NCBI GenBank assembly: GCA_048885525.1
Contig: JBHLLP010000001.1
Span: 1 to 64,000 of the forward strand
DNA length: 64,000 nt
Direction of reading: 5' to 3'
Source of the DNA: Candidatus Hermodarchaeota archaeon
GTDB lineage: Archaea; Asgardarchaeota; Lokiarchaeia; Sigyniarchaeales; SOKP01
The notes under the pieces were generated by a model that was given only the letters and a program-made list of their open reading frames with translations, did no database searches and was not told the origin of the DNA. Positions 1 to 64,000 of the stretch are shown here, piece by piece (position 1 is the first letter of the stretch; each line of letters begins with the position of its first letter). Position numbers and translations under genes: made by a program.

Positions 1-28
1 TATAGACTTATTAGATATATGATCAAAC

Positions 29-1951
29 GTGGCTTATAAAGAATTAAAATATATTATTGAAACTCTTCAAGAAAAATTTAATAAACTAGATTTTAACATT
101 AAGACTATTAATAGTGTGTTATTTGAAATTTTAGAGAAGAATAACGCCAAATTTGAAGAATTCAAAAATGCTATCAGATTTAAATGGGAAGAATTTGAAA
201 ATAAAAACCAAAATAGGGTAATTAAAAAAACATTTACATCTTTTTTCTATGAAAATTTTCATGATATATTTAATAACTTCTTAAAGGTATTTTTTGGTTT
301 TGATGAAAATTCATTGAACCTATTTAGTAAAGAAAAAATATCTGAAGAAATAATATTTTTCTTTTATAACTATACTCTAAATCCAAATGAAGAGGATACA
401 TTTGTAAGACTTTCTAAAGAATTCCAAGTTAATGCATTATATGGATTTTCAATTAGTACAGGATATCTTTATTTTCTCGTTCGCCTTTTAGGAATTGTTA
501 TAAGAAAAACAATTCAGAAAAGAATCATTGTTTTACTTGATGCAGTAAATGTTGAAGATGAAGAAGTAAATAAAAAATTGAATTTTATGATAACTATTAA
601 AGATAGCAAGGACAATATATTCAATTATTATTACAATATGGTATTATTTTACTTCTTAAGACAAATTAAAGGTATTCCTAAAGATTTTTACGAGAATATG
701 TTAGAAGGAAGAGAAAAATTATATCAAGTTGCTTTGAAAGAGTATTCTCTTTCAAAAGAAAAATTAGTAGATTTAATGTATTATTTCTATAAAAAATGCA
801 TTTTACTGAAAAGCTTCTCACCCTTATTAGACTTTTTTAATTTTGTTGGAGCTAGGGTTGAAGATTCGGTATTTTCAAAAATAGATATAATTAAGAAAGA
901 ATTCCTTATTAATCTCGATTATTCAACTGAGAAAAAAAGTTCTATTATTAACTTTTTCAATTACCTTGATAAGAAATCAACTTTATATTCAACCTTTCAA
1001 GCAAATAATTTACCTTCTCCAAAGTCGCAACTAAATCTATTTTTATTATATATGAAATATTACTTTAGTAGCGGACTCGAGGCTTTAGAAGTAGGGGAAT
1101 TACTATTTTTACCAGAAATTTTCAAGAATACATTAAATCAACATAATAAAAGTGTAAATGATGTGATTGGAGCTAATTCTGTTAATAATATTAAAGAATT
1201 TTTAAATTTCCTGTCAGCTTTATCAAATATTAAAAATATAGATCTCTTTTTTCAAAAAATCTTCAATAAAAATATTTCTCAATTAAATTATGGCTTTTTT
1301 AAAACATTTTTAAAGAGCTTAAATTCAAATTTTTGTCAGATTTTAGCTCAAGAAAATGAAATTCTTTCTGAAGATCCACAAAATACACCATTTACATTCA
1401 ATACGATTGTTGATCATATTTGTAGAATTCTCTATGTATTGATTGATAAAATATTTATGAGACCCTCACCAGATCTTGCATCTCAAAATTTTATAGATCC
1501 ACGCAGTCGATATATTGGTAAAAATATTGCTTTAAGAGTTTTAGAACTTTTTGTATTTCAAGATATAAATTATTCTGATGATGTGTGGCCCGATTATATA
1601 ATCAGTTTGAACAGAGAACAGATTAAAAATGACTTAAAAAAGTTTAATATAAATATTCCTGACAAATATTTCTACACAGTTGAAGAATTAATACAAATAA
1701 TGGTGACCTATAATACCCAATCATTTTCCGATCAACCTTTTTTCGAAGAATGGTTAATCCATGAGATTATCATTCCATTTAATGATTTAATTCAAAAAAT
1801 CCGAATTTCTGTAAAAAATCCCTCAAATGAATTTGATGTATATGAAAAATTAAGTGAATATTTTCTATTAAATATAAAAGATAAGCAAATTATTAAAGAC
1901 TTTAAGTTTTTATGCCAACAATTTGCTCCTTTTTGGAAAAAAGTAGAATAA
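29..1951 (+). CDS. Hypothetical protein, 640 aa, probably alpha-helical
   Basis: Long ORF with GTG start; no recognisable motif. Confidence 0.75.
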   Translation: MAYKELKYIIETLQEKFNKLDFNIKTINSVLFEILEKNNAKFEEFKNAIRFKWEEFENKNQNRVIKKTFTSFFYENFHDIFNNFLKVFFGFDENSLNLFSKEKISEEIIFFFYNYTLNPNEEDTFVRLSKEFQVNALYGFSISTGYLYFLVRLLGIVIRKTIQKRIIVLLDAVNVEDEEVNKKLNFMITIKDSKDNIFNYYYNMVLFYFLRQIKGIPKDFYENMLEGREKLYQVALKEYSLSKEKLVDLMYYFYKKCILLKSFSPLLDFFNFVGARVEDSVFSKIDIIKKEFLINLDYSTEKKSSIINFFNYLDKKSTLYSTFQANNLPSPKSQLNLFLLYMKYYFSSGLEALEVGELLFLPEIFKNTLNQHNKSVNDVIGANSVNNIKEFLNFLSALSNIKNIDLFFQKIFNKNISQLNYGFFKTFLKSLNSNFCQILAQENEILSEDPQNTPFTFNTIVDHICRILYVLIDKIFMRPSPDLASQNFIDPRSRYIGKNIALRVLELFVFQDINYSDDVWPDYIISLNREQIKNDLKKFNINIPDKYFYTVEELIQIMVTYNTQSFSDQPFFEEWLIHEIIIPFNDLIQKIRISVKNPSNEFDVYEKLSEYFLLNIKDKQIIKDFKFLCQQFAPFWKKVE

Positions 1952-1967
1952 TTTTTAAAATTATTAT

Positions 1968-2480
1968 TTAAGTAATATTGAATATTTTCAAAAATTTAGA
2001 AAATTGATTTTCTATATCTATTATTGGTAAATCTAAAATTTTGTCTTTTTGTAAATCCTTAGAGCATATTACTCCAGAAACCATTTTAATATCGTTAGTT
2101 AATTGTTTTTCAATCTCATTTAGATTAGATATGCACAAAACTGTTGGATTATTTAAATTCCTAAATCCTTCTGTAAATACTATGTTTATTTTGATAGGTC
2201 CATTTTTCAACCAACTCAAGAGCTCATCAAATTTATTCTCTTCGTTTTTGAAAAATATCGCGGTCTCTCTATTAATATTTTGAATCACAGAGTAAGTAGC
2301 TCCCACGTTAGTAAATTTATAAGAATCTTTTCCACTCATATCCACAGAATGGTGTTTTACATTCTTTATTACAGCAACATTATAATTCAAATTATTTCTT
2401 ATTAATTTTATAGCTTTTGTAATGAAATTAGTCTTTCCAGAGCCAGAATATCCAACCACAGAAATAATTTTAACATTCAT
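1968..2480 (-). CDS. mobB: Molybdopterin-guanine dinucleotide biosynthesis protein B
   Basis: VVGYSGSGKT P-loop, VAVIK..HH, GKDSYKF, TEGF motifs. Confidence 0.85.
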   Translation of the reverse strand: MNVKIISVVGYSGSGKTNFITKAIKLIRNNLNYNVAVIKNVKHHSVDMSGKDSYKFTNVGATYSVIQNINRETAIFFKNEENKFDELLSWLKNGPIKINIVFTEGFRNLNNPTVLCISNLNEIEKQLTNDIKMVSGVICSKDLQKDKILDLPIIDIENQFSKFLKIFNIT

Positions 2481-2607
2481 ATTTTAATCTATCTCGGATT
2501 CTTTTTCTATTTTCATTTATTTTAATAAAAAAGAATTTATTATTTTACTAATTAATATTTATTTAAATAAGAATTTTCTATAGAAAACAAAATATCTTCG
2601 AGAATTA

Positions 2608-4599
2608 ATGCTTGTTAAAAAAGAAAGGATCATATTTGACGCTAATTTCTTTATTTGTATGATGCAAATTAAAGCACGTAATATTTTAGCAAATTTAAAC
2701 AGTGTTGCAGAAGACTTAGGATACAATTATTATATCTCTCAAGTCGTATTTGATGAAATTAAAGCACCACATACTTATAAAGATAAACTTAAAAGTTTCA
2801 TAAATGTAGAAAAAGTATTACCTAAAGAAATTAATGCTATTAAAGATAATTTAAGTAAATTTAATGTAAGATTTCCTGCCCAAGACCCAGATCTGACACT
2901 CGTTTGCATTGGAAACAGATTATTGAATGAAAATAATTCAATTCCCGTCCATCTTGTAACTGATGATTTTAAACTAGCAAAAAATGCAAATTTATTATAT
3001 AAAAGTAAAATCAATATTTTATCTCTTTCAAGTTTTCTTCTAAAAATTCAGAGAACAACCGCTAATAATCAGATGAGAAAATATTTCAAAGAACTTTGGA
3101 GGAAAAGTTTGAATTATACTTTATCCTATATGATTGAACGGTCAAAAATCTATCCCGCAGAACAAAAAATTACTTGGTTGATTGAAAAGGCAATAGCTGT
3201 TACAGAGACTTCAATTCTAACACAGGATATTGAATTAGAAAATCCCGATGCTGGTGTCAGATTTGAAATAGGGGCATCTAAGTATGCTTTGGAAATAGAT
3301 ATCGCTGAAAAGTATATTGAAAATCAAGATCTTTCCCAAACCGAAGAGGAAAAAATATTTGAAATTATAAAATTCCTAGAAAATTTAAAAATATCAAGAG
3401 AATATGTAAAACGCGCTCGAGAGGCGATAATAAAAAGCATTCCCAAAGATGCGGTTAAGTTTTTAAAAACAGGGAATGGATTCTTAGTGTCTCTACTTCA
3501 AGTCGCATCAGGACAATTAACAAATATTAAGGATTATGAGATTGTTGAACAGTTGATATGCTCTGAAATTAGTAAAATGGAATTTTTAAGAGCATTTTTA
3601 TTAGTTTCTCTCGGCCGTATTAATATTGCAATAGATTCACTTGAAAGAGCAGCATTATTCTCGATTATAATTCATAATTATAAAACCTGTTTAACTTTAA
3701 ATTATGTAAAGGCTTTGATATATCTATTCCATGGATTATATACAGAAGCAATAAAACAATATAATTTTACAGAAGAATTAGCTGATATTTATGGAGATGA
3801 TAAGTTGAGGTTAAAATGTCGAATAGGTAAAGCTATAGCAATTTATATTCAAGGTGAGGATAGGAATACGGCATTAAATATCATGCAAGAGATCTCAGAA
3901 ATGGATTTAGATAAGAATTTTCTTGATGCTATAATAGTATTTAGTGAGTTAGGAGATTATTTTTTAGCTTTAGGACATTCTCAAATTGCTACTAATCTTT
4001 ATAATCAAGCTTTAGAAATATCGATTGACTATAAATTGACATATAAAAGCGAAATTTTAATAGAGAAGTTAAAAAGATCTTACATTGCAACTGTTTTAGT
4101 CGGATATTCAGCAGAAGATGCTGTCGATAAATTGGATCTTTTATTAGATAAAGCCTACTCCATAAAAGACGTTGAAAAATACAACGAACAAATTAAAAAA
4201 ATTTCTAGCTTTAATCTCTTATTTTATACTCCATTCCCACATATTAAAGGGAAAAATAAGACAATTCCTTTCTCAGCATTACCGAAAGAACTTAAAGATG
4301 ATTACTTAGAGGTAGTATATTTCGAAAAATTAAAAGATACTCAAGATCAAATTCTTTTTATTGTTTCTCATTATGAGCTAGGTTTACTTGGAATTAAATT
4401 GAAAACTAGTGAAAATGTAACTGGAATTGCTGAAAATTATAATTTAAAGATAAAGCCAACTGCTAAGGTAAAAATATATGAACCTGATGAAGAACTAAAA
4501 AACTTATTTTTAATACGAGCAATTATTGAAATAACAACAATAGATCAAGTCCAAATAAATTATTCTCTTCCGTCTTTCTTTAAGCAGTTGAATCTATAG
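2608..4599 (+). CDS. PIN-domain nuclease fused to TPR-like repeats
   Basis: N-terminal IIFDANFF..VFDEI..DPDLTL..VTDDFKL acidic PIN motifs; central TPR-like helices (LGRINIAIDSLERA, LGDYFLALGHSQIATNLYNQALEI). Confidence 0.65.
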   Translation: MLVKKERIIFDANFFICMMQIKARNILANLNSVAEDLGYNYYISQVVFDEIKAPHTYKDKLKSFINVEKVLPKEINAIKDNLSKFNVRFPAQDPDLTLVCIGNRLLNENNSIPVHLVTDDFKLAKNANLLYKSKINILSLSSFLLKIQRTTANNQMRKYFKELWRKSLNYTLSYMIERSKIYPAEQKITWLIEKAIAVTETSILTQDIELENPDAGVRFEIGASKYALEIDIAEKYIENQDLSQTEEEKIFEIIKFLENLKISREYVKRAREAIIKSIPKDAVKFLKTGNGFLVSLLQVASGQLTNIKDYEIVEQLICSEISKMEFLRAFLLVSLGRINIAIDSLERAALFSIIIHNYKTCLTLNYVKALIYLFHGLYTEAIKQYNFTEELADIYGDDKLRLKCRIGKAIAIYIQGEDRNTALNIMQEISEMDLDKNFLDAIIVFSELGDYFLALGHSQIATNLYNQALEISIDYKLTYKSEILIEKLKRSYIATVLVGYSAEDAVDKLDLLLDKAYSIKDVEKYNEQIKKISSFNLLFYTPFPHIKGKNKTIPFSALPKELKDDYLEVVYFEKLKDTQDQILFIVSHYELGLLGIKLKTSENVTGIAENYNLKIKPTAKVKIYEPDEELKNLFLIRAIIEITTIDQVQINYSLPSFFKQLNL

Positions 4600-4620
4600 C
4601 ACAATACAATAAGAAAATGG

Positions 4621-4893
4621 TTATCCTTTCCTCAAACTCTTGTCTCGTTGCGAAATTTGATGACTGTGGATGGCACATGAAATACAGTAGTACTTTGTCT
4701 TACTTGGAGTTTGAATTATAGTTCCTGACTTTTTTAATTCAGTATACATTCTGCTATCAACCAGTGAGACCCTTCTTGTTACTGCTTTAGCTTTACTTCT
4801 CGCAACAAACCTCCCACATTTACTACATTGAACTCTGGCATACTGTCCTTTGCTAGAACCGCTTCTACCGCCACTTTTTCTTTTTTTTGGAAT
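4621..4893 (-). CDS. rps26e: 30S ribosomal protein S26e (missed by ORF track; ATT start)
   Basis: Manual translation (M)PKKRKSGGRSGSSKGQYARVQCSKCGRFVARSKAKAVTRRVSLVD...KYYCISCAIHSHQISQR; no in-frame ATG/GTG/TTG between the upstream stop and the conserved N-terminus. Confidence 0.92.
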   Translation of the reverse strand: MPKKRKSGGRSGSSKGQYARVQCSKCGRFVARSKAKAVTRRVSLVDSRMYTELKKSGTIIQTPSKTKYYCISCAIHSHQISQRDKSLRKG

Positions 4894-5030
4894 AAAAATC
4901 AGCTAATGTTATTTTTTCTTGTTTTTCGTTAGATCTATACAATATTTTAATAGTCTAAAATTTAAAAAATTTATCTTTAAGCACTATAAACTACAAAAAT
5001 AAATTATAAATATGTAGTTTGTACAGTTAA

Positions 5031-5750
5031 CTAATTATCCTCTAAATTTTTATTTAAGTTCTTCAATATCTTAAAAGAGAAAATTAATCTTTGTATAACC
5101 GTATAAACTAACGTAAAAGTATAGATTATAATACTAATAAGAAAAATTGGGGTTACTGGAACTCTGGTTATAAATGGTACAAAAATAGTAATAGGTTCAT
5201 TGAAAATTAGTAATGTAACAAAATAGAATATAAGCTCTATAATAATAATAAAGAGTATAAATAAAATTCGCTCAGCTCGTTCCATAAATCCAACTCCCCT
5301 CATATTAATACCTTCATTTTCTGCTCTTGAACGTATATAAGAGATCATAATAACTAAAAACAATATAATATAACCTAATATATAATCTACTAAACCTCCA
5401 TAGATTAAACCTAAAATAAGCAAAGCATCAGATAATCTATCTAAATTTGAATCAAGAAATGCTCCAGCTTGAGTTTCATTTCCTGTTCTTCTTGCAACTT
5501 CTCCATCAAATAAATCAAAAGCACCTGCTATTCCCAAAATAACAGGGATTATCCATGAAAACCATATTGAAAAATATAACCCACATGTGGCAATTACTAA
5601 CGAGCCTATAACTGTACATATAAATCCTATATAAGAAATCTTATTAGGAGTAAAATTATGTCTAATTAAAAATTCTACAGGGCGATCTATATATCTACTT
5701 GAAAATTCCTTCTGTCGAACTCTTTTATTTGTATCTTTTATCTCATTCAA
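5031..5750 (-). CDS. CDP-alcohol phosphatidyltransferase (archaetidylinositol-phosphate synthase-like)
   Basis: TPN..S, DLFDGEVAR..GAFLDSNLDRLSD, SYIRSRAE, G.MERAER. Confidence 0.85.
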   Translation of the reverse strand: MNEIKDTNKRVRQKEFSSRYIDRPVEFLIRHNFTPNKISYIGFICTVIGSLVIATCGLYFSIWFSWIIPVILGIAGAFDLFDGEVARRTGNETQAGAFLDSNLDRLSDALLILGLIYGGLVDYILGYIILFLVIMISYIRSRAENEGINMRGVGFMERAERILFILFIIIIELIFYFVTLLIFNEPITIFVPFITRVPVTPIFLISIIIYTFTLVYTVIQRLIFSFKILKNLNKNLEDN

Positions 5751-5821
5751 TTCCTTTATAAAAACTGATATCTGATAATTTAGATTATTATTTTTAAAAT
5801 TTTATTACAATAAAAAATTTA

Positions 5822-6418
5822 TTATAATGCTAACAAGTGTAATTTCAATAATCGAATAACTGAGGAAGCTAAATATGATTGATTTCCAATACTTACCATC
5901 GGAATCTTTAATGCTGATAATTCCTTTGAGTATATATATTCGTCTTCTTGGCTCCCTATTATAAAAATATTATTTTCTTTTTCTTGAATATCGCTTAATA
6001 GTTTAAATAAATCTTGACCTTGTTCACATAAAATATACAGATTATATCTTAATTTTTTAAAATGAATTATCGCCTCGATTATATTCATTTTTGAATCTTT
6101 AATTGAACTCAACTGGTTGAGAGATTGATCTCTTTTATTATGGTATTCTTGAAGGAATTTAACAAAATAATCTGTAAAACGCAATTCGTTTTTCGGAAAA
6201 ATTTCATAATTAAAAAATTCTGGATCAAAAATGAAAGTACCATAACGATCTAAAAATACCCAAATTTGAATATTTTTATCAAATCTATCATTCCCAATTA
6301 ATGTTGCTAAAATACTTCGTGAAATTACATCTAATCTTCCTGAGGATCCTGGAACATCTCTTATATTATACTTATCAATATTTACTGTTTTAGAATAAAT
6401 AAAGAAGATAATAGTCAT
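5822..6418 (-). CDS. trmY: tRNA (pseudouridine54-N1)-methyltransferase, SPOUT fold
   Basis: DVPGSSGRLDVISR, NE motif, C-terminal VSIG..SYLAS. Confidence 0.75.
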   Translation of the reverse strand: MTIIFFIYSKTVNIDKYNIRDVPGSSGRLDVISRSILATLIGNDRFDKNIQIWVFLDRYGTFIFDPEFFNYEIFPKNELRFTDYFVKFLQEYHNKRDQSLNQLSSIKDSKMNIIEAIIHFKKLRYNLYILCEQGQDLFKLLSDIQEKENNIFIIGSQEDEYIYSKELSALKIPMVSIGNQSYLASSVIRLLKLHLLAL

Positions 6419-6534
6419 AACAATGTCAATTTATTTATTATATATAAGAACGATAATTTAATTAAAAGTATTATATTAATTATCGATAATAGTTTAATCC
6501 AACTATTCTAAATTTGAAAATGTAAGATAATAAA

Positions 6535-7470
6535 ATGGATGAAATAGATATTTCCATCTCATTAATGTTATTGGTTAATTCAAGGATACCATACAAAGAA
6601 TTAGCTGAAAAGTTCAATATGAGTGTGAACTCTATTCATAAAAGAGTAAAATCATTAGTAGATCTCGAAGTAATACAAGGATTTAATGCAAAATTAGGAT
6701 TCCCTAATTTTCCAGGAATAACTAATATCTTAATATTTGGTTTTTCAGATTTAAGACAAAAAAAGCAATTGATAAATAAATTAGGAGAAAATGAATGTAT
6801 ATATAATGTTACCCAAGGGAGTGGTAATGCCTTTTATATACATGCATACCTTAGGAATATTAGTGAATTAGACGCCTTGGTGTCATTTATTCGTAAAACA
6901 GGAAATCTTACTGATTTAATTGTTGGAATCGATAAAGATATGCCGCCAATTGCCTTAGAAGAATTAAAAGTTAGACCTCTTACCGATTTAGATTATCTTA
7001 TTATTAAATCATTAAAAGAAAATTCTAGGAAGTCTATCTCTGATATTGCCCTTGAAGTTGGTGCTTCAACAAAAACAATAAGAAGAAGATTAGAACGCTT
7101 AACTGAAAATTTTCTTGTTCAATTTCAAATAGACTGGTATCCTGATAAAACAGGAATAATACCATTAATGATAAACTTAAAATTAGATTCCAGCAAAATT
7201 ATTGATGATAAGGAATTTAAGGAAAAATTAATAAAAGTATTTGGTTCAAAAATTCTAATTACCTGGTCGTTCAGCAACCTACCTAACCTTAAATTTGTTT
7301 TTATATGGGCTCAATCCATGAAAGAACTTCAAGAAATACAAAATTTACTCTTATCTGAGAACTATGAGAAGGTTGATCTAACAATATTGATTGAAGGAAA
7401 AATGTTTCCAACTTGGATTGATACATTTTTAGAAGATAAGGTGAAGGAAATTAAATCTAAATCAAAATAA
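6535..7470 (+). CDS. Tandem (double) Lrp/AsnC-type transcriptional regulator
   Basis: Two HTH-AsnC units: MDEIDISI..NSRIPYKELA..IHKRVKSL and LTDLDYLII..NSRKSISDIA..IRRRLERL. Confidence 0.85.
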   Translation: MDEIDISISLMLLVNSRIPYKELAEKFNMSVNSIHKRVKSLVDLEVIQGFNAKLGFPNFPGITNILIFGFSDLRQKKQLINKLGENECIYNVTQGSGNAFYIHAYLRNISELDALVSFIRKTGNLTDLIVGIDKDMPPIALEELKVRPLTDLDYLIIKSLKENSRKSISDIALEVGASTKTIRRRLERLTENFLVQFQIDWYPDKTGIIPLMINLKLDSSKIIDDKEFKEKLIKVFGSKILITWSFSNLPNLKFVFIWAQSMKELQEIQNLLLSENYEKVDLTILIEGKMFPTWIDTFLEDKVKEIKSKSK

Positions 7471-7811
7471 TCATAAATATTAAATTTCCCTTTTTTCCAA
7501 TTACTAATGTAGTGATGGGAATTAAATTTGAAGATTTGATTTATAAACAAATTTCTGGAATTCCTAATATGATTAAGAAAGAACCAATTTTAAAAATTAT
7601 TTATAAATAACCTGATTTTCCAAAGTACGATTTTTCACCCAAGTGGGTTAAAAAAGTCCCAATTTTCTTATACTTTTTTTCCTTTTTTGATAGACTAAGT
7701 TAGCATTAACATTTTATACGATTTTTCATAATTCAATATCAAATATCGGACTAAGAATGTTTTATAATATTCTAAAAGTTAAGATAAATAATAAAAAAAA
7801 TGTGAAAAAAA

Positions 7812-8636
7812 ATGGAAGAAATAAAGATCAGAACAAAACCATATGAAAAACCCGAAAATATAAGATATCCAAATAGTGAAATCTCAATCGAAGTTAGAGA
7901 TCTTAAGAAACATTTTGAAGGGAAAAAAGATTATGATGATGTGAAAGCCGTTGATGGTATTTCATTTAAAGTTAAATCTGGAGAATTGTTTGGTTTTTTA
8001 GGGCCAAATGGTGCAGGAAAAACAACTACTATTCAAATTTTGATTGGATTACTTAAACCTACTGATGGAACCGCTTTAATAAATGGTTATGATATTCATG
8101 AAGATTTACCTAATATTAAAGAATTAATTGGAGTTTGTCCTCAAGAACCTGCAGTTTTTAAGCATCTTTCTGGTAAGGAAAATATTAGTCTTTTTGGTAG
8201 TCTTCACTTAATGTCAAAAGACGAGATACATAGAAGAACAGAAATCCTATTAAACACTTTAGATCTTGCAAAAGCAAGTAAACGAAAGGCTAAAGGTTAT
8301 AGTGGTGGTATGCTTCGTCAACTAAATTTGATAATTGCATTAATTCATGATCCAATGATATTATTTTTAGATGAACCCACAGTTGGAATGGATCCCCGAG
8401 TTCGAAGAAAGACTTGGGAATTTATTGGAAGCTTAAAGCAAGTCAACAAAACAATTTTCTTAACTACTCATTATATAGAAGAAGCAGAAGCATTATGTGA
8501 TCGGGTTGCTATTATAGATTATGGGGAATTACTGGATATTGGTTCACCTAAAGAATTAATGGAAAAATATCAAACAGATGACCTAGAAGGGGTTTTTATG
8601 AAAATTACAGGCAGAAGGATTATGGAGGGGCTTTAA
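7812..8636 (+). CDS. ABC-2 type exporter ATP-binding subunit
   Basis: GPNGAGKTT, YSGGM, LFLDEPT, TTHY. Confidence 0.92.
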   Translation: MEEIKIRTKPYEKPENIRYPNSEISIEVRDLKKHFEGKKDYDDVKAVDGISFKVKSGELFGFLGPNGAGKTTTIQILIGLLKPTDGTALINGYDIHEDLPNIKELIGVCPQEPAVFKHLSGKENISLFGSLHLMSKDEIHRRTEILLNTLDLAKASKRKAKGYSGGMLRQLNLIIALIHDPMILFLDEPTVGMDPRVRRKTWEFIGSLKQVNKTIFLTTHYIEEAEALCDRVAIIDYGELLDIGSPKELMEKYQTDDLEGVFMKITGRRIMEGL

Positions 8637-9377
8637 ATGAAAATTCAACGAATTATAGCACTATTAAAAATGGATTTAAAAAGAGTTATTTTTGAACCGG
8701 CATATTTATTTCTAATGCTTTTATTTCCAGCAGTACTTACAATAATATTTGGTATTGCTTTTGGTGATCCAGAACTAGGAATGAGTTTTAATGCAATGGC
8801 TCCAGGATTATTTGCATATGCATGCATATTCATAATCATGATAGTTGCTCAATCTTTTAGTGATTTAAGAGAACAAGGTTTATTAAGAAGATTAAATACA
8901 ACTCCTATGACTTCTGGAGATTTTATGAGTAGCCAAGTTATTTCAAATATGATTATAACAATGTTACAAGTGATTATAGTGTTCATTCTAGCATTACCTT
9001 TTGGATTCAGTCCCAACACTAATATAGGAGGACTTTTGTTTGCTTTTTTATTAATGGCTATGTTTTCTCTTAGTTCTGTAGGATTAGGCCTCATTACAGC
9101 AACTATTTCGAAAAGTTCTGGAACTGCAACCGGATTATCGTTTATATTTATACTGCCGCAGATGTTTTTTGGTACTTTCATACCGCTTACTAGTACTACA
9201 AGACCTATTGCTATGGCACTTCCTAGTTATTATGTTACTGATGCTATAAAGTCAATATATAGTGGCGCTTCATTGTTAAGTAGTAATTTATTAATCGATT
9301 TTGCTGTTGTTTCAATTGTCAGCGTTGTAATTGTAATATTAGGCGTACAATTATTCAAAAAATTTGGAAATAAATAA
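8637..9377 (+). CDS. ABC-2 type exporter permease
   Basis: Six hydrophobic segments, REQGLLRRL..TP motif; abuts the ATPase gene. Confidence 0.88.
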   Translation: MKIQRIIALLKMDLKRVIFEPAYLFLMLLFPAVLTIIFGIAFGDPELGMSFNAMAPGLFAYACIFIIMIVAQSFSDLREQGLLRRLNTTPMTSGDFMSSQVISNMIITMLQVIIVFILALPFGFSPNTNIGGLLFAFLLMAMFSLSSVGLGLITATISKSSGTATGLSFIFILPQMFFGTFIPLTSTTRPIAMALPSYYVTDAIKSIYSGASLLSSNLLIDFAVVSIVSVVIVILGVQLFKKFGNK

Positions 9378-9432
9378 AGTAATAATTAAATTTTTTTTAA
9401 ATTTTTTTTCTTTAAAAAAATTAAAACATTTT

Positions 9433-10428
9433 TTATTTGGTCAGATTTAATGAAATCTTCTTCTTATAATGAATGATTACGTAGAAAGCAGAAGACATTA
9501 AAGTAATAGATAAAATAATACCCGCAATTGCCGCGGCATAATCACTAGTTATCCAACTGAGCACTGGAATCCAAGGAGACACTAAATTCTCTAACCATAA
9601 TTCTCCATTTTGGTCAATTAATACACGTTCTAATCCGTCTGGGGCATCAGATAAAAATCCTATTGTAAAACCAATTGCTATCATCAAAAATAACCCTCCA
9701 GCTATTATTAAAATTGAAATTATTGGTTTTTTGTATTTTGAAATATTAATTAGTATTACTTTCTCTTTCATGTATGATTCAGTTGTGATTAACTCTGGTT
9801 TTACTTTATAAATATAGAATATAATTAAAGCAGAAATGATTGCTTCCCCTATACCTATTAGAATATGCCAATAAACCATTGCAGGGATAGCTATCCCTAG
9901 GGGAACAGCCCCAGCAAAACCTAATTCAATTCCACATGCGAATGAAGCCAAGATTATAGCAATATATGAACCAATAGATGTAGCAATTGTAACTTTTATT
10001 TCCTTTTTAATAGATGTTTTATTTAAAATTTTCACTATAAAAATTACAATATAAAATCCTACAATTCCACCAATTATTCCCATATTGAAGGTATTTGCTC
10101 CTAATGCTAAAATACCTCCATCTCCGAATAAGCTTTGTACAATCAATACTAAAAAGAGTATAATAACTGAAGCCCATGGACCTAATATAACAGCTACTAA
10201 GGTTCCTCCAATCAAATGACCAGAGGTACCACCAGGAACGGGATAATTAACAAACTGAAATGCAAAAATGGTAGCAGCCAAGACACCTATGTAAGGAATT
10301 AATTTCTCAGAATCCTCTTTTTCAAAAATTTTTCCCATTTTAAAATATCCAAAAATCATTATTAATATAATAATAATCCATAGGATAATTAGAGTAGCAG
10401 GATCAAGTAATCCATCTGGTATATGCAT
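9433..10428 (-). CDS. ECF-type nickel/cobalt transporter S component NikM/CbiM fused to a PDGLE (NikN-like) domain
   Basis: N-terminal MHIPDG metal-binding motif, GGTSGH, GDGG..ALGAN, H.LIGIGEA; C-terminal SDAPDGLE. Confidence 0.9.
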   Translation of the reverse strand: MHIPDGLLDPATLIILWIIIILIMIFGYFKMGKIFEKEDSEKLIPYIGVLAATIFAFQFVNYPVPGGTSGHLIGGTLVAVILGPWASVIILFLVLIVQSLFGDGGILALGANTFNMGIIGGIVGFYIVIFIVKILNKTSIKKEIKVTIATSIGSYIAIILASFACGIELGFAGAVPLGIAIPAMVYWHILIGIGEAIISALIIFYIYKVKPELITTESYMKEKVILINISKYKKPIISILIIAGGLFLMIAIGFTIGFLSDAPDGLERVLIDQNGELWLENLVSPWIPVLSWITSDYAAAIAGIILSITLMSSAFYVIIHYKKKISLNLTK

Positions 10429-10570
10429 TTTTAAAATATTAAGGTTATTTTTTTTTTTTTAATAAAAAATTAAAATGTTACTATATTCTAATAGAGTATG
10501 AAAAATATAAAGTATTACTTTTTTAAAGTTATATATAAACTTTTTAATACGCCAACCTGTTGATAAATTT

Positions 10571-11374
10571 TTGAAAACGACCTTACCATTTAGGCATGAA
10601 AATGAAAAATTATATCTAAATAAGATAAATCCCTTAATTCGTTTAATTTTACCCTTTATTCTAGTAATACCTTTTCTTGTTATAGAAGATTTATATTTAA
10701 TATCTACAATTTTATTTGTAACTTTAATCATTGATTTAATACTTCGGTTAAATGTTATAAAAATCCTTTCAAGATTGAAAATCGTTATCCCCTTTACTTT
10801 ATTAATCACATTCTTTATTCCATTTTATGTCGGGGAGTCAGTATTTTATCTAGTCAATATCGGAAATCCAATAATAATTTATAAAGAAGGTTTATATTTG
10901 GCTTCCCTTATTTTTCTTAGAGTTTTTGGATCACTATTCATTTTTATGTCTTTTTTCTCTACTTTAACGTACTCAGAATTTATAGATGCCTTAACCAAAT
11001 TACGATTACCATCTTTTTTAGTAGGATCTTTAATAATAATGTTACACTATATTCCAATCTTAGCAGGATCTAATAAAAAGATCCTAGAATCCCAAGAAAT
11101 GAGAGGAAAAAAAATTACATCATATTGGCAAAAATTAAAGACTCATGCTTATATTATGGGAAAAAGTATTGTAATCAATATGGAAAGAAGTGAACAATTA
11201 TATGAAAGTTTAAAAATGCGGGGTTTTTCTGGTAAAATTACTTTTGCTCCAAAAAGATTAAGTATACTTGACATAGTTATATTAACTTTATTCACATTAA
11301 TGGTTATTAGTTTTATTTTTATTATTAATTTAAAATCACTTTATCAGGGTGTATTTACATTAATTTTGCCGTAG
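10571..11374 (+). CDS. ECF transporter T component (NikQ/CbiQ)
   Basis: INP..RL, SQEMRG and SLKMRGF conserved Arg motifs. Confidence 0.88.
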   Translation: MKTTLPFRHENEKLYLNKINPLIRLILPFILVIPFLVIEDLYLISTILFVTLIIDLILRLNVIKILSRLKIVIPFTLLITFFIPFYVGESVFYLVNIGNPIIIYKEGLYLASLIFLRVFGSLFIFMSFFSTLTYSEFIDALTKLRLPSFLVGSLIIMLHYIPILAGSNKKILESQEMRGKKITSYWQKLKTHAYIMGKSIVINMERSEQLYESLKMRGFSGKITFAPKRLSILDIVILTLFTLMVISFIFIINLKSLYQGVFTLILP

Positions 11375-12117
11375 AAGTAGAAGATCTGAACTTTAGCTAT
11401 AATTCAGGGTTTAAAATTCAAGATGTATCATTTAAACTAGAGGAAAAGGTCATCTGTGGACTTACTGGAAATAATGGTTCAGGGAAAACAACTTTATTAA
11501 AATTAATAGTAGGGTTACTAAAACCTCAATCTGGAAACGTCAAGATTTTTAAAAATGTGCTTACAAGAGATAAAAAAAAATTATGGGAGATTAGAAAATC
11601 AATTGGTTTTTTATTCCAAAATCCCGATAACCAATTATTTGCACCTACTATTGAAGAAGATATTAGTTTTGGAGCAAGAAACTTGAGACTTGAAGAGGAA
11701 GAAGTTAAAAAAAGAGTCAACTGGGCGTTAGACGCAGTAGGCTTATCAGAATTTCGAGAATACTCACCATTTAACCTTTCTTGGGGTCAAAAAAAAAGAG
11801 CAGCTTTAGCGGGTTTGCTAGTAATGAAACCTAAATTACTTATTTTGGATGAACCTTTTGCGAATCTAGACTTTAAATCAATATACAATCATCTTAAAAT
11901 TTTAGAAAAGTTGAGAAGAGAGAATAAAATAACAATACTCTTTACATCTCACAATTTGTTTTTTGTTGAGCATTGGGCTAAATATATGTTATTTTTGGAT
12001 GAAGGCAAAATTATTTTTGAGGGAAGCCCCAATGCTGGACTAGAAAATTCAAAGGTAAAGAACTTAATTGGATCATATGATAATATTTTCTCATTAATAA
12101 AAAAAAGTCAATTGTAA
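11359..12117 (+). CDS. ECF transporter ATPase (NikO/CbiO); true start lies upstream of the ORF-track start
   Basis: Walker A GNNGSGKTT is in frame upstream of 11557; FQNPDNQLF, LSWGQKKR, LDEP; most plausible start ATT at 11359 after GGGTG. Confidence 0.85.
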   Translation: MNFAVEVEDLNFSYNSGFKIQDVSFKLEEKVICGLTGNNGSGKTTLLKLIVGLLKPQSGNVKIFKNVLTRDKKKLWEIRKSIGFLFQNPDNQLFAPTIEEDISFGARNLRLEEEEVKKRVNWALDAVGLSEFREYSPFNLSWGQKKRAALAGLLVMKPKLLILDEPFANLDFKSIYNHLKILEKLRRENKITILFTSHNLFFVEHWAKYMLFLDEGKIIFEGSPNAGLENSKVKNLIGSYDNIFSLIKKSQL

Positions 12118-12183
12118 ATTCAATTCAGTGTTTTCTAATAATTTAATTTTAAATTTATCTAATCTATACAGTAATAAAATTTA

Positions 12184-12580
12184 GTCTAATAACCTTAGAC
12201 ATCTAGTGATTATGTATTTCCATCAAATTAAAGGTTGTTTTACTATTCTTAACTTCGAACTATTTATTTTCTAAATAATTATGTCGCCTGAAACACTAAC
12301 ACAGCCTTTTTCATCTCAAGGAAATATCCCCTTTAAATCAAAGATGTTCTCTCATGTCAGGCATTTTGAATGTTGGGACATAATCATGTCGCAAATCTGG
12401 GTTGCTGACTCTACTTTCATTGCGATGGGTTTTACCCTTGCTCTGTAAAGAGCCCGTATTAGTTTTTGCATTTATTGATTAATAAATTCAGGATATAAGC
12501 ATATTTTTGCGCATCATATTCATTTTTTAGTCGTATGAGCCCTCGATAATGCTCAATGCTCCATCATAATTTTCCCACTA
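12184..12580 (-). ncRNA. Candidate structured non-coding RNA (~400 nt), family unknown
   Basis: No long ORF, less AT-rich than flanks, more than 8 nested helices including 5'/3' end pairing, G-U pairs favour the minus strand, TTATAT element ~20-25 nt upstream. Confidence 0.5.
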
Positions 12581-12670
12581 TTGTAATAGCATATTGAAAA
12601 TATAAGTTTTATTATTCTTCTTCTCTTAATGAATTAGAGAAATTAAAAAACCTGTTAAGTGGAATTTTTG

Positions 12671-13141
12671 CTATAACATACCAAAAGTATCGGACTTAAA
12701 TAATTCCTTTACTTCCTTACTAATTTCTGTTTGATCAGCCTTTAAATATCTATCTAATATAGTTTTAAGCATAGGGCCCCATTTTTTCATTGTTACTCTA
12801 ATAAAACCAATTTGAGCATTTTGATCTGTTACTACACACAACACTCCTTTACCAACTTTCATAGAAAAAATCATACCTTCAAGATATTCTGTTATTTGAA
12901 GATTAATTGATCCATACCCTAAAATATGTCCTTGTTCCTCGCCTGCAACAAAAACAGCACTACCTATAGCACCAATTTTCTCTACCGATATTCCATGATG
13001 ACCAGAAAATTTAAATTTAGATTGACTTAAAATAGTTATTCCTGTATCATCAGTTAAAAGAGCATATTTTAATCCAGGAGCACTATTGATAATTGAAGTC
13101 AAAATCTTTTTTAATTTAAGCTCATCCTCGGAATAACTCAA
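12671..13141 (-). CDS. Roadblock/LC7 (MglB-like) domain protein
   Basis: GLKYALLTDDTGITI..VEKIGAI..G..L..GVLCVVT..AQIGFI pattern. Confidence 0.8.
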   Translation of the reverse strand: MSYSEDELKLKKILTSIINSAPGLKYALLTDDTGITILSQSKFKFSGHHGISVEKIGAIGSAVFVAGEEQGHILGYGSINLQITEYLEGMIFSMKVGKGVLCVVTDQNAQIGFIRVTMKKWGPMLKTILDRYLKADQTEISKEVKELFKSDTFGML

Positions 13142-13349
13142 ATATGTATCAACCTAATATTTAGTTCATCTTTTATATTAGTTTCTTTAAAGTTAAAAAA
13201 TACTTATTTAAACTTATCTTTATATTTTTACCTTACACCAACTTTAGTTAATGAAGAAATTTTAAATATAAAAATTTAAGTAAACTCTGTATTTTTTCTA
13301 CGACACATATTAAAAAATAATATTAGATCCTTTTCAGCAGAGTCAGTTC

Positions 13350-13736
13350 TTAGAAAAGATTTTGTCTTTTAATTAAACTCTTCAACGGTTTCATTCGAGT
13401 TTTATATTCTTTTGATTTATCTAATAAGATCAATAATTTATAATTTTTTGACTTATCTAAGTCTTTTTTGATTTGAACTAGTTTAGAGTCTTCTATAAAC
13501 TCCCTATTTTTAGCAATAGCTGATAAGGCTAAAGTATTCTCAAGTATCCATAACTTTTTCGAAATTTTTGATGCTACAGGAAAGCCATGCTTATCTGTTA
13601 TTATCCCAGCAACAAAATTTGGGAAGTTTTTTTCTATTCTATATAAGAAATACTTAACCTCATTTTCATTAATAAGATTATCCAATATTAAAACACCAAT
13701 TTTATCAATATGATCTAAATGATAGAATACAATCAT
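13350..13736 (-). CDS. Divergent roadblock/LC7-like protein
   Basis: FVAGIITDKHGFPVAS..ENTLAL resembles the roadblock beta-hairpin/helix; true start may be the internal TTG. Confidence 0.5.
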   Translation of the reverse strand: MIVFYHLDHIDKIGVLILDNLINENEVKYFLYRIEKNFPNFVAGIITDKHGFPVASKISKKLWILENTLALSAIAKNREFIEDSKLVQIKKDLDKSKNYKLLILLDKSKEYKTRMKPLKSLIKRQNLF

Positions 13737-13899
13737 TAATTGTTATAATATGAAGATATTATGGTTGATATCTAAAAATTCATATGATGATTTAAAGTTT
13801 AAAAGCATTTTACTCTTCAGAACTATAATGTTAAACCTTTTTCAAGGCTGAGATCAGTTGTAAACAAATAAGAAATTTCTTTCTTAAACTAAAAATTCT

Positions 13900-14877
13900 T
13901 CATTTATGATTTTTTTTTATTGTTATTCCAAGGTTAAGATTTTCTACAATTTCACTGAAGCGGTTTCGAACTGTAACTTCGGTCACACAACTAATACGCG
14001 CAATTTTTCTTTGAGTTCTACGCTCATTAGTTAAAATACATGAAGCATAAATTGCTGCTGCGCATACACCTGTGGGCCCTCTTCCAGATGTTAAACCTCG
14101 TTCTTCTGCCTTCCTAATTATAATTTTTGCCATTTTTTGACATTCAGTTGTCAACTCCAATTCTGAAATAAATCTAGTGAGAAAATCCATTGGCTTAGTT
14201 GGATTCAAATTTAAATCTAATTCTTTTGAAATGAATCTGAAAGATCGACCAATCTCTTTCTTATCCACTCTGGCCACTTCAGCAATCTCATTTAATGTAC
14301 GTGGGACTTTATACATTCTACAAGCAGCATATAAACTAGCAGCAGCTACTCCCTCAATACTTCTTCCTCTTATTAAATGTGCTTCAACAGCATCCCGATA
14401 TATTTTAGCTGAACATTCCCGCAAATTTTTCTGAAGATCCAAGTTTGAAGCCATACGATCAAGTTCACTCAAAGCAAAAGTAAGATTTCTTTCGGTTGCA
14501 TCAGATACACGAATACGGCTTTGCCACTTACGAAGCCTATAAATTTGGCCCCTTAATTTAGCAGGTATTTCCTTTCCAAAAATATCTCGGTTTTTCCAAT
14601 CAATCATAGTACTAAGCCCTTTATCATGTATCATATACGTCATAGGAGCTCCAGTACGTGTTCTCTTTTTTTTCTGATCAGCATCAAAAGCTCTCCATTC
14701 CGGTCCACGATCAATGTGTTTCTCAGAATGAACTAGACCACATTGTTCACATACTATTAATCCTCTATTTTCATCAAAAAATATGTTTTCCCCACATTCG
14801 GTACAAATTGCATTTTCATTATTAGCATAATCTTCCAATTCAGCTCTCACTTCTTTCCAATTTGAAATATATCCCAC
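13900..14877 (-). CDS. tfb: Transcription initiation factor IIB
   Basis: CTECG..VCEQCG zinc ribbon, [10 protein letters not shown]-reader, two cyclin repeats ([22 protein letters not shown]). Confidence 0.97.
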
Positions 14878-14921
14878 CTTTTTGAAAAATTTTCTTTTTT
14901 TACAAAAGATCTTTTAAAAAA

Positions 14922-15176
14922 CTAAGCTATTTTAGTGAAATATTTGTCATTAGGGGTAAAGATTTGATTTGGTAATGTTTTAATTGAAATAAAAGGAAGT
15001 TCTATTGGCCCGAAAATATCTTTTATGAATCCAATTTTTTCATATTTTTCATTGAAAAGGGGTTGTTTGAATATTTTTTCTAACTTACTATTCCATTGTT
15101 TCGCTCTAAAAATTTGATGCTTTTTGGCCGATTGTCCAATATAGAATAGATTCAATTTGACCCAATTCTTTTTCAA
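14922..15176 (-). CDS. gar1: H/ACA RNP subunit Gar1/Naf1 family protein
   Basis: KIGFIKDIFGPIELPFISIK motif; conserved position upstream of tfb. Confidence 0.8.
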   Translation of the reverse strand: MKKNWVKLNLFYIGQSAKKHQIFRAKQWNSKLEKIFKQPLFNEKYEKIGFIKDIFGPIELPFISIKTLPNQIFTPNDKYFTKIA

Positions 15177-15328
15177 GAAATCCCCTAGCTGAGTGGATAA
15201 AATTAAAATAAAAGATGGTTGTTAATATTTAAATATAATGGTTTTTGTTTCCCATTCTTACAAAAAGGTAAATTAAGAGATCATTAATCGAAAAAGAAAT
15301 TAGCTATAAACTTTAGATAACAAAATCA

Positions 15329-16429
15329 CTATAAATAATTCTTAGTTAATTGATACTTTTTTTTACACTCACATTCATATTCATTCTTGTCTAAATTGCT
15401 CAAATCCTGAGAGAGGACAAAGTTCTTTAGTCTTTTTTTTGATGAACTCTCACATTCTTTCTTTAAACAATTATGGATCCCTCTTTTTGTTCCAGCCCCA
15501 GAAGGATCAGATAATATTCTCATACCTATTAAATCTTTTTGAGTTAAGGCTTTTTTTAAGCATTTGAATAATGAATAAAACCAAGGAGGTCTATATCGGT
15601 TTTGAAACCATAAATATTCTACGAGTGTTCCTTTTTGTATATTTAATGGATTAATTGAAATTGAATTCACGCCTAGATTCCTTAGTATTTTAATAGAAGT
15701 TGAACAATCATCAATTGCTACTTGTTCATTTATGAAGGGAGGTTTCAATAATAGATAAACCCTTACTCCAATATTGTATTCTTTTAATAGGTTTAAAACA
15801 TCTAAAAACCCTCTAAATAAAATTCCTTTATTAATATAATTATTTCTAATATAATCATTTACAGTTTCAAGCCCTATAGCAATCTCTAAGTATTTTTTAT
15901 CGAAAAATTCTTTAATTTCTTCTAATTTTTCTACAGTTATATATTCTAAACGTGATTCTATAACAAACTCCTTAATTTTTTCTATTTTTGAGATTTTTTC
16001 ATAGATATATTTTCTAGTTTCTTGAGATATTTCATTTTCATCCAAAAAGCTTCCAGAATTGTAGATTTTAAAAATATAATTATCAGAATCTTTCTTAATT
16101 TCATTTATTTTATTATTAAAGGCAATATCAAATTGATTATTAAGAATAGTAGTTGATACGTCTTTATTTATAGCATCTAAATAATATCCGCACATAGAAC
16201 ATCCTCCATATTCACTTAAACCCCAACTGCATCCCTTTGATCGTAAAATAATCGTAAATTCTTTTCCAATTTCATCTATTAGTCTATCTTTTTTAATCCA
16301 GAAACCAATTGGACGCTTAATTACCTCTAACCCATATTGGGGCTTCCTTTTTAAAGATTGTTGTCTAATAGAGTAAATCTTCTCAACAATAGCATTATTA
16401 CTCTCAAAAAGAGTATTATTTCCATTCAT
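15329..16429 (-). CDS. Archaeosine biosynthesis radical SAM protein RaSEA
   Basis: GCSW...GGCSMCGY, KIYNSGSFLD, ESR, GLET, YLLLKPPF, YRPPW, RG.HNC; overlaps arcS. Confidence 0.9.
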   Translation of the reverse strand: MNGNNTLFESNNAIVEKIYSIRQQSLKRKPQYGLEVIKRPIGFWIKKDRLIDEIGKEFTIILRSKGCSWGLSEYGGCSMCGYYLDAINKDVSTTILNNQFDIAFNNKINEIKKDSDNYIFKIYNSGSFLDENEISQETRKYIYEKISKIEKIKEFVIESRLEYITVEKLEEIKEFFDKKYLEIAIGLETVNDYIRNNYINKGILFRGFLDVLNLLKEYNIGVRVYLLLKPPFINEQVAIDDCSTSIKILRNLGVNSISINPLNIQKGTLVEYLWFQNRYRPPWFYSLFKCLKKALTQKDLIGMRILSDPSGAGTKRGIHNCLKKECESSSKKRLKNFVLSQDLSNLDKNEYECECKKKYQLTKNYL

Positions 16430-18497
16430 TTATTTTTACAATTCTCCCACTTTTTGAATTCTTTATAAAATTAGAACCCGTAATTAACACTCCACTTCCT
16501 AAAACTTTTTTCTTTTCTTTATCTAATATCCCTACTTGATTATTCGGAATGAGATTTAAACTATAATCTAACACTCCTGCTCGAAATAATGTGTTTCCTT
16601 GAACTTTATCTCCATCGAATACAATATAATTTGAATTTAAAGACTTATTATATTTAAACAGCCGCTCAAGACCATTAATAGTTAATTCGATTTGTCCAGT
16701 TGTATATTTAAAGACTCCTAATTTTTCTTGAGTTTTTAAGTCCTTCAATTCAACTTGATCACTAATTCTTGTTCGAATCGTTTTTAACCCATTGGAAATG
16801 ATGTTGATGCCTGCATTTATACCAAATTGATAATCTAAGATTTTTATAAATTTCCTTGTCCATGTTTTTAAGTAATTTTCAGCATCTAAATTGATTTTCT
16901 TAGGTTGGAATTTATCCTTAAAATTTGTAATTAAACGTTCTAAAGATTGGAGTGATTTAACAGAAGTTGTATTATCAGAGATTTCAGAGAAGATAAAATT
17001 ATATGGTAATTTAGAAGAGGCTCTTTTTATAATTTCTAGATATTGATTTTTTAAATGGCAAATAATAGGAATGTTTGGATCATATTTTTCTATTAATTTG
17101 ATAAGCATTTTTGATGTAATATTTATTTCTTCACTATCCCATTCGCCTGTTACAGAAATATCGTAAGAATTAACTGGGTAAACATTTTCTAATTGTCTAG
17201 GAATGCACCCGAGAGGAGAAGTTAAAATAAATTCTTGAAAAGTAGGAAATTCTGGAAATTTTCTAATAATATTGTAATACTTTTTATGAGATTTAGATTC
17301 TGAATATGGTTTCTTAGCTGAGCATGGTAATAAAATAATTAATGCTGTCCAAGGTTCAGGTTCAAAATTTTTGATTGCTCGTTCCCTAAACAGCTTGAAA
17401 TCTGGTCTATTATATGATATTGGCCCGTAGGATCTTACTTTTTTAATTTTTTGGCTTATAGGAGTCTCATATTTAATAACATTATAATATTCTTTATCTA
17501 AAATCTTCAACATCGAAATTAAGGTAGTATCATCAAAAGAAGATTTTTCAACAAATGCTCGAAAATCTTCGTAATTCAAGTATTGTTTGGCTTTATTCAT
17601 ATAATTATATGCTGTTATTAGATTATGCAAGCTTAATAAATCAATCTTTTCAGAAGAATATTTATTATTTAACACGTTAGTCAAGTTACCTTTACAGGCT
17701 ACGCATGAACACGGAAGAAATTTTATTTTATAGATCGGTAATAAATATTCTATCGTATCATAGAAATTTTCAGCAGATAAGAACAATAAATATGAAGAAT
17801 CAATAAGGTCTATTCCTAAGTATATTAACATTGGATAATGCTTCGGAATTATTCTTCCAGAAGCCATTATAACTATGTTATTATCTAATTCTAGTTTTAA
17901 TTTAAAGATAATTTTTAAAATATTTCGATAATTGTTCAAATTATCAAAAGCATCAGTTAAATTGACAATTTTTATATTTTCAAATTTCTTAATAATTGGA
18001 ATATAGAGATCTAATAAATCTAAATGTTCAAATATTTTTATAGTTAAACCAAAATTTAGATATTGATGATTTTTTAATATTTCTTTTACAGTAAAAAGAT
18101 AATTTTCTATTTCTCTTTTAGCAAAATTTTTACCAATACTAGTAGTTGGAATATTGAATGGAATAAGTGATATGATATTATCATTGGAAAAGACATTGCT
18201 ATTTTTTATTAATATTTCTTGAAATTTTTCTAGAGAACCAGGATAAGTAAATATAAATCCAGTATTTATGAATTTCTCCCTTATAAAGCCAATTTTCAAG
18301 AAAAATTCTTTAGAAATTGTAAATAGATCATGATTCTCAAATTCTTGAATAAAACTAAATTGCTTCATTAAGGAGCCTTTTATAGGTATAATTATGTTAG
18401 GGGTTGTAATAAATAATTTTCGTTCTTTAGAAAAAATTATTCGCCCTATTCTTGAATAACCAATCTTACTGGATAGAACTTCAAAGAAATAAGTCAT
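16416..18497 (-). CDS. arcS: Archaeosine synthase subunit alpha (TGT-like barrel + PUA)
   Basis: CSCVAC..HNL, LLPCSAKKPYSESKSH, TSPLG.IPRQLE..YP..YDISVTGEW, C-terminal PUA. Confidence 0.9.
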   Translation of the reverse strand: MTYFFEVLSSKIGYSRIGRIIFSKERKLFITTPNIIIPIKGSLMKQFSFIQEFENHDLFTISKEFFLKIGFIREKFINTGFIFTYPGSLEKFQEILIKNSNVFSNDNIISLIPFNIPTTSIGKNFAKREIENYLFTVKEILKNHQYLNFGLTIKIFEHLDLLDLYIPIIKKFENIKIVNLTDAFDNLNNYRNILKIIFKLKLELDNNIVIMASGRIIPKHYPMLIYLGIDLIDSSYLLFLSAENFYDTIEYLLPIYKIKFLPCSCVACKGNLTNVLNNKYSSEKIDLLSLHNLITAYNYMNKAKQYLNYEDFRAFVEKSSFDDTTLISMLKILDKEYYNVIKYETPISQKIKKVRSYGPISYNRPDFKLFRERAIKNFEPEPWTALIILLPCSAKKPYSESKSHKKYYNIIRKFPEFPTFQEFILTSPLGCIPRQLENVYPVNSYDISVTGEWDSEEINITSKMLIKLIEKYDPNIPIICHLKNQYLEIIKRASSKLPYNFIFSEISDNTTSVKSLQSLERLITNFKDKFQPKKINLDAENYLKTWTRKFIKILDYQFGINAGINIISNGLKTIRTRISDQVELKDLKTQEKLGVFKYTTGQIELTINGLERLFKYNKSLNSNYIVFDGDKVQGNTLFRAGVLDYSLNLIPNNQVGILDKEKKKVLGSGVLITGSNFIKNSKSGRIVKINEWK

Positions 18498-18652
18498 ATT
18501 TTAATTAGAAAATATTATTATTTTATAGCAATTTTTTTAACCTTAAATTATGCAATCTCTCAAAGTTATTAAGAATTTAGTCATTTGATTACAAATTTAA
18601 TCTTTATTCTTAATATAACTTAGAATATTTTTAATTGATATATATTATCTTT

Positions 18653-19936
18653 CTAAAAAATTAAGAAATTAACATATGGTTTTAACTCATCTAAAACAAA
18701 ATTTGTATACGTATCCTCTATTTCTTCTGAACTATATAGATCTCTTATAAAAGCTGCATAGTCTTCAATTTTTTTTACTCTTACAATTGCAAATAAGCCA
18801 TATTGTTCTCCTATTCGAAATAGATCAGTGATATTATTGTTCATATCCAATCTAAGCGCAAGCTCATTGTATTTTGAGGGATCTTTTGGTTTTATTCGAA
18901 GGAGATATTTTCCCTCAAAACCAATCTTTTTCGGGAAAAAATTTACGCAGTAATTTAAAATTACTCCCTGTGTTTCAAGTCTTTTTATTCTATTATGAAT
19001 AGTTGATTGTGAAATCTCTGTTTTATGTTGTTCTTTAAAAATTTTACTTATTTCATAAGTGGATATTGGTTTAAGATTTTGGCTATCTCTTAGTATACTT
19101 AGAATTATATAATCAATAGTATCTATTTCAAAATTTGGATCAAATTTTTTTTTGTCTAATTTTACTCCAATTTTTCCCAAATTTCTAATAATTTGATTTT
19201 TTATAATTTTTTTTTTCGGAACATTCTTTAAACCATTAATTACCATTTTTCCATTAGAAAAAATTAAAATTGTTATAGGAGAATTTTCAATCTTCAAAAC
19301 CAGACCTGGAAATTTTTCAGGTTTATATTCAATATCCTCATTATTTTGAGCAATTTGATTTAAATCTAATTTTCCTTGAATTTCGATTTCAATATTTTCA
19401 TTAGATATACTAATTAATTGGTCTAATAATTCTTCCTCAAAAGTCATTTTTGATTTTCTTAAACTAATTCCATTAGTTTTAAAAACTTTAATAGTCTCAA
19501 TGATTTGATACTTTTTAAAATAAGATTTAGCCATTATTTGATCTATTGTGTTTAATATTTGATAATATTCTTTGGGAGATTTAAAGATAAACAAGGCAAA
19601 TAAAGAAAAATCCCCTATTATTCCATCCAACATTCTTAATTGGGGAATTTCTAATAATTTTTTGACTAACTCAGGTTCTTTAGGATTAGTTTTAATTTCA
19701 AGCATCACAAATTTCAAATTATTCGGCCTAATATTTGGATTAATGTTGATTGTGAAATTTGTAATTATTTTTTGATCTCTCAAAACATCAAGTTTATTTT
19801 GAAATGTTTGTCTTGAGAGTCCTATCGTACGGGATTTTTTAGAAACAATAAATTTGGTCTTTCCACTTAAATTTTTTATAAATCTTTGGACTTCTACCAG
19901 ATCATTAATGGAACTCATTTTAATACAATTTTGCAA
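18653..19936 (-). CDS. Tandem Lrp/AsnC regulator with an inserted TATA-binding-protein repeat
   Basis: HTH-RAM + LDLNQIA..EYKPEKFPGLVLKI..ILIFSNGKMVINGLK..LGKIGVK + HTH-RAM; probable start ATG 19918. Confidence 0.8.
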   Translation of the reverse strand: MQNCIKMSSINDLVEVQRFIKNLSGKTKFIVSKKSRTIGLSRQTFQNKLDVLRDQKIITNFTININPNIRPNNLKFVMLEIKTNPKEPELVKKLLEIPQLRMLDGIIGDFSLFALFIFKSPKEYYQILNTIDQIMAKSYFKKYQIIETIKVFKTNGISLRKSKMTFEEELLDQLISISNENIEIEIQGKLDLNQIAQNNEDIEYKPEKFPGLVLKIENSPITILIFSNGKMVINGLKNVPKKKIIKNQIIRNLGKIGVKLDKKKFDPNFEIDTIDYIILSILRDSQNLKPISTYEISKIFKEQHKTEISQSTIHNRIKRLETQGVILNYCVNFFPKKIGFEGKYLLRIKPKDPSKYNELALRLDMNNNITDLFRIGEQYGLFAIVRVKKIEDYAAFIRDLYSSEEIEDTYTNFVLDELKPYVNFLIF

Positions 19937-20045
19937 ATTTTTTAATTTCTATTAATTAATTGTTAAATTATATTTATAAATATTTGCATTTAACCAAAAA
20001 AAGGTTTATTAATTAATTAAAATTAATATTCTTACAAAAAAGAAT

Positions 20046-21323
20046 GTGATTTTTATGGTTAAATATAAAGTAGCAGATGAAAATTTAGCTCAGCAAGGAA
20101 AAGAAGCACTTTATATTGCGGAAAGTAAAATGCCTGTCACTGCAAAGGTTATTCGTGAAAGATTTCAGAAGGAGAAACCATTAAAAGGAACAATTATTGC
20201 TGGTTGTTTACATATAACAAAAGAGACAGGTAATTTGGCTCGGACTCTTAAAGCTGGTGGGGCTGAGGTCTATTTATGTGGTAGTAATCCATTATCAACA
20301 CAAGATGACGTAGCAGCAGCATTAGTACAAGAAGGAATTAATGTTTTTGCTTGGCATGGTAATACAGACGAAGAATTCTATTGGTGTATAAAACAATGTT
20401 TAAATGTTAAACCAAATATCTTAATTGATGATGGAGCAGATATGATTGTTACTGCTCATCAAGAATATGAAAATCTAATAAATTCAGGAACTATTATTGC
20501 ATGTCAAGAAGAAACAACAACGGGAGTAAAAAGATTTAAAGCGATGGATAAACAAGGAGTCTTGAAAGTGCCGCTTTTCCCAGTTAATGATGCTCGATGT
20601 AAGAATCAGTTTGATAATGAATTGGGTACTGGTCAGGGTATAGTTTCTGCAATTTATGGAATGCATGTTCTTTTTGCAGGTAAGAACGTTGTTATCGCTG
20701 GTTATGGTCATTGCAGTTCAGGTATGGCACTCAGAGCAAGAGGTTTAGGTGCCAACGTAACTGTCACAGAAGTAGATCCAATAAAAGCATTACAAGCCAT
20801 ATTTGCTGGATTTTCAGTCAAACCGATTGAAGATACTTTAACTTATGCTGATATTATCTTAACAGCTACAGGTTGTAAGCATGTTATTCCTCCAAAGCCA
20901 GAAATATTTGAGAAATTCAAAGATGGAATTGTACTTGGAAATCTTGGTCATTTTGATATTGAAATTCCAACTAAACAACTCTATGAATATTCAAAAGTAA
21001 TCAAACCGATTCGTCAAAATGTAGAAGAACTAATTTTTCCTAGCGGTAAGAAAGTTTATCTTCTAGCTAAAGGGCGTTTAGCTAATCTTGTATTATCAGA
21101 AGGGCACCCTAGTGAAGTTATGGATATGTCTTTTGCCTTACAGTCATTAATGTCTGAATATATTGTAAATAATAAGGATTCTTTTAAGCCAGGAATTATA
21201 GAGGTTCCAGCCGAAATTGATGACAAAGTAGGTTATTTAAAACTTCAATCTATGGGTATAGAAATTGATACTTTAACTCAAGAGCAATATAACTATATTC
21301 ACGGCTACGAAGAAGGAACTTAA
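20046..21323 (+). CDS. ahcY: S-adenosylhomocysteine hydrolase
   Basis: GCLHITKET, SNPLSTQDDVAA, EETTTG, K..FDN, GHFD.EI, GRL.NL..EGHPSEVMDMSF. Confidence 0.97.
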   Translation: MIFMVKYKVADENLAQQGKEALYIAESKMPVTAKVIRERFQKEKPLKGTIIAGCLHITKETGNLARTLKAGGAEVYLCGSNPLSTQDDVAAALVQEGINVFAWHGNTDEEFYWCIKQCLNVKPNILIDDGADMIVTAHQEYENLINSGTIIACQEETTTGVKRFKAMDKQGVLKVPLFPVNDARCKNQFDNELGTGQGIVSAIYGMHVLFAGKNVVIAGYGHCSSGMALRARGLGANVTVTEVDPIKALQAIFAGFSVKPIEDTLTYADIILTATGCKHVIPPKPEIFEKFKDGIVLGNLGHFDIEIPTKQLYEYSKVIKPIRQNVEELIFPSGKKVYLLAKGRLANLVLSEGHPSEVMDMSFALQSLMSEYIVNNKDSFKPGIIEVPAEIDDKVGYLKLQSMGIEIDTLTQEQYNYIHGYEEGT

Positions 21324-21473
21324 TTTATTTTTATTTAGATTTTTTATATTCTATTACTTTTTTTCAAGTTCTTTATATAATTCCCTTAATTTGTCTAAGT
21401 ACATAAATTTAAATTAACTTTTGTTCAATTATCATAATTACAAATAATAAAACCTTGTTCAAATAATAATTAA

Positions 21474-21986
21474 GTGTTAAATATGAAGGAAAATATAGAA
21501 TTAAATTCAAGAGAGTTACTAGAATTGATGAGATATGCTTTTCTCAGGTTGGATGGTGCATGGTTCATGGTTTCGGTAGAAAAACTCGGTTTGGAGACTG
21601 CGACAGATTTAGATGTAAAAGCATGGGAGATATTTTCTGAAAGGTTGGGAAAGAAAATCGCTTCAATAACAAATTTGAAAGGTAATTTCTCTCAAACATT
21701 GCCAAAAATAATGAAAATTCAACATACGCTTATGAATATGAATTCAGAAATCGAGGTTATTAATGAGAGCAAAATGATTCACAGAGTTTTAGAATGTGAA
21801 GTTTGGAAAATGGTCCAGAAAGTATGGACTCAGGATGCAATTCCTTGTCATAAGGTTACTCTAGCAAGTATTAGAGGTTTGCTAAAGGGAGCTTTTCCAG
21901 AAAAAGAGTTTATTTTAAAACATAAGAAGAAAATCCCTTTGGGAGATCCTTGCTGTGAGATTGAAATTTCTTTTAAAAATTCATAA
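21474..21986 (+). CDS. DUF6125/V4R-like small ligand-binding protein
   Basis: F.RLDGAWF..VE..G.E.A..D..AW; Cys pattern ending in GDPCCE. Confidence 0.55.
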   Translation: MLNMKENIELNSRELLELMRYAFLRLDGAWFMVSVEKLGLETATDLDVKAWEIFSERLGKKIASITNLKGNFSQTLPKIMKIQHTLMNMNSEIEVINESKMIHRVLECEVWKMVQKVWTQDAIPCHKVTLASIRGLLKGAFPEKEFILKHKKKIPLGDPCCEIEISFKNS

Positions 21987-22174
21987 AAATCTTTTATTTT
22001 TCAACATTCTTCTTTGCAATTTCTAATTGATTTACTAATCTTTTCCTTTTATTTTCCAAGTCTTCCTTGAGCTTCTTCTTCGCCTCTACTTTTTAAAGAA
22101 TCCTCACTAGGTTTTAGCAAATAATAACTTAACTTAAATATAAAAATTAGGTTTTTATTACATTTTTTTAAAAT

Positions 22175-23200
22175 CTATGCTTTAGGATTTAAAATATCAT
22201 CCACAGTCACATTGACACCATAAACTTCATAAGCAAGAGCTCTCAAACCATCTAATCCGATAGGCTCCTGTCTCAGTTTTTCTGATTCCCAAATTTTTAG
22301 TTTTTTAAATTCTCTTGTAATTTCTTTAGTATATTTTAGTTGCTGTGATCTAAGCTTAGTACAGAAATCACAATTTTCAGGTTCTGGTATAATCATATTA
22401 ATATGAATTCCATCTAATTTAATATATCGACTTGTTAAGTCTCTAGCTCTTTTGATTTCTTCAAAACTTGGCTTTTCCGCTATAGTTACAAGTCTAAGTG
22501 AGCCGATATCATGAATCAGATCTGAAATTCGTTCTCCACGCTTTTCAAGTTCAACAATCATATTGAAAATTTCTTTTCCTAATTCTCTTCTTTCTTCATA
22601 GTTATCAAAAGGTTTAACAATTTGCCTCCACATTTTTGAAACACTTCGTATTGCGCCCTTGATAGAATTATAAAAATTTAAGGAGTATTTTAGTACTACT
22701 TTTACCTGATCTTCAGGTATTTCAAAAAGTGTAATCATATTTGCTGTTGGAGGGAAATCTGCAACTATAATATCAAATTGAATATCTTGAGTATTCACAT
22801 CTTCTGCATCCAATATTTTTTGAAAGAACATCGCATTTTTTAGTGCTAATGGAATAGAATCAGAAGTAAATGTTGTATCTATAAATTTTTCGATTTGGGG
22901 AATTCTACCTACAAGAGGCATTTGTTTCATAAGGGTTTTCATTTTCTCTATTAAATCTTTAGTGTACTTCTTAGCATAACTATCAGCATCTGGTTCAATT
23001 CCCCAAAGATTTTTTGTCAACGGAGATAACTTATTTCCGATCTGCACTTTAAATAAATCACTAAGATTATGAGCCATGTCAAATGAAATAAGAAGAACTT
23101 TTTTATCGGGAAGCAAATCTGAAATTAATAATGCTGTAGCAGCACTGATAGAACTTTTCCCTACACCACCCTTTCCCCCCAGAACTATAATTTTTTCCAT
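22175..23200 (-). CDS. ArsA/GET3 (TRC40)-family ATPase
   Basis: GKGGVGKS, SFDMAHNLSD, C-terminal CDFC and EPIGLDGL. Confidence 0.85.
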   Translation of the reverse strand: MEKIIVLGGKGGVGKSSISAATALLISDLLPDKKVLLISFDMAHNLSDLFKVQIGNKLSPLTKNLWGIEPDADSYAKKYTKDLIEKMKTLMKQMPLVGRIPQIEKFIDTTFTSDSIPLALKNAMFFQKILDAEDVNTQDIQFDIIVADFPPTANMITLFEIPEDQVKVVLKYSLNFYNSIKGAIRSVSKMWRQIVKPFDNYEERRELGKEIFNMIVELEKRGERISDLIHDIGSLRLVTIAEKPSFEEIKRARDLTSRYIKLDGIHINMIIPEPENCDFCTKLRSQQLKYTKEITREFKKLKIWESEKLRQEPIGLDGLRALAYEVYGVNVTVDDILNPKA

Positions 23201-23359
23201 GATTCGAATCTATTATGTGAAATCTGATTTATTATATCAAAAACCAAAATCAAATAAAAAACTACCCAAATCACATAGATTTTGATGTCAGCATTTTTTT
23301 ATTATGAATTAACAAAAAATATATATCTTGGACGATTTTATCAGTATATAATATTTAAA

Positions 23360-23532
23360 ATTATCAATATTATTAAATAAATTCTTAATTAAATTAATCA
23401 ATCATATCAATACGTTATAAATTTTAATCAAATGAGTAATATCTTATAACATTATTATCAATTAAATTATATTATCAAAGTATTAAATCAAATAAACAAT
23501 TAATTAACAATATTATCAATTCAATAAATCAA
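23360..23532 (+). repeat. Array of same-orientation ATCAA motifs in an AT-rich intergenic region
   Basis: ATCAA at 23363, 23397, 23406, 23427, 23457, 23474, 23487, 23515, 23528. Confidence 0.55.
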
Positions 23533-23754
23533 AATTATTGTTCAGACTTATAATAGAATATAAGAAGTAGGGTTAATATTCAAGCTTATAAAAAATTCAT
23601 AAGATTTTATTAAAAGGCAAAAAATTCAAAATTTAATTTAGAAATAAGTAATTTCATATTGTTTCCAAATTATTACACTAGATTCTACTTCTATTTTATA
23701 AGTATACCTTTAGTTTTGATTTATTGAATGTTTAAATAAATCAGAAAATAGGAA

Positions 23755-24930
23755 GTGAAAAAAATTACAAATCAATCAGAATTTACTACAAAATATATTA
23801 TCGAAGTCAAATTTATAATTAAAGGCGTAGTTGAGAAATCTGATATCGTTGGAGCAATTTTTGGACAAACTGAAGGTCTTCTTTTAGATCTTGATTTAAG
23901 AGATTTACAGAAATCAGGGAGAATAGGTAGAATTGAGGTTGAAAATGAATCAAAAGAAGGAATTTCCGAAGGGATCATAATTATTCCATCTTCATTAACT
24001 AGAAAAGAAACTGCATTATTAGCGGCAACTGTTGAAACTGTTTCTCGTGTGGGCCCATGCGAAGCAGAAATTTCCCTTATTGAAATTCGGGATGTTCGTG
24101 AAACAAAACGACAACAAATAATAGAAAGAGCAGCAGAACTTTTAAAAGAATGGGATCAAAAATCTCTTGAACAAAGTGAAATAGAAGAACAAATTGATAC
24201 AGACATTAAACTTGGAGAAATTATTTCATGGGGTCCAGAAAATCTTCCCGCAGGTCCAGAAGTGGATAATGATCCAGAATTAATTGTTGTAGAAGGTCGA
24301 GCTGATGTTCTAAATCTATTAAGAATTGGAGTTAAAAATACGATTGCTGTACAAGGAACTCAAGTTCCAAAATCGGTAATAAAATTAACTAAACAAAAAA
24401 AATCAGTAACTGCTTTCGTGGATGGAGATCGTGGTGGAACGATTATTCTTAATGAACTCTTACAAGTTGCTAAAATTGATCATGTAGCTAGAGCTCCTGA
24501 TGGATCAGAAGTGGAAGAATTAACAAGGAAACAGATGATAAAAGCCTTACAAAATAAAAAACCTTCTAAAGATTTTAAAGAAAATGATTCAATCGAAAAA
24601 AAATCTACTGAATTGGAAAGAAACCTTCAGAAAATTCTAAGGAAACTTAAAATTAAAGATGAAAATATTATAATCAAAGCTATTAAAGATGTAAAAGCGG
24701 GATTTGCTATTGGATTCAATAAAAGTCTCGAAAAATTATTTGATATGCCTGTAGGTGATATTTTTGAAAAAATCAGAGCCTTTAAAGATACTCAGTATTT
24801 AATTATTGATGGTATTTTGTCAAAAAGGCTTCTTTCTCTCTCAATAAATATGAAAATTAAATTCATAGCTTCTAAAAATAAAGAAGAAGATCTAAAAATA
24901 CCGGATCATCTGTTAGTATGGTTTTATTAA
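23755..24930 (+). CDS. dnaG: Archaeal DnaG-like primase / exosome-associated protein
   Basis: GVVEKSDIVGAIFGQTEGLL, GRIGRI, TOPRIM VVEGRADV..FVDGDRGG. Confidence 0.95.
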   Translation: MKKITNQSEFTTKYIIEVKFIIKGVVEKSDIVGAIFGQTEGLLLDLDLRDLQKSGRIGRIEVENESKEGISEGIIIIPSSLTRKETALLAATVETVSRVGPCEAEISLIEIRDVRETKRQQIIERAAELLKEWDQKSLEQSEIEEQIDTDIKLGEIISWGPENLPAGPEVDNDPELIVVEGRADVLNLLRIGVKNTIAVQGTQVPKSVIKLTKQKKSVTAFVDGDRGGTIILNELLQVAKIDHVARAPDGSEVEELTRKQMIKALQNKKPSKDFKENDSIEKKSTELERNLQKILRKLKIKDENIIIKAIKDVKAGFAIGFNKSLEKLFDMPVGDIFEKIRAFKDTQYLIIDGILSKRLLSLSINMKIKFIASKNKEEDLKIPDHLLVWFY

Positions 24931-24953
24931 AAAATAACCTAACTTATGATGAA

Positions 24954-25190
24954 TCATCCAAGAGGTATAATAGCAAATATTAACTGTATTATATATGAAA
25001 GAACCCCTAAAATCACAATCCCTATCGCACATATCTTAAAAACTAATAAATAATCTTTTCTTTTTGGTTTACTAGCGACTTTTATTATCCTTTTTGAATT
25101 TTGGAAAAAATTAATAAATCTTTCGTAGTATCCTGGCTTTTTCTGTTTTTCACTTTTGCTATATTTTTCATACTTTGGGTATTGAGACAC
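24954..25190 (-). CDS. secE: Protein translocase SecE/Sec61-gamma
   Basis: RIIKVASKPKRKDY..GIVILGVLSYII C-terminal TM helix. Confidence 0.88.
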   Translation of the reverse strand: MSQYPKYEKYSKSEKQKKPGYYERFINFFQNSKRIIKVASKPKRKDYLLVFKICAIGIVILGVLSYIIQLIFAIIPLG

Positions 25191-25251
25191 ATTATGATAA
25201 AAGTACTGTTAGATAAAAAGTTATCTGTTAAGACTTTCAGATATCGCTAAA

Positions 25252-26142
25252 TCAAGAAATGTCAAGTATATTTGATACAAATAAATCTCGATCAAATTGT
25301 ATTAAGTCATTATAACCCTGCCCAACTCCGCAAAATATTATAGGTTTCTTCGTCTCAAAGGAAATTGATAAAGCAGCACCCCCTTTTGCGTCAGCATCTA
25401 GTTTTGTTAAAATATTAGCATCAATTCCAACATTTTTTTTAAACTCCTTTGCTTGAAATAATGCGTCGTTTCCAGCTAGACTGTCTCCTATAAATAGAAT
25501 AAGGTCAGGTTGAGCAATTCTACATATTTTTTGTATTTCTATCATCAAATTTTTATCTGTAACTTGTCTTCCAGCTGTATCAACTAAAACAACATCAACC
25601 TTTTTTGCTTTAGCGTGTTCGATGGCGTCATAAGCAACAGAGGCAGGATCAGATTTATATTCATGCTTTATCACCCTTATTCCTACTTTATCCATATGGT
25701 AAGTTAACTGTTCAATTGCTGCTGCTCTAAACGTGTCGGCAGCGGCTGCTACAACTGAAAATCCATTTTTTTTTAAAAAATGAGCAATTTTAGCCATAGT
25801 AGTAGTTTTTCCTGTTCCATTTACTCCAAGAAATACGATTACATAAGGTTGAGCTTTTTTTTTAATTTCTTCAAGCAAGTCAATTTCTTCTTCAGGTGTT
25901 AAGATATCTGTTATAGTTTCCCTTAAAGTTTGGAATAAAGCTTTCTGGGTTGATGTTAACCGACTTATTTGTTCTCCTTTAAAAGATTCAATTATTTTCC
26001 TACAGATCTCATCAGCAGTTTCAATAGCTACATCATTACTTAAAAGAAGTAATCTTAGATCATTAATTGATTCATCTAACTTTTTTTCTGTTAATGTTTT
26101 TTTAACAAAAGATGAAAATGCGTTTCTTAATTTATCGAGCAT
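25252..26142 (-). CDS. ftsY: SRP receptor FtsY
   Basis: GVNGTGKTTT, DTFRAAAIEQL, DTAGR, TKLDADAKGG, GVGQ.Y.DL. Confidence 0.96.
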   Translation of the reverse strand: MLDKLRNAFSSFVKKTLTEKKLDESINDLRLLLLSNDVAIETADEICRKIIESFKGEQISRLTSTQKALFQTLRETITDILTPEEEIDLLEEIKKKAQPYVIVFLGVNGTGKTTTMAKIAHFLKKNGFSVVAAAADTFRAAAIEQLTYHMDKVGIRVIKHEYKSDPASVAYDAIEHAKAKKVDVVLVDTAGRQVTDKNLMIEIQKICRIAQPDLILFIGDSLAGNDALFQAKEFKKNVGIDANILTKLDADAKGGAALSISFETKKPIIFCGVGQGYNDLIQFDRDLFVSNILDIS

Positions 26143-26206
26143 TTATTTCTCCATAAGTATGTAAGACATATTTTACTATAATGAGTTTAATAAAAAAAGT
26201 CTGTGA

Positions 26207-26617
26207 TTATGTATAACTTCTCTGAATATTTTGAGAAATTTCTTGGAGGTTAATATCAATATTTTGTATTTGCGTTCTTAAGAATTGAATTTGTTTATTA
26301 TGTTGCTCAACTAATTTATCAAGAAAATCAATAGTTCCATCTAAATCCTTCTCAATTATAACATCTTGAGTAATAGCTAATAAAACCTTTTTTGTTTCCT
26401 TAATTGATGCTTTTATATTTATGAGACCCCCAATTGGAACTAAAATTTCGTCATTTTGATTTACCCCTTCCTTTATATTTTCTACGGTAGTTTTTGTATT
26501 TATAATATTTCCTAAAGACGCATTTACGATTTCTAACTGTCCTTCGAACATATCTCGCTGTTCCTTTAAATATCTAAATTTTATTAATTGCTCTTGATAT
26601 TCTTGAGAGGCTTCCAT
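26207..26617 (-). CDS. pfdA: Prefoldin alpha subunit
   Basis: Coiled coil-EILVPIGG-coiled coil; operon position. Confidence 0.88.
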   Translation of the reverse strand: MEASQEYQEQLIKFRYLKEQRDMFEGQLEIVNASLGNIINTKTTVENIKEGVNQNDEILVPIGGLINIKASIKETKKVLLAITQDVIIEKDLDGTIDFLDKLVEQHNKQIQFLRTQIQNIDINLQEISQNIQRSYT

Positions 26618-26646
26618 TTTTTTTCAATTCTTTAATAGTCTATTTA

Positions 26647-26898
26647 TTATTCTGATAATTCTCGTATAAGGTAATCTTGAGATTCTTCTAGAGATATTTC
26701 TTTCACTTCTTGAATAGAAATTTGACGTCTTAATATCCCTATTGAAGTAATTTGACTTAATAATTTTTCAAGAGCGTCTTTTTCTTTCAAGGCACGAATT
26801 TCTTTTCTAAATAAATATTTTTTATGATCTTTTTTGTAGTTACCAATAACTCTGAAAATTTTAATCTCTGACATGAGTAATATAAAACGCTGTTTCAA
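26647..26898 (-). CDS. rpl18a: 50S ribosomal protein L18Ae/LX (eL20)
   Basis: KIFRVIG..FRKEIRA..DALEK..RRQISI.EVKEI; likely start at MSEIK (26874). Confidence 0.85.
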   Translation of the reverse strand: MKQRFILLMSEIKIFRVIGNYKKDHKKYLFRKEIRALKEKDALEKLLSQITSIGILRRQISIQEVKEISLEESQDYLIRELSE

Positions 26899-27023
26899 AA
26901 CGGTTAAAAAAGGATAGTATTTCTAAAAATATTAAATTTTGTATTTTAGTTCATGTGGGATTTTAAAGCATATTAGAATTAAATATCAATTTACAAGATT
27001 TTTTTGATTATATAACTAACACT

Positions 27024-27692
27024 CTATAAATGTAATACACTTGTAATCCTCATTAATTCTGGACCTGTGCAATCATTTCCAAAAATCCCACTTTTATCAT
27101 TGACTATTGCCCCTGAGCTTAAATAGGGTATACCACGATTTACTGTTGAAACATCAACCTCTTCAACTTTTAGGATGGAAGTAATATACTCAATTTCATT
27201 ATCGGTTGATAATGGATGAACTAAACAACCACTATTATTAGCTAGTGAGATAGAACCGGGAAGATAATAATCTGCAAACTCAAAAACAACAGTCTCGACA
27301 TTCAAAATATCTTCAATCTCAGTCTTGTACTTTTCTAAGAAGGAGCTGATTATTGCACCTCTATCATTACATAAGATTAAATTTCCAAAGGCATTATCAA
27401 TTGATTTTAAGACTCCAATTTGACTTGATTCATTCACAAATGATTTTAAATTATTAAGTTCGTCTTCTCTTATTATATGAGGTACTATGATACCATATTT
27501 ATTTGAAGCTATATACACTCCTAATAAATTAGAATTGTTTATCGTAAGGGGATAAAATGGTTCCTCAAAAACAGTCTTGAATTTTTTAAGAAACGGTTTT
27601 AATAAGGTTGGAGGATAAAGGATATAAGAATTATTGGCGACTAAGTAAACTCCAATTAAATTCCTACCAAAAATTTGACTCCTAATAATCAT
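27024..27692 (-). CDS. eif6: Translation initiation factor 6 (aIF6)
   Basis: IGVY..AN, GN.ILCND.GA, LVHP, TVNRG.PY..GAIVND.G..T.G.EL.RI. Confidence 0.93.
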   Translation of the reverse strand: MIIRSQIFGRNLIGVYLVANNSYILYPPTLLKPFLKKFKTVFEEPFYPLTINNSNLLGVYIASNKYGIIVPHIIREDELNNLKSFVNESSQIGVLKSIDNAFGNLILCNDRGAIISSFLEKYKTEIEDILNVETVVFEFADYYLPGSISLANNSGCLVHPLSTDNEIEYITSILKVEEVDVSTVNRGIPYLSSGAIVNDKSGIFGNDCTGPELMRITSVLHL

Positions 27693-27746
27693 AAATGTTC
27701 TAAAAAGAGCGTTTTTTATTAAAAATCTTTTTTAATTTATTAAATC

Positions 27747-28193
27747 TTAACCTAAATAGACAACTACTAAACCGTCAATATTTTTTGTTGCCCTTACTTT
27801 CAATTTTCGTGGTGGTTTCTGTATACCACGTTGCCAGATACGCTCGTTAACTTCTTGCGTAATTACTAAAGTTTCTGGTTTAAAATGGCGTGTCATATAA
27901 TCTCTCAGATATCTAACTGCTTTCTTTGCACGTTTATTTCTGGGACCTTTTCTAGCATTTACGAGTGGAACTACATAAATCCTTTCATCAATAATTTCTT
28001 CTTTCGGTGCTTCTACTTCTTCTACTTCTTCTCCTTCTTCAATCTCTTCTTCAAAAATCTCACTAATTTCTTCTTCTTCAGAAATCTCATCTAGACTAAA
28101 TTCTTCAATCTCTTCGATTTCTTCTTCAACTTCAGAATCTGCTAACTCTTCTTCTAAATCATCTAATTTAATTTCTTTCTCTTTCTTTGTCAT
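27747..28193 (-). CDS. rpl31e: 50S ribosomal protein L31e with acidic N-terminal extension
   Basis: ERIYVVPL..RAKKAV..VNERIWQRGIQKPPRKLKV. Confidence 0.93.
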   Translation of the reverse strand: MTKKEKEIKLDDLEEELADSEVEEEIEEIEEFSLDEISEEEEISEIFEEEIEEGEEVEEVEAPKEEIIDERIYVVPLVNARKGPRNKRAKKAVRYLRDYMTRHFKPETLVITQEVNERIWQRGIQKPPRKLKVRATKNIDGLVVVYLG

Positions 28194-28221
28194 TTTATAT
28201 CAATTTAATAATTATTGATAA

Positions 28222-28383
28222 TCAATCTCGTTTAAGTCTTGCATTCCTCCATGTTCTTCTTGAATAAGGACTAGTCCTCACTCTACGATTTGTTTTTATA
28301 GTAATCCAACTGGGAATTGTTTGACTTTGTTTGTATTTTTTACTTCTTCGCAATTTTGAAGGTAAGTCCTTATTTCTAGCCAT
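28222..28383 (-). CDS. rpl39e: 50S ribosomal protein L39e (missed by ORF track)
   Basis: MARNKDLPSKLRRSKKYKQSQTIPSWITIKTNRRVRTSPYSRRTWRNARLKRD. Confidence 0.93.
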   Translation of the reverse strand: MARNKDLPSKLRRSKKYKQSQTIPSWITIKTNRRVRTSPYSRRTWRNARLKRD

Positions 28384-28420
28384 AATCTTCTATCCAATTA
28401 TATTTTGTTAAAATTAAACA

Positions 28421-28774
28421 TTATTTTTTGATCTTAAACTCTTTTTTCCTATCCATAGATGAGATTTGTGCTAATAACTTTTTAAATGCATTGTCAGGTA
28501 ATGGTGTTGCTCCTCTTAATTGTCCCGATTGAAATAATTGAATTAACTGAAGCTCAATTTGTTCAGCAAATTCTGGTTTAACCATTCGAATATTTTCTAA
28601 TCGTTGCCTTCCTTCTTGGCTTAGAATCTTTCTCATCAGTAGATATTTTTTATTCTCAAACTCTTTTTGTTGAGCTTCTGCTATTTGTTGCTGTGCTGCT
28701 TGCTTTCTTAATTCTTGTAGCTTTCTTTTCCTAAGGTTCTCCAATTCTTCCTCGTTATCCAATTTTAATCCCAA
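28421..28774 (-). CDS. PDCD5/TFAR19 family DNA-binding protein
   Basis: ELENLRKRKLQEL..ILS.EGRQRL.NI.MVKPEFA..E.QLIQL. Confidence 0.9.
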   Translation of the reverse strand: MGLKLDNEEELENLRKRKLQELRKQAAQQQIAEAQQKEFENKKYLLMRKILSQEGRQRLENIRMVKPEFAEQIELQLIQLFQSGQLRGATPLPDNAFKKLLAQISSMDRKKEFKIKK

Positions 28775-28793
28775 AATCCAAGAAATTTTCGTT

Positions 28794-29213
28794 TTAATGT
28801 CTTAAAATCTTATGTGCCGTTCTTTCTAATAAACTTGTTCCTTCATCAGAAACAACCCTTCCTTCTTTTTCCATCTTGTTAATTAAGTTAGCATCCTCGA
28901 GTTGTTGTAGTGCTACTCTTATAATTTTACCACTTCCTTTTGCAGAGTGATTCAACCCTGGTCCTTTTCGATTTCTTCCACCATAGAATTTTCTAAGTTT
29001 ATTTACACCTATAGGCCCATATTTCTTTACTTTTCTAAGAAGTGAAGCACATCTAATATACCAGAATTTTTCAGAGTCTAGAGGTGCTAATTCTTTAAAA
29101 TATGCGGTTTTCCAAAATTCTAAACCTTCAGGAGGTAAAACTTCAGGATACTCTTTTAACTTTTCTGCTATGGCTTCAATAAGTTTTTCCGGTTGAACGA
29201 CAAATATAGACAT
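28794..29213 (-). CDS. rps19e: 30S ribosomal protein S19e
   Basis: KTA..KELAP..WYIRCASLLRK..GV..LR..YGG..GSGKIIR..LQQLE. Confidence 0.95.
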   Translation of the reverse strand: MSIFVVQPEKLIEAIAEKLKEYPEVLPPEGLEFWKTAYFKELAPLDSEKFWYIRCASLLRKVKKYGPIGVNKLRKFYGGRNRKGPGLNHSAKGSGKIIRVALQQLEDANLINKMEKEGRVVSDEGTSLLERTAHKILRH

Positions 29214-29293
29214 ATTATTCTTTAATTCTAAATTTCTTTATTAAATATAATACGTTTAAAAAGTTAGAATAAATTAAAAATTTTTCGTATTTT

Positions 29294-29581
29294 TTGAGTT
29301 CTATAACGATGGATTATCAAAGAGAGTTTAAAAAAACTTTATTATCACAACCACATTGCATTTTAGGTAAAAATGGAATAACTAATGAGTTTATTATTCA
29401 TGTCCTTCAATTATTAAAAAGAAATAAAATCATAAAAATTAAAGCATTGCGATCTGTTGCGACTAAAGCTAATATTAATAATTTAGCTGTTAAAATCTCG
29501 AAATTAACTAATTCTCATCTACTAGATGTCAGGGGAAAAATCATTATACTCACTAAATATGATATTAAAAAATTCAATTAA
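29294..29581 (+). CDS. YhbY/CRM-domain RNA-binding protein
   Basis: LGKNGIT..L....IIKIK..DVRGK. Confidence 0.8.
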   Translation: MSSITMDYQREFKKTLLSQPHCILGKNGITNEFIIHVLQLLKRNKIIKIKALRSVATKANINNLAVKISKLTNSHLLDVRGKIIILTKYDIKKFN

Positions 29582-29948
29582 TAGTAGCTTCAAGAAAATT
29601 GAAATGACAAAACGTAATAAAAATCCTAGATACATTATAAAAAAGATTGCAAATTCCCGCATGCTTTATTTATTTCAAAAAGCACATGATATTTTTCCTG
29701 AAAACAAGACTTTAGCTAATCGATATACTTATTTAGCAAGAAGATATGCTCAAAGAGCTAAGATAAAAATCCCCTTTGAGTGGAAAAAACGTATATGTCA
29801 TAAGTGTAAAAATTTTTTATACCCTGGTTTGAATTGCAGAATTAGAATACACTCACAGAAAGGAAAAGGCTCTCATATCTCTTTGACTTGTTTTGAGTGT
29901 AATAAAATTACAAGATATTTTATTAAATTAAAAAATAAAAAAAATTAA
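29526..29948 (+). CDS. rnp4: RNase P protein component 4 (Rpp21)
   Basis: IA..RM..LF..A..LANRY..LARR, KKRICHKC..L.PG.N..R..TCFEC..R; likely start 29604. Confidence 0.9.
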   Translation: MSGEKSLYSLNMILKNSINSSFKKIEMTKRNKNPRYIIKKIANSRMLYLFQKAHDIFPENKTLANRYTYLARRYAQRAKIKIPFEWKKRICHKCKNFLYPGLNCRIRIHSQKGKGSHISLTCFECNKITRYFIKLKNKKN

Positions 29949-29982
29949 TTAGGTTGTCTTAATTAAAAATAGGAAATAAATT

Positions 29983-30657
29983 ATGCCATTAATTTTAATT
30001 TTGGTTGAATGTGGATTAGAATTAATACCCAAACAAATAAGGAGTCATCCTGCTGTAAAAAAAAATTTATCATCAAGTATCTATTCTTCACAACTGTTAG
30101 ATACTGCTTTACATTTTTCTGCAATGAAAAAATTAAAGAATTTTGAAAAGAGAGGTAGGCCAGATATTACCCATATTTGTTTACTAAATGCATTAGGATC
30201 TCCCCTGAACAAAAATGGAAATTTGCTTATATATATTCATACGATAAATAATAAGATTTTCAGATTTTCTCCAGAAATCAGAATCGCGAGAAATTATAAC
30301 AGGTTTAAAGGATTAATGGCTAAAATGTTAATAGATCGAGGTATAACAATAAACAATTCAAAATTAATAATTCCTTTTGACGGAACCCTAAAGGAACTTA
30401 TTGCTCAATTTAAAGATCCTAAAGTATTTTTGTTTTCAAGTAAGGGCAAGTTAATAGAAAGTTATAAAGATCTGTTTGTTGAAGATACATCAAAAAATTA
30501 TTTCGCATTTGTAGGAGGATTTCAAAAAAGTAGCTTCTCAAAAGACATTTTTACTCTTTCAGAAAATTTAATATCTATATCCGAACACCCATTAGATGCA
30601 TGGGTTACTGTTAATAGAATTATATCCTACTATGAACTTACTTATGGAATCCTTTAA
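29983..30657 (+). CDS. nep1: 16S rRNA pseudouridine-N1-methyltransferase Nep1/Emg1
   Basis: LLD...HF.AM..RGRPDITH..LL..SPLN, R.ARNYNRF.GLM, VGGF. Confidence 0.92.
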   Translation: MPLILILVECGLELIPKQIRSHPAVKKNLSSSIYSSQLLDTALHFSAMKKLKNFEKRGRPDITHICLLNALGSPLNKNGNLLIYIHTINNKIFRFSPEIRIARNYNRFKGLMAKMLIDRGITINNSKLIIPFDGTLKELIAQFKDPKVFLFSSKGKLIESYKDLFVEDTSKNYFAFVGGFQKSSFSKDIFTLSENLISISEHPLDAWVTVNRIISYYELTYGIL

Positions 30658-30720
30658 AATAGCTAAAGTTATAAGAAATGATATATTTAATATCTTACAC
30701 TTTATTTTAAATTTTTTTAA

Positions 30721-30792
30721 GCGCGATTAGTCTAGTGGTCAGGATCTCGGCCTTCCAAGCCGATGACCCGGGTTCAAATCCCGGATCGCGCA
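30721..30792 (+). tRNA. tRNA-Gly(TCC), intronless
   Basis: GCGCGAT/ATCGCGC acceptor, TCGGC-CTTCCAA-GCCGA anticodon arm, GGTTCAAATCC T arm. Confidence 0.95.
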
Positions 30793-30841
30793 TTTAGAAG
30801 TTTTTAGACTTAATTTATAAAAATTTTTAAATAAATAAATC

Positions 30842-30865
30842 TTCGTGAAAGGATGGTTTCACGAA
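30842..30865. promoter_or_regulatory. Perfect 9-bp inverted repeat (operator or hairpin)
   Basis: TTCGTGAAA-N6-TTTCACGAA. Confidence 0.4.
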
Positions 30866-30947
30866 TAATTATTTTTTTGATAAAAAATGAATTTTTTTTA
30901 TATTCCAAAAGGCAAAAAATTAAATTTACAAATTTGTATATTATAGT

Positions 30948-31023
30948 TGAAAAAACGCCTACTGAATACATTCCATTTCCATATTAGATCACTTCAAAAT
31001 TTGTATTAAAAGGCGTTTTTTCA
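30948..31023. repeat. 76-bp element bounded by 13-bp perfect inverted repeats
   Basis: TGAAAAAACGCCT ... AGGCGTTTTTTCA with inner AATACA/TGTATT. Confidence 0.5.
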
Positions 31024-31080
31024 CTTTCTTTGAATTTATTATAACATTCTTTCATTAATCTTAAATTCTTTATTTTATTA

Positions 31081-32247
31081 TTGACCAATACTAAAATATT
31101 AATCACTATAATGGTCAAATATATTTATAAAGAGTTTAAATCAGTTTTAAATAAATTAAAATATCCAGATTCATGGTTTTGGTCGCGGTATACTTTAAAT
31201 ACTTATTCAGGATGTGCTCATGCCTGTATATACTGTGATGCTCGAAGTGAAAGATATTACATAGAGGATTTCGAAAATGAAGTGATTATAAAGACTAATT
31301 TTGACAAAAAACTGGATCAAAGACTTAAGAGAGCTCGCACATTATTACCTGACGTAATCGCCCCTGGTGGAGTAAATGATGCTTACCAGCCAATTGAAAA
31401 AGAAATCAAGCAAACTAGAAAAGTCTTAGAAGTTATAGCAAAATATAAATTTCCCATTAATATCGCTACGAAGTCAAAACTAGTTACACGGGACATTGAT
31501 ATTCTTAAAAAAATTGCAGACGAAACATGGTGTACTATAGGATTTTCTATTTCAACTACAAATGAAGAATTAGCAAAATTCTTAGAACCTTATTCTTCTC
31601 CACCTTCGGAACGACTTGAAGCTTTAAAAAAGATAAAGAATGAAGCTCCTAATGTTCAAGTTGGAACATATTTCATCCCTATAATCCCCTTTTTAGAGGA
31701 TAATGATGAAAATTTAGAAGGTGTAATAAAAAAATCTAAAGAAGCCGGTGCTGATTTTATCTTATTTGCACCTGGCTTAACAATGAGGGATTCTCAAGCG
31801 GAATATTTTTTAAAAAAATTAAAAAATAGCAGTTATAATAATATTGTTAAACCATTACTTGAACTTTATAAAGGTCAAATGCACCCTCCTGCTGAATTTA
31901 CTCAAAAACTTAATACTAAACTATGGAATTTATGTCAAAAATGCAAAGTTAATATCCGAGTAAAACGTTGGATTCCTTCGGATTTCCGTAAGTGGAATTA
32001 TAAACTATCCGAATTACTCTTAAATAAAGAATATATAGATGCTCTAAAAACTGGTAAATCGAATAAAACTCTAATGTGGGCAGGTTTGAACCTAAATAAC
32101 CTAGAAGAATCGATATTGGATGTCTATGAGAGGGATGAATTGCTCACACTAAAAAGCTTTAATCCTAAAATAGTTAAAATTATTGAACCTTACCTAGAAA
32201 AAAGTAATGAAATAAAACAAAAAAAGGGGTTAGAAAAATTTCTATAA
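31081..32247 (+). CDS. SplB/Rv2578c-like radical SAM protein (putative DNA repair)
   Basis: NTYSGCAHACIYC, DAYQPIE, IATKS.LV.RD.D, EP....P..RL, PIIPF; likely start 31111. Confidence 0.82.
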   Translation: MTNTKILITIMVKYIYKEFKSVLNKLKYPDSWFWSRYTLNTYSGCAHACIYCDARSERYYIEDFENEVIIKTNFDKKLDQRLKRARTLLPDVIAPGGVNDAYQPIEKEIKQTRKVLEVIAKYKFPINIATKSKLVTRDIDILKKIADETWCTIGFSISTTNEELAKFLEPYSSPPSERLEALKKIKNEAPNVQVGTYFIPIIPFLEDNDENLEGVIKKSKEAGADFILFAPGLTMRDSQAEYFLKKLKNSSYNNIVKPLLELYKGQMHPPAEFTQKLNTKLWNLCQKCKVNIRVKRWIPSDFRKWNYKLSELLLNKEYIDALKTGKSNKTLMWAGLNLNNLEESILDVYERDELLTLKSFNPKIVKIIEPYLEKSNEIKQKKGLEKFL

Positions 32248-32279
32248 TCACAGAAATAACCCAAGAAATTCTAATAGAA

Positions 32280-32990
32280 TTGAAAATTACTGCTCCTAAA
32301 TTAACTTCCGAACAGATTATTCGAAGGAATAAAATAATAAATTCTAATAATCCAAAATTTTTTGGATATGGCCATAAGATTTCTGATATTGAAAAAATTA
32401 TAAAAATCATTCATATAAAATATCAATGTAGTTATGAGGATGCTCTAGTTATTTGTAAAAATTTAGTTAGCTCTAATGTTCTTGAGGAAAAATTTGCTGG
32501 CATATTTTTTCTCAATCACTTTAAAAGCAATTTTGATCATGAGATCATTGATATATTTGAACATCTGTTATCTAAATACTGTGATACATGGGCTTTTTGT
32601 GACAGCTTTTGTATTAGAGTTATTGGTCCTTTTCTCGGAAAAAAGAATAACCAGCAATTAGCTGAACAAACTATTGATAATTGGTCAAAATCTGAAAATC
32701 TTTGGGTTAGAAGGGCCTCAATGATAATTCTCATTAAAATTATTATGATAAATAAAGGATTTGCTGAAAATTATGTATTTCAGCTAGTAGAAAAAATGCT
32801 AAAATATACAGAAGATTATATACAAAAAGGTATTGGTTGGCTCCTAAAAACATGTTCAAAATATAACTCAGACATAATTTTCAAATACTTAATGAGTAAT
32901 AAAAAAAGATTCCCTCGCTTAATTCTTAGATATGCTAGCGAAAAATTACCCAAAGAAAAAAGAAAGCAAATATTAAATATTAAAAATTGA
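32280..32990 (+). CDS. AlkD-like DNA alkylation repair protein (HEAT repeats)
   Basis: W..CD, W..SENLWVRRA, DYIQKGIGWLLK, R..LRYA.EKL; frame extends upstream to ATT 32238 / ATA 32244. Confidence 0.85.
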   Translation: MKITAPKLTSEQIIRRNKIINSNNPKFFGYGHKISDIEKIIKIIHIKYQCSYEDALVICKNLVSSNVLEEKFAGIFFLNHFKSNFDHEIIDIFEHLLSKYCDTWAFCDSFCIRVIGPFLGKKNNQQLAEQTIDNWSKSENLWVRRASMIILIKIIMINKGFAENYVFQLVEKMLKYTEDYIQKGIGWLLKTCSKYNSDIIFKYLMSNKKRFPRLILRYASEKLPKEKRKQILNIKN

Positions 32991-33031
32991 TTAATTTTCC
33001 TTAGATCTGATACATTTCTAAAGAAAACACA

Positions 33032-35224
33032 ATGAAATCGAATGTAAGAATAAAATTAAGAATTTTAATTACTTTAGGAATTATTTTCATTTTTTCAACA
33101 AAAATCGACAATTATTTCAATTTTAGTTCGGGAAATAGTGATAAAAGTTCAGAATATAGTGATGAAATTAACTCAGATAATGAAAATTTGAAAATCTCAA
33201 AACTATCAGGAAAAATTCATATTGATAATAATTGGACTGATGCTGAAACTGCTGGAATATGTAATGGCTCAGGCACTTATTCAGATCCTTATATCATAAA
33301 GGATTTGGTAATAGATGGGGGTGGTTCAGGAGATTGCATAAGGATTGAAAATTCTAATGTATACTTTAGGATTGATAATTGTACAGTTTATAATTCTGGT
33401 GATGATGCAGGAATCCGATTATCACATGTTAATAATTCCCAATTAATTAATAACAATTGCTCATCTAATTATGTTGGAATATCTTTAATGAATAGTAATA
33501 ACAATACCATTTCGCGAAACTCCGCAAACAATACGTCTTTTGGGCTATACTTATATTATAGCAATAATAATCTCATTTCGGGAAATACAGCAAATAATAA
33601 TGGAGATGACGCTATACTCTTATTTTATAGTGATAAAAACAACATTTCGGAAAATATCGTAACTAAAAATTATTATGCGATATATTTAATTAATAGTATT
33701 AATAATATCGTTTCGGGAAACACTGCTAGTTATAATACCTGGTATGGGATAAGATTATATAATAGTAATAATAACAATATTTCGGGAAATAAAGCAAATA
33801 ATAATAGCTATGGGATCTATTTGTATAATAGTAACAATAACAATATTTCGGGAAATAACGCAAATAATAATAACTATGGGATCTATTTAGTGTTTAGTTC
33901 TAATACCGAGATTTCAGGAAACATCGCAAATAACAATGAGTATGGAAAATATTTACAAAGTAGCGATAATAATATAATCTCGGGAAACACTGCTAATATA
34001 AATCATTTAAATGGGATATATTTATCTGATAGTGATAATAATGACATTTCGGGAAACACCGCAAATAACAACTACAAATTTGGGATATATTTAGGTGGTA
34101 ATAATAATACAGTTTCAGGAAATACAATGAATGAATGTGGGATAGGAGTAACCGGATCTTCTTATGATTTAGTTCATCTAGATGCTACGAATCTAGTAAA
34201 TGGAAAACCTGTATATTATTACATTAATGAAGTAAATCTAGGGCCAAATAATTTTACGAATGCCGGGCAAGTTATATTGGTTAACTGTAATGATTCATTA
34301 ATATCAAGCTTAAAAACCTCTTACAGTTCTAGTGGAATTTCATTATATTCTTGTACTTACAATACCATCTTGGGAAATACTGCTGATAATAACAATTTAA
34401 ATGGGATTTATTTGTCTGATGGTAATAATAATGATATTTCGGGAAACACCGCAAATAACAACTATGAATTTGGGATATATTCAAGTGGTAATAATAACAC
34501 AGTTTCAGGAAACACCGCAAATAACAACTATGAATTTGGGATATATTCAAGTGGTAATAATAACACAGTTTCAGGAAATATTGCAAACAACAATTATAAT
34601 GGGATATATTTATATAAGTATCGTGATAGCAATATCTCGGGAAATACTGCAAATAATAATAGTTATGGGATCTATTTAAGAGAAAGTGATAGAAATTATA
34701 TTACGAGAAACACCGCGAATAACAATAGATATGGGATATATTTATCTGACAGTATTAATAATGAAATTTCGGGAAACACTGCATATTTTAATGAGTATGG
34801 AATATGTGTATCTTTAAGTCCTGCAAATAATGTTTACATCAATAATTTCGCAGACAATAATAGAAATCTTTTTTCTCATGAATCATCAAATATATGGAAT
34901 TCGCCAAAAAAAATAATCTACACATATAAAGGAAAAAATTACACGAATTTCCTCGGCAATTATTGGGATAATTACACAGGAAATGATGCAAATAATGATG
35001 GAATTGGAGATACTCCTTTCTTCATAAATGGAGATATTGATAAATATCCGTTGATGGAATGCATTGAGAATTATAAAATTATTGAAATGATTGAATTCTC
35101 TGTCGAGGGAATTCCAGGATATAATGTATTCTTTCTACTTGGCATTATCCTAGTTGCCTTAATCCTTATATGTAAAAAAATAAAGAAACATTTCTCTATA
35201 TTTTTGCTCAAATTTATTTCATAA
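33032..35224 (+). CDS. Secreted NosD/right-handed beta-helix surface protein with Loki-CTERM-like anchor
   Basis: N-terminal signal, GSGT.SDPYII, many N.ISGN.ANNN.YGIYL repeats, GNYWDNY.G.D.N.DGIGDTP, C-terminal IPGYN + TM + KKIKK. Confidence 0.85.
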   Translation: MKSNVRIKLRILITLGIIFIFSTKIDNYFNFSSGNSDKSSEYSDEINSDNENLKISKLSGKIHIDNNWTDAETAGICNGSGTYSDPYIIKDLVIDGGGSGDCIRIENSNVYFRIDNCTVYNSGDDAGIRLSHVNNSQLINNNCSSNYVGISLMNSNNNTISRNSANNTSFGLYLYYSNNNLISGNTANNNGDDAILLFYSDKNNISENIVTKNYYAIYLINSINNIVSGNTASYNTWYGIRLYNSNNNNISGNKANNNSYGIYLYNSNNNNISGNNANNNNYGIYLVFSSNTEISGNIANNNEYGKYLQSSDNNIISGNTANINHLNGIYLSDSDNNDISGNTANNNYKFGIYLGGNNNTVSGNTMNECGIGVTGSSYDLVHLDATNLVNGKPVYYYINEVNLGPNNFTNAGQVILVNCNDSLISSLKTSYSSSGISLYSCTYNTILGNTADNNNLNGIYLSDGNNNDISGNTANNNYEFGIYSSGNNNTVSGNTANNNYEFGIYSSGNNNTVSGNIANNNYNGIYLYKYRDSNISGNTANNNSYGIYLRESDRNYITRNTANNNRYGIYLSDSINNEISGNTAYFNEYGICVSLSPANNVYINNFADNNRNLFSHESSNIWNSPKKIIYTYKGKNYTNFLGNYWDNYTGNDANNDGIGDTPFFINGDIDKYPLMECIENYKIIEMIEFSVEGIPGYNVFFLLGIILVALILICKKIKKHFSIFLLKFIS
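34442..34573 (+). repeat. Exact 2 x 66-bp tandem duplication within the beta-helix gene
   Basis: 34442-34507 is identical to 34508-34573 (one 22-aa coil). Confidence 0.9.
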
Positions 35225-35311
35225 TTTATCGAATATTTAGCATCTGTAAGATTCAAATTTCAAATTATCCTTTTAAAGATTAACTATTATAAAGTTTTTG
35301 ATTTACACCTA

Positions 35312-35752
35312 TCATAATACTATTGTAGTAATATTTAGATCTACAGCTCTCACTATCCAACTACCTATTGACGGGAAAATTACAGGCACAGTACAATTAT
35401 AGTAGGTTACAATAAATTCACAGAGCCCATAATTTCTTTCAATTGCCCATAAATTAATATCTACAATTCGAGATACATTATTGATATTGGCTCCTTGAGA
35501 ATAGGGTTGGTGACAAGTATCTGGTAAGGCATATTCTACAGTAACGTTTATCTCTACTCCCTTAAATGGAATCCCATCAATGATTATGTTTTCAACATCT
35601 CTCACTGGATAAATATCATATCTATGTGTCAAAGTCCATAGATAATCAATAAAAAACACAACAATAGGAGTTAGAATGAGTAATAAACAAGTACATAGAG
35701 ATAAAATTTTAAGAATTTTTGAAGTTTTAATTTCAGAATACCACTTTTTTAT
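35312..35752 (-). CDS. Membrane-anchored hypothetical protein (probable ATA start)
   Basis: Frame open upstream of the track start to ATA 35752, which follows AGAGGA; this adds a basic + hydrophobic N-terminal anchor (KKWYSEIKTSKILKILSLCTCLLLILTPIVVFFI). Confidence 0.6.
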   Translation of the reverse strand: MKKWYSEIKTSKILKILSLCTCLLLILTPIVVFFIDYLWTLTHRYDIYPVRDVENIIIDGIPFKGVEINVTVEYALPDTCHQPYSQGANINNVSRIVDINLWAIERNYGLCEFIVTYYNCTVPVIFPSIGSWIVRAVDLNITTIVL

Positions 35753-36003
35753 TTAAGTCCTCTAAAAATTCATTAGGCTAAGATTATTTATAAATCTAAT
35801 TTTATAATTCTTAATTTTTCGATAAATCTGTTTTTCTAAGTTTATAGTCTATTCATTCTGAAAAAAAGCTTAATAATTAATTTTAAAAAGTGGAGGAATC
35901 ATAGGAAAAAACTTTATATGATATTTTTTCCTTTTTAAATTACGAATTTTGTTATTTTGAAAACTTAAATGTTTTATTAAATAATAATTCTAAATAACGC
36001 CAA

Positions 36004-36144
36004 GCCAAGGTGGCGTAGCCCGGTGTCAGAAGACGTTGGAACTTTCCCGATGACGGGTAGGAACGCACTAGACTGAAGATCTAGGTATCGAGAGTTCAAA
36101 AATAAACCCCTTTTCGAGCTTTATAGAAATTCTCTCCCTTGGCA
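36004..36144 (+). tRNA. tRNA-Phe(GAA) with two non-canonical introns (D-loop 36024-36060; T-loop 59/60, 36101-36130)
   Basis: Removing both BHB-bounded introns gives a 74-nt cloverleaf GCCAAGG..CTAGA-CTGAAGA-TCTAG..GAGAG-TTCAAAT-CTCTC-CCTTGGC-A. Confidence 0.9.
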
Positions 36145-36194
36145 CACATACTTTCTATTTTCTAATAAATATTTAATAAAGACTCTTAATTTAA

Positions 36195-37400
36195 ATGCTT
36201 AGATTCAAAATGAAATATGATTTTGATAGAGTTATTGAACGTTCTGGTACTTTCTCAGTCAAATGGGATAAATATTTTCTTAAAGAGCAATTTAAATCTG
36301 AAGAGGTTTTACCTCTATGGGTTGCGGATATGGATTTCCAATGTCCTCAACCTGTTATTGATGCATTAAAAAGAAGAGCTGAGCAAGAAATTTATGGTTA
36401 TAGCTGGCATAAAACTCCTACATATTTAAATGCTGTTTCAAATTGGATGAAAAGAAGACATAAATGGAAAACAGATAATGAGTGGATAGTATTTAGTCCT
36501 GGAATTGTTCCAGCAATTAAAATGTTAGTCCAAACTTTTACAAATGTTGGTGAGAAAGTAATCATCCAACCACCAGTGTATTACCCTTTTTTTACAGCGA
36601 TAGAAAATAATGGACGTAGACTGTTAAGCAATCAATTGCATTATGAGAATAAGAGATATACTTTTGATTTCGAAGATTTTGAAGAGAAAGCTAAGGATCC
36701 ATTAACTAAGATGTTTATTCTCTGTAGTCCTCATAACCCTGTAGGACGTGTTTGGACTGGAAAAGAACTTAGAAGGCTTGGAGATATATGCATAGAAAAT
36801 GATGTTTTAGTAATTTCAGACGAAATTCACCATGATTTGATCCTTTCGGGATTTAAACATACTCTCTTCTCTACAATATCAGAAGATTTTGAGAGGAATA
36901 CGATTATGTGTACCGCTCCTAGTAAAACATTTAATATTGCTGGTTTAAATACCTCTAATATAATCATCCCGGACGAGAAATTGAGAGAGTCATTCATAAA
37001 TACAATATCCAATAGGAATAGTGTTATGAGCCCTAATGCTTTTGGTATTGTTGCATTAATTGCTGCCTACAATGAAGGAGAAGATTGGTTAAATCAAGTT
37101 TTGAATTATATTGAAACAAATTTTAGATTTTTAAAACAATTCATTCAAGACTTACTGCCCGATGTTGATTTTATTGATCCAGAGGGGACTTATCTAGCTT
37201 GGTTAGATTGCAATAAATTAGGTATGAATGATGAAGAACTTAGTAATTTTATGTTGAAAAAAGCAAAAGTTGCATTAGATGATGGAAAAATATTCGGCCC
37301 TGGTGGAGAAGGGTTTGAGCGAATAAATGTAGCATGTCCACAATCTATTTTAAAAGAGTGTATGAATCGTATAGTTAATGCATTAAATGAAAAAAAATAA
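36195..37400 (+). CDS. MalY/PatB family PLP-dependent C-S lyase (cystathionine beta-lyase)
   Basis: SVKWD, LWVADMDF, CSPHNPVGRVW, SDEIHHD, APSKTFNIAGL, EGTYLAWLD, RINVAC. Confidence 0.92.
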   Translation: MLRFKMKYDFDRVIERSGTFSVKWDKYFLKEQFKSEEVLPLWVADMDFQCPQPVIDALKRRAEQEIYGYSWHKTPTYLNAVSNWMKRRHKWKTDNEWIVFSPGIVPAIKMLVQTFTNVGEKVIIQPPVYYPFFTAIENNGRRLLSNQLHYENKRYTFDFEDFEEKAKDPLTKMFILCSPHNPVGRVWTGKELRRLGDICIENDVLVISDEIHHDLILSGFKHTLFSTISEDFERNTIMCTAPSKTFNIAGLNTSNIIIPDEKLRESFINTISNRNSVMSPNAFGIVALIAAYNEGEDWLNQVLNYIETNFRFLKQFIQDLLPDVDFIDPEGTYLAWLDCNKLGMNDEELSNFMLKKAKVALDDGKIFGPGGEGFERINVACPQSILKECMNRIVNALNEKK

Positions 37401-37430
37401 TAATTTCTCTCTTAATCACTTTTATTGAGA

Positions 37431-37958
37431 TCAATAAACTAATGGGTTTTGACTTCTTCTCGAGTCTCTATTAATAAAAATCCTAAATTTTTCGTTATTT
37501 TCATCTATAAATTCCCAAAATTCATTATATATATCTTCAAGAGTCATATTTTTTCGATGTGAATTAGATCTTTGATTTTTTAGTTTATTTTGTATTTTAG
37601 TTGAAATTTCTTTTAGTTTATATTCAAGATAATTACCTTCCAAGATTAAATTTTCAAAAAGCTCGATATCATCTTGTTTGAGGTTATTAAAATCGGATTT
37701 TTTTTCATGAATTGACCTATTTTCAAATTCAAAATCTACTTTCTGATACCCTCGAACTTGAAAATTTTTATCCACAAAAGCTTGGAATTGATGATTGCAG
37801 ACTAATCCCTTTGCTATTGACATTGTAGTTAACTGTTTTGCCTCAGCAATGACAGAATTAGGAACTTTTAATGATTTTTTTGATTTACATACTGGGCATA
37901 TAAATTCAACTTTCGATCTATTGATATTTACATTCCTCTTAATTTCTGTAACTGCCAT
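37431..37958 (-). CDS. Zinc-finger hypothetical protein
   Basis: CPVC..KGLVCNHQFQAFVDKNFQVRGYQKVDFE putative CxxC/CxH module. Confidence 0.6.
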   Translation of the reverse strand: MAVTEIKRNVNINRSKVEFICPVCKSKKSLKVPNSVIAEAKQLTTMSIAKGLVCNHQFQAFVDKNFQVRGYQKVDFEFENRSIHEKKSDFNNLKQDDIELFENLILEGNYLEYKLKEISTKIQNKLKNQRSNSHRKNMTLEDIYNEFWEFIDENNEKFRIFINRDSRRSQNPLVY

Positions 37959-38078
37959 TATAACACCTTCTTGAAATTATCTAAAATTAACAATAAAAAC
38001 CCCATTTATTTCATAATGAAAAGAATGAGATTTAAGGAGAGGGAGATTTCTTATTAAGTAATTTATAGATTATCTTTA

Positions 38079-38591
38079 TTAGGTATTATTAGGATCAAAT
38101 TTAATATTCATATTATTTTCATCTAATTCAAAGTATATCTCTAAATTTGAAACTAAATCGCTTTCAATTTTGAAATAATGTGAACCCTTGGTAAAATTCT
38201 TTAATGTCTCAACATCTAATTGTATTAAGAGACTAAGAGTATCGTTTAAATTAATAGTTCTACCACTTAATTTACCTTCTATAATATCATTTATATTAAA
38301 GGATTCTCCTTTATGATAGACCAATAAGTGATTTTTTATAGTATCTAAATTTACATTTTCTTTAGAGAAATTTAACTTTATATCATCTAAGTAAAATTCT
38401 CCATATTTAGATAGATCTAGTGCATTTTGATCAAACTTTTTAATATTGAAATCTCCAATTTCTATTTCATCAGGAATTACAAATGGTATAAGTAGATTTA
38501 TAAATCTTATTTGAATTGAATCAGTTTTACCGTCACCATCAGTATCTACGGTAAAGACACTCTTATTTGGCGGAAAGATCTTCTTTATCAA
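38079..38591 (-). CDS. Hypothetical protein with DxDxDG loop
   Basis: VDTDGDGKTD Ca-binding-like motif. Confidence 0.55.
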   Translation of the reverse strand: MIKKIFPPNKSVFTVDTDGDGKTDSIQIRFINLLIPFVIPDEIEIGDFNIKKFDQNALDLSKYGEFYLDDIKLNFSKENVNLDTIKNHLLVYHKGESFNINDIIEGKLSGRTINLNDTLSLLIQLDVETLKNFTKGSHYFKIESDLVSNLEIYFELDENNMNIKFDPNNT

Positions 38592-38669
38592 AACTTTAAA
38601 AGCAGATAAATCATAAGAGATAATTAATCAACCTACTAACTTTTTATGAATTTAAATATATTCAGAATA

Positions 38670-39695
38670 TTAATATTTTTCTACTTCAGAAATCTTTACA
38701 GGACGATTCTCTTCAAATGATTTCTGAGCAGCTAATGCTACTAGAACATTTTGTAACCCATCTTCTCCGTTTGGCTTAGGTTCTTTATTTTTCCGTAAAT
38801 TATCAAAAAAAGTTTTCAATTCAGTTAAATATGACTCCATATATCGTTCCATGAAAAAATATGGGATTTTGTCAATATTGGTACATTCAGCAGTATAAAT
38901 ACGTACAGTATTAGTAGCCTCATTATCCGCTACTACACATCCTTTCGAACCAAACACCTCAACGCGTTGATCATATCCATACACTGCTTGACGAGTATTA
39001 TCAATTACTCCCATTGCCCCATTTTTAAATTTTAAAACAGCCACAGCAGTATCTATATCTCCCGCTTTCCCAATTTCAGGATCAATAAGTACAGCTCCAG
39101 TTGCATAGACTTCTTCCACTTCACTCCCTGCTTGGAATCTTGCCATGTCCCAATCATGAATAGTCATATCAAGAAAAATACCTCCTGATACTTTTATATA
39201 CTCTATTGGAGGAGGAGCGGGATCTCGAGAAGTAATTTTAATAATTTGAGGTTCTCCTATTTGACCAGAAGCAACTGATTCACGGCATCTCATAAAATTA
39301 CGATCAAAACGTCGATTAAACCCCACCATGAGTTTTACCCCTGTTTTTTTTACAATAGATAGTGTTTCTTTAATTCGTTTTATGTCCGTATCAAGAGGTT
39401 TCTCACAAAAGACTTGTTTTTTTGCTTTGGCAGCCTCCTGAATAAAATTTGCATGTGTATCCGTAGGTGAGCAAATTACTACTATCTCAATTTCAGGATC
39501 ATTAAAAATTTCATAAGCATCTGTAGTGAGTTTCAGTATGCCATTTTCTTCTGCCCATTGTCGCAATTCATTATTTATATTCACATCAGCTACAATTTTT
39601 AAATTAACATCAGATATTTTACGTAATAGATTTTCAATATGTATTTTTCCAATTCTACCCGCTCCAATTACTCCAACTGTAAACTTTTTCAGCAT
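38670..39695 (-). CDS. iolG: myo-Inositol 2-dehydrogenase (Gfo/Idh/MocA)
   Basis: GAGRIGKIH, CEKP, GFNRRFD, TSRDP.PPP..YIKVSGGIFLDMTIHD, YGYDQRVEVFG. Confidence 0.92.
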   Translation of the reverse strand: MLKKFTVGVIGAGRIGKIHIENLLRKISDVNLKIVADVNINNELRQWAEENGILKLTTDAYEIFNDPEIEIVVICSPTDTHANFIQEAAKAKKQVFCEKPLDTDIKRIKETLSIVKKTGVKLMVGFNRRFDRNFMRCRESVASGQIGEPQIIKITSRDPAPPPIEYIKVSGGIFLDMTIHDWDMARFQAGSEVEEVYATGAVLIDPEIGKAGDIDTAVAVLKFKNGAMGVIDNTRQAVYGYDQRVEVFGSKGCVVADNEATNTVRIYTAECTNIDKIPYFFMERYMESYLTELKTFFDNLRKNKEPKPNGEDGLQNVLVALAAQKSFEENRPVKISEVEKY

Positions 39696-39855
39696 ATTAT
39701 ATCACATTTGAGCTTTTATTATTTAAATTTTAGAAAATTGAAAAAGACATCTAAATACGAAATTTATTTAAAGTGAAATATCAAATATATAATCACATTT
39801 AATTTTAGTATTTCAAATTAAAAAAAGATGGTTTTAAAATAAATTTCTATAAGAA

Positions 39856-41271
39856 GTGAGAAATGATTTTATGAATGAAAATGAATCTAGAGAGATTTCT
39901 CTGCGTACTAAACTAGCCTTTGCTTGCGGAGAAGTTGGAGATAATATGGCTTTAAACACCTTTTCATTTTTGATGTTTACTTTTTATTACGCAGTTGTGA
40001 GGATACCTACTAATTTACTAACGTTAGGCTTTATAATTTGGGCTCTATGGAATGCATTTAATGATCCATTAATTGGATACCTTTCAGATAAAACCAAAAG
40101 TAGATGGGGACGGAGGATTCCGTGGATGATAGGCGCTACAATCCCATTAGGAGTTCTGATGATATTATTATTTACTCCTTTATTTACTTATGAACAAAAT
40201 GAGTCTGTTTTTATTTATTTCATCATAATATTGATACTATTTGATATTGCATATACATCCTTTAATCTGAATTATAATGCGCTTTTTTCTGAAATGTTTG
40301 TTGATATGAAACAACGTAGTGCAACTGGAAGAATAAGAATTATTTTTGTATTAATTGCAACCATGTTTGCTATGGTCTTTCCTACTTTAATCATTGATGA
40401 TTTTACTAGTAATGCTCCAATCGTAAAAATTCAATATATAATTGTTGGTATCGTCGCTGCAGCAATTATCTTTATCTTTTATTTTATAATCCTCAAAAAA
40501 GGTGTTGAAGATCCTAAACATATTTCAAAGGACGCAGAATCTGCAATGTCTTTCATAAAAACAATAAAATTTACATTCAAACATAAATCCTTTCTATGGT
40601 TTCTCGGTCCTGCCCTTGGGACTTGGCTTGTAATCAATATTCTACCGACATTAGCTCCGCTTTTCTTCGAGCATGCTGTTGGAATAGATGATCCTGAATT
40701 TATAGGGATATTGCTTTTGGTTATGTTTCTTGTTTCTGCAGCAACCACTCCATTATGGGAGAGAGTTAGAGTTAAATATGGTGCACGGATGAGTGGAATG
40801 ATAGGAATTAGCGTGTGGTTAATATCAATAATTTTTTTTGCCTATTCAATTAATTTTGAAATGGCTCTTATCGCGATGTTTTTCTTGGGATTTGGATTGG
40901 GGGGTGGTCTTTACTTTTATGATCAATGTATTGCAGAAATCATAGATGAAGATGAAATTACCTATGGAGTACGAAGATCTGGTTTTTATTATGCTATTCT
41001 TAATTTCCTTATTAGATTATCGATGATTCTAAATTTTGTGATTATAGGGTTAGTTTTTACTTCTACAGATTGGATGACATATGACCCAATTCCTACAGAT
41101 CCTGAACTTGTAGTATTAGGCCTTCGAATTTTAATGGGAATATACCCTGCACTAATCTTAGCATTTTCTCTGATTGGTATGTATTTCTATCCAATTAAGG
41201 GAGAAAGACTTAGAGAAAACAGAAAAAAATTAACTGAATTGCATGATAAAAAGAAAAGTAGCATTACATAA
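39856..41271 (+). CDS. GPH-family (MelB-like) MFS sugar/polyol symporter
   Basis: WNAFNDPLIGYLSDKTKSRWGRRIPW, IIDEDE..G.RRSG.YY, ~12 TM helices. Confidence 0.88.
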   Translation: MRNDFMNENESREISLRTKLAFACGEVGDNMALNTFSFLMFTFYYAVVRIPTNLLTLGFIIWALWNAFNDPLIGYLSDKTKSRWGRRIPWMIGATIPLGVLMILLFTPLFTYEQNESVFIYFIIILILFDIAYTSFNLNYNALFSEMFVDMKQRSATGRIRIIFVLIATMFAMVFPTLIIDDFTSNAPIVKIQYIIVGIVAAAIIFIFYFIILKKGVEDPKHISKDAESAMSFIKTIKFTFKHKSFLWFLGPALGTWLVINILPTLAPLFFEHAVGIDDPEFIGILLLVMFLVSAATTPLWERVRVKYGARMSGMIGISVWLISIIFFAYSINFEMALIAMFFLGFGLGGGLYFYDQCIAEIIDEDEITYGVRRSGFYYAILNFLIRLSMILNFVIIGLVFTSTDWMTYDPIPTDPELVVLGLRILMGIYPALILAFSLIGMYFYPIKGERLRENRKKLTELHDKKKSSIT

Positions 41272-41365
41272 CCAAGATCTAATAATTTTCCTTTTTTTTT
41301 AAAAAAATCTAGAAATTATTTATTTCTTTCTTTAACTAACAAATATAAGTTAAGTAAATATTTTT

Positions 41366-42559
41366 GTGGATGCAGGTAAAATGAAAACTGTACAAATTAA
41401 AGCTAAATGGGACCCAAAACCAAAATTTAAGTTAGGATCTAAAGATATTCAAGGAAAATTAACTTACTTGGGCTCACAAGTATGGCGTAATCCCGTTATT
41501 GAAGTAATAGAAAAACCCAAACCTCAAATTAAACCAAATGAAGTATTGATCAAATTAAAAAGATGTGGAATCTGCGGATCTGATGTCCATATGGCCCAGT
41601 CATATGATGATGGATATATTTATTATCCTGGTTTAACCGCATTTCCAGTAACCCTAGGACATGAATTTGCTGGTGAAATTGTTGAAGTTGGAAGCCAAGC
41701 AATAAATAAAAGAACCGGAAGACTATATGAAAGGGGAGAACCTGTAACTGTTGAAGAAATGGTTTGGTGTGGCGAATGTAAACCTTGCTGTGATGGCTAT
41801 CCTAATCATTGTGAAAGATTGCAAGAAATTGGTTTCTCTATAGATGGAGCTTATGCTGAATATATCGCAGTTCCAGCCAAATTATGTTGGAGTTTAAAAA
41901 AATTAGAAAATAAGTATAGTGACATTTTTAAGATAGGGAGTTTAGTAGAACCAACTTCAGTAGCATATAACGCAGTTATAGAAAGAGGTGGTGGAATTCG
42001 ACCCGGAGAGAATGTAGTGATTCTGGGAGCTGGTCCTATTGGTCTAGCAGCAATAAAAATTCTGAAAACCGCTGGAGCTGCAGTATGTATTGTTTCAGAA
42101 CCCGAAGAGAGCCGAGCTTCATTAGCGCAAAAAATGGGTGCTGATTATGTAATTAATCCAATTAGGGAAAATTTTGTTGAAAAAATAAAAGAATACACTG
42201 ATAATGAAGGTGCTGCGATATATCTCGAAGCAACAGGATTACCGCACATCGTAACTAACGATATACAAAATGCAATATGGGAATGTAAAGCTGTTAATAG
42301 CACGGTAGTTATTGTAGCCAGAGCAGAACAAAATATGTCAGTTTGTGGCGAATATTTCCAAGTAAGGAGAGCTCGTATTGTTGGAGCTCAAGGTCATTCT
42401 GGTCATGGTAATTTTCCTAATGTGATAAATTGTATGGCAGCTGGAATGGACATGACACCAATGGTTACGAAAGAAATATCTCTTGATGAAGTCCCCAAAT
42501 ATCTTAAAATTTTACAGACCGACAAGGAAAATTGTAAAATTTCAGTTAAAATAGCTTAA
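41366..42559 (+). CDS. iolM: Scyllo-inosose 3-dehydrogenase (Zn-dependent MDR)
   Basis: AKWDPKP.FKLG.KDI.GKLTYLGSQVWRNP N-terminus, CGICGSDVHM, YPGLT.FPVTLGHEF, GAQGHSGHG.FP. Confidence 0.82.
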   Translation: MDAGKMKTVQIKAKWDPKPKFKLGSKDIQGKLTYLGSQVWRNPVIEVIEKPKPQIKPNEVLIKLKRCGICGSDVHMAQSYDDGYIYYPGLTAFPVTLGHEFAGEIVEVGSQAINKRTGRLYERGEPVTVEEMVWCGECKPCCDGYPNHCERLQEIGFSIDGAYAEYIAVPAKLCWSLKKLENKYSDIFKIGSLVEPTSVAYNAVIERGGGIRPGENVVILGAGPIGLAAIKILKTAGAAVCIVSEPEESRASLAQKMGADYVINPIRENFVEKIKEYTDNEGAAIYLEATGLPHIVTNDIQNAIWECKAVNSTVVIVARAEQNMSVCGEYFQVRRARIVGAQGHSGHGNFPNVINCMAAGMDMTPMVTKEISLDEVPKYLKILQTDKENCKISVKIA

Positions 42560-42687
42560 TATTTTAAAATTCTAGTTACATTATATTTTAGAAAGTCTAA
42601 ATAACAAGAAACAATCAAAACTTTTTTATATCATTTTCATCTATTTTTGTTATTCAAATATTATAATTTTTAAAGAGATCTGATATC

Positions 42688-43275
42688 ATGAATGAAAATC
42701 GTTATGAGGAAGAAGATATTGAATTAGAGGAGGAAACTGAAAGTAGTGAAAAAATTCTTGAAAAACAAAAAAAGGAAGAAGAAATTACTTCAAAAAGAGC
42801 TGAAACCTGTTACTTTAAAACTGAAAATCCAGAAACTCTAGAGATTATGGAAAGTGAACCCCTGTACAGAACTCCATCGACAAATATTATAGAAAGTGAG
42901 GAAGTGTATTATATACTTGTGGAATTACCAGGTTTAGATAAAAAGAACGTAAAAATATCCTTACAAGGAGGAATTTTAGAATTAATTGGTGAAAAAACAA
43001 TAAGAGAAAAAGAAAAAAAGGAAAAAGAAAAAGACAAGAAAGAAAAAAAAGATGAGAAGAAAGATAAAGACAAAAAAAAAGAAAAATATAAGGAAATAAA
43101 GGGAAACTATTTAAGGAGAGAAATTCGAACCACTAATTTCTTTCGATGTTTTCATCTACCCGAGGGCATAATTCCCGAAGAAATTGATGCCAGCTTTAAA
43201 AATGGTATCTTGAGGCTAATAATCCCTAAAAAATTAGCAGGGATTAGTGAAAAAAAAGTAATAGAAATTAAATAA
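42688..43275 (+). CDS. Small heat-shock protein (Hsp20) with charged insertion
   Basis: VELPGLDK..V.I, ASFKNGILRLIIPK, C-terminal VIEIK (IXI motif). Confidence 0.88.
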   Translation: MNENRYEEEDIELEEETESSEKILEKQKKEEEITSKRAETCYFKTENPETLEIMESEPLYRTPSTNIIESEEVYYILVELPGLDKKNVKISLQGGILELIGEKTIREKEKKEKEKDKKEKKDEKKDKDKKKEKYKEIKGNYLRREIRTTNFFRCFHLPEGIIPEEIDASFKNGILRLIIPKKLAGISEKKVIEIK

Positions 43276-43339
43276 ATTCAAATAATTATTATTCTCCAAT
43301 TTTTTTACTTTTCTCATTAATTTTTTAAAAATAATTATT

Positions 43340-44158
43340 TTATCTCTTTAAAATTAAACTCAGATATTCAGAGGATTCCCTAGCAACTTCCTCAAATGAT
43401 GGTTTCATAATTGTTTCAATAGATACAAAATCATTATAACCTACATTATTAAAAATATTTAAAAATGTTTTAAAATCAAAATGTCCTGTACCTGGGGCTC
43501 TTCTTGTACAATCAGCTAAATGGATATGTGAGACATAGTCAGTAACTTCTTCTAAATAATCCCAAATAAAACCAGGATCTTCTTCCAAATAAATATGATA
43601 TGAATCCAATAATAATTTTAAGTTTTCAGAACCAATCTCATTTAATAATTCTATTGATTCTGAAATTGTATTATAAGAATCAATTTCGAATCGATTTATG
43701 GGTTCAAATAATAGTATAACATCATTATTTTCTGCTATTCGACAACACTCCTTTAGAGAGGATTTTATATTACTCTTTTCTTTTTTAGAATTGCTCTCAA
43801 AATTGAAACGTCCTCGAATTAATCCAATTATAACTTTTGATTCAATTTCATGAGCAAAATTTATATATTCTTGAATCCTTTGAATTGCTTTCATTCTAAT
43901 GTCATTGTTATGATGCCCTAAAGAATATCCGAAACGAATATATGTATTACCAGTTCCAATAGCAGAGATCTCTAGTTCATATGAATCCTTAATTTCATTT
44001 ATCTTAACTTTATCAATTTTCTCTGGTTCAAGAAGAGATAATTCAATTCCATCATAATTTAAAGAGTTCAAAAAATCACATAATTCAGAAAATTTTTTTA
44101 AAACCTCATCTTGGGTATTTTTAGATTCATTTAATCCAGAGACAATACTTAGTTTCAT
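43340..44158 (-). CDS. iolO: 5-keto-L-gluconate epimerase-like (xylose-isomerase TIM barrel)
   Basis: YDGIEL, AIGTG, VIIGLIRG, EPINRFE, LLDSYH..EE, HIHLAD..R.APG.GH.DF; inositol cluster context. Confidence 0.72.
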   Translation of the reverse strand: MKLSIVSGLNESKNTQDEVLKKFSELCDFLNSLNYDGIELSLLEPEKIDKVKINEIKDSYELEISAIGTGNTYIRFGYSLGHHNNDIRMKAIQRIQEYINFAHEIESKVIIGLIRGRFNFESNSKKEKSNIKSSLKECCRIAENNDVILLFEPINRFEIDSYNTISESIELLNEIGSENLKLLLDSYHIYLEEDPGFIWDYLEEVTDYVSHIHLADCTRRAPGTGHFDFKTFLNIFNNVGYNDFVSIETIMKPSFEEVARESSEYLSLILKR

Positions 44159-44288
44159 GATCCTATATCAAATGAAATTTGAATAAAATAGTACTTCACT
44201 AATATAATAATATTAAGTTAAATTATTTTAAAATAGCAAAAAAAGAAAAAAGTATATCCTTAAATAAAGTTAATTAACTCATAAGATC

Positions 44289-45113
44289 TTGAAAATGAAA
44301 GAAAATCTTGCGACCAAATCTGTTATGTCTTCTTACTTTTTTGAGGATCCTAAATATAACACCGTTATTAGAGAAATAAATAAAATTAAAGTAAGTTATT
44401 ATTATTTTGATTTAAAAATTATATTAAAAACGGGAAAAAGCCAAGTTTTAAATGGAAGTTTATTATTGGGAGATGCTAATTTAATCATTGAAAATAAAGA
44501 AATACAATTAAATCAATTTGACATTTTCTTTATTCCTCCTGAAAAAGAAATTATTATTAGAGGAAAGAGTAAATCAAAATATAAAATTGCCTTAGTTTTT
44601 AGCCCCACTGAGGCTAGACGGGATCTCTCTTTTGAAGTAAAGAAGTATAATATAGAGAATTTCATACCACGAGGGGAATCTAGCTCTAATGAAAAATTGT
44701 CAACTTATAGAACAGTATGGACAGCTTTTAACAATGGTTTTTTTATGTCAGGGATAACCAACATACCTAATGAATCTCTGAAAACAGGTGTGGTGACAAG
44801 CGTCAATTTGGAAAAAAATAGGGAAAAAGGAAAAGTAGAAATTTACCCTCATATTCATCCGGAGTTTCCTGAATTATATATATATCTTATTGATGACAAT
44901 GATTATGCTGTTACCCAATATTTAATAAATTCTAAAGGTCAATCTGTTTGCAAAGATCTATCAAATGGAGATGGATTATTTTTTCCAGGAGATTTAGGGC
45001 ATGTTAATTTTGCGAAACCTTTTTATAGAAATTTAAAATTCTGTTCCTATATCTGGTTTATTCCTACTTTTGGTAAAAAAGGGGGAATAACTCCAATTAC
45101 TTTAAAAATTTAA
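44289..45113 (+). CDS. Bicupin-like hypothetical protein in the inositol cluster
   Basis: LNQFDIFFIPP (cupin 1) and PHIHPEFPELYIY..GDGLFFP..GHVN (metal-binding cupin 2). Confidence 0.55.
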   Translation: MKMKENLATKSVMSSYFFEDPKYNTVIREINKIKVSYYYFDLKIILKTGKSQVLNGSLLLGDANLIIENKEIQLNQFDIFFIPPEKEIIIRGKSKSKYKIALVFSPTEARRDLSFEVKKYNIENFIPRGESSSNEKLSTYRTVWTAFNNGFFMSGITNIPNESLKTGVVTSVNLEKNREKGKVEIYPHIHPEFPELYIYLIDDNDYAVTQYLINSKGQSVCKDLSNGDGLFFPGDLGHVNFAKPFYRNLKFCSYIWFIPTFGKKGGITPITLKI

Positions 45114-45158
45114 ACTGATGGATCATTCTATTACTTGAACTATTTTTCGTGATTAATT

Positions 45159-46127
45159 ATGAGTAAATGGAATTTGCCGCCTAAAGGCGGGCATATGGAT
45201 AAACCGAGTGGTATTTACCTTCAAAACATGTCTATAGCAGAAATCAAAGAAAGAGTAAAAAAAAATGATCTTATTATTATCCCTTGTGGTTCTACTGAAA
45301 ATCATGGTCCCGCTGCATGTATTGGAGAAGATACTTTCTTAGTCACCCGAATGGCAGAATTAATCGCCCAAAAAACTGGATGTACTGTGACTCAACCAAC
45401 ATGGTATGGTTCACATCCATATCATCATGTAGGAATGCCTGGAACTATCATTGTTCCTGAAGAAACTTTTAAATCTCTATTAAGATCAGTAATGGCTGGA
45501 TGTTGGAATATGGGATTTAGAAAAATGATATTATTAAATGGACATGGTCAAGAATATGTTATTCCAAGTGCAATACACGAGTTTGCAAAAAATTACCAAT
45601 TACCTATGGTTGTATGTAATGTTAATTGGTATCACGCAATTCCTCAGCATTGTATGGATCAGGAACATGGTGGTCCATTTGAAACGCCCTTTATTCATGC
45701 AGATGAAGCTGAAACATCTTTTTCGATGACATTATTTCCTGAGATGGTTAAAAAGATAGATTCCTGCGAGGATAACACTCCTGTAGGTTGGATGCCCGAG
45801 GGTCATGTAGACAAAGCAGGAAATATCTATCAACGACCTATTAAATGGTATGGTCAAGTTGGATTTGGTCCTATTGAAGTGTCTGCTTATCCAGAAGGTC
45901 ATGTTGGTTGTCCTAGCAAAGCTACTTTTGAAAAAGGAAAACCCGGTATTGAAGCATTTCTCGATTACCTAGAAAAACTTGTTAATGATATACTGAAAAC
46001 ATTTCCACCCGGAATACTTCCCCCAATTGAAGGAATTACTCAAAGAGATCCACAACAAATTGAGCCTTATATTAAAGGGCCTTTAAATGGAGGGAAGAGT
46101 ATTTATGAATTGAGATATCCACCTTAA
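45159..46127 (+). CDS. iolN: 3-dehydro-scyllo-inosose hydrolase (creatininase family)
   Basis: GSTENHG..GED, YGSHPYHH.GMPGT, NGHGQEYVIP, ETPFIHADEAETS; cluster context. Confidence 0.8.
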   Translation: MSKWNLPPKGGHMDKPSGIYLQNMSIAEIKERVKKNDLIIIPCGSTENHGPAACIGEDTFLVTRMAELIAQKTGCTVTQPTWYGSHPYHHVGMPGTIIVPEETFKSLLRSVMAGCWNMGFRKMILLNGHGQEYVIPSAIHEFAKNYQLPMVVCNVNWYHAIPQHCMDQEHGGPFETPFIHADEAETSFSMTLFPEMVKKIDSCEDNTPVGWMPEGHVDKAGNIYQRPIKWYGQVGFGPIEVSAYPEGHVGCPSKATFEKGKPGIEAFLDYLEKLVNDILKTFPPGILPPIEGITQRDPQQIEPYIKGPLNGGKSIYELRYPP

Positions 46128-46236
46128 AATCTCAATTAAATTTTTTTTTATAGAAGATCATAAAAAGATAACACAATTGACTTATAGGAAAAACTAATAA
46201 AAATAAAAATAGAAAAAAAAAACGGATTATTATAAA

Positions 46237-46731
46237 TTAAATTTGTGTGCCACAATATGAACAAAATTGTGCAGTATCCTTAGTTATTGGAGTTCCACAA
46301 TTAGGACAATATTTCGCGCGCTCTTCTACAACTTCTTCTGTTTTTGGAATTGATAAATGTTTTATTTGTCCTGTAGTTGTATTGAATTTTCCTCTTAATT
46401 GACCCGAAGCTTTTAAATCTAATACAATTGCATTAATATCTTTTCGGGAGATTCCTGTACTTATACTAATATCATCTACAGTTGCTTCAGGATTTACTTG
46501 AAATTCAGCAAGGACTACATTTCTTAACTTACTTCTATTAGTTATCGCATATATTTGACTAACTAAAATTGATATCCCGATTCCTGTGCTTATGAAACCC
46601 CACCATTCAAAACCATCTCCCCAATTAATAAATTCATTAATGCCCCAGTAAAGAAAAGCACCAGCGATGATCAGAGCACAAATAGAGAACCCTTCAGAAT
46701 ATTGATTTCTTTTATATTTCATTTGATTCAC
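46237..46731 (-). CDS. Two-TM protein with winged-helix-like region and C-terminal double zinc ribbon
   Basis: Two hydrophobic helices, ATVDDIS..TGIS..L...GQLRGKF, YCPNCG..FCSYCG. Confidence 0.7.
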   Translation of the reverse strand: MNQMKYKRNQYSEGFSICALIIAGAFLYWGINEFINWGDGFEWWGFISTGIGISILVSQIYAITNRSKLRNVVLAEFQVNPEATVDDISISTGISRKDINAIVLDLKASGQLRGKFNTTTGQIKHLSIPKTEEVVEERAKYCPNCGTPITKDTAQFCSYCGTQI

Positions 46732-46869
46732 TTAAGCTTTTTATAATTTAAATCGAATTATCTAGGTATTTGTTAGGAAGTTTTATAAATATTTAGATTA
46801 TATTTATATAAATATAATTTTTTAAATCGTAACAAAGTTATGATAAAGAAGACATGTAAATATTATTAT

Positions 46870-47223
46870 TTAATTTGTAATTATACACTTATTTATAATT
46901 TCGAATATAGACCTATAATCTACTTGGTCATCCAATAATGTAATTATTATATTACCTAAAATTTTTACCGAAAGTATATAATAGTTTGAACAATGTATTA
47001 AATTGAAATCAGGGGTATGCACTCCAACTTCTGTTGTTATTTCTTCAGCTAGCTCATATAATTGCGACATATTTAACCCTATTGATGACTTATTGAATTC
47101 CTGATTAATATACGATTTAATAACAGCTCCATTTTCAGAAGTAATAAGAACAAAATAAACCCCTATCCCTAATTCCTTAACTAAATTATCAAGAACTAAG
47201 TCGAGATTTAAAATAGCTGTCAT
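46870..47223 (-). CDS. Roadblock/longin-like small protein
   Basis: VYFVLITSENGAVIKS..helix..three-strand pattern. Confidence 0.5.
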   Translation of the reverse strand: MTAILNLDLVLDNLVKELGIGVYFVLITSENGAVIKSYINQEFNKSSIGLNMSQLYELAEEITTEVGVHTPDFNLIHCSNYYILSVKILGNIIITLLDDQVDYRSIFEIINKCIITN

Positions 47224-47472
47224 TATGATATAATTTATTGGTTTTTTAATATATAATTTTGGGTAAAAATTATTGTCTTAACTCTAAAAGTCGAATTATA
47301 TAAAAGGAATATAAAATCATAATTCGAAAGATAATATATCAATATAAAAAAGTTTCATTTAGCTTAATTTTCGATAAGAAATATTAAAAGTTCAATTATC
47401 ATTCTTTTTATTTGAATTTACTAATCCAAATTTCAAATTGATAATAAATAACAATGTTACAGATAGATTAAT

Positions 47473-48126
47473 TTGAAAAATGCTGAACTTATTTCACGAG
47501 GTATTCTCTATATAGCCATTCCAATTGCTTTCTTAAATTGGATTGATACTTATGTCTTATCATTTCTGGATAGTTCGTTTCAAATTATTAATATTCAATT
47601 AATTTTAGATTACGTTTTTATATTTATAATTAGTACAATTGGCTCACTTATTACTAAAGATAAGGAAGATGGAATGTTAGCAGGATTTTATGGTAGTTCT
47701 TTAGCATTAATAATATGGTTAGGTATACAATTATTTTCAGCCCCTCTTGTTTATTTTGTTAATTCAATAATGGTATTTTTTACCGTGTCAAACCTTGCTT
47801 TATTTGTTGTAAATATTGTATCTCAAGTTACTATGCAGTTTTTATTGATATATATTCTTTACAAGCAAAAATTACGTACACTCCAAATTACTTTACTAAT
47901 TATGTTTATAGTTGGTTATATTTTTCCCATCGCATTACTAATATCTGTAGAGTGGGGATATATGGCCTCTTGGAGTAGCGTAATCCACCTTGTTTTATAT
48001 TTTCTAGTAGAATACGTAGCATTAATTATAATATCTACGATCAGTGGATTGTTTGGAGGATGGATTGGAATGAATTTCCTAATAAAATATGAAGATAAAA
48101 ATTCAAATTATCAACAAATACTATAA
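47473..48126 (+). CDS. Polytopic membrane protein
   Basis: About 6 hydrophobic segments. Confidence 0.6.
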   Translation: MKNAELISRGILYIAIPIAFLNWIDTYVLSFLDSSFQIINIQLILDYVFIFIISTIGSLITKDKEDGMLAGFYGSSLALIIWLGIQLFSAPLVYFVNSIMVFFTVSNLALFVVNIVSQVTMQFLLIYILYKQKLRTLQITLLIMFIVGYIFPIALLISVEWGYMASWSSVIHLVLYFLVEYVALIIISTISGLFGGWIGMNFLIKYEDKNSNYQQIL

Positions 48127-48130
48127 TTTA

Positions 48131-48230
48131 TGGGCCTGGCAGGATTCGAACCTGCGACATCCCAGTCCGAAGCCTTATGCTTCAACGTGTGGGTTGAATG
48201 GGCACCCTATCCAGACTAGATTACAGGCCC
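48131..48230 (-). tRNA. tRNA-Arg(TCG) with 25-nt intron at 29/30 (48175-48199)
   Basis: GGGCCTG/CAGGCCC acceptor; BHB GTGC-CCA / GCAT-AAG; spliced arm CCCGG-CTTCGGA-CTGGG. Confidence 0.9.
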
Positions 48231-48356
48231 CTTTTAAACATATAATAAAGAAGCAAGTTATGTTATTTTCATTTATTATTTCTAAAAAATATTATTGAAT
48301 TAGATTAATAATTAATTACTTAGATCTTATGAAATATAGGAAAAGCATAATAATTT

Positions 48357-48794
48357 TTAGATAACTTCCTTTTGAAAACCATTATTTAGATATTTTATGA
48401 ATAATCGAAATAATTTTGTAAATCTTAATCCTTGAGAAAGATCTCCATCAACTTTTATTATTCCTTTCATAAAAGCATCTAATCCATCCATCTCACGCTT
48501 TAAAATTTTAACTAATATATCTTTAGTGTATTTAATTCTAACTAATGCACTTCTATTAATACCTTTTTTGTAAATAATTGAATCATTTGATAATTTTAGC
48601 CAAAAATTAAAATTTATGTCAGTAATCATTATTTGGTATACGTCATTATAATCTAATACTTCTTCTCGTAATTCTTCTGTAGTTTTGAATTTGTTAATGG
48701 CAAAATTAATGATTTTATCAAGAATAGCAATAAATTCCTTATTGTGGATTTCCAAATAATGGATCACAGAATTGTAGCTTTTTGAATTAAGCAT
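48357..48794 (-). CDS. SCP2 sterol/lipid-binding domain protein
   Basis: MDGLDAFMKGIIKVDGDL. Confidence 0.8.
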   Translation of the reverse strand: MLNSKSYNSVIHYLEIHNKEFIAILDKIINFAINKFKTTEELREEVLDYNDVYQIMITDINFNFWLKLSNDSIIYKKGINRSALVRIKYTKDILVKILKREMDGLDAFMKGIIKVDGDLSQGLRFTKLFRLFIKYLNNGFQKEVI

Positions 48795-48970
48795 ACTACT
48801 TTATCGTTGATATTAATTCAAATATAATATATTATTATACCCAAATATTCCTTATAATCTACTTCGTCTTTAATGCATATAAATCTTTCCATTTAGTATA
48901 TTAACCAGCTTTTCAGAATAAAATTTTTATATTTTCCTTTATTCCTTTAGTTAAATAACTAAATTTTTTT

Positions 48971-49110
48971 GCGGCTATAGTGTAGCCCGGTCTAGCATTC
49001 GGGACTGTCACTCCTGTCTGAGATAAAATAACTTTTATCTGGGGAGATCGACGCGGGTTCAAAAAAAGAGTTCCTTTCGAGCTTTTTAGAAAATCCCGCT
49101 AGCCGCGCCA
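48971..49110 (+). tRNA. tRNA-Asp(GTC) with two non-canonical introns (43/44, 49017-49048; 59/60, 49064-49093), CCA encoded
   Basis: Spliced cloverleaf GCGGCTA..CGGGA-CTGTCAC-TCCTG-CGAC-GCGGG-TTCAAAT-CCCGC-TAGCCGC-G-CCA; BHB CTCC/GGAG. Confidence 0.9.
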
Positions 49111-49267
49111 TTCTAAATTAATCTTACTCTTAAAAGTTAAAATAATAAGTAGAAATTCTAAATTTAATATGATTTAATATATCTAAAACTGATTAATTAA
49201 AAAAATTAATAAAAAAAAAGAAATGTATAAATGGAATGTGCTAAATAGAGAGGTTAAATTAAGTTCC

Positions 49268-49714
49268 TTATAAATCTTCTATTAAATCTTCATAAGCTTC
49301 TAAGGCTAATTCAATGATCTCTTGAAAAGCCATAGCATCTTGAAGATTTCCCTCAACTGTTATATCGCCAGCCATATACGCAGAAGTTGCATCTACTTCG
49401 CCCATAAGTATACCCGCACCAACTTCAAGAGTTGAAGACATCGTGAATGAAGGATTATCTACATCTCCTTCTCCATATTGTAAATCTCCTTCTTTAACTG
49501 TTAGCCAGTATTTCTTATCTGCATCGGTGATCACCTGCATTATAGCTATGTCCATATCTTCAAGTTCTTCTTTAAGATCCTCATTTTCTGTAGAGATTTG
49601 CTTAATAAATTCGTACATAAGCATCATATCTTCAGCTGAAGCGCTAGCAGCACCAGCATCTTGGGCTGCTTTTATTTTTTTTAATAATGATTCGTCAACC
49701 ATTTTAATTTTCAA
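49268..49714 (-). CDS. SCP2 sterol/lipid-binding domain protein (acidic)
   Basis: GEGDVDNPSFTM..GEVDATSAYMAGDITVEGNL. Confidence 0.85.
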   Translation of the reverse strand: MKIKMVDESLLKKIKAAQDAGAASASAEDMMLMYEFIKQISTENEDLKEELEDMDIAIMQVITDADKKYWLTVKEGDLQYGEGDVDNPSFTMSSTLEVGAGILMGEVDATSAYMAGDITVEGNLQDAMAFQEIIELALEAYEDLIEDL

Positions 49715-50026
49715 CCTTCTTTTGTAATTTTACACCTTATTTTTAAGAATTGTTTAAAAATATATTACATAAAATAACAATATAAAAAGGTTATAATGAT
49801 ATAAAAAGGTTTTATTTCTTTTTTTGAGATATCGAATAATAAGCGGTTAAATACTTCAGTGCTTTGAAATTAAAACATAAAAATGTATTATTCTCATAAT
49901 ATTTTCCCTTAAAACCACTTTTTAGAAAACTTAAATAGGTAACGCAAAAAATTAAAACGTTAAGTTTTTATTATTTGGTTAGGATAAATAGCGACAAATT
50001 TTTTTATTAGGTGATTTAACATTAAT

Positions 50027-50644
50027 ATGCGTTTAGAACAATTATATGATGCTACTGATAATCTAATAAACCAACAGTTTTATACGGGAGGTCATGATAT
50101 AATCACTGGGAGAACACCTGAAATTTCATTAAAGATAAGCAATTCGGGACAAATTATAAGGAAATTTAAAGATTTGTTTAATCAAAATTTACAATTATTT
50201 ATTGAAGGAAAATATTTAGAATTTCTAAGACTTTTTAAAAAAATAAAAGGGGTGGATGAAAACTATATCAGAGAAATTTATCAAGATCTTGAGCTTAAAT
50301 TTGAAACATTAAAGGAAGCTGATAACATTAATACTGTTATAACATATTCCCTGGTTTTAAATTCTCTTATTTCGAGTATTAGAGATATCAATTTTGGAGA
50401 ATCTATTAGAGAGATAAAAAAACGGGTAAAAAAGAAATCAAAAATTCCTGACCATAATATCCAAGAGGCGATTGATAAATTATTCATGAGGAATGATGAT
50501 AACATTTCTATTTTATACAATATCTCTTATCTTGACACATTAGCAGAATCCTTTAATTATAAGAAAGTTGCTCATATTTGTAAAATTCAAAAGAGTAAAT
50601 TTATTAATCGAATTGTTAAGCTAATTATTTCCTCAGATATTTAA
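50027..50644 (+). CDS. Hypothetical protein
   Basis: ORF preceded by AGGTGA SD; no recognisable motif. Confidence 0.7.
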   Translation: MRLEQLYDATDNLINQQFYTGGHDIITGRTPEISLKISNSGQIIRKFKDLFNQNLQLFIEGKYLEFLRLFKKIKGVDENYIREIYQDLELKFETLKEADNINTVITYSLVLNSLISSIRDINFGESIREIKKRVKKKSKIPDHNIQEAIDKLFMRNDDNISILYNISYLDTLAESFNYKKVAHICKIQKSKFINRIVKLIISSDI

Positions 50645-50652
50645 GTTTATCA

Positions 50653-51411
50653 TTACAAATTCTTCATATCTTCAAAAAAAATATTAGCGAATATCTCTGT
50701 AACCTTTTCTTTTAATTCTTTATCATGAAGTCTTATTTTATCAGAGATCTCGATTTGGACTGCTTGACTTTTTGGGATATTAAAAGCTCCATAAGTTCGA
50801 GTTATATATCCTCCCTTTAAGACATATTCCCTTCTTCTCGGATGTCCTGGGGCAATTGGGATATCTAATTCAAGAAAGCTTTGAATTATTTTTCCACGGA
50901 TGTTATTTTCCCACTCTCTCTTTCGTACTGGTTCATGAAATAAGGATTCCAAATTGTTTGTACCTAAAATCACATCAACATCCCGAAATCCAGATGGTCG
51001 CTTGTCTTTCTCAAAACCATGTATGTCTATCAATAAAGAACAATTAAATCTCTTTAGATTATTTTGTATCCATTCGATAATTTTATAATGATAATAGTTA
51101 TAGATGTCTCTAGCGAGGAAAGATGTTTGATTATACGCTTCTGTTTCAACACGATTAAAATCAATTTTACTTCTCCGAACCTTTGAGAAAATAAGTAATG
51201 GAATTTTCTCATTAAATACTTCACTTTTAAACTTCTGATTTATAAGTTCTATTAGATCCTTAGAAAACTCGATTGTTCCTTTATCGATACCCAAAACACC
51301 TTCATTTCTTTCAGGTATAGAATTGCACTCTAATATTCCTCCATGAGGGACAGATATAATTAATGGAATATTGCCTTCTTCACATTCAATATATTCTCTA
51401 ATTTCAAACAT
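50653..51411 (-). CDS. N-formylglutamate amidohydrolase family protein
   Basis: ISVPHGG, R..IDFNR, YH, LIDIHG, GGYIT, VQIEI. Confidence 0.8.
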   Translation of the reverse strand: MFEIREYIECEEGNIPLIISVPHGGILECNSIPERNEGVLGIDKGTIEFSKDLIELINQKFKSEVFNEKIPLLIFSKVRRSKIDFNRVETEAYNQTSFLARDIYNYYHYKIIEWIQNNLKRFNCSLLIDIHGFEKDKRPSGFRDVDVILGTNNLESLFHEPVRKREWENNIRGKIIQSFLELDIPIAPGHPRRREYVLKGGYITRTYGAFNIPKSQAVQIEISDKIRLHDKELKEKVTEIFANIFFEDMKNL

Positions 51412-51448
51412 TTTTCTAAGAAAGTAGGCTAGAAAAATAATATATAAA

Positions 51449-51913
51449 TTAAATAATTGGAGAGTTCTGCAAAGTAAAATATCGAAGTATTATGAACACG
51501 CTAATCCAAACTCCAAACCCTATTATGCCAAATGTGTAATATCCAAAAACACTTCTATCCTGTTCAAATATTAAATATGCAAACAGCCAAGTTCCAAGCC
51601 CACCAACCGCACCTAAAAGAATGTCTGTAATTATATTAGGCCAACTATCCATTCTTCCTTCAAACTTCCATCCCAATTCTAGAAACAAAACATTTTCGAG
51701 AATTTCCCATGTTATTGCAATTACTATTGTAATAATGAAGACGAAGAGCAATGAGAATATCGGGATCTTTCCCTTCTTCTTAGGAATGGTATAGAATAAC
51801 GAAAAAAATAGAAATACGCCAATTCCAAAACATATATGACCAATAGAATAAAAATCAAACCATGAAATCCCAACTTCATCAACTGTTGTAGCAAAAAATT
51901 TATTAAATAACAT
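51449..51913 (-). CDS. Membrane protein (DUF2238/metal-hydrolase-like)
   Basis: H..FG, WEILE, DS..N..DI..G in TM helices. Confidence 0.6.
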   Translation of the reverse strand: MLFNKFFATTVDEVGISWFDFYSIGHICFGIGVFLFFSLFYTIPKKKGKIPIFSLLFVFIITIVIAITWEILENVLFLELGWKFEGRMDSWPNIITDILLGAVGGLGTWLFAYLIFEQDRSVFGYYTFGIIGFGVWISVFIILRYFTLQNSPII

Positions 51914-52165
51914 TGAACACTTTTTTTCCTCTTTTGATTCTATTTATTTGATTTTCAAAGTAATATTAAAAATAATTATAATAAATAATCATCGGAATTA
52001 AAAATTCAATGGCTAATTAGATCATAAACCATTAAAAATTAATCGATTTTCATAAATTATTTATTATTTACTAATATAAAATAAGGAATGATAAATTTGA
52101 TTTAAAAAATATTGTATTATATAATAACTGATTATTGAAGTGAAATTGTAACAGGTAATTCCTAA

Positions 52166-53452
52166 TTGAAAAAAATCGCATTTATTATTTATTACCATAA
52201 ATATAACTTTTATAGTTTGAATGCTATAGTTGGAGCACTTGAAACTGATGGTGTATTTGAAATTATAGATTTCTATTTTATTCCATCACGAGATAAACTT
52301 TTAGAATCCCTAGAAGAAATTGTCAAAAAATATAATAGAATAGTAGTAGCAATTTCATTTTATACAACCCAGTTATTTGAAACTCAAGATCTCATTCAAA
52401 TAATAAAAAGGAAATTTAAAAAAAAATGTGTCTTAGTGGCAGGAGGCCCTCATCCCACGGGAGAACCTTTTCAAACACTAAAATTAGGGTTTGATATTGT
52501 TGTTGTTGGTGAAGGTGAGGAAACTATTATAAAATTCATGCAAAGAATAGTAAATGACGAAATTTTTGATAATGTAAAAGGAATTGCTTATATAGATGAA
52601 AATAGTAAAAAAATCTATACAGGAAAAAGAAATGCAGTTGATTTAGACAAATATCCCCCTTTTCCGGTGAAAAATAGGAGATTTGGAGCAATTGAAATAA
52701 CAAGAGGTTGCCCTTATGTATGCTACTTTTGTCAAACGCCCTATATTTTAGGTACAAAACCTAGACATAGAAGTATAGAAATAATATGTAAATATGTGCT
52801 AGAATTACAAAATTATTATGGTGATCTTACTGATGTAAGATTTATCACACCAAATGCTTTTTCATATGGTTCCAAAGACGGGAAAAATTTGAATTTAGGA
52901 AAACTTGAAAAATTACTTTATAGTGTGAGACAAATTCTTGGAAATGAAGGAAGGATATTCTTAGGAACATTCCCATCTGAAGTTCGACCAGAACATGTAA
53001 TTCAAGATACTCTAAATTTAATCTTAAAATATGCAGATAATGATAACATTACTATTGGAGCTCAATCAGGCAGCCAGAAAATTTTGGATTTATGTCATAG
53101 AGATCACTCTGTTGAAGATATATATAGTGCTGTAGAGTTAACATTAGAAAATAATTTAAAAATTAATGTAGATTTTATATTTGGATTACCTGAAGAGGAT
53201 GAAGAGGATATTAAATTAACAATTAAAATGATGAAATATTTGGCTGCTAAAGGCGCAAGAATACATGCTCATTCTTTTATTCCTTTACCTCAAACTCCTT
53301 TTGCAAATGCACCAGTAAAAAGAATAAAGCTCCTCTATAATAATGAAATTAAATCACTAATCTCTAAAGGATTTGCATTCGGGGATTGGAAAAAACAAGA
53401 ACGATTAGCTATTAAAATAGCTAATTATATGAAAAAAATGAATATAAAATGA
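52166..53452 (+). CDS. B12-binding-domain radical SAM protein
   Basis: AGGPHPTG, GEGE, EITRGCPYVCYFC, FPSEVRPE, GAQSGS, DFIFGLP. Confidence 0.88.
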   Translation: MKKIAFIIYYHKYNFYSLNAIVGALETDGVFEIIDFYFIPSRDKLLESLEEIVKKYNRIVVAISFYTTQLFETQDLIQIIKRKFKKKCVLVAGGPHPTGEPFQTLKLGFDIVVVGEGEETIIKFMQRIVNDEIFDNVKGIAYIDENSKKIYTGKRNAVDLDKYPPFPVKNRRFGAIEITRGCPYVCYFCQTPYILGTKPRHRSIEIICKYVLELQNYYGDLTDVRFITPNAFSYGSKDGKNLNLGKLEKLLYSVRQILGNEGRIFLGTFPSEVRPEHVIQDTLNLILKYADNDNITIGAQSGSQKILDLCHRDHSVEDIYSAVELTLENNLKINVDFIFGLPEEDEEDIKLTIKMMKYLAAKGARIHAHSFIPLPQTPFANAPVKRIKLLYNNEIKSLISKGFAFGDWKKQERLAIKIANYMKKMNIK

Positions 53453-53458
53453 AACAAA

Positions 53459-54340
53459 TTATTTTGCTAATTTTACCATATTTTCCTTTATTGTAATGAA
53501 ACCTTCTTTTTGTAATTGACTAAGTATCTTTTTTAAGCTCTCAGAGTCATGAATTTTAATTCTTTTCTGGATTTCTATTATATCTATCGCTTTATTATCA
53601 ATTAACATTTTTAGAAGAATTCCCCTAATTTGCCTTGATGATCCTTTAAAGGGTGCTTGTTTTCGATAATGAGCACTTTTTTTATTTAATTCTGGATGTG
53701 ATTTTTTAAGCATTGCACCATAATCCATGAGAGCATAATACCACTCCCTTGGGTTATTTTTATCAATAGTAAGATCTATAATTGGAAAAATTTCTTTATC
53801 ATAAACATTATCTTTTTTAGGAAAGAAAAAGTAAATAAAGACTCTCCTTATATTAGTTTCAATAAAAGCTGTAGGTTTATTAAAGGCAAATGTAATTATT
53901 GAAGAAGCTGTATTATGGCCAATTTGAGGAAATGATTCCAGTGTTTCAATAGAGTCTGGGAGTTCCCCCTTATAATCTCTGATAACGATCTCTGCGATCT
54001 TTTTTAATGCTACAGCTCTTCTATTATATCCTAAACCTCTCCATTCCTTAAGAATAGTATCAAGAGGAGTTTGAGATAATGATAAAAAATCAGGATATTT
54101 GTCTATAAATTTCAAAAACTTTTCCGTAACTCTCTCTGTTTGAGTTTGTTGAAGCATAATTTCTGAAACTAATACATTATAAGGTGTAATATTTTCTCTA
54201 AAAGGAAATTCTCTTTTATGTTTTCTATAGTATTCATAAATCATATTTCGAAATGAAATTATGACTTCTGAGGTTAAACCGTTTTTTTTATATAGTGTAT
54301 GAAAGTCGCTAATGAATAAATTTTTACTAATTCTGGACAT
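53459..54340 (-). CDS. MutY-like HhH adenine glycosylase lacking the Fe-S cluster
   Basis: PYNVLVSEIMLQQTQ, W.GLGYNRRA, HhH, ALMDYGA; no CX6CX2CX5C. Confidence 0.82.
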   Translation of the reverse strand: MSRISKNLFISDFHTLYKKNGLTSEVIISFRNMIYEYYRKHKREFPFRENITPYNVLVSEIMLQQTQTERVTEKFLKFIDKYPDFLSLSQTPLDTILKEWRGLGYNRRAVALKKIAEIVIRDYKGELPDSIETLESFPQIGHNTASSIITFAFNKPTAFIETNIRRVFIYFFFPKKDNVYDKEIFPIIDLTIDKNNPREWYYALMDYGAMLKKSHPELNKKSAHYRKQAPFKGSSRQIRGILLKMLIDNKAIDIIEIQKRIKIHDSESLKKILSQLQKEGFITIKENMVKLAK

Positions 54341-54433
54341 TAAAAAACAACAAATGGTTAGTAATTTTGATCAAATATGCAAGGAAAAAGAATTTATGGA
54401 TTTTAAATTATAATAATTGCTTGAATTATAATA

Positions 54434-56341
54434 TTAATTAAGATCAAAAGCAAAAACAGTGACTCCGCCTTCTATTCTTTTAAGTTTTAGAGTGTATCCA
54501 GAGCTATTAATAATGTGAAGCATCGATTTATTTTCAAGCAATATTGAGCCAGTAAATGTTCTATAATTAAGTTCTTTTCCAATTTGTACTAAATAATTTA
54601 ATAAATATTTAGTTATTCCTAGATTTCTCCAACTTTTATGAACAACAAATGCCAACTCCGCAATAGAAGGTTGATACGCTTTAAAAAACGCGCCCAAAGC
54701 GACAATTTTATTCTCTCCCATTTCACTAATTTCTGCTACTAAAATCATATCAGTGGAGTAATCTATGTTCACCATTGGTTGAATTTTTCCATGCCTAAAA
54801 TCTTTCATAGGAGCAAAAAATCTTAAGTATCTATCTCTCTCATCTAAGGAATAATGAAGTTCCTGAATCATTCTCTCATCTGTAGGTTTGACAGGACGAA
54901 TTTTTATTTTTTTTCCATTTTTGAGCTTTAAAAATGTTTCATACTTTTCGGGATAAATACTTATTCTTCCATCAATTGAAATGGGCAATTTTTGGTCTGA
55001 ATACACATATTTCCACTTTTTAGCATGCTCTAATAAATCTTCCCGAAAATCAGGATGAGCAATATTTATCATTTCAAGAACCCTTTCTCTGATACTTTTT
55101 CCATAAAGATAAGCTATACCCCATTCAGTTACAATATAGTGAATATCTCCTCTTGTAATTACCACACCAGAACCCGGTTGAAGGTAAGGAACAATTCGAG
55201 ATACTAATGTACCGTCTTTTAACGTTGCAGTAGAAGGTAAAGTCATGATAGGTTTTCCATCTATCGATCTCCCAGCACCTCTGATAAAATCAACTTGACC
55301 TCCAATGCCGCTATAAAATCGGTGACCTAAAGAATCTGAATTCACCTGTCCTGTCAAATCAACACTTAGAGCTGCATTTATAGCTACTTGCTTATTGTTT
55401 TTGCTAATTATATATGGATCGTTTGTGTAGTCACAAGGATGAAATTCAACCATAGGATTATCATCAACGAAATCATACAATCTTTTAGAACCCATTACAA
55501 AAGAGCAAATAATCTTATCTTTGTGAAGAATCTTTTTTTTGCATGTAATTACCCCTTCTTCAACAAGATCTACAATTCCATCCGAAAAGACTTCACTATG
55601 TACTCCTAAATCCTTCTTTTCAATTAATTCCTTGGTAACTGCATTTGGAATTTGACCTATTCCCATTTGAATTGTGGACTCATCTTCAATTAAGGAAGCT
55701 GTAAATTTAGCAATTTTAATGGAAACATCATCGAGTTCACCATAACTAAATTCAATTATATCATGGTTGCTTAAGACAAAAGCATCAATATCATCCATAT
55801 GAATAAAGGAGTCTCCTAAAGTACGTGGCATTTTTGGATTGATCTCGGCAACCACATATTCTGCTGATTCTGCAATTGGTTTGACAATATCAACATTAAT
55901 TCCATAACTACAGAAACCATATTGATCGGGTAGGCTTACTTGAATTAAAGCTGTATCCAAATGCATCATTCCAGATAAAAATAATTTTGGAATTTCCGAA
56001 AGAAACATTGGAGTATAATCGGCTTGACCAATCTCCACATATTTACGCAGTGATTTTCCAATAAAAAATGCATTATGCCGAAATAAATCTTCTATACCAC
56101 CTGCAGTCTCATAATAATCCAAATCACTGAGGCTAAGAAAATGTAATATCTCTACATCTGGAATTTTCAATCCAAGTTCAATTAATTTTTTAGTAAGATC
56201 AATAGGTTCAGCGCAACCAGAATCGATAAAAATACGATTTCCTGATTTAATATATTTTTTAATTGCATCATCTAGGGATATTTGTTTTTCATTATATTTT
56301 TTCATTAAGTCAGAAATATCTTGATTAGGAATTAACGGCAA
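54434..56341 (-). CDS. Acetyl-CoA hydrolase/transferase fused to a C-terminal GNAT domain
   Basis: QMGIG.IPNAV, DLGVHSE, SGIGGQVDF.RGA, YIVTEWG; C-terminal RYLRFF..AELAFVV..NLGI..EN..M. Confidence 0.88.
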   Translation of the reverse strand: MPLIPNQDISDLMKKYNEKQISLDDAIKKYIKSGNRIFIDSGCAEPIDLTKKLIELGLKIPDVEILHFLSLSDLDYYETAGGIEDLFRHNAFFIGKSLRKYVEIGQADYTPMFLSEIPKLFLSGMMHLDTALIQVSLPDQYGFCSYGINVDIVKPIAESAEYVVAEINPKMPRTLGDSFIHMDDIDAFVLSNHDIIEFSYGELDDVSIKIAKFTASLIEDESTIQMGIGQIPNAVTKELIEKKDLGVHSEVFSDGIVDLVEEGVITCKKKILHKDKIICSFVMGSKRLYDFVDDNPMVEFHPCDYTNDPYIISKNNKQVAINAALSVDLTGQVNSDSLGHRFYSGIGGQVDFIRGAGRSIDGKPIMTLPSTATLKDGTLVSRIVPYLQPGSGVVITRGDIHYIVTEWGIAYLYGKSIRERVLEMINIAHPDFREDLLEHAKKWKYVYSDQKLPISIDGRISIYPEKYETFLKLKNGKKIKIRPVKPTDERMIQELHYSLDERDRYLRFFAPMKDFRHGKIQPMVNIDYSTDMILVAEISEMGENKIVALGAFFKAYQPSIAELAFVVHKSWRNLGITKYLLNYLVQIGKELNYRTFTGSILLENKSMLHIINSSGYTLKLKRIEGGVTVFAFDLN

Positions 56342-56708
56342 ATTATCACCATATAAACCTTTAATATATATGAATTAATTCTTATAGAATTTTAAATATT
56401 TAATGAAAATAAATTAAAAAGGACATTTTATATTTTTAAAAGAAACCAGTAATCTATTTCTGTTTGAAAAAAGTTAAGATTTAAGCTTAAATATACTTTT
56501 TTTTGTGATTCTGTTTAATTTGATATTTTATAGAAAAAATTCAGTTTTTATATAAAAACAAAATTTTTCCATAAAAAATTTTCATTTTCTATAATAAATA
56601 TTTCAGATCAAACCCAGACACGATTTTAGAGATAAATAATCAATAATAAATATTTAATTACTTTCTAGAACTTATATTTCTATTATAAATGATTTTCTAA
56701 GATTTTAA

Positions 56709-57047
56709 ATGGGAAAAGATAAGGTTGAAATTGAAGATTTAGAGGCTTTCATTAATGGATTGAAAGATTCATTTGATACATTAGAAAATATTGATCCAAC
56801 CCAATCTAAGGGATTCCAAGCACAAATGGCAAAAGCTATTTCAGATTTAAGGTCTAAAAGAGCTGCAAAAATCGAACCTCTGCCAAAGCATATAGGCCAC
56901 TTCACTAAAGAAGATCTTAAAATTTATTTACTTAAGGAACTAGAATCTTTACAAGATCTTTTAGATTCTTCTGATTATAATAGGAGAAGAAAATTTGAAT
57001 TAGTAAAAAAGATTGCTCTATTAAGGGAGCAAGTAAACAATATGTAA
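56709..57047 (+). CDS. Hypothetical protein
   Basis: Helical 112-aa ORF. Confidence 0.6.
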   Translation: MGKDKVEIEDLEAFINGLKDSFDTLENIDPTQSKGFQAQMAKAISDLRSKRAAKIEPLPKHIGHFTKEDLKIYLLKELESLQDLLDSSDYNRRRKFELVKKIALLREQVNNM

Positions 57048-57077
57048 GTATTTTATTTTTTAAAATATTAAGAGGTT

Positions 57078-57839
57078 TTGAAAATACTCATTGATATACA
57101 TTGTCATGCTAATCTCTATTTAATGCTTGATGAAATCATTAAAGATGCCAAAAATGTTGGTGTTCAAAAAATAATCTCTGTTGGAATGAGTTTTATTAGT
57201 TTAGAAAGGATCTTAAAAATTTCTGATAACTATGATAATATATATCCTGCCTTAGGCATCCACCCAGAAGAAGTGAGGATGAATAAAAACATAGAAAGTC
57301 AAATAGACGCCGTAATGGATATTATCAAAAAAAATAAAGATAAAATTTGTGCCATTGGAGAAATCGGTCTTGATCATCATTTTATTAAAGAAAAAGAGTT
57401 ATACCCACTTCAAAAGGATATTTTTGATAAAATGCTTTCATTAGCACAAGAATTGGAGTTACCTATTAATTTACATACAAAAGGAGCAGAAAAAATAATT
57501 TTTGAAATGCTTCCATCATATAAGATCCCAAATATAAATATTCATTGGTATTCTGGACCTGAAAACTTTATGAAAGTTGGAATTGACCGAGGATATTATT
57601 TCTCAATTACTCCCGCTATTAGTTATTCTCCAGCAGTGAAGAACACTGTTATGAAAGTTGATAATGAATTTTTATTACTTGAAAGTGATGGCCCCGTTAA
57701 ATATACTGGAAAGATTGGTACACCAGCTATGATTAAAGATGTTTTAAATGCAATAGTTGAGCTAAAAAATATTGATTCAAGAGAATTAGAATTACAAATC
57801 GAAAAGAACACTAAAAAGGTTTTCCCAAAAATCTTTTAG
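57078..57839 (+). CDS. tatD: TatD family nuclease
   Basis: DIHCH, GIHP, AIGEIGLD, LHT, HWYSG, LLESDGP. Confidence 0.92.
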   Translation: MKILIDIHCHANLYLMLDEIIKDAKNVGVQKIISVGMSFISLERILKISDNYDNIYPALGIHPEEVRMNKNIESQIDAVMDIIKKNKDKICAIGEIGLDHHFIKEKELYPLQKDIFDKMLSLAQELELPINLHTKGAEKIIFEMLPSYKIPNINIHWYSGPENFMKVGIDRGYYFSITPAISYSPAVKNTVMKVDNEFLLLESDGPVKYTGKIGTPAMIKDVLNAIVELKNIDSRELELQIEKNTKKVFPKIF

Positions 57840-57845
57840 TTCCAC

Positions 57846-58898
57846 TTATTTAGGTTTAATTGTTTTTTCAATTCCTTCCCAAAGACCAGAAAGATAAACT
57901 GCACCAAGAGCACGATCATACAAACCATATCCGGGTCGGCCCTTTTCTCCCCAAATCATTCTTCCATGGTCTGGGCGGATTGCTCCAGTAAATCCTACCT
58001 CTATAAGAGCTTTTATTACTTTGTACATGTTAACATCTCCGAATTCTGTAGGATGCTCAACTTCATGAAATTTATATTCACCAGTGCGTTTAATATTACG
58101 GCAATGAACAAATGGAATACGGTTCATAGCACCAAATTTATATATACTTTTTATTAAATCTACCTTTGGATTAGCATTAAGTGTTCCTGTGCAAAAAGTT
58201 ATTCCATTTGATGGGCTATCAATAATTTTTACAAAACGGTCCAGAGCAGCTTCATCAGTAATAATGCGTGGTAATTTGAATATAGACCACGGAGGATCGT
58301 CAGGATGAATTCCCATCCTCACATCAACCTCTTCTGCGATTGGAATAACTCTCTCTAAAAAATATTCCAAATTTGACCATAATATCTCTTTATTGATTTT
58401 GGAATAAGCATTTAGGAACTCTCCTAATTCCTTTTTTGTATAATGAGTTGCCCAGCCCGGAAGTTCTAATGAGTCTTTTTTTAAATCAACATTCTTTAAC
58501 TGATCATGGTTATAACTTAGAGTATTCGAACCATCAGAAGATAACATAGCAAGATCAGAACGTATCCAATCAAATACAGGCATAAAGTTATAACACAATA
58601 TTTTTATACCCAAAGAACCCATATTTCGGATGCTTTGACAGTAATTATCTATTAATTTATTGCGAGTTGAACGTCCGAGTTTTATATCTTCATGGATTGG
58701 GATACTTTCTATTACAGAAAAATTCAATCCTACTGTTTCAATCTTCTTCTTAAGTATATTTAATTTTTTAATTGGCCATATTTCACCTATGGGTATATCA
58801 TAGAGAGCTGAAACGATTCCAGTTACTCTAGGGATTTGCTTGATATAATTAAGTGGTATTGGATCACCATCTCCAAACCATCTAAAAGTCATTTCCAT
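57846..58898 (-). CDS. uxuA: Mannonate dehydratase
   Basis: MTFRWFG..D, ESIPIHEDIK, CYNFMPVFDW.R, HPDDPPW, RPDHGRMIWGE..PGYGLYDRALG. Confidence 0.95.
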   Translation of the reverse strand: MEMTFRWFGDGDPIPLNYIKQIPRVTGIVSALYDIPIGEIWPIKKLNILKKKIETVGLNFSVIESIPIHEDIKLGRSTRNKLIDNYCQSIRNMGSLGIKILCYNFMPVFDWIRSDLAMLSSDGSNTLSYNHDQLKNVDLKKDSLELPGWATHYTKKELGEFLNAYSKINKEILWSNLEYFLERVIPIAEEVDVRMGIHPDDPPWSIFKLPRIITDEAALDRFVKIIDSPSNGITFCTGTLNANPKVDLIKSIYKFGAMNRIPFVHCRNIKRTGEYKFHEVEHPTEFGDVNMYKVIKALIEVGFTGAIRPDHGRMIWGEKGRPGYGLYDRALGAVYLSGLWEGIEKTIKPK

Positions 58899-58947
58899 TT
58901 TCTTTTACCTTAATTTATTTCCATTAGGAATTATAATCTTTCTTTAA

Positions 58948-59802
58948 TTAAACTCCTGAATATGCAGAAAATCCCCCATCAACAGGAATCACAACTCCAG
59001 TAACAAAACTCGATGCTTTTTCATCAATTAACCATAACAAAGTTCCAATTAATTCTTTTGGCATTCCAAATCGTCCCATTGGAGTGTGTTGAAGAATTTT
59101 TTCCGCACGAGTATTAAAAGACCCATTTTCATTAGTTAAAAGTAAACGATTTTGTTCTGTTAAAAAAAAACCAGGTGCAATTGCATTAACTCGAATATTT
59201 ACTTTAGACATATGAACTGCTAACCATTGAGTGAAATTACTTATTGCTGCTTTAGCTGCGCTATATGCTGGGATTTTCGTTAAAGGGCGATATGCATTCA
59301 TTGATGATATGTTAATAATAACTGCTCCTTTTTCATCTATCATTGTTTTTGCAAAAACTTGAGTTGATAAAATCGTCCCTATAAAATTCAAATTAAAAAT
59401 GAATGTGATACCCTCTTGTTCTAAATCAAAAAAAGTTAAACCCTTTTTTTTTTTTAATAAATCTTCTCTGGTAAGGTATTCATCTGATGTCGTACCTTTA
59501 GGGTGATTACCGCCTGCACCATTTATAAGTATACTCCATGTACCAAATTTCTCCGAAATAATTTTTTTAGCTTTTTTTAAACTCTCAAGATCTAAAATAT
59601 CTGCCTTTATAGCAATTGCAACTCCTCCATCAATTATAATCTTTTTTGCAACTCTCTCAGCTGCTTCTTGATTTATATCAATAATAGCAACCTTTGCTCC
59701 ACATTCTGCAAGTGCTTCTGAAAAAAGTCCACAAATCACTCCACCACCGCCAGTAATTACTGCAACTTTATCTTTTAAATTAATCTTTAAGGGTAGATCC
59801 AT
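58948..59802 (-). CDS. uxuB: D-mannonate oxidoreductase (SDR)
   Basis: TGGGGVI, NGAGGNHP, ISSMNAYRPLTKIPAYSAAKAA.SNFTQWLAVH, TPMGRFG, VDGGFSAYSGV. Confidence 0.88.
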   Translation of the reverse strand: MDLPLKINLKDKVAVITGGGGVICGLFSEALAECGAKVAIIDINQEAAERVAKKIIIDGGVAIAIKADILDLESLKKAKKIISEKFGTWSILINGAGGNHPKGTTSDEYLTREDLLKKKKGLTFFDLEQEGITFIFNLNFIGTILSTQVFAKTMIDEKGAVIINISSMNAYRPLTKIPAYSAAKAAISNFTQWLAVHMSKVNIRVNAIAPGFFLTEQNRLLLTNENGSFNTRAEKILQHTPMGRFGMPKELIGTLLWLIDEKASSFVTGVVIPVDGGFSAYSGV

Positions 59803-59889
59803 AATATTTTCACTAACTTTTTTTTATATGAATATTTTTAAGAAAAAAGTGAATAGTTACTTTCTAAGAAACTTTTGTATATGATAATA

Positions 59890-60912
59890 TTAGTTTTTTT
59901 CCATTAAGCTAATTATTTCTTCTGGTAGTTCTTTTTTATTTTTCATGCGATTTAACATATCTTTTACTTCAAAGATTGTATTTCCATAGATATGGAGAGA
60001 ATTGCTAAAATCTAAATAATGACCAATAGAAATATCAAGTTGCTCAGCAACAAATTTTTGAATCCTAATCATCCCATTTACATTAGCTTCCCATGCCCTA
60101 AAGAGATCTCTGCTTCTCCAAGTTGTCTGCATAAGTAATTTTCCTTCTTTTATTCGCATATAGATTCTTTGAAGACATGGAGGATCAATATGAAATGGAT
60201 CAATTAAAGGTCTCCAAGTAATTGCTTGGGCTCTTCGTGAATATGGTCTTTCTCTTAATTTCTGTATTATATAATTTATTTGATTAATTCGGGGGAAATC
60301 AATTAGTTCAATAGGAATTTTTTCAATTCTAATTTGTTCTGAAATTTTTTTATCTAAGTCAAATTCAACTCCATTTCTTAATTTCCAGATAGAGGCTTCA
60401 GGAGTAATCTTAACTTTTTCAGCTTTTAATAACTTTTGGTGATGTCTTACAGATTTTTCATTAATAATATTTAAATTATAATTTCTGTGAATACTATCTT
60501 CAAGAGAAAAAGGAGCATAATTAAAAAGTCTATCATGATATGAGTAAGGAAAGCTTACACCAGATTCACTTAATAAATTATCATTTACACCATTCATGAT
60601 TTCTTCAATATAACCACTTTGAATAGATCCAATTAAATAAGTATCAGCAATACACCCATATACTTCATAAGCATTACCATACTTTGATCTAATTTTCATA
60701 ACTTTATCTTTACGCATGATAGGACTGCTAAAGGGTTCAGTTATCTCAATCAATACTGTTGCATCTTTCGATGGAGGATCTTCACGATAATCATATTCAG
60801 TTTTTATGTTATCACCATTAAATAATACTCTTCCAACAGCAGATAGCCAAGCATCTCTAACATTTTTTTTCGAAATAAAGAAAACTTTTGCCATTTTTGA
60901 ACGTTCTAACAA
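59890..60912 (-). CDS. thyA: Archaeal-type thymidylate synthase with internal insertion
   Basis: YSYHDRL, SRRAQAITW.P..D..PPCLQ, WRSRD..AW.AN, SLHIY. Confidence 0.85.
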   Translation of the reverse strand: MLERSKMAKVFFISKKNVRDAWLSAVGRVLFNGDNIKTEYDYREDPPSKDATVLIEITEPFSSPIMRKDKVMKIRSKYGNAYEVYGCIADTYLIGSIQSGYIEEIMNGVNDNLLSESGVSFPYSYHDRLFNYAPFSLEDSIHRNYNLNIINEKSVRHHQKLLKAEKVKITPEASIWKLRNGVEFDLDKKISEQIRIEKIPIELIDFPRINQINYIIQKLRERPYSRRAQAITWRPLIDPFHIDPPCLQRIYMRIKEGKLLMQTTWRSRDLFRAWEANVNGMIRIQKFVAEQLDISIGHYLDFSNSLHIYGNTIFEVKDMLNRMKNKKELPEEIISLMEKN

Positions 60913-61178
60913 ATTATTTTAAACTTATATCGATATAGAGATTCTTTTATTACTAACTATTATTATTTATCTGTTAAATCTTTAATAAGACTCAATTGAT
61001 CGTTTTAAATTTTTATTAAGTATAAATACTCTTAATTTTTGATCATAAATTCTCCAAAATATTTAAAAAACCTAAATTTACATTATTTTATTAAAAGAAT
61101 ATATTATTTTACTGTAATATTTATTTAGAAATTTAAAAATTAGGAGTTAAAAGATTATATAATTTTTGAGGTGATATT

Positions 61179-61352
61179 ATGGGTGGATTTGGTAAAAAAT
61201 TAAAGAAAGGGCTTGCTAAGGTAGCTGGTGGAATTGTTGAGGAAGTCACAGGTTCCGAAGCAGCAGGTAAAGGTGTAAAAAAAGCTGTTAAAAAGGGTAG
61301 CGTAAAAAAAGGGTTTAAGAAAGCAATTGAAGAAGCTACTGAAGATGATTAA
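61179..61352 (+). CDS. 57-aa Lys/Gly/Ala-rich amphipathic microprotein (missed by ORF track)
   Basis: GAGGTGA SD 4 nt before the ATG; MGGFGKKLKKGLAKVAGGIVEEVTGSEAAGKGVKKAVKKGSVKKGFKKAIEEATEDD. Confidence 0.75.
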   Translation: MGGFGKKLKKGLAKVAGGIVEEVTGSEAAGKGVKKAVKKGSVKKGFKKAIEEATEDD

Positions 61353-61471
61353 ATAGATTTTTAAATTTAAAATTTCTTTAAATCTTTTTTATTTTTTATT
61401 AACATCAAATTTTTATTAATTTATTTATTTTAAATTCTTAAATTAATTAAACTGAATGGTTTAGTTAAATT

Positions 61472-61762
61472 ATGAAATTAAAACTTGAATTTTCTCCTCC
61501 ATTTAATGAAGTTACTAAAAATCTGTTTGAAACTCTTGAATTTGATAAAGAACTGACTTTAAATGAATTGATAGAATTTTTTGGACAAAAATTTGGAGAT
61601 AAATTTACAGATTTAGTCTGGGAAAAAGGAGAAAAAGGAAAATTTAACAAACTTCTTTCTATCATTATTAATGGGAGAAGCTATCAGCATGATAAGTTTT
61701 TAGAAACAAAACTGAAAGATGGAGACCAGATTGTTTTCATTTATATTTACTTTGGTGGATAA
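61472..61762 (+). CDS. MoaD/ThiS/SAMP ubiquitin-like beta-grasp protein
   Basis: IIINGR..L.TKLKDGD.I.F...GG C-terminus. Confidence 0.85.
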   Translation: MKLKLEFSPPFNEVTKNLFETLEFDKELTLNELIEFFGQKFGDKFTDLVWEKGEKGKFNKLLSIIINGRSYQHDKFLETKLKDGDQIVFIYIYFGG

Positions 61763-61789
61763 CTGCATAAAAAAAGTTAAATTCCTTCT

Positions 61790-62821
61790 CTAAAGTAAAA
61801 TTATTATCCAGATTCCAAATCCAGTTAATAATGGATTTAATATATTATCCGAAATAGTTTTTACATAGGCATCTATTAGCATAAATAATGAACTAGCAAC
61901 TAAACTCATTATAATAATTTTCTCAATAGTTATAGGCAACCATGGATAATATAATAACGATATAACAATAACAATAATGAATGTCGATAAACCACCAGCG
62001 ATTAAGCCTTCAATTGTTTTTTTAGAATTTGTTTTAAGATAATGTCTCCCAAATTTTTTACCTATAATACATGCAACACCATCAGCGCCAGTAGTTATTA
62101 AGGCGACAGCAGCAAAAACGGGAAAAGGTGCAAAAATGAAAGGCGAAAAGGATAAAACTAATGGTGTGGATGCTATAAAAGTATGTAATTCGTTCTGTTT
62201 CATATCTAAATACCACTTTCTAGCCCAGTTTGGAAGCATGTGATACTTATTCAATCGGGTAAGGTCTGCTACTTGAAACATAAAAACAAAGCCATAGCCA
62301 ACAGTAATAATTAACCAATAAGAAAAACTGTAATTATCTAATCCCCAACGCGTTAAAATTCCAAGATTATCAAGGATGGTTCCTAATGTCCAAAAGAAAA
62401 AAATCACAAAACATGTGAATAAATGTAGAAATTTTCTTCCTAATTCACTTTTTATATCATCTACCCAGTTTTTATTGAATTCTCCACAAAATTTATTATA
62501 ATCTCTCTCTGCCATAATTTCAGGATTTTTTTTTGAAATAACGTCATTATATATTAATGTTATAGTCCAAATTCCTATTTCAATTAAAAAAAAGATAGAT
62601 GTAAAAAGCCATAAATAATTTAATGAATTTTGACTCAAATTAGGTGAATGAAATCGATACATAAAAGGAAACAGAATTCCTGCTAACAAAAATAGAAATG
62701 CTAATAATAATTCATTGATAAATAAACGGTTTTCAATCTTAATTTTTCTATTTTTAAAAATATATAAAAAGGTTAAAATAAAATATCCGATGAAGATTAG
62801 GCTTGTAGGCAAAAAATACAT
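61790..62821 (-). CDS. CTP-dependent polyprenol/diacylglycerol kinase (SEC59/DGK1/VTE5 family)
   Basis: ELGRKFLH, ADGVACIIGKKFG..KKTIEG, SDNILNP. Confidence 0.8.
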   Translation of the reverse strand: MYFLPTSLIFIGYFILTFLYIFKNRKIKIENRLFINELLLAFLFLLAGILFPFMYRFHSPNLSQNSLNYLWLFTSIFFLIEIGIWTITLIYNDVISKKNPEIMAERDYNKFCGEFNKNWVDDIKSELGRKFLHLFTCFVIFFFWTLGTILDNLGILTRWGLDNYSFSYWLIITVGYGFVFMFQVADLTRLNKYHMLPNWARKWYLDMKQNELHTFIASTPLVLSFSPFIFAPFPVFAAVALITTGADGVACIIGKKFGRHYLKTNSKKTIEGLIAGGLSTFIIVIVISLLYYPWLPITIEKIIIMSLVASSLFMLIDAYVKTISDNILNPLLTGFGIWIIILL

Positions 62822-62897
62822 ATTGTTAACCTTTAAAGGTGTATAATTTAAAAATTTTTACAGCTTCAGCTTTAGATAAAATCTATTTCACTACTCA

Positions 62898-64000
62898 TTA
62901 AAACCACTGTAAAACGAATGAATAATAATTAAAATTTAGAAAAAATCTCAAGAGCACATATGTTAAACTACAGCCAATAGGGATTAATAGATTATCAGAT
63001 AGTTTAATAGGTATATTTGTAAAGATATCAAAAATTAAAAAAATTAGTGACATAATTCCACCCCAGTAAACCCCAATAAAGAACAAGCAAATTATAAAGG
63101 TTGTTATCATTCCGGCTAATGTTCCTTCCCAAGTTTTTTTTTTATTCCATAGGATTCTACTACTTCCGAACCTTATACCAACTTGACTTGTTACCAAATC
63201 ACTAATAGAACTTATACCTAAAATTGTAAAAAATACCATTGGAGGACAAATAAATGCCGCAAACATTTGACCAATCGCAAAATAAAGATATGTGCCATAA
63301 CTTTCTCTTTCTTCATCAGAAAGATATAGTTTCGGGAAAATAGTAAAAGGGAAAGAAAAAAAGCGAGATTTACGCGCAAACTCATTAGCAAGCATAAATA
63401 AACTCAATATATAGAAAAAGAAAAAGAGGAGATAATAAAACCACCCAAATGAAAACATAATATCCCTAATAGAATTTTGATCATTTATAATTTTTAGATA
63501 GACTAATAACATATTATTTTCACGAGGAATCATTCCTGCTGAGGAACCAGAAAAGAATACAACTAAATATAATCCAATATACCATACTACTAAAAGACCA
63601 ATGAAAATTAAAACATGATTTACCTTTCGAAGAGTATCTTTTTTAGCTTTGCTCCAAATTTTTCTTTTTTGTTCCAACGTATTATTTAACTTCGAGAGAC
63701 CTTTTTTTACAGTTTTTTTACTTAAAGATGCTATCCCCGTAGAGATTATAATTAATACGCTTATCAAACCTAATGGAACCAATAAAGCAAAAATAAACAA
63801 AGGAACTAATATAGCTGGAAATAATTTTTCCCGATTCATTAATAAAAGAAAAATAGCGATATGAACAAATACAAAAAATAGAATACCAAATCCAAAGAAG
63901 TTATTTAAAGTATCTGGTTTATATGAAAAATATAAATAATTAAAAAGAATAATAAAAAAAGAGAAAATGACTAATGAAAACCAGATTAGAAAGTATTCCA
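62898..64000 (-). CDS. Second SEC59/DGK1-family kinase; 5' end runs to the window edge
   Basis: LRKVNH, SDLVTSQVG.RFG..KKTWEG, SDNLLIP; frame is open to 64000, with the start probably just outside the window. Confidence 0.8.
   Translation of the reverse strand, partial: EYFLIWFSLVIFSFFIILFNYLYFSYKPDTLNNFFGFGILFFVFVHIAIFLLLMNREKLFPAILVPLFIFALLVPLGLISVLIIISTGIASLSKKTVKKGLSKLNNTLEQKRKIWSKAKKDTLRKVNHVLIFIGLLVVWYIGLYLVVFFSGSSAGMIPRENNMLLVYLKIINDQNSIRDIMFSFGWFYYLLFFFFYILSLFMLANEFARKSRFFSFPFTIFPKLYLSDEERESYGTYLYFAIGQMFAAFICPPMVFFTILGISSISDLVTSQVGIRFGSSRILWNKKKTWEGTLAGMITTFIICLFFIGVYWGGIMSLIFLIFDIFTNIPIKLSDNLLIPIGCSLTYVLLRFFLNFNYYSFVLQWF

Follow-up and report, generated by a model that had tools for sequence, protein, structure and literature searches.

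Between two convergent protein-coding genes of the source genome (G000), the minus strand carries a gene for a 311-nt RNA (12269–12579). The RNA's most likely identity is that of a divergent three-hairpin box H/ACA guide for rRNA pseudouridylation, i.e., a representative of a known kind of RNA that was missed by databases in Asgard archaea. While we regard this class assignment as likely, our confidence that 12269–12579 is a genuine RNA gene is much higher. All coordinates are plus-strand positions of the window, by which we mean the whole 64,000-nt stretch of DNA that was analysed. Annotated H/ACA guide RNAs are almost lacking for Asgard archaea, and the Rfam models derived from Pyrococcus and Methanocaldococcus miss this RNA completely. 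A covariance model of the full-length RNA (R1) detects one copy in most Lokiarchaeia, and two models of its third, 3' module (R2 and R3) trace this module to other Asgard families and, as a stand-alone RNA, to many Thermoproteota.

The RNA gene, its promoter and its genomic context

The RNA locus is a 553-nt gap, flanked by an ABC-type ATPase gene on the plus strand ending at 12117 and by a roadblock/LC7-type gene on the minus strand at 12671–13141. The first-pass annotation had placed a structured RNA at 12184–12605; a structured RNA is indeed present, but several of the helices and the boundaries were wrong, as the match of R1 (293 bits, model positions 1–313) covers 12269–12579. The RNA's 3' end is a U-rich stretch (UUAUUU), and a TATA-like promoter box, CTTATATTTT, is found on the minus strand at 12597–12606, approximately 25 nt upstream of the RNA 5' end with its conserved GGGA. 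Four positions of this box (T8, T9, T11, and A12) are invariant in a 30-sequence genus alignment (A1), in agreement with an earlier guess of a promoter element AAAACTTATAT at approximately 12600–12610, and TTTATA-type boxes occur at equal distance in homologues from other families. The minus strand, which had been preferred already, is favoured by the energy of the consensus fold (−85 kcal/mol compared to −64 kcal/mol for the plus strand), by the number of G-U cells in the same pairs (129 on minus compared to 29 on plus), and by the conserved TATA box.

A blastn search with the gap revealed that the region of approximately 12270–12610 is present once in 50 of the 54 genomes of the genus with 67–92% identity, and the genus-level alignment shows many indels of 1–2 nt and obvious compensatory changes. 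R1, the covariance model built from this alignment, finds exactly one full-length copy per genome in 124/151 genomes of the order. At the level of the family 119 of 131 genomes are positive, with all 13 sampled genera represented, and copies exist in two further families of the class. The expectation that the minus strand encodes a discrete non-coding RNA was supported. Comparison with Rfam, proposed as a check on novelty, yielded no family that detects the window, neither at gathering thresholds nor at E ≤ 10, and in the literature on Asgard non-coding RNAs or K-turn RNAs we found nothing specific.

Two alternatives, a small protein-coding gene and a cis-acting element of the neighbouring roadblock gene (3' UTR, terminator or antisense), would be suggested by the position of the RNA gene, which adjoins the roadblock 3' end in the majority of the genomes of families f1 and f2, and by two ORFs in G000, one of 55 aa on the plus and one of 39 aa on the minus strand. 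We consider such explanations extremely improbable. In most relatives, the RNA gene lies co-directionally behind a small gene and converges on the roadblock gene, while the G000 group has it inverted in place; moreover, it occurs in lineages without a roadblock neighbour (L074, L075), the neighbour being missing in family f4. Because the gene has its own conserved promoter and its orientation to the roadblock gene differs among relatives, the RNA is to be seen as an autonomous gene and not as a UTR, and the idea of a structured 3' element of the roadblock gene was abandoned. There is also no coding signal in the alignment: most gap runs (254 of 311) have lengths that are not divisible by three, variable columns are distributed evenly over the three codon positions, and the longest open frame switches frame and strand between species.

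Next to the RNA gene, G000 contains a gene remnant, consisting of conserved DNA at 12131–12235 and a 22-aa ORF at 12206–12274 (MIMYFHQIKG...). The region 12131–12274 corresponds to the upstream region and the N-terminus of a gene of approximately 150 aa (MHLVLTYFxxIKGP...), which is situated between the ABC ATPase gene and the RNA gene in most relatives and which is largely deleted in G000. The hairpin at 12184–12200, formerly counted as part of the structure, lies outside the RNA gene. Two housekeeping RNAs were considered and rejected as identities of the RNA. RNase P RNA is encoded on contig C49, and no RNase P or MRP model matches the window at E ≤ 10. A divergent SRP RNA was suspected because RF01857 gives no match in G000; relatives, however, carry their SRP RNA at other loci, and the G000 gene is split over two contig ends, C46:1–257 and C52:23518–23649 (L092, L093), which explains why RF01857 reports no SRP RNA in this 99%-complete genome.

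Covarying helices and the three modules

Folded as a single sequence, the flagged stretch does not stand out (z = −0.9 for its plus strand, −1.75 for its minus strand), meaning that the attribute "highly structured" could not be demonstrated from the single sequence, and the case for a structure is therefore built on the comparison with relatives rather than on free energy. A hand-built structure of 61 pairs was evaluated on a class-wide alignment of 24 sequences (A6). In this alignment, 85.4% of the cells pair compared to 74.7% in shuffled alignments and 36–44% after sliding the partners, and 44 of the 61 pairs show changes on both sides; the pairing and covariation values were reached by none of 500 shuffles.

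Of the helices listed in the first-pass annotation, 12286–12291/12357–12362, which forms the base of module 3, 12312–12316/12342–12346, the hairpin AAGGGG..UUCCUU, and the hairpin 12427–12437 are backed by conservation or covariation. The supposed end pairing of 12204–12214 with 12565–12580, the helices 12278–12285/12377–12384 and 12389–12394/12420–12425, and the hairpins 12440–12453, 12470–12487, and 12536–12555 lack support in relatives, as they exist in G000 or its close relatives only or are displaced by covarying alternatives. A tmRNA-like resume context and a T-loop-like motif that had been pointed out as curiosities received no support either.

The RNA is composed of three modules (all on the minus strand). 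In each of them, a lower stem leads through an internal loop to an upper stem and a K-turn or K-loop, and an ANA box follows downstream. Modules 1 and 2 are closed by helix P1, formed by GGGA at 12573–12576 and UCCC at 12375–12378 (A6 pairs 5–8 with 259–262), which is 88% paired with three of four pairs changed on both sides. Within P1, a basal K-turn encloses module 1. Its 5' strand (12561–12572) comprises the C-stem AAAU, a 3-nt bulge, GA, and UGG, which together contain the box C-like AUGAUGG, and its 3' strand (12485–12493) reads CC, U, GA, AAUU and contains the box D-like CUGA. The GA of the 5' strand (G15 A16) is invariant in A6 and that of the 3' strand (G91 A92) nearly so; the C-stem covaries (pairs 10–12 with 108–110, 3/3 double changes), and the pairs 19–20 with 102–103 are 94% paired. 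The C/D-like motifs UGAUG..CUGA that had been noted earlier correspond to a real conserved K-turn.

Module 1 (12494–12553) has the lower stem AGCAU/AUGCU, a 7-bp upper stem, and a K-loop (UGA...AUGA), and its helices covary. Its pocket is formed by the 5' strand UAUCGAGG and the 3' strand GCAAAAAU, and its ANA box (12494–12496) is AUA in G000 and a few others and ACA in most relatives; its distance to the upper stem is 14 nt for most of the 24 sequences and 12 or 15 nt for three of them. Module 2 (12381–12481), which is H/ACA-like, is bounded by the outer helix UAAUCA/UGAUUA and has the lower stem GCAAA/UUUGC, the upper stem GGCUC/GAGUC, a K-turn (GC-AAU-GA), and ACA at 12387–12389, 14–18 nt from the upper stem. 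Helices 7–11 of A6, which represent this module, covary, and the lower stem covaries with GCAAA/UUUGC in one case and CCUG/CAGG in another. Module 3 (12282–12362; A6 helices 13–16) contains the lower stem GCCUGACAU/GUGUUUCAGGC, an upper stem, a K-turn (GA...UGA), and an apical hairpin. Its conserved pocket strands are GAGAGAAC and GUUA, and the distance from GUUA to ACA (12282–12284) is 16 nt in almost every sequence. The pocket ends AAC and GUU can pair together in every lineage examined.

This three-module anatomy fits the definition of the archaeal box H/ACA motif given by Muller et al. (2008; PMC2377435), whose descriptor has two helices flanking an internal loop of 5–11 nt per strand. The internal loops measure 8 + 8 nt in module 1, approximately 7–10 + 10–11 nt in module 2, and 8 + 4 nt in module 3, which is borderline, resulting in a range of 4–11 nt per strand across the three modules. 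Invariant GA/GA elements of the K-turn or K-loop are present in all three, located 7 bp above the pocket in module 1, 6 bp in module 3, and approximately 9–10 layers in module 2, where 5–6 would be canonical. Module 3 possesses a lower stem of 9 bp with a 2-nt bulge, whereas in modules 1 and 2 only 5–6 bp precede the ANA box and the helix resumes after it; a canonical archaeal H/ACA lower stem has at least 7 and about 9 bp. Because further helices follow them, the ANA boxes are not single-stranded tails: clamp helices beyond the boxes are UAAUCA/UGAUUA, P1, and, in most relatives, a terminal helix. ANA boxes that are buried between helices, together with a C/D-like K-turn around an H/ACA module, constitute a structural variant.

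The proposed guide target of module 1 and the relation to known RNAs

As G000 contains no assembled 16S or 23S rRNA gene, rRNA of other genomes was used for target prediction, namely the 23S rRNA of a Lokiarchaeial genome from another family (G156) plus 16S rRNA. A guide was required to pair with its pocket on both sides of an unpaired 5'-UN-3'. The best site for the pocket of module 1 (its 5' strand and the 3' strand beginning with GCAA) is nt 2706 of the G156 23S rRNA, GGCUUGC[UU]CCUCGAUGUCGG, with 4–5 + 8 contiguous pairs (12–13 in total) flanking the unpaired UU. This site is the top or joint-top match for 23 of 24 sequences, and its score was reached by shuffled guides in only 0–5 of 300 trials. 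We take nt 2706 to lie at the 3' end of helix 89, where it enters the peptidyl-transferase central loop. The reading hence leads to a concrete prediction, a pseudouridine beside the peptidyl-transferase loop of Lokiarchaeial 23S rRNA, expected at the first U of GC[UU]CCUCGAUG.

For modules 2 and 3, no match above shuffled guides was obtained in a search of one 23S, three full 16S rRNAs, and the whole G000 assembly; the best site of module 3, UAAC[UC]UCUU in the 3' strand of helix 69, has 4 + 4 pairs, which is chance level. Less constrained approaches were of little use, as duplex folding against the whole 23S rRNA gave meaningless full-length duplexes and an unconstrained bipartite scan gave many G-U-rich chance matches. 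A 9-nt complement to helix 89 of the GGGCUCUU type, which might have indicated a simple antisense RNA to rRNA, was treated as chance and rejected, since it lies inside a covarying helix, is missing where module 2 is missing, and offers no U at the required position.

In the proposed mechanism, the 311-nt H/ACA RNA would be transcribed from its own TATA promoter and would assemble with L7Ae, Cbf5, Nop10, and Gar1, with the K-turn or K-loop of each module as the predicted site for L7Ae and the ANA box as that for the PUA domain of Cbf5. Module 1 would then direct isomerisation of the uridine in 23S rRNA at the site described above. Genes for two of these partners were identified in G000, namely Cbf5 (427 bits, exceeding the curated cut-off) and Nop10 (with 56 bits). 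What the data establish are the gene and its strand, its conservation and secondary structure, the spacing of the ANA boxes, and the significance of the rRNA match of module 1; the protein binding, the formation of the pseudouridine, and the orthology with Pab40 discussed below are inferred. The anatomy of an archaeal multi-hairpin box H/ACA guide sRNA with a significant 23S match for one pocket also speaks against a new class of non-coding RNA, as had been suggested initially.

Among the closest known systems is the RNA described as HgcG, Pab40, Pf7 or Afu4 (RF00064; PMC2377435), which likewise consists of three H/ACA modules with K-turn or K-loop and ANA box in approximately 230–310 nt. Using helix 69 to calibrate the numbering (G156 nt 2130 equals P. 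abyssi nt 2016), nt 2706 corresponds to approximately P. abyssi nt 2592. Motif 1 of Pab40 guides pseudouridine 2588 in P. abyssi, which, like the helix 69 sites, is a conserved pseudouridylation site in eukaryotes (PMC2377435). Both module 1 and Pab40 motif 1 are accordingly directed at 23S domain V beside the peptidyl-transferase loop, approximately 4 nt apart after offset correction, and the site of module 1 is probably the one guided by motif 1 of Pyrococcus Pab40 (Pf7, Afu4, HgcG). The 3' guide GUUA of module 3 matches GUGUUA of the last HgcG hairpin, and a stand-alone homologue of module 3 gives the best match to the RF00064 model, although below threshold. In contrast, the 5' pocket of module 3 is GAGAGA(A/G)C where motif 3 of Pab40 has GGUUAG, so that the helix 69 target of this motif is not reproduced; the chance-level 4 + 4 match of module 3 sits 6 nt further 3' in helix 69 than the Pab40 motif 3 target. 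Further differences to Pab40 are the clamps beyond the ANA boxes, including the basal K-turn, and the short lower stems of modules 1 and 2. Even at E ≤ 10, the window is not detected by RF00064, and a Thermoproteota homologue of module 3 reaches 25 bits, the gathering threshold being 77 bits. The three-module RNA is probably related to Pab40, Pf7, Afu4, and HgcG, and because this relationship is plausible but distant we file it under the H/ACA kind and not as a member of RF00064. With the eukaryotic H/ACA snoRNAs for conserved pseudouridines of the large-subunit rRNA it shares the bipartite pocket around an unpaired UN and an ANA/ACA box 14–16 nt away, but these are built from two hairpins, carry H and ACA boxes, and lack K-turns.

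Several features speak against the guide reading. The window gives no match to any Rfam H/ACA model at E ≤ 10, behind each ANA box there is a helix or K-turn where a single-stranded box at the 3' end or in a hinge would be expected, and the pocket strands of module 3 are partly self-complementary and almost invariant across two phyla, which would be unusual for a simple guide. The short lower stems of modules 1 and 2, the high K-turn of module 2, and the lack of a better-than-shuffled target for modules 2 and 3 in the sequences searched count against it, too. Alternatively, the RNA could be an RNP scaffold of H/ACA-like and C/D-like parts acting mainly in a non-guide role, e.g., as a chaperone of rRNA processing or folding like snR30/U17 or U3, in which the invariant self-paired loop of module 3 (GAGAG opposite A) would be a docking site for protein or rRNA. 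The absence of a significant canonical target for modules 2 and 3 in the rRNAs and the assembly searched, the near-invariant loop of module 3 in Asgard archaea and Thermoproteota, the AAC/GUU strands that remain pairable throughout, and the clamp helices and box C/D-like K-turn around the modules are in line with this explanation. However, module 1 shows canonical guide behaviour with a significant conserved target, the ANA spacing is canonical in all three modules, and orphan H/ACA motifs are reported in Pyrococcus as well (PMC4652768); we therefore judge a scaffold to be unlikely. Equally unlikely is its most far-reaching form, a clamped three-module particle with a C/D-type K-turn enclosing an H/ACA module, whose module 3, with the self-paired invariant loop GAGAG/GUUAGUG common to Asgard archaea and Thermoproteota, would serve a non-guide role in ribosome biogenesis and represent a prokaryotic counterpart of snR30/U17.

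Even less probable, to a degree that we give it little credence, is an atypical long box C/D sRNA acting with Nop5 and fibrillarin. As in archaeal C/D RNAs and composite H/ACA-C/D transcripts, the RNA has a K-turn formed from RUGAUGR near the 5' end and CUGA. The box order C, D', C', D is present, with AUGAUGG and CUGA at the base and a D'/C'-like AUGA...AUGAUUA at the 5' arm's apex. The GA dinucleotides do not vary, and an A-U instead of the usual C-G pair between D' and C' would be consistent with a K-loop. Yet the spacers of 25–26 nt, where C/D sRNAs have guide spacers of 12 nt, pair together with covariation, the 7-nt 23S complement does not fall five nucleotides upstream of the D' box, and there is no evidence of a methylation guide. 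The 5' arm fits the H/ACA descriptor: its ANA box lies at 14 nt, and its bipartite target, which is significant, flanks UN. By this spacing and target, the box C/D or U3-like reading of the arm was superseded. A mixed particle has precedent, as in Pyrococcus a single transcript carries both H/ACA and C/D motifs (Pab21 with snoR9, RF00065; PMC2377435, PMC4652768). There the motifs lie side by side, whereas here the C/D-like K-turn encloses H/ACA module 1. The guide reading, with module 1 as the H/ACA module directed at 23S rRNA, remains the one that we prefer.

Distribution of module 3 beyond the class

The reach of module 3 was followed with R2, a covariance model of the 3' module alone, and with R3, a broader model from a cross-phylum alignment (A8) in which 78% of cells pair compared to 63% in shuffled alignments. 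With R2, 53 of the 151 genomes sampled from the whole Asgard phylum yielded one full-length copy each, nine non-Lokiarchaeial families included. These homologues retain CACGAGAGAAC, UGA, GUUAGUG, GG..ACA, and a covarying terminal helix, and most of them carry module 1, too. In one Asgard family (G255; L129, G255:C13, upstream of 1501), the RNA is shortened to approximately 205 nt and has no module 2; module 1 is joined directly to module 3, which is surrounded by a different terminal helix, GCGCCG/CGGCGC.

When all species genomes were scanned with a pattern, matches appeared in Promethearchaeota, in contigs labelled as Heimdall-, Odin-, and Thorarchaeota, and, unexpectedly, in many Bathyarchaeia, the latter being confirmed by R2. 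R3 detects one copy in 53/151 genomes of the phylum to which a Bathyarchaeia genome belongs. In several copies inspected from Bathyarchaeia and other Thermoproteota, module 3 stands alone behind its own TATA box. One stand-alone Thermoproteota copy matches Rfam HgcG with 25 bits (E-values of 3e-5 and 1e-3 when 401 nt and 13 kb were searched, respectively), aligning with the last hairpin of the model and having GUGUUA and the ACA box in common. Apart from a weak match of the same copy to HgcE, this is the only Rfam signal that the analysis gave; a GC-rich Asgard copy shows only a local 11-bit similarity to HgcE. Two archaeal phyla appear to share at least one conserved H/ACA hairpin, which bears on the age of the set of rRNA pseudouridines shared by archaea and eukaryotes.

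Two full-length matches to module 3 come from contigs with bacterial labels, JAJPJY010000098.1 ("bacterium"; L142) with 31 bits and DASPWZ010000011.1 ("Dormiibacterota"; L150) with 27 bits. Both sequences are nearly identical to Bathyarchaeia copies, and the contigs are probably mis-binned archaeal ones.

At one Thermoproteota locus (L270; G302:C1:1385212–1389323), a second structured-looking RNA of approximately 170 nt lies directly upstream of the stand-alone H/ACA hairpin, approximately 30–200 nt upstream of the module-3-like RNA and approximately 18 kb from the 16S gene. This second RNA may represent the remaining modules of the Asgard RNA. It displays a GCGAUGA element, a long-range pairing of CAGCAGGAC with GUCCUGCUG, a UUUU end, and its own TATA-like box.

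Follow-up and report, generated by a model that had tools for sequence, protein, structure and literature searches.

A tandem Lrp/AsnC regulator of Asgard archaea with a single TBP lobe embedded between its two modules

Introduction

What is a single lobe of the TATA-binding protein (TBP) doing inside a gene-specific regulator? The question is raised by a long minus-strand ORF at 18653-19936 in the 64-kb window, which is the whole stretch of DNA analysed here. An earlier note, made from the sequence, had read this ORF as an Lrp/AsnC protein with half a TBP between two HTH-RAM modules, and had proposed that two such halves might pair into a ligand-controlled pseudo-TBP or that the half might act as a decoy. 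TBP is believed to descend from a single lobe that was duplicated. The capability of a single lobe of TBP proper is poorly known, and the regulator is a natural construct of one. No description of a TBP lobe inside an Lrp/AsnC protein was found in the literature searched, which agrees with the remark in the note that its author knew of no such description. Here, the identity and origin of the lobe, its distribution, its genomic setting and the selection acting on it are examined, and the possible roles are weighed.

Results

Layout of the regulator

The protein encoded at 18653-19936 on the minus strand consists of a RAM module with a putative wHTH, one TBP repeat and a second RAM module with a probable wHTH. 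The layout given in the earlier note was thus confirmed, with PF00352 (TBP) lying between two stretches of the RAM domain PF01037 (E = 3.2e-11, 43.4 bits against a cut-off of 25), one stretch in each module. Since orthologues begin at the Met encoded at 19918 and some have a stop codon just upstream, ATG 19918 (residue 7 of the ORF) is probably the true start. The features of the gene are as follows.

18653..19918, minus strand: tandem Lrp/AsnC regulator gene that contains the TBP lobe; translation from ATG 19918 gives 421 aa, and the frame stays open as far upstream as TTG 19936
19457..19918, minus strand: N-terminal Lrp-like module (wHTH 1 and RAM 1), aa 7-160, with the first PF01037 stretch
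19409..19456, minus strand: acidic helical linker of variable length before the lobe, aa 161-176, a helix in both models
19151..19408, minus strand: single TBP repeat (S1-H1-S2-stirrup-S3-S4-S5-H2), aa 177-262, assigned below to the N-terminal repeat of the host TBP
19121..19150, minus strand: basic linker after the lobe, aa 263-272, pLDDT below 50 in the model
18656..19120, minus strand: C-terminal Lrp/AsnC module (wHTH 2 and RAM 2), aa 273-427, with PF01037 at aa 352-416

The N-terminal module was modelled as three helices followed by a beta-alpha-beta-beta-alpha-beta arrangement. Its HTH gave only faint Pfam matches; in the alignment of 95 family sequences, its putative recognition helix is near-invariant and the mean column entropy of the whole module is 0.54. 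For the C-terminal module, NCBIfam LysM/Lrp/AsnC models align over aa 265-420, the HTH matches HTH_24 under the cut-off (E = 6.9e-4), and the structural matches in Foldseek are FL11, AsnC and LrpA (E about 1e-7 to 1e-8). The acidic helix ahead of the lobe is present in most members, variable or absent in others and missing in the short variants. The full-length model (pLDDT 63.6, pTM 0.40) is too uncertain to place the lobe relative to the HTH domains; the best Foldseek matches of this weak model were FL11/PH1519, AsnC and LrpA. The paralogue at 6535-7470 is, by Pfam, a tandem Lrp protein without the insert, as had been noted earlier.

The insert is a TBP lobe derived from the N-terminal repeat

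The assignment of the insert to TBP stood up in the profile comparison: PF00352 matches aa 176-254 over profile positions 3-83 of 85 (E = 2.5e-17, 62.9 bits against a cut-off of 22.9). NCBIfam TBP models also match the middle of the regulator, and the closest solved relatives of the lobe by sequence are archaeal TBPs (E about 1e-23 for 1mp9). The model of the isolated insert (pLDDT 76, pTM 0.68) shows the order helix, S1, H1, three further strands and H2. DSSP assigned an extra two-residue bridge ahead of the stirrup in this model. When the model was compared with the PDB using Foldseek, the top 44 matches were all TBPs (E about 1e-6), and 1mp9 was superposed with a TMq of 0.63 and an rmsd of 2.9 Å over 86 columns, while OGG1 and RNase HIII reached an E-value of only 0.14-0.2. 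The insert is therefore predicted to fold as a saddle half, and its derivation from TBP proper, not from the remote domains of the RNase HIII/AlkA type, was borne out.

A genome-wide repeat scan (assembly of 3.58 Mb, 99% complete) found five TBP repeats. Four of them make up two ordinary two-lobed TBP genes on other contigs, and the fifth is the lobe in the regulator (19172-19411, minus strand); a stand-alone second TBP lobe was looked for across the genome by the same scan and none was found. Since the five repeats are accounted for by two complete TBPs and one lobe, there is no separate 'other half' in the genome. With one repeat per protein, the regulator lacks the saddle of two tandem repeats that TBP has.

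In phmmer, the host TBP (contig C41) matched the insert with 77 bits through its N repeat and with 33 bits through its C repeat. When TBP half-domains were placed in a tree, the inserts grouped in a single clade (SH-aLRT 97) among the N repeats, beside the host's own N repeat, and the stirrup motif of the lobe has the N-repeat form. Judged from these scores and the tree, the lobe is a derivative of the N-terminal repeat of the organism's own TBP. The inserts are now 37-63% identical to the parent TBP lobe. The C stirrup of TBP is the part that binds TFB/TFIIB, as seen in TBP-TFIIB/TFB structures, and the lobe, being of N-repeat type by bits and by tree, does not have this docking stirrup. The suggestion in the earlier note that the half may act as a TFB decoy is thus not supported, the lobe bearing an N-type stirrup and no TFB signature of the C stirrup, and such a role appears unlikely.

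In TBP, the Asn and Val in contact with the central base pairs lie in the first half of S1, a stretch that also forms the dyad with the other lobe. In the orthologue G003, the residues that open S1 in the parent are still present, and a deletion of four residues comes after them. Because these parental residues are retained, the homology register can be set as N181 = yeast N69, E183 = V71 and E185 = an ancestral Glu. An initial view that the underside of S1 had 'turned acidic' was dropped on this basis, as E185 was inherited from the parent, which leaves E183 as the one Glu in place of a DNA-contact Val. The short-linker variants were likewise discarded as candidates for the ancestral form, since G003 points to the long form as the ancestor, from which the short ones arose by partial deletion. 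Prediction of a complex of two lobe copies, based on the family alignment, reached a score of 0.01, the mark being 0.42; it was run with no controls and is evidence neither way.

The fusion is confined to one Asgard family among the genomes searched

A search of about 5.8 billion proteins returned about 95 clusters (90% identity) of 400-445 aa that carry PF01037 together with PF00352. They came from JGI, ENA, NCBI and Logan assemblies and were all labelled Asgard. When species-representative genomes were searched, one regulator gene was found per genome, and the insert was present in 37 of the 126 species genomes with a match, all belonging to one GTDB family (Asgard, Lokiarchaeia-type). By genus, the insert-bearing genomes were distributed as follows.

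Genus g1: 24/53
Genus g22: 10/42
Genus g12: 1/5
Genus g15: 1/6
Genus g19: 1/1

The other genomes of the 126 have a gene of about 320 aa that is without exactly the middle part. The possibility that the orthologues would all lack the insert, which the earlier note had named as fatal to its reading, was thus dispelled. A junction-spanning query against 266 genomes from 32 other families of the phylum found none with the fusion.

Since the same architecture recurs across independent assemblies, an assembly chimera is ruled out. More broadly, the chance that assembly or binning joined a TBP fragment to an Lrp gene is negligible, given the same in-frame layout in the clusters and the 37 species genomes, the co-linear neighbours, and the divergence of the insert from TBP. 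Two proteins at first taken as stand-alone half-TBPs (P0203 and P0207) resemble truncated or frameshifted ordinary TBPs and were set aside.

The regulator is paired with ahcY irrespective of the lobe

The neighbours of the regulator and the region between the divergent genes are as follows.

20055..21323, plus strand: ahcY (S-adenosyl-L-homocysteine hydrolase; Pfam PF05221/PF00670), divergent neighbour
19919..20054: divergent control region of 136 bp, common to the regulator and ahcY, highly conserved in the genus
16416..18497, minus strand: arcS-like gene (TGT and DUF5591), downstream on the same strand as the regulator

At 87 of 89 loci, the regulator and ahcY are divergently arranged, whether the lobe is present or not. 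Among the loci are those of six genomes belonging to three further families of the order, in which the tandem Lrp lacks the lobe. Since the divergent pairing is kept in this way even in three lobe-free families, the regulator appears to be an old local regulator of ahcY, and ahcY is its likely target. In the control region, putative TATA-like boxes, picked by eye only, lie at about 19972-19981 (regulator, minus strand) and 20005-20012 (ahcY). When the control regions of 127-150 bp from 22 species of the genus were compared, no element that tracks the insert was found, and those of species that have secondarily lost the insert (see below) resemble those of their insert-bearing sisters.

The genes that follow the regulator on the same strand are arcS, a radical-SAM gene, gar1 and tfb; arcS is downstream in 62 of the 89 loci. 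Of the two sets of targets that the earlier note had named, ahcY is supported, as a likely target, by the pairing conserved across the order. The arcS-raSEA-gar1-tfb genes are indeed present, but insert-free relatives have the same arrangement. A functional link between the lobe and tfb, four genes downstream, was considered and dropped for the same reason, the arcS cluster lying also downstream of insert-free regulators.

The lobe was gained, lost and apparently passed between genera

In trees built from the flanks only, the insert-bearing clade was supported at 92/85 and its crown at 99/98 (30 sequences), and the clade was supported at 94 with 89 sequences. The clade that holds all insert-bearing genes together with nine insert-free genes nests among insert-free genes. 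The fewest changes required by this topology are one gain and two losses; at least two losses are thus indicated, and they are clean. The nested insert-free genes have the insert-type left border and not the linker of primitively insert-free genes, and in the codon alignment the secondary insert-free genes join exactly at the left copy of a short direct repeat (T-TTT-GA).

19437..19442, minus strand: left copy of the direct repeat at the insert border
19128..19133, minus strand: right copy of the same repeat at the insert border

The direct repeat gives a microhomology of 7-8 nt common to both borders. Loss by slippage or by microhomology deletion would fit both the repeat and the insert-type left border.

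Within the insert-bearing clade, which spans five genera, the genera are intermixed, with g22 regulators nesting among g1 genes; the deep nodes of the gene tree are weak. The arcS genes of g22 genomes are 62-65% identical to the arcS of the window, like those of the rest of g22, while those of g1 species are 66-86% identical. Since the genera mix in the regulator clade while g22 arcS diverges like its genus, these observations suggest that the insert-bearing allele moved between genera by replacement.

Selection retains the outer face of the lobe

Between insert-bearing orthologues, dN/dS (Nei-Gojobori, NG86) was 0.28-0.37 for the insert and about 0.10 for the flanks, from which the insert is judged to be under constraint, about three times less than the flanks. 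The true TBP N lobe of this genome is 95-100% identical to those of five congeners, whose inserts are 40-60% identical to its insert, and the rate of the lobe is more than ten times that of the true TBP lobe. This difference in identity indicates that nearly all of the constraint of a working TBP has been lifted from the lobe. Its dN/dS of about 0.3 does not show the very strong purifying selection expected of a general factor.

The remaining constraint is unevenly distributed over the lobe, as seen in the alignment of 95 sequences.

Stirrup: mean entropy 0.81, class conservation 0.89
Equivalents of TBP outer DNA contacts: mean entropy 1.30, class conservation 0.91
Buried sheet positions of the insert: mean entropy 1.44, class conservation 0.94
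Underside of S1: mean entropy 2.23, class conservation 0.51
Helix H2 of the insert: mean entropy 2.29, class conservation 0.63

The exposed outer-contact positions are thus conserved on a par with the buried core, and H2 and the underside of S1 less so. Both Phe residues described in the earlier note are present, F209 in the stirrup and F226 as the second. The equivalent of the first (yeast F99) is Phe in 95/95 sequences and that of the second (yeast F116) in 82/95. Among the basic positions, Lys or Arg is found at the equivalents of yeast R98 in 92/95, R105 in 79/95 and K120 in 87/95; the L114 equivalent is aliphatic in 88/95 and the V122 equivalent is Val or Ile in 83/95. The strand-1 Asn, which had been reported as kept, is kept in this protein (N181) but not across the family, the equivalent of yeast N69 being Asn in just 38/95. 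The yeast-V71 equivalent is Glu in 49/95 (E183 in this protein), and the first half of S1 is deleted in about 19/95. The lobe hence retains the outer contacts but not the full set of TBP DNA contacts with the central Asn and Val of S1. By these measures, selection retains the stirrup, together with the Phe pair, aliphatics and Lys/Arg in the outer half of the concave underside, and not the central strand.

Discussion

The role that we tentatively favour, with a confidence just short of even, is that the lobe serves as an optional, flexibly tethered accessory contact with the DNA minor groove on a local regulator of ahcY. We infer that the ligand of the concave face is DNA, which is the most economical choice since the conserved positions are the DNA-contact set, including the phosphate-binding Lys/Arg, and since the lobe of RNase H3 acts likewise. 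An accessory role is suggested because the outer concave face is under selection while the strand pairing with a second lobe is not. The regulator would be a ligand-responsive double Lrp/AsnC protein whose modules, with their differing recognition helices, form a pseudo-dimer within the one chain; it would control the divergent ahcY promoter and probably its own. In an ancestor within the family, a copy of the N lobe of the host TBP, with a few upstream residues, was inserted in the linker of roughly 10 residues that leads from RAM 1 to wHTH 2. The lobe would occupy, or put a kink in, the minor groove of AT-rich DNA next to the operator and may overlap one of the two flanking TATA boxes; this contact could tune the affinity of the regulator, DNA bending or competition with TBP. 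An accessory contact fits best with a folded lobe that has a selected stirrup and outer face, a variable dyad strand and long flexible linkers, and that is dispensable. Counting against contact with DNA are the central contacts that are not kept, the control region that does not change with the lobe and the dispensability of the lobe in close relatives.

The conserved exposed hydrophobics of the lobe could equally mark a protein-protein or intramolecular interface. A protein-contact module, whose stirrup and concave face bind the RAM surface of the same protein, free TBP, TFB or RNA polymerase, is possible though unlikely; its variants include a fossilised or autoinhibitory copy of an Lrp-TBP contact as in Ptr2, and dimerisation of the concave face with free TBP. 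The mechanism of Ptr2-type archaeal Lrp activators involves contact with TBP through surface residues of the RAM domain (PMC2995911), and the fusion could therefore be a fossil of that contact. The exposed hydrophobics are conserved where the central DNA contacts are not, and most members have the acidic helix ahead of the lobe, both of which would suit a protein partner. Such a partner is harder to reconcile with a conserved set that is precisely that of the DNA contacts, the Lys/Arg phosphate contacts included, or with an N-type stirrup in place of the TFB-binding C stirrup; short variants do without the acidic linker helix, and no partner gene restricted to insert-bearing genomes lies nearby. 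It seems rather improbable that the lobe is a near-neutral passenger in a permissive linker, kept folded and in frame only so that the essential C-terminal module is made. A passenger would be optional and cleanly lost, as the lobe is in the 126 family genomes, would vary in length (99 to 131 aa across the family), would evolve fast, here at three times the rate of the flanks, and would leave the promoter unchanged. It would not be expected to show a dN/dS well under 1 or to conserve solvent-exposed Phe and basic positions like the core, nor would its allele be expected to have spread, as it apparently has, to five genera, or the same lobe to be captured independently by a second protein family.

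The pairing of two halves proposed in the earlier note was not upheld. A private pseudo-TBP, in which oligomerisation pairs two lobes into a TATA-binding saddle that recruits TFB and provides a ligand-controlled bypass of, or competition with, TBP, is very unlikely. Lrp proteins do oligomerise (PMC2995911), the lobe retains its stirrup, its basic residues and Phe at both positions, and two TATA-like boxes (by eye) flank the probable operator. Against these points, no stretch of the lobe is less conserved than the first half of S1, which forms the dyad in TBP, and about a fifth of the members have lost it. Two identical lobes, once paired, would have stirrups of N type only and would offer TFB no C stirrup, and the genome holds two complete TBP genes and no separate C lobe. 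Besides, the lobe evolves far faster than TBP and was lost repeatedly, at least twice, with no compensating change in the promoter. We give a similarly slim chance to effector-driven oligomerisation that would bring two lobes, or the lobe and a lobe of free TBP, together on a TATA-like element next to the operator and so nucleate or block the pre-initiation complex; if true, a gene-specific regulator would have part of the general machinery built into it, and the protein would show a half-TBP at work in a living organism. Since the lobe is optional and fast-evolving, an accessory contact with DNA or protein is likelier than a private TBP.

Whichever contact the lobe makes, it is a young and well-dated copy of the N lobe of TBP, joined to a sequence-specific regulator in the archaea most closely related to eukaryotes. 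The dozens of natural variants, together with clean deletions of the lobe in close species, amount to near-isogenic pairs for tests of a half-TBP. Such pairs address whether half a TBP can bind or bend DNA, compete with TBP or contact the RAM surface of an Lrp protein. The analysis also assigns a probable local regulator to ahcY, a gene of the methyl cycle, across a whole Asgard order.

Comparison with known systems

The regulator shares the RAM domains, and probably the wHTH domains, with archaeal Lrp/AsnC proteins (FL11/PH1519, 2cyy and 2e1c; Pyrococcus furiosus LrpA, 1i1g; Ptr2, LysM and Ss-LrpB) and, like them, appears to have a local divergent target. It differs from them in having two modules in one chain, with different recognition helices, and a TBP lobe in the linker between the modules. 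With archaeal TBPs (Sulfolobus acidocaldarius 1mp9, Methanocaldococcus jannaschii 2z8u, Pyrococcus woesei 1pcz/1ais and the host TBP on contig C41), the lobe shares the repeat fold, the stirrup, the Phe pair and the basic contacts. Unlike these TBPs, it is one repeat with unconserved central S1 contacts, an N-type stirrup and no C-stirrup site for TFB, and it is optional. The protein is thus an Lrp/AsnC regulator with a captured TBP lobe and does not qualify as a TBP.

Single TBP-type domains outside a two-lobed TBP have been described by Brindefalk et al. 2013 (PMC3597702) as monopartite TBP-domain proteins of Euryarchaeota, among them Halobacterium TbpA; copies of the TbpA type are recent derivatives of the host TBP. 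Those proteins are small and stand-alone (under about 150 aa), whereas the lobe described here lies inside a three-part regulator of 421 aa, and an Lrp fusion is not listed in that survey. The N-domains of RNase HIII and AlkA/OGG1 resemble the present case as single TBP-like accessory lobes on nucleic-acid-binding proteins. RNase H3 offers the closest functional analogy: with its exposed sheet, its monopartite TBP-like N-domain binds across the minor groove, and it increases binding of the substrate (PMC4132731). The resemblance is one of function only, as these domains are ancient and very remote in sequence while the lobe of the regulator is a young copy of TBP.

The nearest parallel within the same archaeal group is a second Asgard family (P0191 and relatives), which carries an optional C-terminal TBP N lobe. 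Its members are about 317-320 aa with the lobe (about 57 clusters) and about 220 aa without it (many clusters); the genome studied here has lobe-free paralogues of this type only. The two families share the N-repeat-type lobe and its polymorphism of presence and absence. They differ in that the host protein of the P0191-like family has no Pfam family and carries the lobe at its C-terminus, not internally. Because this second protein family captured the same lobe, the comparison suggests that a piece of the general transcription machinery has been reused as a portable module.

Control region and neighbouring genes

The region between the regulator and the divergently transcribed ahcY (19919-20054) was conserved nearly base for base throughout the genus. 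An AACC-A7-GGTT inverted repeat immediately precedes the putative TATA box of ahcY, and the region also contains a pair of TTTGCA motifs spaced ca. 50 bp apart. The inverted repeat and the TTTGCA pair may represent the operator. Downstream of the regulator, the following genes lie on the same strand.

13900-18497, (-): arcS-like gene (TGT+DUF5591), radical-SAM protein gene, gar1 and tfb

Together with ahcY, these genes lend the neighbourhood a SAM/methyl-cycle flavour. arcS was also found downstream of regulators that carry no insert.

Possible exchange of regulator alleles

In the regulator gene tree, GTDB genera of the family were intermixed (loci L048-L063, from g22, g12, g15 and g19). Unlike this mixed tree, the divergence of the g22 arcS located beside the regulator matched that of the rest of g22. 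These observations suggest that regulator alleles have been exchanged within the family.

Related proteins

The window encodes a second tandem Lrp-like protein.

6535-7470, (+): 311 aa, two AsnC-type HTH domains, LysM/LrpA-like across two stretches

This protein has no insert, and its identity with the regulator (18653-19918) was only 22%. The genome carries two TBP genes.

G000:C41:14111-14791 (locus L001/L099): main TBP, parent of the insert, outside the window
Contig C2, 89010-89561: second TBP paralogue, shorter than the main TBP

Ahead of its first repeat, the main TBP has a long, strongly acidic N-terminal extension of ca. 35 aa that is rich in Asp, Glu and Phe.

Outside the window, a second Asgard protein family showed the same presence/absence polymorphism of the lobe as the regulator. 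Its core of ca. 220 aa belongs to no Pfam family, and a single C-terminal TBP repeat of the N-type was present in ca. 57 clusters (members P0191 and P0273-P0327) and absent from many others (P0328 onward). The paralogues in this genome were all lobe-free (e.g. G000:C14:20404-20901).

Three metagenomic proteins from the representative search carry, according to Pfam, more consecutive TBP repeats than the usual two: four in P0123 (376 aa) and three each in P0124 (272 aa) and P0185 (329 aa).
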